Source: Zygnema circumcarinatum SAG 698-1b
Lineage: Eukaryota > Plantae > Zygnematophyceae
Direction: 5' to 3'
Length of the DNA: 64,000 nt
Assembly: GCA_037447605.1 (NCBI GenBank)
Contig: CM074815.1
Coordinates: 1,612,001-1,676,000 of the forward strand
The position numbers and the translations under genes were made by a program. The notes under the pieces are model-generated. The model did no database searches. It was not told the origin of the DNA and saw nothing but the letters and a program-made list of their open reading frames with translations. How positions within the stretch are numbered: the stretch's first letter is position 1; each line of letters begins with the position of its first letter. Shown piece by piece: positions 1 through 64,000 of the stretch.

Positions 1-706
1 TGCAGTGGCGTCTGGACGTGCAGGTAAGCCCTTATGCCTCACTGTGCTTCCTATCAAATCCAATGCCATGGTAAGGCTTTTTGCAAACACAGAGGAGTAA
101 TGGGTGCCTCGAAGACGATAATAGGGTCGTTCTGCAGATGGGTGTTTGCGCTTTTTGTTGGAGAACCTTATTTGCCTGTTTCCGTAGAGGCTGGGTGAAA
201 GAGCCTAGTGAAACTTGAAGCAAATTGCCACAGGGATCGCTGAATGGTGTACTGTCTGAGGGAGTGGGCATGAGTGGCCGATGCCTGTCTACAATATGTA
301 CTATAGGCTACGCATTGGCAGCATAGCGGAATCTGGTAATTAGCACCTTCTTTAACGCGTTAGCACACTTGATCGTATTCTACCTTTTTTCATGCTAGCA
401 GTGGCTTCGGCTTAACGTCATTCTAGATTTGATATGCAGCTTGCAGGCAGGAGCCTGCGGCATCAAGCAGCGCCTTCATTTTTGCTCAAGCTGAAAACGA
501 AGCCCTGCCATGTGACCAGCTCCTCTGAAGGAGCTCAAGAGCTACCTATCGCATTCAGTGAGGAGGAGTCTGCCGGTGAAGATGAAGAGGTGCAGTACTT
601 GGTTTCTGACTTTGAGACTCTGAAGCAAGTTTGCAGGACTCTTGAACAGGCATTGGTAGAAGCAAAGTCCGGAAGGGCCAGACGGATTATGCAATATGTG
701 AAGTGA
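1..706 (+). CDS. COMMD2: COMM domain-containing protein 2, 3' part (exon ending at 23, intron 24-439, final exon 440-706)
   Basis: Spliced translation reads QWRLDVQ|LAGRSLRHQAAPSFLLKLKTK...VSDFETLKQVCRTLEQALVEAKSGRARRIMQYVK*. This matches the COMMD2 C-terminal COMM domain pattern (WRLDVQLASRSLRQQ...LEQALEE.K...RR...IK). Donor cag|gtaagc at 24, acceptor tgcag| at 439, phase 0. Confidence 0.9.
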
Positions 707-1061
707 ATGAAGGCTGGAAAGGATGGAGGTTGACGTATGCATTGCTAATAGGTTTATGGGTGTAGTGGGTATTATGCGGATATGCGTACCCATTAGTATA
801 AAGCTGTATAGACATGTACATTGCTGCTGTGCGGTTGGAAGAGAATGTGACAGCCTTAAGGTCTACTCTGGGGAAGAGATGTGGCATTGAGGAGTCCTGT
901 CGTCAGCTGTTCCTAGGCTCCCTGGTTTAAGTGTATTTTCAACAATAATGACAGAAAATGAAGAAGCAAAAACAGGGGAGAAGAGACACAATAAAGAGAA
1001 ATAAAGAACAGAGAGAGAGTGTGTGTGTGTGAGAAAGGCTGATAAGGCTAATGACTTAGTA

Positions 1062-1520
1062 CACGTCTTATCAGTGTGGCTGATTTCCTACTGAAGAGAG
1101 GCAATACGATATTAGCGCTCTTCATTTCCGTACAGATTTTCCCATTAGACCTCTTGACGCATTCGCACTTGGAGAGACAATAGACACTTGAATAAGCACG
1201 CTCCGCCGAGCCGCCTTTTGGTTTGAAGGGGCAGCGCGTCCAGGGCGGGCGGCTGCCTGTCCCGCCCGCACGAGAGAATCGCCTCACAGGGCCGCCCAAT
1301 CCTAGAGACTGCCTCCCTCCCTCCCTCCCTCCCTCCCTCCCTCCCCTCCCCCTNNNNNNNNNNCCTCCCTCCCTCCCTCGGCAGCACAGCGACATGCTTT
1401 CCTGTCGAAGTACCTCCCGCTTCAACCCTGTCGCATCCGCACATGAGAGATCAGACCACAAAGTTCATCATCCGTGTGGCGGCAACATCATAAATAGTAA
1501 AAGTCGCAGTCATGCGCAGA
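1062..1520 (-). ncRNA. Tentative structured ncRNA / snoRNA-like region
   Basis: The minus strand has ATGATGA followed 10 nt later by CTGA (about 1450-1472) inside a stem, plus a hairpin (tgaagag...ctcttca) ending 14 nt before an ACA (about 1070-1135). No H box or convincing rRNA target was found. Confidence 0.15.
1312..1378. repeat. (CCCT)n microsatellite interrupted by a 10-N assembly gap
   Basis: Direct reading; N run at 1354-1363. Confidence 0.9.
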
Positions 1521-1611
1521 CCGCGCCGCGCGGAGCGAAGTAAACACTGCGAAACAGACCGGCAGAGAAAGAGAGGCGAGGACAAGGACAACACTGACAT
1601 TTCGCAGGTCG

Positions 1612-1912
1612 GACCATTGGATGGCAATGGCTGGACGTTGAATGGTTGGCAACCATTGGATCCAATGGTTGCTAAACATTCGAATGGTTGTTGCGGTCCG
1701 GCGCCATTAGTCTGGAACCATTTGAATGGTTGCCAACCATTGAAGTCAAGGTTGTCGAGAGTAGGCAACCCATCAAAATATTCATACGAACCAATCTTGA
1801 ACCCGCCAATGGTTCAGGAAAATTCCAATGGTTTCGGACCATTCGAATGGTTGCCAACCATTGGAACGAATGGTTGGCAAGCATTGGAATGGTTTATCCA
1901 ATGGTATGTCCA
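1612..1912. repeat. Array of 17-bp palindromes AATGGTTG-N-CAACCATT and half-sites (MITE/DNA-transposon-like subterminal motifs)
   Basis: Perfect copies at 1641-1657, 1725-1741 and 1846-1862; a one-mismatch copy at 1869-1885; many CCAATGG/CCATT half-sites. Spacing is irregular. Confidence 0.7.
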
Positions 1913-2122
1913 ATGCAACATTTGACGCGCTTCTCACAAGTGTGGAATTTTAACGGCCAGGATGTTTGTCGCTCGATCGGGCGCATCGCAGCCGGACATT
2001 TTGTACCGATCGTTTTAGTGCCAAATCGACGGCCTACAAGCGAGCTCAGAATATCGAGAATTCGATATCCAACGTATCTGGATATCCTCGATACTCTACC
2101 TCGTATGGGAGGACGGCGTTAT

Positions 2123-2148
2123 ATCATATCGTATCGTATCGTATCATA
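2123..2148. repeat. (TATCG)n pentamer array upstream of CCDC53
   Basis: atatcatatcgtatcgtatcgtatcatatt. Confidence 0.7.
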
Positions 2149-2384
2149 TTCCATCACCGTCGTCAATCGATACGAGCGGCCCTGGCAGTGGGTTCTATGT
2201 GACGCTGTTACGGTCGACGAGCAACTATCCACGGAACTATTTGGCAGAGAGCTGCTTTAGGGTTCAGGGCCGCACGTCTCCTAGGGTCAGGGTTTAAGGG
2301 GTCAGGGACGAGCAGAGGTCTTGTCGGGCGGTTGTGTTCAGGGCCTCAGGCGGGGGCCAGAGGAGGAGGAGGAAGCCAGCCGCC

Positions 2385-4650
2385 ATGGATGAACGCTGCC
2401 CGCCAGTTCCTGATCAAAAGACTCTTGTCCTTGTGAGTAACTTATTTTTTTCTCATTATTAATCATTTATTTGGCACACACTTTCACTTTTTTTTGTAGA
2501 ATCTCTAAACCCCATTTGAGATGTTAAAAAACTTGACATAATCTGGATTTGATCCGGCCCTAAATATGTGAATCTCCATAGCTCATCAATGTGATTATTA
2601 GCCCCGCGGATATGCGGAATGTTCAGAAATGGGACCTTGGGCATCTCAGATGCCGAAAATGTTAATGGGATCTAACAATCCTTATTGAATTCGTTTGTCC
2701 CTGAAGTCCTGAAATTACCAAAACCTGAACCCTAAATGCTGAACCCTAAATGCTGAACCCTCACCCCTGGGCGCGCAGGTGAACACATTCATTGTGCGCA
2801 CAGTGCAGCTGCTGAACGCTTTCTCGCGCACATGTGAGGACAAACTTGCTGATGTCAGCAGGTGCGCTGCCTCTCTCCCCCTCCCCCCTATCGCCTTCTT
2901 CCTCTCATTCTCCATCTCTCTTTCCCTCCCTCGCTCCCTCCCTCTTGCTCTCCTCTCCCTCCCTCTCCCCCTTCCCCCTATCGCCCTTTTCCTCTCATTC
3001 TCCATCTCTCTCTCCCTCACTCGCTCCCTCCCTCTTGCTTTCCTCTCCCTCCCTCTCCCCCTTCCCCCCTATCGCCCTCTTCCTCTCATTCTCCATCTAT
3101 CTCTCTCTCCCTCCCTCGCGCCCTCCCTCGCTTTCCCCTCGTGCTCTCGTCTCCCTCCCTCTCTCCCTCTCCCCCCTCTCTCCCCCCTCCCCTTCCCGTT
3201 CCCCTTCTTTTGTAGCCCCCTTCCTGTTTGTCTCTCGCCCCTCTCTCTCTCGGCCTCTCCTCCTTTCATTTCTGACAGCCTCCTTCCCTTCTCTCCCCTT
3301 GTCCCCCACAGGCGAGCGCAGCACATTGAGGTGCGGCTGCGGCTGCTGGAAGCACAGCTCCAATCGATGGACGGCGGGAGGACCCCTCTCCCACAGCCCT
3401 CCTCGCCTGCCCCTCCTTCTCCCTCCTCCGCCACTGCCGCCCCACTCCTTCACTCAAAGGCAGAGATGTCCTCCTCCCCCTACTCAGATACTGAGAGGGA
3501 GGCAAGCGCTCAGAGGTGAGAGAGAGAGTGAGAGACGAGGCCGAGTGCGAGAGAACGAAAGGAAGAGAGACGTGAGACCGATAAATTATGCGGATTCGCT
3601 CGGCTTTTTGTTTGACTAAATTTTGGAGTTTTGGGAGTTTCAATAGCTTTTGCCATTTCTGGGGTTTAAGGATTCATGAATTTTGCGCAGATCCCTGCAG
3701 GACCCGACAACTCCCGCAAAGTCGGAATCGTCTTCGTCGTCTGCTTCAACGCTGAGTCTGGGAGTGCTACGTGGCGAAAAATCAGCACCACTTTCAGAGG
3801 GAAATGTCGAGCCAGCTGGCAGAGCTGTTGAAACAAACCCTTCGAATAAGCTGGATGTAAGTTAGTATACATATATAGATACTTATTCAGCGAGAAAGAG
3901 TGAGTGTGTGGGTGTGTGTGTTTAAAGGGACTCTACTCAAGTTTAGGCGAAATGAAAAACAACTGCAGCTTCTAACCATGGATCAGTCAGCATGCATGTC
4001 TGCAGGTGACAAGTCTGCGAATATTTTTCAATTGGCACTAGATTCGTTTTAGGGCTTTTGAAGCGCAGATCATACGTTTGATATTCAATTCAATCCATCT
4101 CTCATGAACATTAAGATAGAAGCACTTGGGATTCATATGAGTGCTCCGTTATATTTAACTGATTCCAGTTGTGGGCCGCGTGGTACCTGTGCAGCCTAAA
4201 GGAGATCCGAAACTTGCTCGGTTTTTTCGCATGTTACATGTGGGCGTGCCGGAGCAGGTGTAGTGAGATCCGCCTCTTCTAGCTGTGACTATGACTATTA
4301 CGCTGCTCTGTAAATTGGTGCAGTGAAAGGAGGGTGAAAGGGAGGGAGGAAGATGGGGAAAGGAGAGACGGGGGAGAGTAAGACAGGCGAGAGGGGCAAG
4401 AGGAAAGTAAAGAGGAGAAAGGAGAGAAAATATTGCAGGAAAAAGGAAGGGGTGGGAGAGAAAGAGAGAGAGAGAGAAAGAGAAGCCTTCAAAGAAAATC
4501 ATGTAGAAAACTAAATTTCTAACGATCCCACGATAAACCATCCTCTAATTCTGAAGACTTATTGAGCCGGTCCATGCGCGCTTGCAGGCCGTGAAGATCC
4601 GGATGACTCAGGAGGGTTTCGACCCCTCTCTTCTTGACGGCGCAACATAG
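2385..4650 (+). CDS. WASHC3: WASH complex subunit 3 (CCDC53). Exons 2385-2432, 2779-2861, 3312-3515, 3691-3856, 3969-4005, 4169-4257, 4588-4650
   Basis: All six introns are GT-AG with consistent phases. N-terminus MDERCPPVPDQKTLVL|VNTFIVRTVQLLNAFSRTCEDKLADVSR|RAQHIEVRLRLLEAQLQSM and C-terminus KGDPKLARFFRMLHVGVPEQ|AVKIRMTQEGFDPSLLD match the two conserved CCDC53 blocks, separated by a Ser/Pro-rich linker. Confidence 0.92.
2728..2762. repeat. 14-bp tandem repeat (ctgaaccctaaatg)x2.5 containing telo-box-like AACCCTAAA, in CCDC53 intron 1
   Basis: Direct reading; complementary tagggttcagg motifs occur at about 2256-2300. Confidence 0.6.
2872..3140. repeat. Three ~90-bp TC-rich tandem units within CCDC53 intron 2
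   Basis: The anchor cccctatcgcc recurs at about 2885, 2975 and 3065. Confidence 0.85.
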
Positions 4651-5980
4651 GACCTTTTTTAAAAACGGAATGAAACCCGTCGGAAAGCAACGCTCTTCTT
4701 TTCAAACCAAATTTGTTCACTAGGTGAGCGAGCAGTCTCCTGAAAATTTTTAAAGTGGTTGTTGATATTCGCTTTTGCGGTACGTGTTTCTTCAACTTTC
4801 AGCATTTGAAAACCATAAACCCCGAAACTTAGGGGCCTACCACACCCAAACTCCAAAGGAAGAGAAGGAAAAGGTGCTAAACGTCTGCCGGCGGCCTTGT
4901 CCAGGTGGCAGCAGGCGCGGCCCGCCACGTGTGGGTGACTGCTATTTTGGAGCTTTAGGGCAACTGGTTTTTGACACATTCGAGATTGGCACTTTGAGAC
5001 TTAGGGTTTTGAGACGTACATAGTCCCTTAGTCTTTTCAAATGACTAAGTTCAGGGTTCGAGATTTTTTCCCCCTTCCTTTTTTTTCACTAAATGCCTTT
5101 TACACGACATCGAATCCAGTTTTACGGCTGGTGTGGTCCTGGCCGCTGTCGGACCGCCACGTAAATATTGAACCATAGATTTCACTAAAAGCTCGTGGAT
5201 AGTATCAAGAAGACTCCGAGAAAAGTTAGCGACCTTAGTCTTGAGACGCTGGTAGTCAAAATTCATTTTTTAGGGCAAAAACAATTCTGTGATAGCGAGA
5301 AGTCCTCGTTCTCAAGTGGCTTGTAATTGACTCCGATGTAATTTTTGTTGTGAAATTACAACTTGGGTATGTAAGATATGAAAACATGAAATCTTTGTAT
5401 TAATTTGTGACCATGTCATTATGTCGCTCTCACGTTGACTGCCAGTTCCGACTTGAATACAAAGGGACAGAACGGAACGAAGCATTATGGAAAAAAGGGA
5501 ACAGAACTAGAACGTGCTTCTCTGCTGTACAATCTCGAAAGCTTAATTTCAGCTTGTTTATAATACACACTATGAGGGGGCAAAGCCTATGCTGATAGGA
5601 GGGCAGTGAGGAGTCTGTAATTGACATTGCAGCAAACAAGCTGTCATGTGAACTTCAACCAACTAGTAGCCCTTCTCTCACTCTCTCCGTCTATCTCTCG
5701 CTCTCTCTCAATCTCTCCCTCTTTCTCTCTTTTTCTCCCCCTCTCCGCTCCCCCCCTTCCGTCCCACCACTCTCGCTCTGTTTCAACAAAGAGTAAAGGG
5801 AAGGCGAAGGAACGAACCCTAGGGGGCTGCCACATTTGATGCATGCATTCCTACCATCCTTGATCAGATTCTCAAAACACTCTAAAACCCTGTCGGTCAC
5901 CAGTTCCCTTCGCTCGGAGAAACTGTTTAAAGAAGAAATGAGCGCAGGGGGGTTGTGATCCACCTTGCGGTTGGCGCGCC

Positions 5981-8900
5981 TCACAGCTCCATGAAGCTGA
6001 GCAGAAACCCACTCACCACGCGGCGCACGAAGGGGTTGGGAATTTGGCGGCAAAGGCGCCCGTCCAGAAAAGCCACGATGCTGGAGAGGATGACATGCCC
6101 CACAATGGTCCAAATGTTGCGGCGACCAATGGGCTTTACCTGACGGTTCTGCTTTGCCCTCTCCTCCAATCTCTCGTTCTCTCCCGCAGTCGTGGGAGAA
6201 AGCTCCGGAGAGGGCTGCTTCGAGTCCTCCAAGTGAAGGAGCTTCCTGACCTGCTGCCGCATGGCTCGGATTATTACCAGCACGGCGAGCTGCTCTAGAA
6301 GCGCTCTCACAGCGGGTCCCACCTGCCTCTCCTGCACATCAAAAGGGGCCCTGCTCTAAGTCGACCCGTCGGGCTAACCAGAAAGGAGAGACGAGGTCTA
6401 CGACGAAGGTCAACCTACTGCGGTTGGGGTCATGGCTGCTAACATATGGATGATGGGGTGATCGATGAAAGAGACGGCAGTCACGCCCAAATGACTTTAT
6501 CGAAAGTGAAGGTTCACTAGGGTCAGTATGACTCACAGTTTCTCCTCGGAGCCGTCGGAGAGAGCGGACCCCTGCTGCGGAGGTCTGGCCAGAAATAAGG
6601 CCCTCTGCCACTAAGAACTGCTTCACTGTGCTCACAATTTCAGAACTCAGAGCAGTGTTGGGAGGGAGGTTCTTCAACACCACCTGCCAATGCAATCCCC
6701 TCCAATTTACAGCCGCTGTCAGGACGTCGATCAGTAAAGAGCTACAAGTTCAAGAGGCAGAGAGAGAACAGATTGCATCCCCTCCTACCAAAAACAAGCT
6801 GGAAAGAACACTACAAAAACAATAGACGATACAATCACCACCGTGCAAGACGACGCTACAGATATGTGGAACAGGCATCAGGGCATGCCTCGTCATTTGA
6901 AACTTTCACTCGAAGATAATCCTGCTTGAACAGTGCGTCCACCATGGCCTGCAGATAGCCCTCTACGTAGACCTGCAAGAAGCCCACTCCGGCCTCCCTT
7001 GTAAGGTCTTGAGCAACTCCAACTAAGAAGTTTGCAGAGCTGTAATACAAAGCTCAGAGCTCTATGACTATGAGTGTCCTCCTCACATCATCCGTCCCAA
7101 TGCTTCTGTCGAGGTGGAAGCGTCTTGTGGCCCCCCCACGCACCACCGCCCCGCGCAGCATCGAAGGCTTTAAGGCGACATTGAATATGCCTCGGCGGAG
7201 CCCATTGAACTGTTTTTAGGGAATACAATGAGCCAAATCATCCCTCTGAAACACATGGAGACTGGTTTCATCTTGCAAAAACCTCTCATTCTGGATAATG
7301 CAGTGCCTAGATTGCACAGCGGGGAGTAACTGAGATTGCAAAAATTTAAGCAACTGCAGCATTCGGTTATAAATGCATCGGACTCGTCAGCAGCAAGTTA
7401 ATGATTCAAGCTGGGGTTACTGCCCTTCTATTGCGTAAAATAGCCGTTACTCTTCTCCAGCCATGCTGGTCAGATGCTGCGATGATGATGAGAAAGAAAT
7501 CATCGAAGGAGGTTCCAAAACAGACGCGTGCTTGCTGTTCTGCAACTTAGCAAAGTCATTACTCTACCCCCCACTCTCAGAAGAGGGATGCCTCCTAGTA
7601 TGAACTGTTGCCAAGTAAGATAGCTGAACAGCAGCCTACCAGGCCGTCCACCCCCCCCGTCTCCACCCCCTTCAGCATGCTGTCCGAAACTTCAGTCACC
7701 ACCGCATACATCAAGTTGGACCCGGCCTCCCGCATCTGCACGCAAACAGGGCAACATTGCAAAATGCAAACTGCACCTCAAAAGGAGCTTATCCACTAAA
7801 ATTTTCAGTAATGTCGTTGGATGCTGACAGCTTCGCAAAGAAAATCTAAAGCAAAGGCAATTGCAAAGTTAAACGGAATGGCATAGAGGTAGCGATAGAG
7901 ACGTAGGAGCCGAAGATCGACAGTATGTACCGTGTTCTTTATTTCCCCAAGATAGCGGAGAGTGCCACCCTTTCCCCCTCTGCGCTGAAGGCCTTTGCGT
8001 AGAAGGCTGAACATGCCTGCATTTCCGGAAACAAGCCATTTACAACACAAAGAAAGTCAAGAAACCAAGTCGACTGCTTCAAAGACATTTTCATTTTTAT
8101 TTAATTTAAAACAGGAAGCATTGCCCTTTGTCGAAATCAGATGCTGAATGAGGCAACTAATTGAGGTGATCTGATTTCCACAAAGGAACTCACTGAATGT
8201 TAATCCCATGGCATCAATTGAACCATTAGAAGGGTCGAAAAAGACATCGATGGAGGAGGCAGCCGAGTCATCAAAGAGAGAGATGAAGCTTGGCGGTAAG
8301 AGTTTGCTCCCTCGGGCCACATAAACAGCTCGCATCCCATACCTGCTTGAAAGTGAAGCTCTGAGTTAGAAATGAGAAACTCGGTTTTCCAGCGCTAACC
8401 CACTGAATGCATGGCTCAGTGCAAGTCCATAATCAATCAAAGAAGCCGTTCGTTTCTAAACAACACTGGTAAGAATCCGATGAACCACATCAAAACTAGA
8501 GATGTAACGTGAAATAACTGAAGATCTGATCATTTCCAATCTTATTCACAGTCAGGCTAATAAATAAGTAGAACAAAAATAAAAACTTGAACAAGGATCA
8601 ATCCCGTTTGAATGCATGTGTTTCCCAGGAGTCTACCCAACAAGCTGCTCTCCTTACCAGGAGTAGTGCTGAGCGCACTTGAGAGCTAGTTGTGTATACG
8701 ACAGCAATGCATGCGTCAGCAGCACACCGTTCAACTCAACTACCATTCCCTTCACTGCCGGAACCTGCGTTCATAAAGAACAGATTCTTCCTATTTCAGA
8801 AGGTGCATTAGTGATAAACTGAACAAGCACACTTTCCAGGGCTACTGGAAGGTCTACTAATAGGAGTTCTGAATAGGATGGTGCTGATGAATGCTTGCAT

Positions 8901-11900
8901 AGGTGAAATGGGTTGGAATTTTTCACAATTTTCTAGCGAGGCTTCACAAGGACAAATCATGCTTACTTGAATGACAGAGTGAAGCAGAGCTCGAAGGGCT
9001 TCTTGCGCCGAGGAATAGTCTCCTTGAGCAGCCCCAGGTTGGAAGCTAGCCTTCACCTGCATCAGATGTCCATGTGGGATGTTCACAGAAGGGCCTAAAC
9101 ATCAACCCTTTGATCCTTTTCCCTCTTCCATTACTTCACAAGAACAGATGAAGGCGATCATGAGCTATTCCTTGAACGTTCCACTTCGGCCCAACCCCAC
9201 CCAAGAGGTGCCATTCCGAGAGGCTGACCTTGATAGGGTGAATCTCGAAGCGTTCGAAGTAGATTGGAGAAGTTGGGGGGTAGGTGTAGGGAGTAGCCCG
9301 TAGACGAGTGAAGGGCACTATCTTCATCAGGGTGTCCTCGTCTAAGTTCAGCTCCAATTCCTGCTCCCAAGAAGCACCTCACATTATGGAGGCTGCCTTT
9401 TCCATGGATACATATGCATTTATTTGTCTGGGGCAGGTCGCATTGGCTATAGTCAGACAGCAGTTTTATCTCCTTGACGTGTATCTCGTATCTGCGACCC
9501 GCATACTTTCAGTAGATAGGGAAAGGGATTACCTGTAGAAGAATAGACACGTAGCGTAAATGCCGTGGATCTGACGATCGACGGTTCAAAACAAGGGCTG
9601 AATGCAGAACGTTCCCTCCTTTCTCTGACTCGCGTGCAGGCCGAAGCAATGCCACAAAGGGCGCTCCCTTCCACTTGGCGTCCATATCTGTGGTCTGCAT
9701 TAACATCCAAAGGTTCATATCATGCTGTTCTAAGGAATAATACAGGCAGGACGAGCGCATAACCTGAGCAAATCTATACGGGGGAGACATGCTCAGCCAA
9801 CTTCCTTAAGAGTAAAAAAATTTAACGTCAAGCTGCATCTGCAGTAGTCTAGAGGTCAACAACATGCATACTCTTGCTATACATCCGAAGGTCTCAAGGA
9901 GATTTGCTCCATGATGTGCATCTGCAGAACAGTCTACAAGCAAGCAGAACCAGGCATGCAGTCAGCACAAATTATATCTGCAAGAATTGATGAAATAAAT
10001 TCAAGCTTCATGTCACACACTTACTATCGAAACTGTTGCCAGAATATTGAGCCATACCTGAACTTTGAGTTCGAATGACAGGGAATCCTCTGTGAGATCT
10101 AATTCAAATGTAGTGCCTGTGACTCGTATGTACAAGAAAGGTAACTTTTCAGGTGTTTCCTGACTCTGTGACGTCCCCCCCCAGGAACAAAATCAGGCCT
10201 ACGTTGTGCATAACTTTGAATTGCTTCTCCGGGATGAACTATGTGAACAGTGACAAAAGGGGAACTACAGCAACTTCTCAACGTGAGAACCCAGACTCCT
10301 GAAGCGAGTATCGCTCAACAATATCAGTGTGCAGGTTATACCGAACAGGCTTACATTTACCAGTAACATTTCAAAGCCCGAAAAACCCAGGAATGACAGG
10401 AATCTCCTGCGGAAAAATCTCTAGTATTACCAACTAACCAAACCATAGTCCCTTCTCAGCCCCCTCACCTGCTTAACAGTTTCCAGCGCAGTTAGTGTGA
10501 TCAAAGGCAGCCGCACATCTGCCTCAAGTACAGGCCCGCGCCCTCCCATTATCCCCCACTCGCTGCGCTGCTCTCCCGCAGGGCAGACGCGCACTACCCG
10601 AGTTGGGCCCTCTCCATATATTTCGAGCCCCAACGGCCCTCTCTCTCCATAGCTCCTCCCTCCCTCTCCCTCTTCTACATCAGGATGTCCCCCAAAGGGA
10701 AAATCAAAGCGAAGGAGCGGATTTCGCCTCGACCGAAGAACTTTCCATGGCCGAATTTTGTCGAGGCTTACCTCTTGTTGTGCTTGCGAACCTGCGCAAT
10801 AGCAACAGTACACAATGTAGCCTGAACTTCCTATGTGGTTGAGATTGAATCCGCGTTAGCAACTGAACTTGGAACAAGGTAATAATAGAAAGAACGTTAC
10901 TTCACCTGCAACAGAGACAAGAAGTTTGCGTGGGAGGTTCAAATCATCCCACACATAACCGATTGATCCTCCCGGCTCCAACACCTCCATTTCCTCCAAA
11001 CCCTGCGGAGGAGAGAATACGAAATTCCGTGTTTTTTTATCATAGAATGCATTGACATTGGATTTGCATAACCATACAACAGAGCGAAAATAAAGTACTG
11101 CACCTACTGCACACTCAATACCCGAAGTTTATCATGTTTATACGGTCAAAATCTGCCTCCAAAGTCAAACTCCACCGACTTTTAAAGTTCCAAATAAATG
11201 GGAGATCTTTTACCCTTAAATATCCCGGGCAGCACCAACAGAGTGAAATGCTGAGCAGAACATCTGCATGTATATCTCCAGCTTCATACTCACTTTCTGA
11301 CAAAAAGAAATCGAACTGGAGCTTAATCGATTTTCTATTCGATACGGCACAGCCTCTGCCTCGAGCAGCTTGAGGCACATCACTAGTGAGGGGGGCTCAT
11401 CTGACACTTCCGCCTGCAGAAAGCGAATGGCTCGTACGCCTCCCACTCCCTTGCTCATAGTCATAGAGCGAGCCATAGAGCCTCGACCATCTCCCATATC
11501 TCGCCCTCTCCCTCTCGCACCCTCCACATTTTGCCTGCCGTCACCTCTCGCTGTCATTGGCTGTTGGGCATTTTCATCACCCGAGCTTCCCTCTCCTGCA
11601 CTTGCTCTTACCTTAAGAGAGAAGCACCCAAGTGAAGCAGGGCAGATGGGGCCTGACCAGTCCCATTTTCTGCTTCTTGCATCTTCAACGGGCTGAACAC
11701 GTACAGATAGTTGTAAATGTGTGCTGCTGCTTTCTTCAGGGTCTTGCAGAAGTGAGGGTGCTGAGATGGCTGTGGGACTCCCCCGAGGAAATGACTGCAG
11801 ATGGAGGGGAACACGTTCCCCAGGGACAACGCGCTGCCAAGCATCAGCTGCACCCTGGAAACAGCTCCAACCAAACATAACATTTAGAGCAGAGAATGTA

Positions 11901-14900
11901 GTACATAACATAAAGCTGTATTTATCTTCCACAGCCGCGCTGGCAATCACACATCAAGCATGTACTACAAATGTCTTTTCATCAGTCAAGTAACATTCCG
12001 TAACCTGAGGCTTCAGCAAATGTGGTATACGAAGTGCTGCAAGAGTGCCGATGTCTTCGGTAGTAGCCGGTGAAACGTCGGTAGCAAATGAAAGATCAGA
12101 AAAGAATTTGAAAATCCTAAATTTACAAAGCTAACTCATCTGTTGCTTTCGACTGTTTAGTCCAAGTTGATGCGGACTGACCTGCAAGCCATCTTGGCAT
12201 ATCAAAATTGAATGGGGTGTCCTGTTTTCTATCAAGAAGCGGTGAGAGAGCCCTACAACCCGCGTTGGATTCTCTGCCATGGGAAGGTTTATTTTGATGC
12301 CAAGTGGCAGCAGCTGATTGCCCCCAGAATGGCATCGGGATGAAAGTGTAATTTCAGTGGAGCCAGAAAGTGAGTCAAGGTCGAGAGGAATTGCGGGAGA
12401 ACAATCTTCCGCTCCTTTTAACAATAACACGCCGGAGCTGCCCCAGCATTCCCCATGTGCCTCTCATCAAACAGCAGGGAGTGGAGGGAGGGAGGGAGAG
12501 AGGCAGGGAGAGCTGGCAGGGAGAGCAGGGAGTACCGCCATGCACCTTGGAGCCTCTTCCGCGGCTCTCACACTAATCATACTTCTGATTCTGATAGGAA
12601 AGTCCTTTCGGGCGGGTGGGCATGCAAAAGACTCACCTTTGAAGCCATGGTATGCTTCCACCAGGTGGGATATCGATAACCAGCCCTTCGGAATTATCTG
12701 CAGGCCATTCAAGTTGCTCCACTGTCCCTCTCCCTCCTTTCTTTCTGCAAAGAATATCACCATCAGAACCAGCTCAATTGCTAGACTCGTCATCCAGGGT
12801 AAAGTTCAGAATGTCAATTCTAGAGGAGGGATGTATGCTTCCGAAATCAGGTCGAAGCTCGGCATAGGAGGAATGGGAAATGGAAAGGGAAAGGGAAAGG
12901 GGCTTCAAGTTCTCAATGGTTAATAAATAATCAACTCAGGAAAATTTGGAATTAATGCGATGTCAAGTCTTACCTTCCACCTTGTTGCCGACGTATTCCC
13001 TTGGAACAAAGAAGACGCTCGCTGGTATCATTTCGCAGCTCATACTTTGAGAAAAGTGTGACCTGCAGGCTACCATTTTAAGCTCGTAAGCAGTGCTTTT
13101 GTCTGAAAACCATAGCCAGAAAAGTCAACTTCCTCCCTTAACTAGAAGGGCTTCAAGATTTGCCTTACAAGAAAGTCAAAACGGAAGTCTTGCAATTAAA
13201 CCCAGAACGAGGACGAGGAAAAGAAGCGAAAGCGACATCACTAGACGTGACTTTGATAGAGGGCACATATCTTTCTCGACTTCAAACATTCCGCTTACAA
13301 GCCATGAGTTGTTCAGAAAGTAGTGCTCACCAAGGGCACACCATCTTCTCCACTAGATGTGAGCAGCTGCAGCACAGATCTGTCCTCAGCAAACGAGACA
13401 GTAAGCTCCCTCGCAGGCCCACTTTTGGCAACAACCGTGGTCTCGTTTGCCCCTCCTTGACTACTACCAGCTTCGAGGCACGCAGCGCTGCTTGTGAGAT
13501 TGCGGGAAGGGTCATGCACAACCAGAAATTGCAGAGAGGGGTCTGCATGCAAGCACGCTTGCTTTCCCCCCTGACGAACTTTGCTTATAGTGCTGCCCAC
13601 TTTAGCGGACTCCTCCCACTCTGTCAAGCCCCTTCCCCAAACAGAGAAGTAAACGGCTGCCATGCTGCTGGAACAAGCGATATCCAGCTTGTTATGCTCC
13701 ATACAATTTTGACCGGGCAACTAGGTGTACATGCATGGAGGTGATATCAGTAAATGCTCCCAAAATGAGCATCCCAACTATCCCTCAAGTTCACCCTGCA
13801 AGTAGGGTTTCGACCCAGGCCGGAAGTACTACTTTTCTTACCGGTGGTTGAAATGGAATGAAAGATACGATCGGGGTTGGATCCCACAGCCACAAAAACT
13901 GCAAAGGGTAGAAGATTCCGGACTCGCAAAGTGGGGAGGAAGACAAGTTCTCGCTGTGCTATCCAGACGTGTACCCTTTCTTTCCTCCCACCTTCAGCAG
14001 TCTGTTCCTGCGCATAGCGCTTCACATGCCCATCTTTGCCAACACTACGAATCGGAATTTCCCGCTTTGTGCAACGGACAAGAAAATGAAGGCCCTTGAT
14101 GTTGGCCCTCGTTTTCCTTTCTAGCGAATCATAGTCGACGGATTCCTGATCGAGCTTAGAATTCATCGTAGCTCCCATCAGAACGGATTCACTCGGGTTT
14201 GCAGCCTGCTGCTTCTCAAATTCGCAAAGGAGTGAGCAGAAGGAAGACTCCAAACTTCGACCGAAAACTTCGCCCATTGTCTGGCGAAAGCTGCGCTGCA
14301 GTTTTTCCATCCACCCCAAAACTCGGATGGGTCTCCCACCTGCCACGTCTTCAGACCACTTGAGGCTGAAAGAACCGGGAAAGGAATCATGGTTGATGTC
14401 GCTGAACTTAGGCCGGATTGAAAGCAAGTAATTTCCTGCAAGCGATAGAAAAGCAGGTCCGTCAGCAAACAATTCTAGATGGAGAGAAAGGGTGAGTCGG
14501 TTTGCCAACCTCTTTTCCAATAGAGAAAACTCACAGTGAAGGTTTGTAGAAGGCTGTCAATGATCGTAAAGAAGCCACAGAAATCCCTTTGCTTCTCTGC
14601 TTCAAAGAATATCAAAGTGGCATACAATTTACTGGGCTGGAAATAAAGGCAAAGCAACCAACCGATGGTTAAGGCTGCAACGATTTTTCGTCTCTCTCCA
14701 CTCAACGCCATCGACTCGAACGCCACCATGGCATCATCAAAGACTCCTCCATCGGGTATTTGGATGACGTTGCTCTCCCCTCCCTCCTGCTCAGCTGCTC
14801 CTTGCTGCATAGGCCGCCGCAACCGAAGCTCCAAAGGGAGTCCGCTATCATTGCGAAGCACAAGCAGAGGCGAAACAGACATACGCATGCCTTCCTGCAG

Positions 14901-17900
14901 TCCAGCATTCTCCCGTGTAAGAGTCAAAATTGGGTAAGTGACTGCAGAAAACGTTGAAATAGGCGTGTGGTTGGCTGCATACCGATGTTTGTTGGGAGAC
15001 GTCGAAGACCAACATGGCACCTGAAGAGACCTTGGTATCTCCTGCTCCGTCCAATACGCAGTAACAAGATTTTTATTATATGGCTGCTTGTTGCATCGGA
15101 AAGAAAAGAAAGGTTAAAGTAGCAGCTTTCGATAGTTGTAGCATTCACAGATAGGAGCACCCACCTGATGCCCCAGTGCTAAGCAAGCGGGTGCGCACAG
15201 CCATGGCTCCGGCCTCTGCCAGAGATAGAAAAAGAGGTGATGTTTCTGCTCCGGCTGTTCCTTTCAGACGCAACACTGCCTCTGAGGTGTTCTGCAAAGG
15301 CTGCATTTCACGCCGTGAAGTTTTATGCCTGCCATTCCAAAGAAACAGGCAGCTAGATCAGTTGATCATGGAGCATTATTCTTAATGCCCAATGAGCAAT
15401 AGACAAACGTGCAAGTTTACAAACTGCATTTACTTTATCGCGAAGCGGCAGGATGTGTTTTTAAGGATAGCAATTCATACAGTTTCGATTCTACTTCAAA
15501 ATTTCAATCCAGTCCCAATTCCAGCAAACGGCACAACTTTCCCGATTGCTTCAAGTTCAAAAGCAACGGTTTCTGGCTTTTGTTGTTTTCTCATGAGAGA
15601 TTTCAATGCCAACAAGTGGTCTCAAGGACCAGTCACTTAGCACGAGTATGTTCACATACACTTGAATGATGATGGCAAGTTCAACACCTGCCATCAAACC
15701 TCAGATCTACATGGAAACCACTCGTTTCTCCCACATATCTGATGCAGTAGACACAATGACCTTGTCCCTTCAATTATTTAGTCAATAAACAAATTGCAGA
15801 ATGTCCATCAATGTACTATGTAGTCATGACAAGCCGACCTGATGAGAAATTGAGAGGTAGAGCGCGCATTTACAACTCCTGCTGTGCGTTCGTTATCGCC
15901 ATTGAAGTGACAAAGCAAGTCGATTCCCGTATCATTGCTCACCTGCAGCCCTCTTATAGCACTAGGCTTGTCAAACATCTTCAGAGCCCTTCTCAGCCTT
16001 ACAAGAAACAAGACAGCAATAGCTTTTGAAAGGCCATCCTTGGTTCCATACCTGACAGCGGCTCGCCAGCACAGGAGAATGCTTCACGTTATAAGGACCA
16101 GCAAGCTCAAGGCACCCCACAAGGAAGAGTATCGCATCAAGAATCTCTTCGCTTAAAAGGAGTTCCACCTGCATTATCTCATCCACTCCGATTAGAATTT
16201 GCGTACCTGTCCTCTGCGATGTGATGACTAGGTGAAGGCAACTGCAGCACGTTTACATTGGTACAAAGGCCTAGCATTTTTTAAATCTTCAATTTCTAGA
16301 TTTGGTATGGATCTGGAAGACACTGCACCTTGCCAACGTTACAGAAGAAAGTGGCAGGCGGTCGGGGGAAGCCTGGCAGAACGGATGCCTTTTCAATAAA
16401 CCTCATTCGGAAGAAGAGATCCATAGGAATCCGCTTAATGGCTTTGCCCCTGCAAGCCGAAACAACAACAAAGAAATAAACGCAGTGACATTCTCTGGTG
16501 TGCGTTCTGCCCGCAACAGCATGTTAGTGAACATAATTCCAATCAATGTTCTTACCATTGGTTTTTACTGGCATCGTAGTAGTCCATGGCCAGACTGCAA
16601 TCCAGTAAAAGGCGAGCTTTGGATGGGCCTACATGCGCTACCCCTTCAACTCCCTCTAGACAGACCTGCAAAATGGGCAGCATGTGAAGCCCCGAGGCCG
16701 CATCATAGAGAACAATAATGCGGGCCTTGTTCATCAGTAGTCGCACAGCCGGCACATTAGCCACTGCACGGGCCACCTGCTCCATTCCCATGCTCTCTCC
16801 CTCACCCTCTCCCTCCTCCACTCCGTCAATCTGTTGATGCAACGACGGAGCGTTTCCTGCAGGACCGCCCCTTGATAAAGTCCTAGAACCGCTTGGATGC
16901 TTGAGCAAGCCTTGAGAATTTTGGCCTGCTGTGGAAGGAAAGGGAGCTGCCAATATGTGCACTTTGAGAGCATGAATTGGCTGTTTAGTGAGAATGGGTA
17001 TGCCATCCACGAAGTTCAAATACCGACCGCTCTTCTCGTTAACCAGCTGATATCTCGGCCCATGCTTGCAATCATAAAGGCTCAAGTCTCCATCCTCGGA
17101 GAGATACTCAGCTTCACCTGCATCTCCTAGAGCTTTATGAAGCTGCAGCTGCCAAAGATCGCAGGCCCCCTTCTTCGCAGCAGAAACCTGCACTTGACCG
17201 CTGCGTGGCTCAAACTGCAACCGCAACGCTTCTCCAGTTGGGCTCCTACCATGTAGTGAGAGGAGATTGAAGCGGGAGGATGTTTTCTCCCCTTTAGGAT
17301 AGTCCACCTGCAAAGATAACCGGATAGGAATCTGAGGATTTCAGGAAAATAGTGCGGAGAGTCGATGGTGGGAGGATCGCTGATGCAAACTTTGGGTCTC
17401 TTTCTATAATTCTGGTAGCAAAAAAGAGCACACTTTTGGCTCATCTAGGTTTACGTAACAGCCTGACCTCACAAAGTAGGGAACAATTACAAACCTTAAA
17501 CAAGGACCCATCTTGACTCAAAGAGTAGTGGGTGCTGCCGACAAGGCGATACATGCCCTGTGCTTCTCCGACTTCTTGGACTGTCAAAAATTGCCGCTCT
17601 GACATATCCTTGATGGCCACCACTGTCCCTGCCACCCCCTGCCAACCTCTTGGGCTTCAGAGCGGGACAATGGCAATCACTGCTGCTCCTATCATTGCAA
17701 ATGAACAGAAAATGACCCTTTCAATCACTCCACAACTTGAGTGGTGTCTTTCTCTCGGAAGGATCCTTAAGGAGGCTTGGAAAGAACGCTGACAGTTAGC
17801 AAGAAGACCCCACTTCAGGTACATTAAATAGGCTTCAACTAAAGGCTAAAAAAAAATGACGAAAGACCCAAAAAAAAAAAAAAAAAAAAACTGCTACTGG

Positions 17901-20900
17901 TAAACTGCTACTTGTTTGCGCATGCTGGATTGCTCAGTAATGCGCTAAAAAAGGAGTGAATCCCATGAGGGATAGCGGCATATTTTTCTATGTAAAACCG
18001 TAGATAAGAAGAGGCCTTTCAATCTATCGGATGGACGCCAGCAGGATGCTTCTGTTAATGTTTGCCACTGACAAGCAACGCGGAAAAAGAGTACAGCCAT
18101 ATCATGTCAAACACGACGATTTTTCTAAACGGTATGTCTCCTTCCATACTTCACTGCATGCCAATCTCGTGTATGTATGGAGTAGCTGATTGCAAGGACG
18201 GCAGGCCGTCCAGTTGTCCCCTACAGTGGAGTCCAAATGCTGTGTGCATCTCCGATGTAATATTATATATGGTATTGTTGAAGCACTCATAGCACAGCCC
18301 TTAACAACGTATCTTCAAAGATGCATTCCCGAACTCACCCTGCTCCCATCTGGTGGTTTCTCGCGCAGGCTCCATATGCTCCCTTGGCTGACTGTGCCTT
18401 TCTTGAGAACTCACTTCAGGAGATGTGGTAGAGGAAGGAGGAGAGGCAGAAGAGAAAGGGGCTGCTAGGGCCAAAAGGAGCTGCACAACCACCACCAATC
18501 GAGCCTTTACAAAAGTGCCAAAAAAATCGATGAACCTTTGCTTCCTGCTAGCGTGTGAGCGGGACGTCCATTTCCCTGACGGCTGTTCGACTCGATATCA
18601 GCTGTCGCATTAGAACGTCTCATTTCTTAAAAAAAAATAATAATAATAACAACTGAAACAGACTCGTAAGATTTGTGGTTATGTTTCCTTGTTAGCACTA
18701 ACAGGAAGTTACCTTGATCTCAGATATCGTTATCGCTACGTCCAAGCCCTTCATCTCCATCTGTCCCTGCCAGGCTCCCGCCCATGTCTTTGCAGCTTCC
18801 TCTGCCGTGGAATGAAAGGTTTCAAGCAGAATACAGGCTTGCAGGTCTTTGAGAAGACAATCATCTTCCTGGAACAGAGGAGACCTCTGTTGCTGTGAGC
18901 TACAGCGCCTTATCTCTGACGTTGTTCTTCCTATCCAGCTCCTGCTCCTCTGTCCGCTCTCAGTGCTCAGACCATCTTCACTGGGTTGATTATCCGATGA
19001 GGAAGACTGCCGAGCAGAAATAGCCAGTTCAGGTCGAACCGATTTGATAGATATTGGGCCGAGTGTAAAAGAAACACTCATATTAGAATTCTTTGCAAAA
19101 AGACGAGTAGCAGCATCCACTTGAAGCAGAATGCCTTCAGTCGAGCCTGCACACGTAAATAGAACCAGCAAACGTCTTCAGCTGGAAGCCTTTCGTTTCT
19201 TCAAGCTTGTAGATTTAGTCTTCCATCATCATGTTGTCTATTAGGCCATAATGGAGGGACACAATGCAGGAGCGTATTGGAAGAAAAATGAACTGAACGG
19301 GACAGCATTGGTAGTATCACAATTAACATGCAATGCAAGGTGTGATAGCAAGAAGTCAGCAATGGCACGTATGATAGAAGCGAGCATAGTCGCACCTCTT
19401 GATGGACCACACAAACCAATATGCCCAATGAGGCCTATTTCCACAACCCAATACAATATCATTTAGCAAGAAATCACCCATCATCAAGTCAGGCCAAGCT
19501 TACTTCTCTCAGGCTGGCCATTGGTCAACAGGAGACTGAAACCCTTCAGCTGCATGGACGCTGAACCCTCCCAGGCACATGCAGACTTAGCCTCTGGCAA
19601 CCGTTGCTCCGCTACCGCTGACCGTTCAGCTGAGGAACTCATATTCTCGATCGCCAAAAGACTTGAGCCACATAACTCAAGCGAAGCGAGAAGGTGCGCA
19701 AGCGCAGTTGTCTCTATTGAAAATTGACCTCCCTGCATTTCACCCAGCCGATTCCTCATGAAGAGGTTCCACTTTCCAGGAATACCAATGCACATATCTG
19801 AATAACAGTTGATGAGCGTGGGCATGAACAGAGGAAAAACTGTGACAATAAATCCCCTAGTTTTGACAATCGGTCGTACGCCTCCCAAAATCGCTTTTAC
19901 TGACATTCGATCATTAATGTAAGCAGGCCCGACATCCTATTCAATGAGCAAAGGGACCTCTCCACTTGTACTTTACCTCCATGGCGGCTGAGACATAATC
20001 GAAGTCTGGTGTGACCCCCACACAAAAAATCAAGTCGTCACCCCAACTTCTGAGGTGATCCGAAGCACTCTCTCCGGATGCAGAATCAAGCGAAACTACA
20101 ACCAACGGAGCCACTTGGAGAAAGCAGGCTGAACCCATTGGCAGCTGCTGAAGAAGATCACTGCTGCCTGACTGAGAGTCTCTAGGCTGCACGTACACAG
20201 TGTTAAATAGGATTTCCGTAGGGCAGCCTTGATTTAGGCCCCAATCTTTCGCTTGCTTCCACGACTGAAGCCGCTCCTCCAATGTGGGAAGGCTTTCGGG
20301 AGAGCTACATCCTCGTCTAAATGAAAATTGCTCTTCTGCATCGCTTTGGAGCAATCTTCGCAAACTCCAAGTGTCTTCTCTTTCATAAGCAATAGTCTCA
20401 TCAGGGTTCCCATCTTCGCACGCTATGACTTGCAGAACACATCCCGGCAACAAACACACCGCTCTTGACGATAAATTCTGCGAACCATCTGATGGAACCT
20501 CTCCAGCGGTAAAGCGAAGCAACGAAAGGCCAACCCTTACGTCAGTTGACGAGCCATCGCCCACGAGGATATCACTAGTGAAACCTTTGACCATAGCCTC
20601 AACTCGTTGTCTGTGCGTGTACTTGAAGGCAGATCCCTTCATCGCATGGCCTCCATGTTGTCGGCGAGAATCTGTACTCTTGGATCTGCTCATGCGTTGC
20701 TCTCTCTCGACTTTATTGTTTTGCAAGTTTGGAGCCTCTTCGGACGAACGAGTTTCTTGAGAAGGCATGGCTACCAACCAATTGCAGACCAGCTTGAGGG
20801 TCCCTACTCGCGCTCCCACAGCCACAGCTACTGTAGACAAGGAAGGTCCTGTTTCAGGTGAGGGCGAGAATTGTGGAACACTCGTACTTGAAGCGTTTTC

Positions 20901-23900
20901 TCGTTCGCCACTGCAGCTAGGAGCAGCTTTTTCCAAAGTTTCACTGCCAAAGGCGCTTGCTGACATCTCTTGGAATGTTGACAAAAGCTGCAGACAGGAA
21001 GCAGGTGCGGTGAAGACTGTTAACAACTTCCCTTTCCTTTGATGTCCCACCGCAAAGTCAGTCACGAAGAGAATCGCGACTGAAACTCAGCAAAAAAAAA
21101 AAAAAAAAAACAGAAATGAAGCACTTCAATAAGGATGCAAAGGAGCAGAAAGAAGTTGAAATAATGCAGAAGAGGTTGTACGACCTCCACAACACTACAG
21201 CCAAATGGATGGTATCGGGAGACCTGTGAAATTCCAGCAACAGCTTCAGGTGTCAGCTTGAGCCCCAAATAGGGCACGTCCACCACCATGGCCGCAGAGG
21301 TGCTGCTGCCTGTCCCAAACAATGAGCTCCAATAGTCCCTGCACCCACGGCTCCTTGTGTCGCTTAAAGTGCCAAATATTCTCGCAAATGACGAAGCAGG
21401 ACGACTAAAGCAGCAAAGATACACCGCCGTGGAAAGAAGACGGGGATAAACAAAATGAACAGATCAACAGGTGTCGAGCTAAAAATGAGGAGTCGCTGCA
21501 GAGACGAACATACATGTGAATAGAAGAATGAATATTGAGAGATGCTGGCTCCACCAAGGCCTCACTGTGACCGCCATGGACTAGAAGGAGGCCTGCATTG
21601 GTAACAGAGAGGGCCAGGCCCGTCCATCTCTCACGATGCTCCAAGTACAGCCCGCGAACATCGGCTCCGGGAATGGCAGGTCGGGGTGGACGCCTCTCCC
21701 ACGCTGCCCTCTTGACAGCCTCTTTCCAATTGCCTGTGTTCTGTGCAGGGCCTTCGAAATCATTTTTGAGAAAAGAAAAGGAGGGTAAACATGCAGATTC
21801 TTGTGATTGATTGTTAAGACTCGACGACAGTTTAGTTGGAGGTTGGATAGGACAAGCTGTGAGCTCCAAATCACCCAAGTTCAGCTCAAGCCTCAAACCC
21901 TCGGGCTCTCGTCGATGGTGACTAATGGGAGAGTTACTGAAGGAGCTAGTACTATGTAATGGCGAATGGAGGATAATTCGGGGTCCTTCTATGGCAAGAG
22001 AGCCTTGTAAGCTCAACAAGGGACCTATACCCAGTAGTGTCTGTCTCAGGATGCTCAGACTAATAGACTTCAAATTGTTTGCGACCTCCCTTAAGCTCAC
22101 AGCCTGTTCTTCTGCCTGTGACTGGTCGTTTTCAGGTCTGCGTTTATTTAGAAGGTGTTGACTTGAAAAATCGCTGCTACTCGCATGTTTTAATTCTTCA
22201 CCAACACCTTTAATAGCTTGTGTGCCCAGCACATATGAAAGGTCCTTAACAAGAGGTCCTAAAGTGTGAGGTAGGTCTGAAGGAAAGGAGGCATCAAGCC
22301 TTCCCATAGCAAGTGCACAAGCTAACAACCCCGACGATAGCCCTCCCGAAAGGCCATCGGCGGGGCTTCCCAGTTCTAGCAGAAGGAAGGGCCTTCCTCT
22401 TCCTCTTGCCATTTCACCATTTCCTTGCGACATATTTTCACCAAAGAGCTGTTTCCGCTGTGGTTCTTGACTCTGTCCTCCATTTTCCTCCTGTTTTGAA
22501 CTTTTCCCTGCTGATAGAAGTCGCCACGGCAGCCAGCGACGCCATACGGAACTAGAAGGCATGGCTCTTCCTTTCGGGTCTGGAAACGTCTTGAAACCTG
22601 GACGAACGAGTACAGGGGCCACGTCTGACTTCGATGTCAAAAGCAAACGGTTAGAAACAGCGTTACTTCTCAGCAATATTTCTGGGGAAGAAAGTGGACC
22701 CGACCATCTATGCCAAACATTCTCCTGTGACACAGACTCAGCGTCAGCATCTTCAAACACCTCTTCGTTCTCCGAACTGCCTTCTTCGTCATGATTTTCT
22801 TGATAATCAGGTACGTTATCGGTCTGGACAGTTGTGGTTGACTGAACGCTGGCGAATGACACATCCCCTTGAACATGTGAGCATTCAACTTCCACCAGTC
22901 TGCCTTGGTCTCCAACCTGGCATGCAAAAGAAAATCCAATCCATGAAAGGCAGACGACTGGAAGGCCACTTTTCCCTGCACTCGAAGATTCTACAGTTTT
23001 AAAATTCACGGCATTATCTGTCCGTGGAGAGGCTTTCGACAATAGAGAAGGAGCGAGCATGAAGGAGCCATGTCGACTTTGTACAGTGTACATAGAGTTT
23101 CTGTTGGTGCCCCACTGTTCCGCGGTATGAACTCCCATAAACAAGCCTGAGCGCGTGTTTCCCTCTGATCCTTCAGGACCTCTAACCTTACGTCTTGCAA
23201 TTCGCCGAGCTAAAGCCACAGCCTCCAGAGGAATCTTAGTCTCAGCTTCAGCCAGCTCTGCTTTCAAACTGCTTCCACTTCTTCGACTACTGCTTGAAGT
23301 ATTGACTCCCCGGCTTCTCCATGTAGAAGCCTGTGTCGTCCCCCAGTGTTGCATTCGCAACCAGTCCTCATATAACACCGCATAGTGGTGTCGGGCCGTC
23401 CCTGCCTTCAGGGCATGTTCCAAGCGCTGCCGGGAGCTCCTTCGTAAAATAAGAGCGGTTGCTTTACGCCAAAGCTTTCCTGCTTTTGTGAATGTCAGAG
23501 CATTTGACCCCCCGTCTTTGAATAACGAATTTGCAATGGCATCAACGTCTGCGTCTTTCGCGCACTCATTGCTGAGTGGTGCATACGGATGGGCCTCCTC
23601 TACTACATCACCAGAGCTACAAGAGCAGTTTGGTGGCCCAGGACCTTGCATCGCAGACGCGACGGCAAGGAGTGGGCTGATGTCAGCCGTTTCCAGCTCT
23701 ACGCATACGCCCATGATGTCTGCCTCCAACCCCTGAAGACCACCGTGCCGTAGCTGCAACTGTAGTCTGAGGTCACTAGGAAGCAGCAAATGACGCCGCT
23801 GACCCCCACTGCTGTTCAAAGTCTGATTTTCTACATTTTGCTGGTCATTCAAATCACTCATTCCCTCCTTTTCTTGAAGACTTTCCATGCTAGTATGACT

Positions 23901-26287
23901 TCTGTGGCTATTTGTAGAAGCCTCACCTTCTGTCTCAAGCCAGGTGTAAAGCCCAACAATGTTGCAAAGCATGTCTATACACTTTACTTGGTTATCAGTA
24001 GGAGAATTACTAAGAACGCCAACAGTTCTAGAAAGACCGCTTTGCTGGTTAGCTGAACTAAACCACCCTCGCTTGAGGCTTACGCTAGTGACCCCGGCAC
24101 AGACGTCAACGCGAAGATAGCCTGCTGAGTGAGCCAGAAGGTGCACAGTTGCATTGCGAATTTCCACTTGCAAAAGTGCAAGAATTGCATCAGTAATGCG
24201 TGTTGTGGCAGCATCACCTATGCGCGCCGCCATGCTAGCATTTGTCTTTTCCTCCATGGCCTCCACGGCAGTGTGAACAGCTGCTCCCTGTCTATCCCAC
24301 CACATGTAAGCTCCAGAAGCTAGCGAGGAACATGCATGCCAGCGTCAGGAAAGCCTATCGGCAAAAGGTTATTGAACGGAGGCTCATGAAGACTTCAGAG
24401 GTTCAGACCAGTACCAAGCCATTTGAAAGAAAACAAATCACTGGACAAACTGGTCCAAAGGGGCCGAGTATAAAGTTGCGTCTCAGATATTTCCTTATAA
24501 AAACAAAGGATAGCCATCAAGTCCAGACGCAAATTCACTCGAAAATAACTTGCTCAACGCAATGAGAATAATGCTGTGGCCACAAGGTTAGCCACATGAG
24601 CAATCTATAATCGGCTTACAAGGTGGGACCCAGGCCAAGGGGGGCGGAATGAGTACAGATTGCGTTAGCAGTGGCATACAACTTTCGACCATATCGTGAT
24701 TTGTGCATCTGTAATCTTTTCTATCTTAATTCTGTTCAAAAAAAGAAAACTGGCTCTTCTAGATCGGAATCGACATTTGCACTGTTTCATGAAGGGCACC
24801 GTCGTGTCCTATAGGATCCATTAACCTGTTTTTTCTGTTGCTGTCTATTGAGAAATTTTAAATGGTTCGTCCCCTTCCATGTTTTTTAGACAAGAACCGC
24901 TGTAGGATTTGCTTCACAAATCTCCTCCCTGATATGACCACGCTCTCTCAAAGTCAACGTGGCTGTCAACAAAACTTTAATGACCACCGACCAAGAAATC
25001 TGTGCAAGACAGCTCCAGAACTGTCCGATACTAATGAGCCTCACAGCAACAGATTTTTGAAATGTTAACTTTATCGCTGAATGATTGATCTTGGTACGAC
25101 TGGTCGGATACCCCGTCTAGACTCAAGCGCAGAATATGGGCCAAATCATCGTCGCACAGCGGACGACCTGTGACTTCGACAATTCCAGCTGTTTTTTTCG
25201 GGAGGTGCTTCACCAGTGTAATGCAGGCTTCCATTCATGTAACTGAAGTCACACGCGAATGAAAGTGGCACTATGAAAATAATCTTGTTCATTTAAAAAG
25301 ATTTTGAGACGACACTCGCATGGTTGGCATTGTTCCTCACCTCTGGATCAAGTGCCGTTAGGCGGCCACTACGAAGCTTCTCTTCAGACTTGCTGGCTTG
25401 TTCTGTCCACCAAGGAGAATCTTGTGCCCTGTAATTGTCATAGCACCGGATTGTAAGTCAGACATCTACCTGCAAACAAATGAGAAGAACGTTGTATTTT
25501 TCCCAAGAACTAAAGCAAGAGCTTCTCGTTCACAATGTCACTCTCGGAGAATGCTTCACAGCGGTCACCGGCCAGATATTCAAGTAACTTTCCGCGGAAT
25601 CATATGAGTGCCTGAAGGCTCTGTACATGAACATGTATACAATGGATATCTTCACATGAACGTTGTTGCAGCTCGAGAACTACGCTGCCAAGAATGGGGC
25701 TTCGAGGCGCTATTGAAGGCTGCTTAAATAGGCCATCATCAGAAAGGTGAAGCTTCGATTGAATAACAAGAATACGGATAACAAGCTCTTGCTGAAACTT
25801 TAGAGGCCGGGCTGTCTCCCGAATGATGTTTCACAGTTCTCTTTTAACTTCAATAATGACATTCCTTGCCACATGCAATGCAAGAAAACCGGCAAGTAAC
25901 TCTTGGTGTGAAATGTAGCCGCGTTTCTTGATTGCGAGGGCCATTAACATGACGTATTCACTTCAACTTGAAAACGAGTTGAAGGCAAGACAGGATACCA
26001 AAGAAGAATCACCTTGGCTCGAGGAACAGGTGAAGGTTTTCAAGTTGCAAATTAATTGCGTCCACTAGCAGAGGCTTCAGCTGCAGTACAAGCCCGCCTA
26101 TACTGCCCCTCTTCAAAATCACAGGCAGGGAGACCAAGTAGCTGTTTATCGATTCCACTCGAATATCTACGTCTGACAACTCCACTCTTCCCTGCAGCAA
26201 GCTCACTCTCAGCGCGTTCAGATTCACGACAAGAAACGTTGACAGTTGGTGCGCCAGCGCCTCGGACAGCCACCGGTCGAGCACCAT
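5981..26287 (-). CDS. VPS13X: VPS13X-type vacuolar protein sorting 13 (bridge-like lipid transfer protein), multi-exon. First exon ~26012-26287, last exon 5981-6331
   Basis: Chorein-like N-terminus (MVLDRWLSEALAHQLSTFLVVNLNALRVSLLQGRVELSDVDIR). VAB-repeat motifs (PLLVLRNDSGLPLEL, LPTLRVRNLLPF, HRFLIENRTPHSI). C-terminal blocks typical of plant VPS13X: IYFERFEIHPIKVSLS, MRAVYVARGSKLLPPSFISLFDD, YVEGYLQAMVDALFKQDYLRVKV, QVVLKNLPPN, FLDGRLCRQIPNPFVRRVVSGFLLSF. Many internal exon borders were not resolved individually. Confidence 0.93.
16552..17313 (-). CDS. VPS13X: VPS13X exon(s) with a beta-trefoil-like motif upstream of the VAB region
   Basis: 253-aa ORF containing SLHGRSPTGEALRL and YQLVNEKSGRYLNFVDGIP, as in plant VPS13X. 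Confidence 0.7.
   Translation of the reverse strand: MQVDYPKGEKTSSRFNLLSLHGRSPTGEALRLQFEPRSGQVQVSAAKKGACDLWQLQLHKALGDAGEAEYLSEDGDLSLYDCKHGPRYQLVNEKSGRYLNFVDGIPILTKQPIHALKVHILAAPFPSTAGQNSQGLLKHPSGSRTLSRGGPAGNAPSLHQQIDGVEEGEGEGESMGMEQVARAVANVPAVRLLMNKARIIVLYDAASGLHMLPILQVCLEGVEGVAHVGPSKARLLLDCSLAMDYYDASKNQW
21516..24300 (-). CDS. VPS13X: Largest VPS13X exon (~2.8 kb; borders approximate)
   Basis: Lies in the 966-aa ORF 21405-24305; VPS13 N-region helix (KLWRKATALILRR...HYAVLYEDWL); probable donor ccacat|gtatgt near 21515. Confidence 0.75.
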
Positions 26288-26644
26288 CTTGAGCAGCTAG
26301 CTAGCCTAACGGAGCTCCTGCCTGTGCTCAAGCCTGCCTGCCTGCAGGGCGCCTCATGAAATGCTTGCCCTAACTCTGCCCGCCTCGCATAAGCTCCCCA
26401 TCCCTGCACTGCCCTGCCCTCCCTCCTCGGAGGGAAGGAGCCAGCTGCGCCCGCCCCTCTTGGAGCAGCAATTGCTTTTGGTGAAGGGGAGGCTCGGGTG
26501 ATTTTGGGTGCGGGCCGGGCCGCCACGTGGCGGGCCAGGAGGCCTCGCCGACACCGTGGACATCCTCCGTTCCATGCGTCCGCCAGTTCGGAAAATGCAG
26601 GCAATGAAACTGTACGCAGGACTGGCGATTTACATGTGCGGCAA

Positions 26645-26895
26645 GCGTACGGTCCTGCAATGTGAAGGCCAAGCTCCAGGGAATCGACTCCTAAGTCCTA
26701 AGAGAGGAGAGACTCCTAATGAGACAAAACAATCGTACGGAGTAATCGTACAGTGGGGGGTCCTCGTATTTTCCACCCTGTACAGTGCGCTCCCAAGAAA
26801 TTCGCCCCGATTTTGCCGAAACCACCTTTTTGTACGGTAACTCAATGTTAGCCGTATAATTCGTACAATCCGTACAGTTCGTACAATCCGTACGA
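26645..26895. promoter_or_regulatory. GTAC-core cluster with two TTCGTACAA (SBP/SPL consensus TNCGTACAA) sites upstream of VPS13X
   Basis: Nine GTAC cores in ~250 bp; 18-bp tandem ttcgtacaatccgtac(ag/ga) at 26860-26895. Confidence 0.45.
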
Positions 26896-27188
26896 TCTGT
26901 AGAATCTTCCCGCCGTAAGAGGCGCTCGCTCCTCTCCTCGTCTGCTCCATATACCATCCACATCAACCATCTACACGGCAAGCATATTGACTTTAAGTGG
27001 TGGTTTGGTATTGAGCGTCTTCCAAGTCGCACAAGGCACCCGTTTTGTTTCATTGCCGTGGAAGCCCGTCAACCCCCAGCCTAATATTAACTCACTCATT
27101 TATTTCATCATGGGTGTGCTCTTCCACTATTGATAATTATAGCATCATCAATGAGACGAACAACGCGAAGAGTGGAAAACTACGTGTA

Positions 27189-27292
27189 TGCGATACGATA
27201 CGGCACGGTACGATAGTTACTGAACGATACGGTACGCTATGGTACGATACGTCACGATATGGTACGCTTTTTGACGATACGATACGTACGAA
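27189..27292. repeat. Degenerate (CGATA/GGTAC)n pentamer array
   Basis: tgcgatacgatacggcacggtacgatag...gacgatacgatacgtacg. Confidence 0.7.
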
Positions 27293-27449
27293 CAAACATG
27301 AACTCTAACATGGTACCGAAAGCCTATTGGTAACACGAACCTCATATTTGCAAAATCAATATTTTCGCCCCTTTTTGGCCAATACCATGGCGAAAATATG
27401 AGGACCGCCACGCAACGCCAACGCCAAAACGACCTAACTTTGGTATGGT

Positions 27450-27487
27450 ACGACCGTACAACCGTACAAGTACGGTTGTACGGTCGT
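27450..27487. repeat. Perfect 18-bp inverted repeat with 2-nt loop (hairpin/cruciform)
   Basis: acgaccgtacaaccgtac-aa-gtacggttgtacggtcgt; the arms are exact reverse complements. Confidence 0.95.
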
Positions 27488-28057
27488 TAATTGTTCAAAA
27501 CGAGTGGGTATAATATATGTAATAAAGTGTTTTAATTTGTAATATATTACTAATTTTAAACCCGTTGTAAAGTATATAATATATTCGGAATTTATAACGC
27601 GGGCCATCCCTAATCTAGAGGCACCGCGGGCAGCAGAATTTGTCCTGCTCGATGGTGCCCGTTTGGTCCGTACGACAACTCGACTTTGTATGCTCAGAAT
27701 TTGTGGCAATCGCGAACCGTCAGGTTGCCAGCGGGCAGTATCGTCGGGGTCGCATCGCGACGGCGGAGAGAATCGCCTTCTAGATTCAGAACTACAGTAG
27801 ATCTCTTCGTCGTTTTCTGCACGCCGTCGTGCTGTCACCGACCAACTGGATGTACAGCGGGTGGCACAATTTGTCCTATCGAACGGAAGGCCTCGATTTT
27901 TTGTTCAATCCATTTGTCGTTCGCGCCAAGCCCACAGGCCAGTTCCAAGCCGTGGGAAAAAGGGACTTTGATGCGCCAAGTCCCATGTTTGCCTAGTAAC
28001 CGTTAAACTGAACGGTTCCCGGATGGCCGTTGTCGCGACCAAAGGCCGTGACATCGG

Positions 28058-28200
28058 AACCAACCAACCAACCAACCAACCAACCAACCAACCAACCAAC
28101 CAACCAACCAACCAACCAACCAACCAACCAACCAACCAACCAACCAACCAACCAACCAACCAACCAACCAACCAACCAGCCAGCCAGCCAGCCAACCAAC
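28058..28200. repeat. (AACC)n microsatellite with an (AGCC)n end
   Basis: Direct reading; this tract produces the WLVG/NQPT repeat ORFs. Confidence 0.97.
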
Positions 28201-28450
28201 TGATAAATTGCTAGCCATTCAATTGATGTGGTATGAACCATGGGACCATGACATTGGAACGAACCAACCAACCAGCCAACCTACCAACCATGGGTCGCAA
28301 CAAACCTATCTTCGCAACCATTGGCAACGGTCGACCACTGGTTCCCCTCCCTCCCTCCCTCCCTCCCTCCCTCAGGGAGAAAGAGAGTTTCCAGGCCGCG
28401 GTGTAGAAAAAATGGAATAATCATGACTATCTATCTAAAATCTTAAAACA

Positions 28451-28478
28451 AATAATAATAATAATAATAATAATAATA
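28451..28478. repeat. (AAT)n microsatellite
   Basis: Direct reading. Confidence 0.9.
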
Positions 28479-28489
28479 AGTAAATAACA

Positions 28490-29405
28490 ATAAAGAGGAA
28501 ATTGGCATTGAACTCACGATGGCGAGGCCATCAAATGTACATGAACAAAAGCAGCAGCATTGGGGAACTACGAGGGACAGGTCGCGAAGGACCCAAGCAC
28601 AAAAGAAAAAAGCTAGGAGCAAAAAACTATGCCTAGGCACAACAACGCTTCAATCCCTCCCTCGAAGCAGCCGCGAAGGTCATTGAAGAACAACTCGTGC
28701 AGAGCCCCCCCTCACCCTCACTCTGTACGTGCCCAAGTGGGCCCTCAAAGAAAAGACCCCTTCGGATCGCCGAGTTCTCTCACTCCCTTCCTCCTCTCCT
28801 CCCTACAGCTCTCTACCCATTCCGCTCCTTGCCAAAGTTTTTTGCTAAAAACTGCGGAGGAATGTCGGCCACCTGGAGCCCCATTGCCGGCCGCTCGCGT
28901 GCTCAGGATCTCCCTTAGTCTCTGCACAAAGAGAGTGAGAGCGAGAGAGAAAGAGATATATAGAGTTGGAGAAAGTGAGAGAGCGGTGGGAGAAGGGAGT
29001 AGGGGAGAGAGAAGAGCTCGCGGGAGGGGAAAGAAGAAGGGAGGCAAAAAACGGAAAGGAGTAGGAAAGGAGAGAAGTGGCACGGAGACAATCTAGAGAC
29101 AAAATGAAAGCGTGAGACTCGGTCTACTACACAGTTCAAGGAAAAAAAACTGGGAATGGGAAGAACAAGGGAGAGCAACAGCAAGGTTGTCTTCGAAAAG
29201 AATCTCGATTATGAGAGTGCGAACAAAGGCTACGATGGCACAATTTGACAGAGTATCATGATAAACTGCCACTGAACGCCATGGCCCAAAAATGAGCTAA
29301 TCACATTGACTTTCCAGTTCTATCAATAAAAATAGCTTTGAATAATCAGTCATTAGTAGAAGGTCGCCCACCTGTACAAAAGCTGCTACGCTTCAAGAGT
29401 CGATC
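28490..29405. repeat. Copy 1 of a ~0.9-kb duplicated unit (3' flank of the LRR-lipase gene)
   Basis: Collinear similarity to 34915-35966 (direct) and 37108-37907 (inverted), e.g. gtacgtgcccaagtgg, gctcaggatctcc, gacaaaatgaaagcgtg, gtcattagta. Confidence 0.9.
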
Positions 29406-31646
29406 TTAATTTGGAAGCAATTGTTCCAAGATAAAGGCAATTCCATGAAGACTTCGTACATATTCAGAAACCTTCCCGAGATCATCAGACAAATGACCCT
29501 CTTTATGTTTCACCCTCTTAGAGATCATTGGTCTATGCCCATGCATTTGGCGGAGCGCAAAAGCCGGAATCGTGTGCGCATCGGAAACTACCTCCATGAG
29601 ATTTTGACGAGGGCGAGGTGATGTGGTCGGTCGACAATACCTGAGTACAAATTTACACAACTGCTCCAAGACTTGGACTTTGGACTTGGGATGTGCCTCT
29701 AAGGAGCTTAAAGGCTTATCCACAAGATCCCCCGTGTACAGAACGGTCCCTGGAGGTTGCAGCCTTCCTGCGAAGTGCACAATATCCCACTCGTGACGAA
29801 CCATGCAGATGTTCCCCTTCATCAGGTTTACATCTACTCCGCCAAAACACATAATTTTTTGAATGGTGTCTTCATCCACGCCAGGTGAGTTGAAGGTGAC
29901 CAGTCTGACATTGTTTTGCCGATGGAGCGGCTCCTCAATGCTCGCAAAGGTGTGCATTGCCAAAGCGCCCCCGAGGCTGTGGCCCGTTATCACCAACTTG
30001 ATCCCGTCACTGGCATCACGTCGTAGAGCGTTCTCCATCCATTCTTGTAAGTCCTCGTGTACGCTTTCGAACACTTCCTTCCCAACTGCATGTCGATTCA
30101 TGTCCTCTTTGACGCCTGTCGGAGCAAACTCCGCTTCAGGTTTGGCTCCATGAAACACAATAATGACGGCTTTCTGACCTGCTTGCTCGCCTTGTGGAAC
30201 CAGTTGGAAGGCAACACATCCTTCCGGGTGGCGAATGGAGTCATTTATTCTGTACTTCTTTGCATAGCAGCTCACAGATTCACAATGGATGTTTTCTCTT
30301 ACATTAAATTCGATGTCACTGTCATAAGTGCTGAATTTCTCATCCAAATACACCAACCAACAGGCCAGCATCTGCAGCGCAGCTTCCTCCATTGTCAACA
30401 TTTTGGAAATTTGTTTGTTGTAGTAGTCAATGACGGGGCCCCCAGCGTTGCTCACAAGCGCCTCTTCCGCTTCTTCCCAAAGTTCTTCAAATTCACGGTG
30501 TGTTTTTGAAGTGAAGTAAATCAAGTCTGCCTGGTCTTCAAATGACAGATCTTTCGGACAATAAAACAACGAAGTAGCATCAAAATTGAACCCCCTTGAA
30601 AATAAAGAATCCCTTCCACCTGGAAGAGTCGTAGGCAGACGGAGATTTTTCACTCTCGGCAAAGTGAGCAGCGGGTTCTCGCACACATCAAGCACTGTCA
30701 GTTTCCCTAGAGATGCAATTTCGGCTGGGATCGAGGTCAGCTCATTTCCCATGAGGAGTAATTCTTTCAGTTGACGAAGTTGGCCAATTTCCGCCGGCAA
30801 AGAGCTCAAGCGGTTGTAGTTCAGCCATAGCACTTCCAATTTTCCTAGAGATGAAATTTCGGCCGGGATCGAGGTCAGCTCATTTCCGTTGAGGACCAAT
30901 ATTTCAAGTTGACGAAGTTGACCAATTTCCGCCGGCAGAGAGCTCAAGCGGTTATTGTCCAGCCATAGAGTCTGAAGGTGCTTCAATTCGCATATGCTCT
31001 TCGGCAAACACGACATCTGATTGGACCCCAAATTCAGCTCTGATAGCGCACTCCACCGAAGAATGGGCGCTGGAAATTCTCGAAGCTGATTGCTGCTCGC
31101 CCTGAAGATAGTGAGATTACTCAGCATCTCTTGATCCATAATTTTTTCTATCTTGTTGTCGGTAAGGTCCAGCGTCTGGAGATGCGGCATCTCAATTCTG
31201 GGAACAACCTTGAAATTGTTGCCATGTGCATAAAGAATCCTTAAGGATGACCAATTCTCCAATGGTGGCAAGATTCCCAAATGGCAGCCGTTGAGATCAA
31301 GCTTGTACATTCTGTCACTCGACCGGTTGAAATAAACAAGCAGAGACTTCATATAGGCTCTCCTCAAGCTGACAGATCCTGCGGAATCGGAGGCTTGGTC
31401 CTCTGCCATCTTTAAAAGCAAACCCACCAGTTTTACTGCCGCGAATTCGACAGTCGCCCCCTCCTCAGGACGGCAGTGATCCGTCTCCTTCTTCCACCAT
31501 TTCCGCAGCTCTGAGAATAGTGCGATTTCTTCTTCTGAGAATTGGTCTCTGAATGTTTCCCGAAGAGAGGACCACTGGGCCTCCAACGATTGCAACCATT
31601 GCTCGTATTGAGTATCGCGCGCTTGGCCGCCCTCCTCTCCCTCCAT
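29406..31646 (-). CDS. Intronless 746-aa LRR + class-3 lipase (alpha/beta hydrolase) fusion protein
   Basis: Uninterrupted ORF: helical N-terminus (~115 aa), ~10 LRRs (LxxLxLxxNxLxxLPxEIxxL, e.g. LWLDNNRLSSLPAEIGQL), then lipase motifs IIVFHG, ITGHSLGGALA (nucleophile Ser), TFNSPGV, HEWDIV (Asp) and DAHT (His). Confidence 0.92.
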   Translation of the reverse strand: MEGEEGGQARDTQYEQWLQSLEAQWSSLRETFRDQFSEEEIALFSELRKWWKKETDHCRPEEGATVEFAAVKLVGLLLKMAEDQASDSAGSVSLRRAYMKSLLVYFNRSSDRMYKLDLNGCHLGILPPLENWSSLRILYAHGNNFKVVPRIEMPHLQTLDLTDNKIEKIMDQEMLSNLTIFRASSNQLREFPAPILRWSALSELNLGSNQMSCLPKSICELKHLQTLWLDNNRLSSLPAEIGQLRQLEILVLNGNELTSIPAEISSLGKLEVLWLNYNRLSSLPAEIGQLRQLKELLLMGNELTSIPAEIASLGKLTVLDVCENPLLTLPRVKNLRLPTTLPGGRDSLFSRGFNFDATSLFYCPKDLSFEDQADLIYFTSKTHREFEELWEEAEEALVSNAGGPVIDYYNKQISKMLTMEEAALQMLACWLVYLDEKFSTYDSDIEFNVRENIHCESVSCYAKKYRINDSIRHPEGCVAFQLVPQGEQAGQKAVIIVFHGAKPEAEFAPTGVKEDMNRHAVGKEVFESVHEDLQEWMENALRRDASDGIKLVITGHSLGGALAMHTFASIEEPLHRQNNVRLVTFNSPGVDEDTIQKIMCFGGVDVNLMKGNICMVRHEWDIVHFAGRLQPPGTVLYTGDLVDKPLSSLEAHPKSKVQVLEQLCKFVLRYCRPTTSPRPRQNLMEVVSDAHTIPAFALRQMHGHRPMISKRVKHKEGHLSDDLGKVSEYVRSLHGIAFILEQLLPN

Positions 31647-31671
31647 GTTGGTACGAACGGACGGACAGGCA

Positions 31672-31707
<36 letters not shown>

Positions 31708-31740
31708 GAGAGAGGGGGAGAGAGAGAGAGAAAAAGAGAG
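31672..31740. repeat. (GA)n tract just upstream of the LRR-lipase ATG (TC-rich on the coding strand)
   Basis: Direct reading. Confidence 0.85.
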
Positions 31741-32044
31741 TAGTTGGGGAACTATGAGCCGGCCTCGCTGAGCGCACTACGTCACTTCCCGGCAAGCCGC
31801 GTTCCGCCGCCAACAGATCTGTCTGTCTCAGGTCTCTCTCAGGGTTGGACGGATGGCTTGGCTCTGTCAGAATACCTTGTCTTGTCTCAGAGACAGGTAG
31901 GTAGGTAGGTAGGTTCGTATCCTCCTCTACCACTCATACATCGTCCTCTGGTTGAAAAGCCTCGTCTATTTGCGTAACCTCCTCTATTGCTGCTGCTCAC
32001 GAACCTAGAGGTGGATACAATCGCAGACGTGGATTCAGAGGCAG

Positions 32045-32104
32045 AGGTGGAAGTTTTCCAGGTTGAAGTTTTCCAGGTGGAAGTTTTCCAGGTGGAAGCT
32101 TTCC
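32045..32104. repeat. 4 x 15-bp tandem repeat aggtggaagttttcc
   Basis: Units start at 32045, 32060, 32075 and 32090 with single substitutions. Confidence 0.95.
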
Positions 32105-33879
32105 CAGTTCAGCAAATTTGACGTTCAGCAGAGCAACCGTGAGGCTCCGTCGCGCTGCAAAAGCAATGAGGCTGAGGTGCTTTTAGGCTTACGTCATTCT
32201 TCTGTGCTCGACGCGGCGACCCCCTCCATGGCTGCCCGCGCCTGCCTCCTCGACTCGGCGGAACCTCTCAGAGTCGGAGTCCAGGCGCCATGGCTCTGGT
32301 CCAGCAGCTCAAAACGTCCCCCACAGTCCTCCAACCAAAAGAGGTAACCGTCCCGTCCACGCTTTCCCGCTGTCCGCCGCGTGGCGCAACAGCAAAGGCG
32401 CCAAATCCAAACGTGGATTAAGGGTAAACTTAAGGGTAAACGGTGAAAACTCAGAAATGTAGCCGGGAAAGTGTTGACAATTTGAGCCTGGTCCCTCCCA
32501 CTACTCTCACTCTCTGACATGCTTGCAATGTCTGAATCAATACAACCCTCAAGTGCACACACTGAAAAGAAAATGATCCAATCAAGCAGACACCGAAAGA
32601 GAATAAGTTGAACTCTCAGGTTAATTAACTCCTAATCAACACCTACTTAAATACTAAGCGCTGCACTACTCCACGTTCTACTGCACGCCGCCGCGCGCCA
32701 CCGCGCTCCACCGCACAGCGCACCTCCATGTCGCTGGTGATGCTCCACGTCTCCAGGAGCTCGCCTCGCACCGCGCTGGAACTCACCCTCATGGTCGCCA
32801 TGGCCAGGAGGGAGAAGGTCCGTACAGTTTCCTCCTTCCAAAGGCGCACCGACCTTCTCGAAGCTTCGCATCCACGCGCGCGCTTCTCCAGCGCCTGTGT
32901 TGGTCGTCCGTACATCCATGCGTCTCGTAAGCTCCGGACATTTCGTACGGTCGTCCACTAAAGCAATAAGCAATACAAAGCTGACACGCAGCCTATCGCT
33001 GCGCGCCACGTGTCCAAACTATACTTATCAATTCTAAGTAGACTCCTGTGGTGGCGCGGCCTATCGCCGCCCTCCACGTGTCCTACTCAGACTTCTCGTG
33101 TTCCCACTAAGAACAGCGCCCTAGCGCCCTGTTCAGACTGTGACCAAATCTCCTAAGGACCGCCGACAAAAGGCTAAGGACCGTACAGCGTACAATTCTA
33201 GGCTATACCCTTATTGTACCCAACAGAAAGCACCGTCCGCCGACAAGCTATACTCATCCCCCGGAGGGATACTTGTCGCCCCTCCCCTCCGTGGTCCTGC
33301 TGCTCCTCCCTCGCAGAAAGTAATCCTGCACTTGCAATACCTGTTTGTTGCTGCTGCTGCTAAGAAATCGTCCGTTTGTCTGCTGGTATTTCCGAACTTC
33401 ATTCCCCAATGTCTTAATGTTTCTGATGTCTCTGCGTTCCTGCATTTCTGATGTTTAAAAATCTACTGCATCTGCGAGGCTTGCAAAATCTGTCTTAGTT
33501 TCTGCAGTTTTTGGTCCTCTTGATTTTTTTGCAGTCTCTGCTAGTTTTCTGTTTCCGTTTGTTTCTGTACAACCTGCAAGTAAGAAAATATATTTCAGTC
33601 AGAAAAGTGATGATGAGGAGCATGAACAGGACGAAATACTCATAAAGCCCAGTCTTTTGAGTCTTTCGAGCATGAATTTATTCTGATTTTCTTATAGTTT
33701 ACAAAGTTGACGAGGTTTACTAAGTCGAAGGGGGAGTTTGGAGAAACGAGGACTTGAACGTTTCTTTGGTTTTTTTTTGCTTATTTCTGTGGACTGTGCA
33801 ATTGCAGATATGCTGAGGTCAGCCCTAATGGCGAGTATACTCGGAAGGGCCAGGCCAAGCTGGCTTATGGCGCTATGGT

Positions 33880-34385
33880 AGGTGTGGGAGAAGGGGGGAG
33901 GTAGAGGAGTGGGGAGAGAGAGGAGGGGGGAGAGAGAGACGGAGAGAAGGAGAGAGCAAGAGAAGGGAACGAATGAAGGAGAGGGTTGGTTGGGAAGGGG
34001 AGGGATACAGGAGAGCAGGGAAGGAAGTAGGCAGGAGGGGAAAGTGTGGGTGCTCGCGAGAGAGAGCGAGAGAGAGAGAAGGAGAGGAATAGGGAAGGGA
34101 GAGGGAGAGGGAGAGAGCGAGGACGGGCGAGAGTGGGGGAGAGGGAGAGAGCGAGGGAGAGGGAGAGGGAGGGGGAGAGGGAGAGGAAGAGGGGGAGAGA
34201 GGGAGAGTGAGAGGGAGAGAGCGAGGACGGGGCGAGAGTGAGGGAGAGGGAGAGGGAGAGAGCGAGGGAGAGGGAGAGGGAGAGAGCGAGGGAGAGGGAG
34301 AGGGAGGAGGGGGAGTGGGAGAGGGAGAGGGGGAGAGAGGGAGAGAGAGAGGGAGAGGGAGGGGGAGAGGGGGAGACAGAGAGAC
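33880..34385. repeat. GA-rich low-complexity tract with internal duplications
   Basis: gagagcgaggacgggcgagagtg recurs at about 34113 and 34217. The minus strand has a gac|gtgagt donor-like site at its edge. Confidence 0.85.
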
Positions 34386-34914
34386 TCACGTCCTCCCTCT
34401 CGTGCAGGTGCTTAACTTGTAGGTTAAACTGAACTTAAGGTTGTAGGTTTAGGGGGGATGCATATGTACAGGAGTTTTTTTTCTTTTATTTTTCCTTACT
34501 TTTTGGACGGTTTTTGAGGGTTCAGAAATTGATGGGCTCTTGAGGTTTTGGAAGCATCGAGTTTTCTTCACATGTACAGCAAATTGGAATGTGTTGAATG
34601 CTGCATTGCATTCATCGCCCATTTCCTTTTTTTCCTTCTCCTCTTTTTTTGTCAGTACTGTGCCATTGTGCCAACTGGTCTGTGCCTGCTGAAGAAACAA
34701 TGTATTATTTACAATCACAATGTACTATTGACAATCTCCCTCCGTTTGCCCCTCCAAGGCGATTTTTTTCTGTTCTGCTAAGTAAGCCGCTTTCACTCCC
34801 ACTCTCTCTACAAGCTGAAAATATTCACAAAAAAAGTAAATGGAAAAAAAAAGAAAAAACTGGAAAAATCATCAATATCCTAAATTTAAAAAAAAAAATT
34901 AAAGAAAAATAAAA

Positions 34915-35966
34915 TAAAGAGGAAAATGGCATTGAACTCACGATAGCGAGGCCATCAAATGCACATGGACAAAAGCAGCAGCATGGGGAACCACGAGGGA
35001 CAGGTCGCAAAGGAGCCAAGCACAACAGAAAAAAGCTAGAACGGAAAACTATGCCTAAGAACAACAACGCTTCAATCCCTCCCTCGAAGCAGCCGCGAAG
35101 GTCAACGAAGAACTCCTCCTCGTGCACAGCCCCCCTCACCCAACTCCCCCTCGTGCACAGGCCCCCCTCACCCTCACTCTGTACGTGCCCAAGTGGGCCC
35201 TCAAAGGGAAGACCCCTTTGCATCGCCGAGCTCTCTCACTCCCTCCCTCCTCTCCTCCCTACAGTTCACCACCCATTCCGCTCACTGCCAAAGATTTTTG
35301 CTAAAAATTGCGTAGGAATGTCAACCACTTGGCCCCATTGTCGCCCGCGTGCTCAGGATCTCCCTTAGTCTTTGCACAATGAGAGTGAGAGCGAGAGAGA
35401 GAGAGATGTAGAGTTGAAGAAAGTGAGAGAGGGATAGGAGAAAGGAGTGAGGGAGAGAGAGAAGAGCTCGAGGGAGGGGAAGGAAGAGGGGAGTCAAGAG
35501 AAGGAAAGGAGTAGGAAAGGTAGAAATGACACGGAGACTCTCCAAAGACAAAATGAAAGCGTGGGACTTGGTCTACTATGCAATTTAGGGAAAGAGGGCT
35601 GCAAACGCTCATGGTGGGAAGGAAGAGGAAGCGTGAGCCATGGGTTCGCGTTTGAAAGAGAGGGAACATGTAAAAGTTGGGGATGGAGAGGGAAGGGGAA
35701 AGGAGTGTGTGAGGCGGGAAGGAGGAAGGGAAAAACAAGGAGAGCAATAGCAAAGTTGTCTTTGAAAGAGAATCTCAATTATGAGAGTGCAAACAGAGGT
35801 TACAATGGCACAATTCGATAGAGTATCATGCCTTTGAACGCCATGGCTCAAAAATGAGCTAATCACATTGACTTTCTAGTTCTATCAATAATAACAACTT
35901 AGGTTAATTAGTCATTAGTAAAAGTAGCTCACTTGTACAAAAGTTGCCACGCTTCAAGAGTCGATC
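34915..35966. repeat. Copy 2 of the duplicated unit (direct relative to copy 1); 35080-35928 is the left arm of an inverted repeat
   Basis: Aligns to 28490-29405, with an extra ~130-bp segment that it shares with copy 3. Confidence 0.9.
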
Positions 35967-36985
35967 TTAATTCGGAAACAATCGTTCTAAGTGAACCAAT
36001 TTCATGAAGAAATCATACATATTTGGAAAATCTTCCGAGATCAACGGGGAAATGACCCTCGTTGTGTTCTACCCTCTTTGTGTTCCACCTTCTTAAAGAC
36101 CACTTGTCTATGCCCATGGATGTGGCGGAGCGTAAAAGTCAAAATTGAGTAGATATTTACACAATTGCTCCAAGACTAGGACTTTGGACTTAGCAAGTGC
36201 CTCTAAGGAGCTCAAAGGCTTATCCACAAGATCCCTATGTATCAAACAATGATTGGAGGTTGTAGCTTTCCTACGTAGTGCACACTATCCCACTCGTGAT
36301 GAATCATACAAATGTTTTTCAACAGCAAAGTTACATCTACTCCACTACAATACATTTTGTTTTGAATAGTGTCTTCATTGATGCCAAGAGCGTTGAAGAT
36401 GACCGGTTTGACATTTTTTTGCCGATAGAGTGGCTCCTTATTGCTGCTAAATGCGTGCGTTGCCAAAGCAGCCCCAAGGCTGTGGCCCGATATCACCAAC
36501 TTGATGCCATCACCAACATCAAGTCTTAGAGCATTCTCCATCCATTTTTATAATTTTTTTGTACGCTTTTGAACACTTTCAACCCAACTACATGTCGATT
36601 TATGTTCGCCTTGATGCCTGTCAAAGCAAACTCTGCTTTGGGCTTGGTTTTATGAAACAAAATAATGTCAGCTTTCTAACCTGCTTGCTCGCCTTGTGGA
36701 ACCAAATGGATAGCAAATGTTTTCTATTACATTATTTTTGATGTCGTTGTTGTAAGTATTGAATTTTTTATCCAGATACACTACTGAACAGGCCAATATT
36801 TGCAACGCAACTTCCTCCATTGTCAAAATTTTGGAATTTTTTTTGTTGTAGTAGTCGATGACACAACCCCCAACGCTGCTTGCATGCCCCTTTTCTGCTT
36901 CTTCAAACGATTCTTTGAATTTACGATGTGTTTTTGAAGTAAAGTAACTCAAGTTTACCTTGCCTTCAAATGATAGGTCACCACG
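35967..36985 (-). pseudogene. Truncated, decayed copy of the lipase half of the LRR-lipase gene
   Basis: Collinear with 29406-30560. Retains GHSLGAALA and HEWDSV but has stops/frameshifts and two internal deletions, one removing the DAHT catalytic-His segment. No LRR or N-terminal sequence. Confidence 0.92.
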
Positions 36986-37107
36986 CACTTATGTAAAATA
37001 TGTACTCGAGTCGACAAAATATGTACTCTATGTACTCGAGTTTTGTTGACTGACGGCATCACCTCTCCCTTTTTAGGATCTCATAGAGGCAATTTTCTAT
37101 GCGCACA

Positions 37108-37907
37108 CCTACCTTCTACTAATGACTAATTAACCGAAGCTACTATTATTGATAGAACTAGAAAATCAATACGATTAACCCATTTTCCAGCCATGGCGTT
37201 CAAAGGCATGATGCTCTATCAAATTGTGTCATCGTAACCTTTGTTCGCACTCTCATAATTGAGATTGTCTTTCGAAGACAACCTTATTATCGCTCTCCTT
37301 TGTACTTCCCCTCCCCCTTCCTTGCCTCACCCACTCCCTACCTCTTCCCTCTCCATCCCCAAACTTTTACACGTTCCCTCTCTTTCAAACGCTAACCCAT
37401 GGCTTACGCTTCCTCTTCTTTCCTACCCTAAGCGTTTGCAACCCTCTTTCCCTAAACTGCATAGTAGACCAAGTCTCACGCTTTCATTTTGTCTTTGGAG
37501 AATCTCCGTGCCATTTCTCCCTTTCCTACTCCTTTCCTTCTCTTGCCTCCCCTCTTCCTTCCCCTCCCTCGAGCTCTCCTCTCTCCCCCACTCCTTTCTC
37601 CCACCCCTCTCTCACTTTCTCCAACTCTATCTCTCTCTCTCTCTCTCTCTTGCTCTGGAGATCCTGAGCAGGCGAGCGACAATGGGGCCAAGTGGCCGAC
37701 ATTCTTTCACGATTTTTAGCAGAAAACTTTGGCAGTGAGCGGAATGGGTGGTGAGCTGTAGGGAAGAGAGGAGGGAGGGAGTGAGAGAGCTCGGCGATGC
37801 GAAGAGGTCTTCCCTTTGAGGGCCCCCACTTGGGCACGTACAGAGTGAAGGTGAAAGGGGTTGTGCACGAGGAGTTCTTCGTTGACCTTCGGGACTGCTT
37901 CGAGGGA
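37108..37907. repeat. Copy 3 of the duplicated unit, inverted (right arm of the inverted repeat)
   Basis: Its reverse complement aligns to 35080-35928 along the whole length, including the segment absent from copy 1. Confidence 0.9.
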
Positions 37908-40576
37908 CAAGTGCCCGCCGGCCACGTCCACGGAAAGTTTTTCTTGCCCGGACCGTTGCCCGGGACGGCACTAGCCTGCCCTTGGCACGAAAGAAAAAAA
38001 GGGGGGACCATGAAAGGGCACACGCCTCGATTGTAGGGATCCAACGTGGCGCCTACGTGGCGTCGATGAATATTCACGAAAACGATTTATGGGAGGCCGC
38101 CACGTGACTAAAGGCTTGTGCGCCTAGACCAAAGGTCCTTTGCAAGCGACGTATCATTGGTTCCCGGGATTCGCTAAAAAAAAGGTTTTCAGCGGAGAGG
38201 TACGAACTGAGTCAAACTGAGCGCGGGCCGAACTTGACTCGCCTTAGGGAAAGGATGCCGCCGGGCAGAAGAAAGCGGGCACTAAAATTTTATTTTGGTC
38301 TGCCCGCCTACAAAAGAGGACCAGCATCGCGAGTGGTTCGCGCGTGCGAGTTCCCGCCAGATTCTCTGCCTACGCGGCCGCCTTCGTCCCCCTCCACGCC
38401 GCCGCCATCGTCAACCTCTCTCCCTCCCTCCCCCGTCCCTCTCGTATATAGGCAGGGCTCTCTCTCCTAACCATGGCGTCTTTGACGTATGGGTAAAGGG
38501 TCGGAAGGAGGTGGAGCCATGGCGCTGCAGCCTTGGGAGGTGGACGCATGGAGAAAGAGAGGTAGGATGGAGGCCACAGAGGCGTTTCCTCCCTCGGAAG
38601 GAAGTTCATTTCAAGTTTATTTTCTGGGTTCAAATCCGGGAGCGGCACGGCGAAGGTTTCGGATTTGAAGTAGTTCCTGGAGCCGGAGCCTCATCGGCGG
38701 AGGAGAATTCGGGCAGGAGAATTTTTTGGAAGGCATTTTTTGCCCGGGGGGAGGGGGTGGAGGAGGAGGAGTGCGGCACAGCATGGGGGAGGGGCGGGGA
38801 GGAAGGGGGTGGTGGACACGTGGAAGGCGGAGACAGCAGGGAGAGGGAGGTCCGGCTGGCGGTCGGCATTGTACGGAGAGAGGAGGGCGAGGGTTCAGGA
38901 GCGAGGGGTTCTGGGGCTCGAAACTGCAGCTACTAGTGGGTTTAATGGAATGGATGGTTTTGTGGAGAAGCAGGGAAGCAGGGCTATATATAACCACCAG
39001 GCAGGGATGGGGTACAATGCGGAATGGGTTGTTGGTTCAGCTGTTGGCTCAGTTGATAATTTGATGACAATTGAAGAAAGTCAATGGAAACGTTGACTGG
39101 CGAGCCAGTACCGCACAGCTGCTGCTTAGTTCCATGACATTCTTGTCCCATCCTTCAACGCAGCACCCGTTCAGTTACACATATAGCGCACAGTTGTCCG
39201 GAACCGACTAGGACCAAAACCATTTTCAAATCAGCATCCACCAACAATCATCCGCCACGTGTTCCAAGTTGACACGTGGAACATCCTCATTGAGGGATGC
39301 TTGGCCGCTGCCAAAAAAGTCCCCTCCATTTAAAGGTGGCCCTCCGCCGCCATTTCGTGCAGCCTGCTTCCCTCCCCTTGGGAATTCCCGCCAACCCCAA
39401 GGGAATGTCGCCGCATGCGAACTTCAGAACAATGTCGTACTCGCCACATCAGTGCCTGTGCGAATGTCATGCCACCAGCCAACAATTTGACGTAGAATGT
39501 ATTGTTGGGTTGCTTGGAAGACTCATGCTCTCGCTCTACCTCACAACGTCTGTAAGACCTGTCGGTGACACGTACAACTACATGGGGCTGTATAGTAACA
39601 TGAAATTCATGAAAGGACAATGCACGATGAATTGCGAGTCTTTGATGCATGTCAATCGTGGGGTGCCATATCGAATACCATGGTGCGCTTCTGGAAGGCT
39701 TTAGGCGCCTTTCTACACAGCCAGAGAGATATATATGGAGAGGGAGAGGGTGGGAGGGAGAGAGAGAGATAGAGAGGAGAGAGAGGGGAGGGGTGAGAGA
39801 GAGAGAGAGAACACCACCACAACTGAAAAAAAAAAAAGTTCGAAGTCGTCTTAATTCCCATGCAACTTCAATCAAGCCAATGACACGACTCCAATCGAGC
39901 AGCACATGAAGGTCCCCCTCCCTATGTCACATGCATCACAGGCTCGCGGTAGGTCACTGGTGGTCTCATGGCTGCGATGTCAGTCATGGAAATGCTTCAT
40001 GCTCTATACAACAATCCCTTGCTTTAGTACACACATGTACATGGATGGCTAGTGCATGGATTGCTTCTAGTGGGGCCACCGTACGGCGGTCCATTCCAAG
40101 CTGCCTTGTTGCGTGATCTTCACGTCCTCCACGTGGCACACCCTGATTGGACCGTCGCCGCCCCTGTGCCCCGTCAGCCCCGCGCTCCAGCTGGCGCTGA
40201 CGCGGCTCCCGCGCCGTCCATTTCACCCCTCGCTCGTGCGACGTGCAAACCGTACGGCACTGAAAATGAAGGATCCTGTACAAGCTGAAGGTTCTATGTC
40301 AACCTGTAGAACTGTGAAAAGATCAAGAGATATTCCGTGTGTGAGATATTCCCGTCTTGGAGAGCTCTGATTGGCCCCTATACATGGAATGTCGTAGTTT
40401 CTAACGGTTCCTTATTGGGCAGTTAAGCGTCGTACTATATGTATGGTTGAATGGTGTTTGGAACAAATGTGTACGGCCGTACACCGTCCGACCTCCAGTC
40501 TATAGGAGGCGGCCCAGCTGCAGCGGAGAGGCGGGAGGGAGCGGGAGAGGGAGCAGAAAGCAGGGAGAGGGCAGCC

Positions 40577-41946
40577 ATGGCGGAGGCAGAGACGAAGCAG
40601 GCGGAGGCAGAGACGAAGCAGGTTGAGGTGGAGGCGGTGGAGGCGGGGCGGCGCGTGGTGGTGACTATCGACGAGAGCGAGGAGAGTCTGCGCGCGCTCG
40701 AGTGGGCGCTGCCGAACATCGTGCGCGCCGGCGACAAGGTGCACATTCTGCACGCGCAGCCGCCGGCCAAGCTCTATGGAGGACCTGTGGGCCCCGGTAA
40801 GCCCTCATCTCGACTTGGTGTTCGGGGACTGCTGGAAGCCTTACGCGGCTGTTGGTTTGGGTAGTTGGGGAGCTTCTAGGCTCGTTTTGTTCGCGCTGTG
40901 TTTGAGTGTATTGTTTGGCTTTTGGAGTTTGTCAGGAAGGTATGCGGGTCTGGAGTCGGCGTTTGAAGATGTGATAGGCATTCAGTATGGGAATTTGCGA
41001 TTGCGCGCTTTCCTTTTAGCTGAATTTGCTGTGGTTCTTGTTCATAGTTCGTATTCTGGTAACTGGGTAGCCTTTAGGCGAACTTCCTCGTTTATAGCTG
41101 GATTTACTTCCGAGAAAGATCTCAGATACAATCCTTTCTCGGCTGGATTGTGAGGCATGTGTGGCCATGGTGGGCTGTGGATTGACACGGCTCCTGCTTT
41201 TTGTGGGGAAAGCTCATTACATGGGAGCAGCTGCCATGTACGTTCCTCCGGAGTACATGGAAACGATGAAGAAGTATGAGGAGGAAAAGAGCAAAGCTCT
41301 TCTGAGGACTGCCAAAGACAAGTGCAAGGAATATCATGTGAGGCTCTTAAAATCATGCAGCTATTTCCTCAATTGTTTATCACGTTAGCTCACGATACGA
41401 TAATCTATTAAAACCGTGGTCAATAAGTTGCGATTGCGGAGCTTCTTTCAATCTCCTCGACTGCCCTTAAAATTCGCCTTTGTTTTTCGAGTTAAAGTGG
41501 GACTTCGGAGTGAACCAAATCCAGTCCTTGCAGCATCACTCACTCAAGCAGAAGCTGCGATGCAGGTGAATGCTGAAGGGGATGTGATTGTCGGAGAACC
41601 GCGAGAGGCTATTTGCGCTGCAGTGGAACAGCTGAAAGCAGACCTTCTTATCATGGGCAGTCATGGTTATGGCGCAGTCAAAAGGTATCATACGAACTTA
41701 AGCTCGGGAAATAAATGACTTGTCCTTCCCTTCAAAGTCATGCAACACTAACACCAGCGGATATATGAAGGACTTTGAGCCCCTGCGAGAGAGTTATTTG
41801 ATGCATGTTATCTGTTTTGAGGTCCGTAAGAATGTTAAGCAGTTCATGCCTTGGCTTGGTGCTGCAGAGCTCTTTTGGGGAGCGTATCGGATTACTGTGT
41901 CCATCACGCGAAGTGCCCTGTGGTAGTTGTCCGCGGTGAAAAATAA
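40577..41946 (+). CDS. Universal stress protein (USP/UspA domain). Exons 40577-40796, 41213-41337, 41566-41684, 41868-41946
   Basis: RRVVVTIDESEESLRALEWAL...VHILHAQP; GDVIVGEPREAICAAVEQLKADLLIMGSHGYGAVKR|ALLGSVSDYCVHHAKCPVVVVR. GT-AG introns with consistent phase; 21-bp duplication (AEAETKQ x2) in exon 1. Confidence 0.95.
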
Positions 41947-43931
41947 AGGAGAGGTCAGTGGACGGCTTCTTACAATTCTTTCCGCTGTCCATTGGAGAAT
42001 TTTTTGCTCGAGAGCAGAACTGCTGCCTCACATGATAGCATAGTCGCGATAGTCATCTTTGCCATTTGTTGGCGAAAGGTACAAACACATTTTCTGCATT
42101 GTTCAGCTTTGTAGTAGGGTTGTTGATAGCAGCTAGCCGCAATTACTCTTTTGTAGCGCCAAACGCTTTAGTAGTATTTCTACTTCACCTCTGCTATAAC
42201 TACGAAAAGGACCGTGCTATGTTGAAATTGTACATTCCTCTTCTTGCGTAGTGAAATTCAGATGTCTTTCAGATCCTTCGCGCTGTGATTCTTTCCAACA
42301 TCTGACTTCTGCCTCTAAATTGCGCACTATGGATGTGCGCCTAAAATGTATAAAAAAGTGTCCAGTAGTGTAATTATCTTATTTCGAAGGTCTGCTTTCA
42401 ATTCCTCTCTGTTTTATGAACGCATACGGATTATTAAGAGACAAAATGAGGTTTGCATGTGGATGTTCCAAAGTGTGAACCCTGAAGAGCTTTCCCTTGG
42501 AGAAACGGAGAAGAGGAGAAAACTCGCACAGGGATAACTAATGGTGCAGCATGAGAAATTTCCAGCTTGCATGGCAGATCATCAACATCTTCATGATTAC
42601 ATGCAAGGGAACTTCTCATAATTCTTTCTATATCCCCTCAACAAGGAAAATCCACCTCCATTCTGTGACACTCTGCTCCCAGCTCTGGCATTTTCTACCA
42701 CTGCAATTCCTTCAATGTTTGATGAAGCTTGCAAACTCCTCCGGCACGTGTGACATCTAACGGTCAAGGGTTTTCTCCAGCACGCATCGCAACGTTCAGG
42801 ACATAGGGGATAAACTGGACACAATCTATTTTCCACCAGGAGTTCCAGGGAGAGGATGCGCAGTATAAGGAGGGGAGGCGCGCAGAGGTGGGCACAGCGC
42901 CAGCGGAGACGATCACTTCAGCCCACACTTAGAAAAGGTTCACACTTGGTGGTCAGAATCAGTAAATGCTTTCCACTGATGTAAATAGTAACAGCAACAT
43001 CAAAAATACTTTTTTCAAAACGAACTCCATAGCAAAAGCCACTCGGTGAAAAATCTATCAATGCCACTAAGTTCTCCACAACGGTTCCTCAACGTCACAG
43101 ACAGCGCAGTGAGCAGCGGTGCCCCCCGGTGGCTTTTCTCCATTGTCAACTAAACTCGAGAATCTTACAATGGCCATTCGCCAGGCATAGGTTCGTCTAC
43201 ACGTGTTTAGTTGACCTTGCAGTTGAGAAGGAATGTGTACTGGACACATCCAAATCATCACTACCGCTTCTAGTATCGTACTCGGCCGCCTATTTGACGG
43301 AACAGGTCACGAAATATTCCATGTCGTATTGACTCAGATGGGCCGTTATCTTAACCTGCACATGCTCCCACGATTTCTCAACAAGCATAAGCTTCTTGAA
43401 AAGAACAATCGACCGATCAAACAGACCCCAAACCCTGTTCCATCTTCCATCTTCTTCTTCCATCTTCCAGTCGCGTGCATAAACATGTCCATCACTCCCA
43501 CCTTTCTTGTTTCGCTCACAATAGAGCTGACTCTGTTGCAAACAGCCCAAGGAATTTGAAAGCAGCCATGCAAAGCAGCAACACGCCTCCTAATCCCTAT
43601 CCCTCTACAGCCTCATGAATGCAGGCTTATTCCACGTCCACTCAGTTGCCGTCAGGAAAAAATTAGAGTGTATTTTGTATTCGTCCACGGGGAAGTCACG
43701 AAAAGCTTTCATCATGCGGCAACTAGTGAGAAAAACTTCAAGTCAGCTTCTGCAGAGGAGCACTCACAAAGCACTTATCGGGCCTGACATCCGTCGCAAT
43801 CACTGACAGTCAAAACAGTCATTGCAAAAAAAAAAAAAACCGACACACTCACGCATCTCTAGTCTCAACAACACCTCCACCCGCAGCAACTCTCATGACA
43901 TGAACAAACACACACACACACACACACACAC

Positions 43932-44160
43932 GACACATGTCCATCAGCATTAGCATGGTAAGTAAGCCTCATGTTCCCGAAGGAATCGGTTGGAGCTCGT
44001 TGTTTGTCATCATTGGACATGTTCACATCTGTGACGAAAATTACAACCCTTAAAAAACATGAGTGACATATCTCCGTCAGAATTAGCATGGTGTGTGAGC
44101 TTCATATCCCAAAAGGAATCGCTTGAAGATCATAGTTTGTCATCATTGGATATGCTCACA
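43932..44160. repeat. Diverged tandem duplication of a ~100-bp unit (period ~134 bp)
   Basis: 43932-44030 vs 44066-44160 share tcag-attagcatggt, aggaatcg and gtttgtcatcattgga-atg-tcaca. Confidence 0.8.
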
Positions 44161-46010
44161 GGAACGAACCAGTCATACTGACACGCCTCAATACAGGTGA
44201 TGCCAGGCACGCAGAAAGTAGTTTTATCTACGTTGCTCATATGATGTGAGAATCATCCCATAATTGCCAGATGGGTTTTTCCGAGCCACCCAGAATTGGA
44301 CTGTGATTGTGCAGCTTTCAAAGGGACATGCAAGACATAGCCAAGCGCTCAGTTGAAGAAGAAGTCGTTTTTTCTGCTGTGCTCACACGATGCAAAGACC
44401 ATCGCATACGCCATTTGGCATCTCTTCATAGCGCTCTTCTCTATCTTAAGACTTTCCCGGATGGTGCGAACACCCTTAACCAGTTCAACAAAGAGTCAGC
44501 GCCGAAGCCAAGAAGTGAATCGAAAAACATCACATACATCATGCGGTACACCTTTATTGAACTTTCCGCAACAGCCCTAAAACAGTCTCTTCAATGTAAG
44601 ATAAACAAAAAGCATCAGCAGATACCCAGCAGAACTAGGTCGAGTTGTCAGAAGACGTGCTTATTTATGGCATAAGGAGATTTTCCCAAATTCATCATAT
44701 TTCAAAATGCTGTGCACCCACCCTGAAGTAATAAAGCATCAAAGGGAAAACTGCAGAATCGCTCAGTTCAGAACTCAGAAAACACGTTCAGCAGAACAAT
44801 GTCCTCCATGTCATGCTTCAACAAGGAACAACAATGGTTGGTGCAATTGGAATATTGGAAGCACTACAATAACGTAGGCAATTTTCAAGACGTCCATTAC
44901 TGAACCAACGCTGGATTGACTGACGAGCGAAACAAACTAACATACCAAACAAGCTCAGACTGTCCCCCATAACCATCATAACCATCATCTGCTGACTGAA
45001 CACATTAAGTGCCGACAACAAGAAGAAGAGTGAGAAAACAAAAAGGAGGGTTCGTGAACGTGTACATTACCTCACTTTTCCAGCAGATGGCGAATCTGCA
45101 CGAGCTCTGCTGAGATGTAAGCCGAGCCGCACATGGCTGCATGAACGGCTCTTGTCTCACTGGGGCGGAGTATCAGTTCTGTGTGGCAGCCAAAGCTGAG
45201 GCTTAATGACCGCATCCCGCCCGCCAAGTGTTTAACTCTCGCCTTGTGCAGCACGAAACAATGGGCTGTGTATTTCTGCAACACACATCGTCACAGCCAT
45301 GCATCGCAATTGCACTTGTTAGTGCGAATCCAGTTCACGCCGCCTATTCTTCTCTGAACAAGCTTCCTGACAACGGAATACGAAAGGTCCAGAAGCGAAG
45401 TGGAGTACATGCATCTTCGAACAGATAACAAAAGAAGCCTTTGTAATCTAAAATGTCCTTTCATGTGGTGGAGTAAAAAAATATTGCAAAGCATAGCTGC
45501 CTGCAAGGAAGCATCTGTTGGGCACCACAAGGAATGAAGTACAATTCGTGGAGTACAGTTCGTGAATCGCTAGTGACTAGCGGCGTTTAAAAACTAAAAG
45601 TGTGGTGAGTGAATAAGATGCGATGTTAAATGAATCCTACAGCATGACTGGATAGAGAAAATAGGAACATTAAATGACAGACAGGTAATTTTTTTTTAAG
45701 AAAGGGGCATCCTGCTAATGCTCCCCTTTAAAGATGTTTGAGCATGATGCGACTGTAATCATAAGTCGTGACAACTCCAACCGACCCAAATCTGAATACT
45801 CTCATTTATCTATCGGTCCATCATCAAGTTGTTTCTTTCACAGCATTCCAGGCTACATAAGTCTGCATCAATAATTCAAAGAACTTTCATGGCTAATTGA
45901 CCACTATCGCTGGGCCTCACCTTCACCATTTGCAACACATTCAAATGTGCATGTCGATGACGTAGTGACATTGCGAGTTTGCAGGAAGCAAGCTTCTCCA
46001 CATAAGGACA

Positions 46011-49000
46011 TCAGCCTCGATTCTCATTGGCGAGTTCGAGTCTCAACCGTTGCAGATCGGTCACAGTGGACTCATCCAGACGATGCTCGAGCAGCTTCCC
46101 CTTGAAGGAGTATTTACTGTAAAACCACACGTAAAGGAAAGCCACAGAATGATCAGAATCACCATTGACAAAAAACCCAGGAGGGCTTTTGTATGGCACC
46201 ATGATCTCCCTATCTGTCAAGCTGAAGGAGGTCAAAGAAACAAAAAAGTATGCTCTGTTGAGAACAAGGAAGATGAGAAGTCATCGCAAGCAAGAAGGTG
46301 CTCTGCAGAATGAGAGGCACTATGTCATGTGCAAGCCTCATGGGTGAAACTCACTCCTTTTGAAGTTTCTCCAGATCCTCTTCCAATTCCTTCTTTGCAC
46401 TCTTAATCTGCAAGCGCGTGTTTCAAAACAAATCTGAGATGCTGATGGAATTCCTCTTGTGATCACCAGTACCATATAGATAACTCGCCTCGCCTCACTT
46501 TCTCAGTCCAAATAAATGCACATAACCAAACAAGTCATGTGCAGACATAGATATTTTTCCAACTACTTGTGATACGCCGCATTCGACACGTGTTTCAAAA
46601 AGAACAGGACGAAGCAATAGGAGTGCGAACGAACCTCACTGACAAGATAGCCGGCACTCCACACTATGGCTCCCTGCATAAACCCAAAGGAAGTTTCGAG
46701 ACAATTCAGTGCAAAATAGAAAGGCAAACTGCTCTAACTTCAAAAGCTCCTTAACGTAGACAAAAAAGAGGGTGCAATCCCGCAAGCTGACCTTGCCCCA
46801 ACAATAGTCGCCCTCTGAGCGATCTGAAGTTGCAACCCAAACGCGGGGACAGCCCTTCGCCTTAAGTACTCCCACCTGCATTCATACACTCTGCACTGCA
46901 TTGGTTTCAAATCACAACTCCAGCTCTGGCTGCTACAAACATTGCAATTTTGTCATGAAACCATTCTCCTCTACTCCTGCCATACATTTATCAAGTAACC
47001 GATGACAAAGCAACTATACGATAGAAGAGCGAAGAACTGTAAGAGGTTATCGTGAAACCAGCTTCGATGTGTAGATAGCGAACAATAAACACTGGATAAT
47101 CATGAGCGGCAAAGGAGGCAGTACAAATCATAATGAAATAATTTTGTGACACAAACCTAATAGAAAAAGCATAACTTTAATTGCACCGTCACATTGACCG
47201 GATTCTATCCTGTTGAAGTCCCTTAGCGCATGAACAGAACCTTAAAGGGACTGCTGGAGTGAACTTTTCCTTCTTCCTTACTTTCAGTGAAGATTCTACT
47301 GGAATAGTCTAGCATATGGTCTGGAGTTGCGATGCCTTCCTACTAGAATAAGTAGCAAGCAAACGTCTTGACTAGTCTCACGTTCTCAGAGCTATTTAGT
47401 CTAGCAACACCCAGTCCATAAACGTGCATATGCACATACGACTCAGTTGAGAGACATTACAGTTTGTCACCGTAAATTTTAGAGCGCAAAGAGAACATGA
47501 GCTAGTTATGCCTAAGAAGGCCTATACCTCTCGTAAAGCACATAAGGATAGACTGAAAGAAGCTCATTGAATTCCTCAGACTTTCTCGCTAAATCTTCCA
47601 AACTTTATTCTTGAATCTAAATATTCTCTCCGTGTGATTGACTATAATGATCAATTGTGGCTTTGTTGACAATTTACAATAGCGACTCCGGTGGCTCAGC
47701 CTCCTCTGGCATCACCAAGCGAAACATAACAATCAGTTGTCATACAACCATGAACAAGTGACGAGGTTGCAGGTCAAAAAACGTACCTCCTTCTCAATCC
47801 AGGCATCGGCTTCACTTGCTGTAAACACAACCTCAACACTGCTCCGACGCCCATCAGAAAACAATTCAGTACCCCAGTAAGCAACAAAAGAAAGAGAATA
47901 AAAGAAAGAAAAGAGAAAAGAAAAGAAAAGAGAAAAGAAAAGAAAGGAGAAAGTAAAGAAAAGAAAGGAAAAGAGAGAAGAAACGAAAGAAAAGAAAAGA
48001 AAAGAAGAGAGATCACAATTGGAACCCAGCAAGAGGATACGCGTGAACACAACAAGGCACACTGAGAAGAAAGCCTATTAGCTTTGCTGGGTAGGTAAGA
48101 AGCGAAAGCATGCACCTCACCCCTGAAATTCCTCCTTAGAGGTTAGTCTTCCAGTGTGCAGTGCGTCAAATGCAGCTACCACCTTCATTCCTGTAACAGA
48201 ACAGCAAACACATCTGAATATTGCACACCATTGCGAAAACTTGAAAGACATTGCCGAAAAAAGTTACTTGAAATGACAAGACGTTACTTAAACCCCTTCG
48301 CTCATTCGCTAGTGTCTGATCAGAGCAACTGGTGGAGCTAGTTATTCTGAAGACATACCGCGCAGAGACCCATACATTGCAAGGTCAATCAGAAGGCGCA
48401 TTCGCGCAGTATCAAGATCACCCTTAGCAAAATAACGTTTCAGCCTTGGCCAATATCCACAAATATTGTAACCATCTACCAGCAGCACAGGTTCACCTTG
48501 TCCAGCTTCAAATCCTACATCCCTGTCCCCCGAACTGCAAGCCCAACCTGAAAGTCAGCTTCAAAGTTGCGGAAATCATAGCAAACGTTCATATCGTACG
48601 TATATGCATTTCTGCTATGCATAGTTTCAGTCCAAATGGAACCGCAAGCTTTTGTGTGTATGATTTTTCAGCGTAGCGACCAGGAGCCTTGTCCGCTGCA
48701 CAAAGTGTATAGACAGGCATAAGAGATGTACTTCCGATTTTGACCAGAAAATTTGAGCGTACAGCTATACTAGGACACTGCTTACATGTATGAGTCTAAC
48801 GGCAACATGTTCGCTAGATCATTTGCTTTGGTTTTATCTGGCTTCTTCTTCCGATAACTTGTTGCCTGAACGGGAGTACTTTTAGACTCCAGTTCCTGCA
48901 CCAACAAACAGGAAGGATACCGCTCTTTGAGAATCACTGTTCATCAATCATCTAGCACACTGAGTGTCTGCAATGCATAAAAAACCAGCCAGAAACGACT

Positions 49001-49711
49001 TGCCTTGTAGTGCTTCAATATACGCAGCGTAGCATTCAGCTTTGACATAATTCGAGGTGGCTCTATTTCCTTCGCCTGCGCGCCCCCTGCTGAAACCGCG
49101 TCAGTAAGGTACCCTCCTTGGTACGATCACCTTCTCCAGCAACAAGTGATATTCTTGAAGGTCGCTTCCCGATAAAAACAAAAAACAAAATCTGCACATC
49201 AGTGTTTCAAGCGGACAACTAAACCAGGAAAATGTACGTCTCTCTCCCACGATCCTTTCACCTGGCAATGTGCAGATCCGTTGTTATGCACACCGGCTGA
49301 TCCAGCTGGCTTGCTGCTTTCTCCGCCGGACCTTGCTCCTCCATTTGAGACGGAAGCCGGTTTGGCAGACGTGCCTTGGCCCCCCGCAGAGCCTTTCTTC
49401 TTGGGACTCCCAACAGCTGCTCCATTGGAAGCCGCCTTGGAGTCCTTAGGCCACTGAACTCCAGACTGCTTCAGGACAGAAAATGGCGACGACTCTTCCC
49501 CCTTCCTCCCCTTCGCAGCGACAACTGTCACCACGCGGGGACAAGAAAGAGAAGAAACCTTTATCCTGGACAGCCCTCTCTTCCTGCAAACACTGCTTCC
49601 AAAAAATCCTGAGCGGCAAATGCACTCCTTCCTCCGCCAACTCTTCTGAAGCAGACTCTCCGCATCCGTCCTGCTCCGCAACCTTAAGGCTGGAGGAGGC
49701 GAAACATCCAT
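46011..49711 (-). CDS. YacP/Rae1-like NYN-domain ribonuclease with a probable plastid transit peptide (multi-exon). Exon 1 49262-49711, exon 2 49004-49075
   Basis: EPPRIMSKL..., ATSYRKKKPDK, PVLLVDGYNICGYWPRLKRYF...ARMRLL, VVFTASEADAWIEKEV, GCPRVWVATSD, GAIVWSAGYLVSE, KGKLLEHRLD match plant YacP-like proteins; Ser/Arg-rich N-terminus. Confidence 0.92.
47885..48010. repeat. (GAAAA)n-type purine tract in a YacP intron
   Basis: Direct reading. Confidence 0.85.
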
Positions 49712-50044
49712 AAGCTCCGCCTATCACTCCCTCCCTCCCACTAACCTGCGACCAGATTCGCCATGTTTATCCAGTCGCCTCGCACCTTCATTCACTCTCT
49801 CACTCCCTAACCCTCCTCTCTCCCTCACTTCCTCCCTCCGAGCTCCATGCAGCCGCTCTTGGTTTTCCCGCCTCCCTCCCTCCCTCAGCGCCTCCCCCCG
49901 TCCCCGCCGCTGCCGTCCGCCCCGCCAGCCAGTGCCGCCGCGGCGCGCCACGTGCCGCGCTGGCCCTGCCCGCCGGGCGCCCGAGCGGGCGCGTGGCCGC
50001 CCGTGCGCCGCAGCCTCGCCGCGGCCCGCGCAACGGCTCACCCG

Positions 50045-50468
50045 CCCATGGCCATGGGGGCCATGGAGGCCATGGAAAGAGGCATGGGGGCCAAGGGGGC
50101 CATGGAGGCCATGGGCTGCATAGGGGGCATGGGGGCATGGGGACAGGGGGGCCATGGAGGCCATGGCAAGCAAGCGGGCCATGGAGGCCATGGGAGGCAT
50201 GGGGGGCATGGGGGGCACGGAGGCCATGAGAGACATGGGGGGCATGGGGGCGGGGGGCCATGGAGGCCAGGAGGCATGGGGGGCAATAGGGGCATGGAGG
50301 CATGGGGGGCATGGGGCATGTGGGCCATGGAGGCCATGGGAGGCATGGGGGCCATGAGGGGCATGGAGGCCATGGGGCCCATGGAGGCCATAGGAGGAAT
50401 AGGGGCCATGGGGGCATGGGGGCCTATGAGAGATGATGATGAGAGGCCCCCATGCCCCCATGGCCATG
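50045..50468. repeat. Degenerate GGCCATGG/GGGGCATG minisatellite
   Basis: Dozens of 8-10-bp variants (ggaggccatg, gggggcatg); it produces the MAPMPPM/PWPP ORFs. Confidence 0.9.
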
Positions 50469-51395
50469 CATGCTGATGGTGACGGCTTGATGGCACGATC
50501 TGAACAATCCAATCAGTGAATGCCACGTAGGATTGCGGCATCCAAAGCGCGAGCACCGATTGGAGAATTTAGGCGGTGGGCGATCGTAGAAAATCAACAC
50601 CTGCGAGCACAATCTGCCACGTGGCTCTCGTCCATTCGGCCACTCGACCTCCATAAAAAAATTCTGCACAGCGGTAAAAGTCAATCCGACGTGGCGTGCC
50701 ACGTTACCAGCTCCGTGAGGTCCTGTTATTCGTACAGTTCCCGTTGGTTGCATGTACAGTACAGTATTGTACACGACAACCAACAGGAACTGTACGAGTA
50801 ACAGGACGGAGCTGAATTCAAGCCGTGGCACAGAACGAGCGTCGCCGCATGGAACCGCAGTTGTCGCAAATCGAACTCGCACATAGAACAGCGTCTAAAG
50901 GCTGTCCATTTCTGGATCGTCCTGCACTCTCACAAGGAGCGTTTGCTCCTTGTGACTGGTTGGAGGTAAAATGGAGCAAATCGATGACACAAAAAACACT
51001 AAAGGCCCGACACTGGGGCCAACCTCCCACGACCCATGATGACCATGCCACCCCAACATTCTACCGAGTTACAAAACAGTTTGCGGCAGTTTTTGCATTC
51101 GCTTTGCAAAAAAGTTGGGAAGTAGGCTTCTCAAGCTTTCCCAATGCCGCCACTATCCAGCAATCCCATTAGACGAGCCAAATTTTGGAGCCTCGTCTAA
51201 ACAATTCATGTTTTTGAGAGATGTGACACTCGCCAACAACAAGCACAGTGCTTTGCTGGTCTTCTTCATACGTGAGCACCAAATTTACATCCACTATTTC
51301 GCCATACCTATGGCAAGGGACACGGGTCTCTCTCAACATGGGGCTTCAAACTTAACGAGAAGTGCCTTAGGGGCAAGAGAAGTTTCGACGAAATG

Positions 51396-51535
51396 GACAT
51401 GAAGGCATGGGGGGCATGGGGTCCATGGGGCGTTGCTATTGTGCAATGGCCGCATGGTCCCCCATGGCCATGAGCCCTTGAGGCTGTCCTGGATGGCCAT
51501 GGCAGGATGGGGGCATGGCCATGTGTGCATGGCCG
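51396..51535. repeat. Second, more diverged patch of the CCATGG minisatellite
   Basis: ggcatggggggcatgggg, ccccatggccatg, ggccatggcaggatgggggcatggccatg. Confidence 0.75.
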
Positions 51536-52132
51536 CAGGAGCAACGGTCACATCTCCGTCACGCGTCACTTGACGCGTGGTGAGGGCGGGTTGTGCCAAT
51601 GGTTGGCGCAAAGTTCGTCCATCTCCATGTGGGTGGCATGGCAAGCTCGAGGACCACAACGGTCGCCAGGCTCGTCGGATTGTGTCGTCCTTTCCTTTAC
51701 TTTGGTGGAGGTGTTGAGCTTCGGGTCAAGGTGGCGGAGCTATGTTTTTGGTCTCTAAATCGAGGACGAACTGAGATCACAACGTGACTAAGCTATGAAT
51801 AGAGAAATAATGCATGGATAACAACACAACACATAGAAATACCGCGAGTAAGCTATAGGGAGAATGGCAGCAAGCTAGGCAAAATCCGACGGATGAAGCC
51901 AAACAACATGCAGTAATCACCAGTTCCGTGAAAGGTACGAGCACAAGGGATTGGAACATCAGAACGCATGCAACTGCGGGGCCTTTGGAAGGGAAGGGGA
52001 GAAGACTTTGCTGGCCATGCATTCGCACCCACTACGAACGATGGCGGCCTGCAAGCATTGAGCTTTGAACTTGCAAGCGTGGAGCAACGCGGGTTGGGGC
52101 CAGCAGTCCTCTCCCGAGTCCCTGCCGACGCA

Positions 52133-52166
52133 AAGTCAAGCCAAGTCAAGTCAAGTCAAGTCAAGC
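52133..52166. repeat. (AGTCA)n pentanucleotide repeat
   Basis: caaagtcaagccaagtcaagtcaagtcaagtcaagc. Confidence 0.9.
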
Positions 52167-53625
52167 AAGTCTTTTGCTTGACTGCAAAGGAGCTGGAGCC
52201 ACCTTTCTTCCATGTCCTCCTTCTGAGCATCCCCGGCAGAACCATTCTAAGGCTGCGTCCCCATGGTTCAACATCCTTCAGCTGAATGAACCACTCCAAA
52301 TTCGGGATTCGGTTCTTTTCGCACCCGAATAGAAAAATGAGATAAACTACCGAGACATTTTGAACCAATTAAGCACCGAAACGTGGCACATTCGACCGAA
52401 TCAACGTCTCGTCGGACAAGTCCAACATTTTGCGGGCACTCCAGCATTCGGCCTCGTGTTTCCGAGGTGTCACGTGGATGACACGTGTCGCTTTCTCGTT
52501 GGCGCGAAAGCTGCGGCAAAAAAAAAAAAACACCTTTGGCATTCAGAAGCTCGCACGTGCGCACGATTTTCATTCAACCAGTTGAAGCGAGTTGGAAAGT
52601 TGTGAACCTCTCCGCCGCAGCAGTTTCCAACTCCGGAGGTTCGACCGCCTCCAAAAGTTGAACCCTCAAAACGCGCCGTTGGGGTCCGCAGAAACCGCGC
52701 CCGTGTGGCCGGGTCGCGACAAAGCACACCCCCCCCCACACACACTCGTCCCTCGACCTCGACTCGAGTGCGAGCGCGACCTCGTCTCCACACTCCACAC
52801 GGCACTGCAAGAAGAGAGGACCACTCGCCACGCGTGCGCGCCGCTCACAGTCCGACCACGGAGGAACCAAGTGCTCCGCTATCTTGCCACGCGGCATCCA
52901 ACCATTGGCTCCAACAGTGCAGTGCTGGCTCCAACGACAGAGCCGCCAGGCCGCCCTCCCCCGCGCCGCCCTGCGCCGGTTGCGCCTCGCATCAACGAAA
53001 CGCGGCCAGCGGGCAGGCAGGCGCCCGCCGGCGCGCAGACAGAACGGCCTGCGGACGTACAGGCCGTAGGCCGCACCGTTGTGATACTTGCGTACGGACG
53101 GCACAGCCTTGGCGCGTACGGACGCCGGGGCCCAGATCTCGCTGACCTTGCAACAGAGGCTCTATTCGCTCCGCAAACCGACAAACAGTAGATATTTGCT
53201 CAACGAATCACGCACCCTCGCCGAGCGGTCTGCCGTTTTTGTCGGAACCCATTCCCTCCAGCTGACTTTTGATTGTCGCGTAGCGCCACTTGACGCGCCG
53301 TGCCTGTTCCGCAACTGAGCAGCCGCGCCGAATCTGATATTTTCAAACGCCACGTCATACAGAATCCTCAAACTCGTCGTCACATACACAAGATCCCAAT
53401 TTACGTCAGCTTCCCGCCACAAGATTCTCAGCCGTACGCCCAAACAGAATCCCATCTCCATCATATCACAGATCCGATCCCGTCTCCCCCCTCCCCACCC
53501 GCCACGTGGCACCCACGGCGCCGCCCGATCATCTAATCCCGGGCGCGGCGCGCAGTGCCGCCTCCGCCAATAAGAGCGCAGCCGCGCTCCCTCCCTCCGG
53601 CACCTTCCCCCCCTCCTCCCCTGCC

Positions 53626-54922
53626 ATGTCACGTCCCCTCCCGGCCCTCCCTCGGGCTCCGGCCCTGGCCATGGCGGCGCTGCTCCTCCTCCTCCCCCTC
53701 GGCGCACAGGCCGCGGTCCTGGGCGGGTGCAACGTGTGCTCCATCGTGGTGTGCCCACCCTCCTCGAGCTGCGCTGTGGCGCCGCCCTGCTCGCCGCTCT
53801 GCCTCTGCGCGCCCGGCTACCGCGCCGTGGGGGGCCGCTGCGTGGGAGGGGGAGGGCCGTCGCCGGTTCCCGTAGGGGCCGGTAAAGGTGAGTGCAATGG
53901 CTCCGGATTCTGAGGAAATATGACATACGGGGTGTGAGCCACGCATAGCAATGGTTCCATCAGCCGTATGCATCCATGCATGCATGCGATGATGATGCAG
54001 CAGCTGACGCATGGCCTGTGCTGAGTGCAGGTTCAGGGGGCGTCTCCGCCTCCGCCTGCCTTCCGCTGCACAACTCTGCACGCGCCGCCGTGAAGGTCCC
54101 CCCTCTCAAATGGAGCACTGCAGGTCTCTGCTCCCCCCCTCCCCCCCCCCCCCCNNNNNNNNNNCCCCCCCCCCCCCCCCCCCCCCCGCCACAGGCCCTC
54201 ACAAAACATCATCCCTTGACAACAAAAAACGGAAAACAAAACTTTTATGTGAATTTCTATCGATTTTTTTCCTTTCCTGAAACTAATCCAAACCCACTGG
54301 TCCTGTGCAAACGCCGTGAACTGCGGGAGGGTGTGTGTGTGTGTGCAGCTGCCTCTAATGCGCAGGCGTGGGCGAGCCAGCTGGCGGCGGGGGGGCGCTG
54401 CCTGAGCCTCGTCCATGGCGGCCTCGCGGGCATGGGCCAGAACCTGTACGGCAGCTCGGGGCCCTCCACGTGCGCGGTCGCCGTCAAAGCGTGGACGGAC
54501 GAGGCCGCGCTCTACTCGTACTCGCTCTTCGACGCGCCCGGAGGCTCCGGCTGCAGCACGGGGCGATGGGAGGACTGCGGGCACTACACGCAGGTGGGGA
54601 GGGAGGGTGGGAGGAAGGGAGGGAGGGAGCGAACTAGAAAGCAGGAATACAACAGATATTTTTCAAATGCGGCACTCTCTTGGGGAGTAAGGCTAGCTTT
54701 TACGCTTACATTGCTAAAGGTTACCTTTGGGTTTGGCTCTTTATATGTACGTTGTATCTTTGTATGTTGACTCTCCGATTTTTGGATGTGGGATACTCTC
54801 AGGTGGTGTGGCGGGCAACGACAGCTGTCGGCTGTGGGATGGCTACGTGTGCAGGTGGCGGGAGTGTGTGGGCTTGCGACTACACGCCGGCGGGAAACGT
54901 GGTGGGAGAGTATCCGTACTAG
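53626..54922 (+). CDS. Secreted CAP/SCP (PR-1-like) protein with an N-terminal Cys-rich EGF-like module. Exons 53626-53887, 54031-54123, 54349-54593, 54803-54922
   Basis: Signal peptide (MAALLLLLPLGAQA), Cys module CNVCSIVVCPPSSSC...CLCAPGYRAVGGRC, CAP motifs HNSARAAV.VPPLKWS, GQNLY, GHYTQ|VVWRATTAVGCG and CDYTPAGNVVGEYPY*. Intron 2 contains a poly-C tract and an N gap. Confidence 0.9.
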
Positions 54923-56246
54923 CGGGAGAGCTCATCTCCCTAGCTATGCGGACCTTCACGCTAAAGAAAAATTGCTGCTTTATGTTATCGTGTTGAGGTA
55001 GAGATTGAGACGGACAGGCGTGGAGACGCGGAGAGGTGGTCGTGGAGAGGAGAGGAGTGGAGAGGTCTCTCCTCTCCTCTAGGAGAGGTCGGCGTTATCA
55101 AAAAATGAGAATGAAAGGAGAGCGTTCTTGGTGTAGGAAATGGACCAGGTTCAAAGAACCTGAAAATGATTGTACAGGAAGGACCTTTGTGGGAGAGAGT
55201 GGTAGGGACGCGATAGGCACTGGCTGCCATCTGCAGCTGAAGTTATCTGTCGCTCAAGTGTAATTTAAAAATCGATTATCAAATCAGATGTCTAGTAATA
55301 AAGGAACTCTCTGACAAGTACACGCCTGCTGAGGCGAGCATTGATTCGTATTTTTTGCACCGTCTTCCTTGTACTTGCGCTGAGCAGAAATTGAATTGTC
55401 TGCTGCCTTCACTGGAATCGAGTCGAGTACGTGTGCCCTAAGCATGGTTGATTTGGGTTTGCTTTGTTGGTGTATTCATGTGCTGCAACTCACGGTGCCT
55501 GCAGCTAAGGCATACGGGTACAGCTAAGATATTTTTTGCTGTTTTACTAAACTTTGCCGCCCAAACTCAAACCCAAATGATTCTTTGAAATCATGGAAAC
55601 CAAGGAGAAGATGTCGGCTCCCGCTTCCTCTCCTCCTGCCCCCCCCTTCTCTCTCTCTCTATCACTTTGGGAGACCTTACAGGCACAGGGGCGAGAAGCA
55701 GCGAGAGCAGTCAAGGAGCAACAAACGGAATAGTGAGCACAAAGGAAACCAAAAGAGTAGGAGAGGGAACGGAACAGCAAACCGGCCTCTCCCATTTTTA
55801 TTTGGTCAACGTCTAACTTTTTTCTTTTAGGTATTTTTGACGAAGTGTGCGGACACTGCCGAGAAGGAGGTAGTGAGTTTTGACTAATGACTTGGCTAGC
55901 TTCGCTAAACTCCCATCGCCCAAAAGCAGAACTACGGCGAAGAAGTAAAAAGCCCCAAGGGCATAGCCAGCACAAATTCGCATCGCACAGTTCCTCCTGC
56001 AAGGACTCATCTGTCTCCTTTCATTGCACACTGGCACATTGTGCGTTATAAGTTTCCACAGAAAACATCGAAGATCCTCTTACTAGTGAGAACTTCTGTC
56101 CGACAACCTGTAGAACACGGCGTACAGAGTTCAGGAAAATCCTAATGGTACACTTATACTCACCCCGCCAACAATTGTCAAGATTTTTCTGCCCTAAGTA
56201 TGGCTGACCCTTCCAGGTCCCCTCTACTGTACAGAGCGTTGGGGTT

Positions 56247-61194
<4,948 letters not shown>

Positions 61195-61652
61195 AGTCCT
61201 CTGCAGAACAAGTCCGAAAAGTATGCATCAAAGATAGAAAACAAAAGCAATTGAATAATATTTTAGGACCTCCAATGCGTCTCTCTCAATATCAGGCAAC
61301 AGCTGCAGGAATCCTGAAGGTCAAACATTCGGGACCATCCAGAGGTCCACGTTCACATACAACAAGCATCAAATCATACCTGCAGAAATGCTTCCTCTTT
61401 CAAACGAGGCAATTGTGGCTCCTGCTTGACAGCTCAGCCTCAGGGTAAGCCCTTGCAGAAGGGGATCATCAGAAGGCTGCAAGCCTCCTGTTACTTGACA
61501 GGTCTTTTGGTGCAACGTCACATCTTGTACGGTTCGTACAAATAGTCTCCTGTTGCCTAACAAGCGTTCGGAGAAACCGTTGGCCCGAGCGTGGGCGCCG
61601 ACACGACTGTCCGCGGACGTCGACATTCGATTGGCCGCCCGGACCTTTTCTT

Positions 61653-61703
61653 GCCACGTGGCGTGCCTTGGCAGGCGTGACAGCCAGGCGCACGCCACGT
61701 GGC
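61653..61703. promoter_or_regulatory. Two palindromic G-box/ABRE-like GCCACGTGGC motifs upstream of the GH1 gene
   Basis: Exact 10-mers at 61653-61662 and 61694-61703. The same 10-mer occurs at 26522 (upstream of VPS13X) and 53501 (upstream of CAP). Confidence 0.45.
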
Positions 61704-61784
61704 ACGTCTCTAACGGCAATCTGTATCCGTACGTAGCTGCGTGGGCGCCGTACAAACTGTTCAGGTCGTACTCCAAAAAGATTG

Positions 61785-61915
61785 TTGCCAATGGTTGGCA
61801 GCCATTGGATGCGTCCAATGGCTAGCAACCATTGATGGCCATTGATGGGTGGACGAGCCAACCATTGGCAATGGTTTAAACTGAGAACCATTCGATTGCT
61901 TGCCAACCGTTTCAA
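61785..61915. repeat. Second cluster of the CCAATGGTTG-N-CAACCATTGG palindrome family
   Basis: ccaatggttggcagccattgg (61788-61808), ccaatggctagcaaccattg, ccaaccattggcaatggtt; same motif as 1612-1912. Confidence 0.7.
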
Positions 61916-64000
61916 TGGTCGCGAAGCACTGGCGTCTGTCGTACCAAGTCAATCATTGGCACTGGTTAGCAATAAATCTAAACTGTAAGTACGGAGCCAT
62001 GTTCTAACAAAGATCAACCCGGCAAAGAAGGGAGAGGCACCGCCAATGACCTTGACTTGTTATAAGTTTGCACTCCTTGTGAGATGTCTATTCCCATTCT
62101 GTGGTGGTTAATAGGTCAAATCTAACGAATTTGTGGAGCAAGGTTGTGTTCAACACAATCATGCATCCAGCATGCGGCAGTGCGGGAACCATCTCTTACT
62201 CGTACTCAGGCGAACTCTAATCAACTCTCACAGCTACTATAGAATTAATCATCTTGGCTTTCACCATTGCCCAGGTGCCCGCTGATTCATGCCAGCGAAA
62301 GCAAAATCATCATAAAGTTTCGGTACTCATTTCCCTGCTGAGCTTCCTCCAATTTATTGATAGCGCAGTAGATGCTTGTGCCATGGATTGCGCACTCGGA
62401 GCATGCAGCCGCCACGGGAAAGCAATGATTTCGTGTGGAATGTGATGATGTTGATGCTTGGATATCCGCCAATCCTAGGCTCCTTATTGAGGGAAGGCTG
62501 TGCTATGCTTCGGAACGAGCTCAATGAATTGTACCTTCAAACAACTGTCGAGCGCATTACTGTTTGAGTCCTGCATAGAGCGCCGCGGCACCAATTCCTT
62601 CCTGCTGCAGTTTGCATAAAAGGAGCTGCAGCCAGCGAACAGCTCCAAACATACACCAATTCATCCTTTGGACCAATTCCATCATTACGAGACACAGCAT
62701 ACTTATCGAGAAGAACATAAAATACCGTATGTTGTCAATGCTCTCGAGTAACTGAATTCATGAATAGTAATGTAACTCTCCCATGAGCCAGGGCAGAGTT
62801 CAAAACAAGCGTTCAACAAAGCGAGTCAGCCTGCTCTTGCTGATCACAATGACCGGCGACAACAGTCTCCTATGTCCTTTCCCCTCGCCCTGAAAGTGCC
62901 GGATCCAAGCAAGGAGCTGTCTCAACCTCCCCATCCATGCGTCTCCTCGCCCTCCGTGAGGATGCTTGCCATCAAAACCGCGACCATGCATGCATGCATG
63001 CCTCTCTCCGCTCGTCCCTCTCACTTCCCACCCCATCAAGTCCCCGAGCCTGATGCCACGCTCCGCCCATCGCCGGTTTGCTATTCAGCGCGGGCTGCGG
63101 GGGCGACTTCGGGTGGCTCGTTGGGGCGCCACGTGGACAAACAACCGCCCGTTTCTTTGTCGTATTGGACTGAGCTGGAAATGTCGCCATACCAAACGAT
63201 CTGATCAGAAACCCGCCAAACAAAACTGGTTTGTACCTGGCCACGTGGCGCCACCGGACAGCGGATTGTGGGTCCCACAATGCAGAATGGCCCGCAGTTA
63301 GAGCTGACGTTGACCCCCCTTGTAGGGGATACCGTACGGCAGCGAGTCGGTCCTTACTTGCCGTACGGACTGTCCTTGTGTCCAAGGCCCGGCAGTTGCA
63401 CATCCACGCCCCGGGGGGGGCCACGTGCCGAAGCCTGGTTCTCCGGCTGCAGTACCGTACGGCAAGAGTTCGGCCGAGGAACAGCGGGCCAGGCCAGGCC
63501 AGCGGCTGGCCAACTTGTACAATGATCATGGCCAGCTGGCCGACAAAACCGGCTGCCTGCCGGACAGGCAGAAAATCTGATGGCGAGGCTCTGGACGGCT
63601 GCCGGCCGGGAGGGTCGACCGCCGCCTGCTTCCTGATTCGACCGACATGTGCCGACTCTGGTGCCGGACAGGCATCGCGACCAGTGCTCCGACCGCAGCG
63701 GAGGGAGGGAGGGAGGAAGACGGCCAGACGGCCGGGCGGCTGGCTGGCCGGCTGGCCGGCGGGCGCTGGTGGTGGTCAGCCATGGCCACCCGTCAAAATG
63801 TTGTACGACATTTAATACTTAAATAGGCAATAACAGACGTAGGCTACTTGTGACCAGTTCTTCGTGGTTCCCAAGGCTAATTTTGTCCGTGTACACTTGA
63901 TGGTCTTGCCACTGTGAGATCAATGCTATTTCTTCCCCTTGAGGTCCCTTGAGGGATGTTTCAAAGCGAGCAAAGATGCAACAACAACAACACTACACAC

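Follow-up and report, generated by a model that had tools for sequence, protein, structure and literature searches.

A spliced nuclear gene of the alga Zygnema circumcarinatum encodes leucine-rich repeats linked to a class-3 lipase domain of bacterial affinity

Introduction

Intracellular leucine-rich repeats (LRRs) are attached to, or regulate, catalytic domains in proteins such as Cyr1, PHLPP and LRRK2. The class-3 lipase fold, for its part, is present in the plant EDS1/PAD4/SAG101 proteins, which lack LRRs, carry an EP domain at their C-terminus and function as receptors of small molecules, not as lipases. Bryophyte hydrolase-NLRs (Hyd-NLRs) join an alpha/beta-hydrolase domain to a central NB-ARC switch and LRRs, in that order, and two Marchantia hydrolase domains elicit HR-like cell death in N. 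benthamiana (PMC11218826). Among bacterial proteins, the same class-3 fold is found in the E. cloacae T6SS phospholipase Tle (PDB 7ubz/9cys), a phospholipase A1/A2 kept inactive by the ankyrin-repeat immunity protein Tli, which sequesters the lid helix of the enzyme (PMC11470151).

Here we analyse a gene of the streptophyte alga Zygnema circumcarinatum SAG 698-1b in which LRRs and a class-3 lipase domain occur in a single polypeptide. The window, to which all coordinates refer, is a stretch of 64,000 nucleotides (assembly GCA_037447605.1, contig CM074815.1, positions 1,612,001 to 1,676,000 of the forward strand). A sequence-only reading of it had singled out one open reading frame (ORF) as a candidate receptor-effector, with an architecture that it did not recognise as a named plant family, and we likewise found no named family with this combination in the literature, in the ESM Atlas or among the scanned relatives. 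More specifically, the literature yielded no paper on an 'LRR-lipase' and no description of the layout, the ESM Atlas no cluster with both LRR and Lipase_3, and a whole-protein homology search, filled by LRR proteins, nothing on the fusion; the libraries searched do not include this genome's own proteins, and these negatives may therefore miss related algae.

Gene structure, expression and a decayed neighbouring copy

As the sequence-only reading had it, a single ORF of 746 codons plus a stop runs uninterrupted along the minus strand (29406-31646), the strand to which the parts of the gene and its duplicate described below also belong. It starts with an ATG at 31646; in-frame stops precede this ATG in the spliced transcript, which contains no longer ORF. 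The gene is transcribed, a point on which that reading had staked itself beforehand: RNA-derived contigs cover the whole CDS, tiling 29372-31646 without joints, such that the CDS is intronless. Elsewhere, contig joints define two canonical GT..AG introns, both located in UTRs and in minus-strand orientation. The 3'UTR intron (28922-29371; 450 nt), identified from its splice-site sequences and from joints in contigs of three runs, begins 34 nt past the stop codon, and coverage of its spliced form greatly exceeds that of the unspliced one; contig pieces joined to 29372 carry the last exon at least to 28525 (28525-28921). A minisatellite is present at 28058-28178. On the other side of the CDS, the 5'UTR exon adjoining the ATG (31647-32002) was traced from the sequence and from contigs at 31745-32002, the reads being cut at a (CT)n simple repeat that occupies 31647-31744. 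It is joined across a 188-nt GT..AG intron (32003-32190; joints in contigs from three runs) to an upstream exon that contig pieces extend at least to 32608 (32191-32608). Given these spliced joints, the runs are of RNA type and not genomic DNA. The transcript is present in all five runs that contain the gene, the records of which give no indication of an applied challenge, and there is no trace of the gene in three RNA runs bearing the same species label. The LRR-lipase is an expressed, spliced nuclear algal gene with an intronless CDS.

At a distance of 5 kb lies a decayed duplicate of the 3' flank, the 3'UTR and the lipase half (34907-36979, equivalent to 28482-30551; 44% in tblastn, 79-84% in blastn), which is devoid of LRRs, has lost the region of the FHGA motif discussed below and contains at least six in-frame stops and one frameshift. 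Inverted copies of the flank are present at 37111-37907. Since the duplicate includes the 3'UTR intron region together with the flank, a retrocopy origin of this pseudogene is ruled out.

Domain architecture and the LRR half

From the N- to the C-terminus, the protein consists of a helical head of 110 residues, ten LRRs (residues 113-338), a disordered linker and a class-3 lipase region (residues 369-746). The head (residues 1-110; 31317-31646) has four predicted helices (pLDDT 50-74) and is an orphan, in that the N-terminal 112 residues yield no family or fold match in Pfam or the Atlas. The sequence-only reading had the LRRs joined directly to the lipase. This does not hold: a linker of about 30 residues (339-368; 30543-30632), predicted to be disordered (pLDDT 25-45 in the full-length model) and without homology among the relatives of either half, is followed by a helical N-terminal extension (residues 369-440) that is part of the bacterial lipase family considered below, and alignment and model together resolve residues 339-455 into linker and helices of that family. 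How the two halves are placed relative to each other is not predicted by the full-length model (pTM 0.52, linker pLDDT < 50). In its broader outline the earlier interpretation was right, namely a predicted cytosolic protein that combines LRRs with a lipase bearing all three triad residues and that has no NB-ARC. No NTPase domain (NB-ARC/NACHT, P-loop) is found among Pfam matches at E up to 0.1, no stretch is hydrophobic enough for a transmembrane helix (the highest Kyte-Doolittle mean over 19 residues is 1.42), and there is no signal peptide, the N-terminus being acidic.

The LRRs (30633-31310), of which the earlier estimate was about ten, match Pfam LRR_4, LRR_8 and LRR_1 with E values from 9e-24 to 3e-15; the motif register gives ten repeats of 22-23 residues each, modelled with pLDDT > 90. 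The pattern of about 23 residues (LxxLxLxxNxLxxLPxxIxxLxx), the predicted solenoid and the lack of a signal peptide place them in the SHOC2/Ras-group/ROCO type. Consistent with this assignment, Foldseek matches of the LRR model include SHOC2 (E 1e-11, 29-33% identity), Leptospira LRR proteins, Rsu1 and the Roco LRR. The best sequence matches are LRRs of cyanobacterial ROCO proteins and of Neochlamydia at 40-46% identity, scores that are inflated by the repeat consensus, and in the Atlas the clusters nearest to the whole protein consist of SHOC2-like LRR proteins from chlorophytes. By sequence and fold, this is the LRR class of SHOC2 and other Ras-group proteins as well as of LRR-enzyme fusions (ROCO/LRRK, Cyr1, PHLPP). 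In contrast to the latter, the catalytic partner here is a lipase, and Pfam detects no Roc, COR, kinase, cyclase or phosphatase domain, so that the protein resembles ROCO proteins in its LRRs only.

Within the array, a two-LRR unit of 138 nt is duplicated in tandem (residues 224-269 and 270-315; 30702-30977; self-match 86%). The two copies differ at 23 of 138 nucleotides, and the differences are distributed unevenly: eight of the nine amino-acid changes fall at x positions of the concave face and all seven synonymous changes in framework codons (Fisher p 1.5e-6). It is thus on their concave face that the duplicated LRRs have diversified.

The lipase domain and its catalytic residues

The lipase half (residues 369-746; 29409-30542), as delimited by Pfam, alignment and model, combines a class-3 lipase domain with the N-terminal helices and the C-terminal tail of its family. 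Pfam Lipase_3 (PF01764) scores 40.9 bits over residues 519-623, above the gathering threshold of 22 (E 2.4e-10), and the domain model (pTM 0.81) has class-3 lipase topology with an alpha/beta-hydrolase core. Searches with this model using Foldseek retrieve FaeA, the Rhizomucor and Thermomyces lipases, T6SS Tle, PLA1 and EDS1 at probability 1.0, with TM scores of only 0.3-0.48; lipase clusters of AFDB and the Atlas match at TM 0.5-0.6.

Two of the three catalytic residues named by the sequence-only reading stand. The putative nucleophile Ser557 of GHSLG (codon at 29976-29978, checked) is Ser in 55/55 family members, and Asp621 of HEWD (29784-29786) is Asp in 53/55 and aligns in the profile with the catalytic Asp of Thermomyces lipase. 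The third, His691 of DAHT (29574-29576), we reject as the catalytic His: it sits in an alga-specific insertion that is gapped in 16 of 17 and 52 of 55 sequences, in a part of the model with pLDDT < 50. The conserved candidate is instead His652 of LEAHP (29691-29693), which is present in all 15 aligned close relatives and in 43/55 of the wider set and belongs to a loop modelled with moderate confidence (pLDDT 70-79 in the domain model). On column counts and profile alignment, the predicted Ser557-Asp621-His652 triad is conserved, and it lies in a confidently modelled lipase core.

The putative oxyanion-hole motif, by comparison, departs from the F-R-G-S/T of class-3 lipases: residues 498-501 (30144-30155) read F-H-G-A where the family has F-R-G-T, with Thr in 51/55 sequences, and among the 55 both Ala501 and the change of Arg499 to His are limited to the alga's protein. 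The two substitutions might impair catalysis or eliminate it altogether. Because class-3 lipases stabilise the oxyanion chiefly through backbone amides, Ala501 is compatible with activity.

Bacterial relatives of the lipase half

The lipase half has few relatives: an exhaustive search of 1.84 billion proteins returned only 78 matches, the best at 39% identity, which extend over the family-specific helices and the C-terminal LLP tail. The alignment spans the full domain of bacterial proteins of about 360 aa. Bacterial single-domain class-3 lipase-like proteins from metagenomes (P0121-P0139; about 340-400 aa; Lipase_3, in some cases PF26363, 'Phospholipase-like/Tle-like') are collinear with the alga's protein over residues 400-746, with 23-33% identity in the multiple alignment and 39% in the best local one, and have in common with it the TEEAALQ helix, the F-x-G-T region, GHSLGG, the RH..D motif, the catalytic His and the LLP tail. 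Unlike the alga's protein, they are stand-alone proteins, none of them characterised, that lack LRRs, FHGA and a C-terminal insertion of about 40 residues. No LRRs were detected among the 78 relatives, as judged from hit lengths and from Pfam scans of 20 of them, and a length-matched search from the lipase region against 5.8e9 proteins gave no match.

The gene neighborhoods of the six nearest relatives checked are all tightly packed and of prokaryotic type, with conserved synteny confined to one small upstream ORF that is common to two loci. Protein-kinase genes, not mutually homologous at E 1e-4, occur near three bacterial relatives, and T6SS membrane-complex genes (DotU/IcmF-related) are found 3 kb from P0122, the only such case among them. 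More distant relatives are fused to eCIS (eCIS_core), PLD or TPR modules. A scan of GTDB genomes recovered distant relatives only, at 24-41% identity over the best segments, in Myxococcota, Pseudomonas, Parachlamydia and others; a profile search of a word-indexed database gave few matches, none usefully named, and neither PADLOC nor NCBIfam contains a meaningful match or a known bacterial defence family to which the domain would belong. In profile comparisons, the plant lipases EDS1 (1e-6) and Arabidopsis PLA1 (5e-4) match the family only weakly, against 4.5e-11 for a fungal lipase and 6e-9 for the T6SS effector. In the Atlas, every structural neighbour of the lipase is a bacterial cluster of the Tle-like or Mbeg1-like kind. 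In a tree that contains no eukaryotic lipases as outgroup, the alga's domain falls, with weak support (80/56), within the clade of its nearest bacterial relatives, on a branch similar in length to theirs. The bacterial affinity of the lipase half is evident from these comparisons, and we assign it to a sparse, deeply divergent bacterial family.

Set beside the systems outlined above, the likeness to T6SS Tle effectors is one of domains, as seen in profile and predicted fold. E. cloacae Tle differs in its Ser-Glu-His triad, in its requirement for a glycation crosslink and in being an antibacterial toxin that is secreted, its delivery context being of the VgrG type; the repeat partner of Tle is a separate ankyrin protein and not a set of LRRs in cis (PMC11470151). 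Moreover, instead of the delivery partners and immunity gene of a bacterial effector, we find a spliced gene in a eukaryotic nucleus. Hyd-NLRs likewise are green-lineage, cytosolic proteins with an alpha/beta-hydrolase domain and LRRs (PMC11218826), a parallel drawn at the level of architecture; the LRR-lipase has no NB-ARC/NACHT and shows the opposite domain order, with the LRRs N-terminal and the hydrolase C-terminal. EDS1/PAD4/SAG101 are among the fold and profile matches, with scores (E 1e-6 or worse) much weaker than those of the bacterial family. There is no EP-domain match, and the C-terminal tail aligns with that of the bacterial proteins.

Discussion

Membership in a bacterial family with cargo-like fused relatives makes it most likely, as far as sequence comparison can tell, that the lipase half was acquired long ago from a bacterium and later fused to the LRRs. 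Transfer of the entire LRR-lipase as a ready-made, LRR-bearing bacterial effector would account for the intronless CDS and for the ROCO and Neochlamydia matches of the LRRs. We nevertheless regard it as very improbable, given that the searches of lipase relatives described above uncovered no LRR protein, that the repeat consensus inflates the LRR scores and that the closest Atlas clusters of the whole protein are chlorophyte. The same features, an intronless CDS and bacterial best matches for both halves, might raise the suspicion of bacterial contamination of the assembly or of a chance or mis-joined ORF. Contamination is rejected because RNA contigs tile the CDS and two UTR introns are spliced in the orientation of the gene; furthermore, the flanks are microsatellite-rich and of eukaryotic type, the GC content of the CDS equals that of the window, and the decayed duplicate includes a UTR intron region, so that an artefact of any of these kinds has a negligible probability.

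With respect to function, the protein is, in our estimate, probably a cytosolic modular enzyme in which a SHOC2/ROCO-type LRR arc, connected by a flexible linker, regulates a lipase of bacterial origin. The lipase would act on membrane lipids, with phospholipase A-type activity, and the LRRs could serve in cis as a regulatory or sensor module that holds it off or mis-positioned until a protein ligand binds the concave face, possibly by sequestering the lid helix in the way that Tli acts on E. cloacae Tle. The enzyme would then damage membranes or generate a lipid signal, a role in defence or conflict being plausible. Circumstantial support for such an LRR-regulated, conflict-type enzyme comes from the fusion of wider lipase relatives to toxin-delivery or other effector modules, from the T6SS membrane-complex genes near P0122, from the near-restriction of differences between the LRR duplicates to the concave face and from the decayed copy adjoining the gene; regulation by the LRRs in particular would have a precedent in the solenoid-repeat protein that holds the E. 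cloacae T6SS phospholipase inactive (PMC11470151).

By analogy with such systems a sensor-gated lipase is plausible; a docking scaffold of the SHOC2 or Cyr1 kind is an equally conventional role for the LRRs. Accordingly, the protein might be a scaffolded lipase of lipid metabolism or signalling, with constitutive LRR docking to a small GTPase, a membrane or a complex and no immune role. The solved members of this intracellular LRR class are scaffolds, with parallels in SHOC2, Rsu1, CCR4 and the Ras-binding LRR of adenylate cyclase (Cyr1), the gene is expressed in all five runs that contain it, the records of which bear no sign of challenge, and no defence-system model is matched. However, the lipase belongs to a bacterial, effector-like clade rather than with the lipases of plant lipid metabolism, and concave-face divergence together with a decayed neighbour suggests a turnover unusual for housekeeping scaffolds; on these grounds a purely scaffolded enzyme seems possible but somewhat doubtful. 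It is distinctly unlikely that the domain is a pseudo-enzyme or adaptor whose lipase-like fold is kept for binding, as in EDS1/PAD4. This would fit the two oxyanion-motif changes unique to the alga and the presence of EDS1/PAD4 among the fold and profile matches, but the three triad residues, the GHSLGG elbow and further positions invariant in the family are retained at 30-39% identity to the bacterial relatives, an EP domain is lacking, and the Ala can be accommodated where backbone amides do most of the work.

Returning to the LRR-regulated lipase, one could go further and propose that streptophyte algae possess cytosolic immune receptors free of NB-ARC, in which a fast-evolving SHOC2-type LRR gates a toxin-derived phospholipase until ligand binding releases it. 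This conjecture, drawn by analogy, is in our view rather unlikely; if it were true, the released lipase would permeabilise membranes or generate a lipid alarm signal, and sensor and executioner would be united in one polypeptide, in parallel to and independently of NLRs and EDS1.

More generally, if the LRR truly gates the lipase, this gene would encode, within the plant lineage, a receptor-effector of very simple design, and it would show cleanly how a bacterial toxin-type domain was domesticated via fusion to a eukaryotic recognition module. It would then bear on the assembly of intracellular immunity before NLRs existed and in parallel with them, and on the recurrence of lipase-like folds in plant immunity, as in the EDS1 family and the Hyd-NLRs. 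On the more modest reading, the gene documents a lipase family that is expressed and probably of horizontal origin, and of which no member has been characterised.

Gene structure, expression and copies

The LRR-lipase gene consists of an uninterrupted ORF of 746 codons on the minus strand (29406-31646), which, in agreement with the sequence-only reading, joins LRRs and a class-3 lipase domain in a single 746-aa protein. Pfam profiles recover both the repeats (LRR_4, E = 9e-24; LRR_8, E = 1e-18) and, at residues 519-623, the class-3 lipase (40.9 bits against a curated threshold of 22), and find no nucleotide-binding domain in the protein. Ten LRRs of 22-23 residues each occupy residues 113-338 in the register LxxLxLxxNxLxxLPxxIxxLxx and are modelled at pLDDT >90, and the linker that follows is flexible (pLDDT 25-45). 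The N-terminus is acidic and the top 19-residue hydrophobic window has a mean of 1.42 (Kyte-Doolittle), so that the protein has neither a signal peptide nor a membrane helix; the absence of these elements and of an NTPase domain had been noted previously and is borne out here. The analysis thus shows a cytosolic protein in which an LRR arc is connected by a flexible linker to a lipase core with the triad kept.

Multiple lines of evidence establish the reality of the gene. Between 98 and 99% of its sampled sequence words are present in five public sequencing runs that carry the species label, and three of these runs were mapped on 28200-33500. In all three, the coding sequence is wholly tiled by contigs with no joint, and the same two joints are present, with skipped ends that read CT..AC on the plus strand, that is, GT..AG for a minus-strand gene. 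These joints define a 3'UTR intron of 450 nt that begins 34 nt past the stop codon (28922-29371, minus strand), the spliced form of which reaches about 10 times the depth of the unspliced one, and a 5'UTR intron of 188 nt (32003-32190, minus strand). The longest ORF of the spliced transcript is the 746-aa ORF, with in-frame stops upstream of its ATG (context ACCAACATGG), and at 48% GC the coding sequence matches the window. Taken together, the contig tiling, the two GT..AG joints, the upstream stops and the window-like GC content show a nuclear gene that is transcribed and spliced and whose coding sequence contains no intron; bacterial contamination as the source of the ORF is ruled out by the transcription and the spliced UTR introns. 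A separate study under this species label contributed three RNA runs (X6-X8) in which words of the gene are absent, as opposed to 98-99% present in the five other runs; expression may be conditional, or the strains may differ.

The transcript ends have several peculiarities. A (CT)n microsatellite lies inside the 5'UTR, directly upstream of the start codon (31647-31744), and the upstream 5'UTR exon contains, within 32191-32562, a 108-codon upstream ORF. At 32604-33225, RNA contigs need 8-14 mismatches and 3 indels to align and have extra letters at ~32604-32608; this segment is either allelic or paralogous sequence or a repeat attached to the 5'UTR. In run X1, contig word depth reaches ~3,670 in the segment 28377-28553, just past the 3'UTR, whereas that of the gene is 200-670; numerous loose ends flank the segment, which is probably a dispersed repeat occurring in many transcripts.

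About 5 kb upstream of the gene, the lipase half, the 3'UTR with its intron region and the 3' flank are duplicated at the DNA level (34907-36979; 79-84% nucleotide identity). This copy is decayed: it is devoid of LRRs, contains at least six in-frame stops and one frameshift, and has lost the region of the FHGA motif. Inverted copies of the flank follow (whole stretch 34907-37907); their arms, at most 293 nt long and 79-92% complementary, could fold into a long hairpin if transcription occurs. Words of the decayed-duplicate stretch are found in several RNA-type runs at a share of 0.28-0.51. Other features of the window include a minisatellite that encodes GWLV repeats in two frames (28058-28178), two minus-strand ORFs with no Pfam match (21405-24305, 966 codons; 19941-21065, 374 codons) and a plus-strand ORF with a CAP/cysteine-rich secretory protein domain (53976-54770; Pfam E = 2.7e-6).

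Active site and bacterial relatives of the lipase

The lipase domain was folded alone together with 54 relatives. The core of the model (pTM 0.81) is confident as far as residue 669, the tail is poorly defined, and Foldseek confirmed the class-3 lipase fold. Ser557 is present in 55/55 family sequences, and Asp621, which aligns with the catalytic Asp of Thermomyces lipase, in 53/55. The Ser and Asp proposed from the sequence alone thus stand, whereas the proposed His (His691, in DAHT) is rejected as the catalytic residue, being located in an insertion missing from 52 of the 55 relatives; the conserved His is His652 (LEAHP), found in all 15 aligned close relatives and in 43/55 overall. Accordingly, the triad, predicted by conservation to be Ser557-Asp621-His652, appears complete, albeit with a His other than the one first proposed. 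The F-R-G-T motif supplies the oxyanion-hole residue in class-3 lipases; here it reads F-H-G-A, with Ala found only in the algal protein among the 55 sequences.

When residues 380-746 were used as the query of an exhaustive HMMER search against 1.84 billion representative proteins, only 78 relatives were recovered at E ≤1e-3 (best E 4e-25, best identity 39%). The closest are proteins of 340-400 residues, collinear with residues 400-746, that share the TEEAALQ helix, F-x-G-T, GHSLGG, the RH..D motif, the conserved His and a C-terminal LLP. All six of these proteins that were inspected on their contigs are found in a prokaryotic-type context of tightly packed, partly overlapping genes, and their neighbors include housekeeping genes (e.g., for ABC transporters, RecG, GreA and homoserine dehydrogenase); DotU and IcmF-related T6SS genes lie 3 kb from one of the six. 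More distant relatives are fused to eCIS-core, PLD or TPR domains. No LRRs were detected among the relatives scanned for domains, and a length-restricted search recovered no relatives in proteins of comparable length (in libraries without this genome's own proteins).

The bacterial relatives are 28-43% identical to one another. In a maximum-likelihood tree of 55 domains, the algal domain falls inside the clade that holds all six context-checked relatives, with a branch length similar to theirs and a weak grouping (80/56) with four sequences. Among solved structures, the family profile matches a fungal mono/diacylglycerol lipase (E = 4.5e-11), the T6SS lipase effector of E. cloacae (E = 6e-9), EDS1 (E = 1e-6) and Arabidopsis PLA1 (E = 5e-4), and in the ESM Atlas all structural neighbors belong to bacterial clusters, of Tle-like phospholipases or of Mbeg1/DUF2974. 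These results make an ancient bacterial origin of the lipase half probable, within the scope of a tree with no eukaryotic outgroup and of libraries that lack this genome's proteins.

Ser/Thr protein-kinase genes and several family-less ORFs are encoded within a few kb of three bacterial relatives (contigs L001, 3482-9086; L034, 1010-6212; L035, 286-6743), with no detectable homology between the kinases of these loci. A small ORF directly upstream of the lipase is common to contigs L005 (43-519) and L034 (4416-4976; 40% over 70 residues) and may encode a partner, e.g., a chaperone or immunity protein.

Possible diversification of the LRR half

The best solved-structure matches of the LRR are SHOC2, Leptospira LRR proteins, Rsu1, the LRRC8 LRR and the Chlorobium Roco LRR. 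The LRR is also 40-46% identical to Neochlamydia LRR proteins and to the LRRs found at the N-terminus of ROCO proteins from cyanobacteria, and the closest whole-protein Atlas clusters are chlorophyte SHOC2-like proteins, with a weak score. Because the repeat consensus inflates similarity scores, these matches assign no origin to the LRR.

A two-repeat unit is tandemly duplicated (residues 224-269 and 270-315), with differences at 23 of 138 nt that speak against a very recent duplication. Of nine amino-acid differences, eight are at the ten x positions of the concave face (2, 3, 5, 7, 8), and all seven purely synonymous differences are in framework codons, a significant concentration of replacements on the concave face (Fisher p = 1.5e-6). 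Such a pattern would be expected with a conserved framework and a binding face free, or driven, to change, and is suggestive of ligand-face diversification, short of proof of positive selection.

Classification and possible function

The LRR-lipase lacks a defining domain of each of the NLR, Hyd-NLR (bryophyte hydrolase-NLR), ROCO and EDS1 families (Pfam), and membership in all of these is ruled out accordingly. The protein belongs to the class-3 lipase superfamily and has a Ras-group-type LRR. A literature search found no paper on LRR-lipase as a named entity, and no sizeable protein cluster with the LRR and lipase combination was found.

The lipase would be predicted to hydrolyze membrane lipids, since Tle-like phospholipases are its fold neighbors and its solved relative from E. 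cloacae shows both PLA1 and PLA2 activity (PMC11470151). That effector is silenced by a solenoid-repeat (ankyrin) immunity protein that sequesters its amphipathic lid helix (PMC11470151). By analogy, the LRR might regulate the lipase in cis: the tethered LRR could likewise sequester the lid helix until a ligand fills the concave face. A possible role in immunity or conflict is suggested by the ancestry of the lipase among effector-type proteins, by the divergence of the concave face and by the turnover of copies; bryophyte hydrolase-NLRs, whose hydrolase domains trigger HR-like death, offer a precedent (PMC11218826).

The main rival to sensing by the LRR is a scaffold function without sensing, of the kind known from SHOC2, Rsu1 and adenylate cyclase. 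The lipase half may also be a pseudo-enzyme, a possibility raised by the FHGA motif; lipase activity is nevertheless plausible, if perhaps reduced, because the backbone amide remains at this position.

The LRR-lipase is best seen as an LRR-enzyme of modular build whose lipase was probably domesticated from a bacterial source. Its main interest is that it provides a directly testable candidate for a minimal sensor-effector in the sister lineages of land plants.
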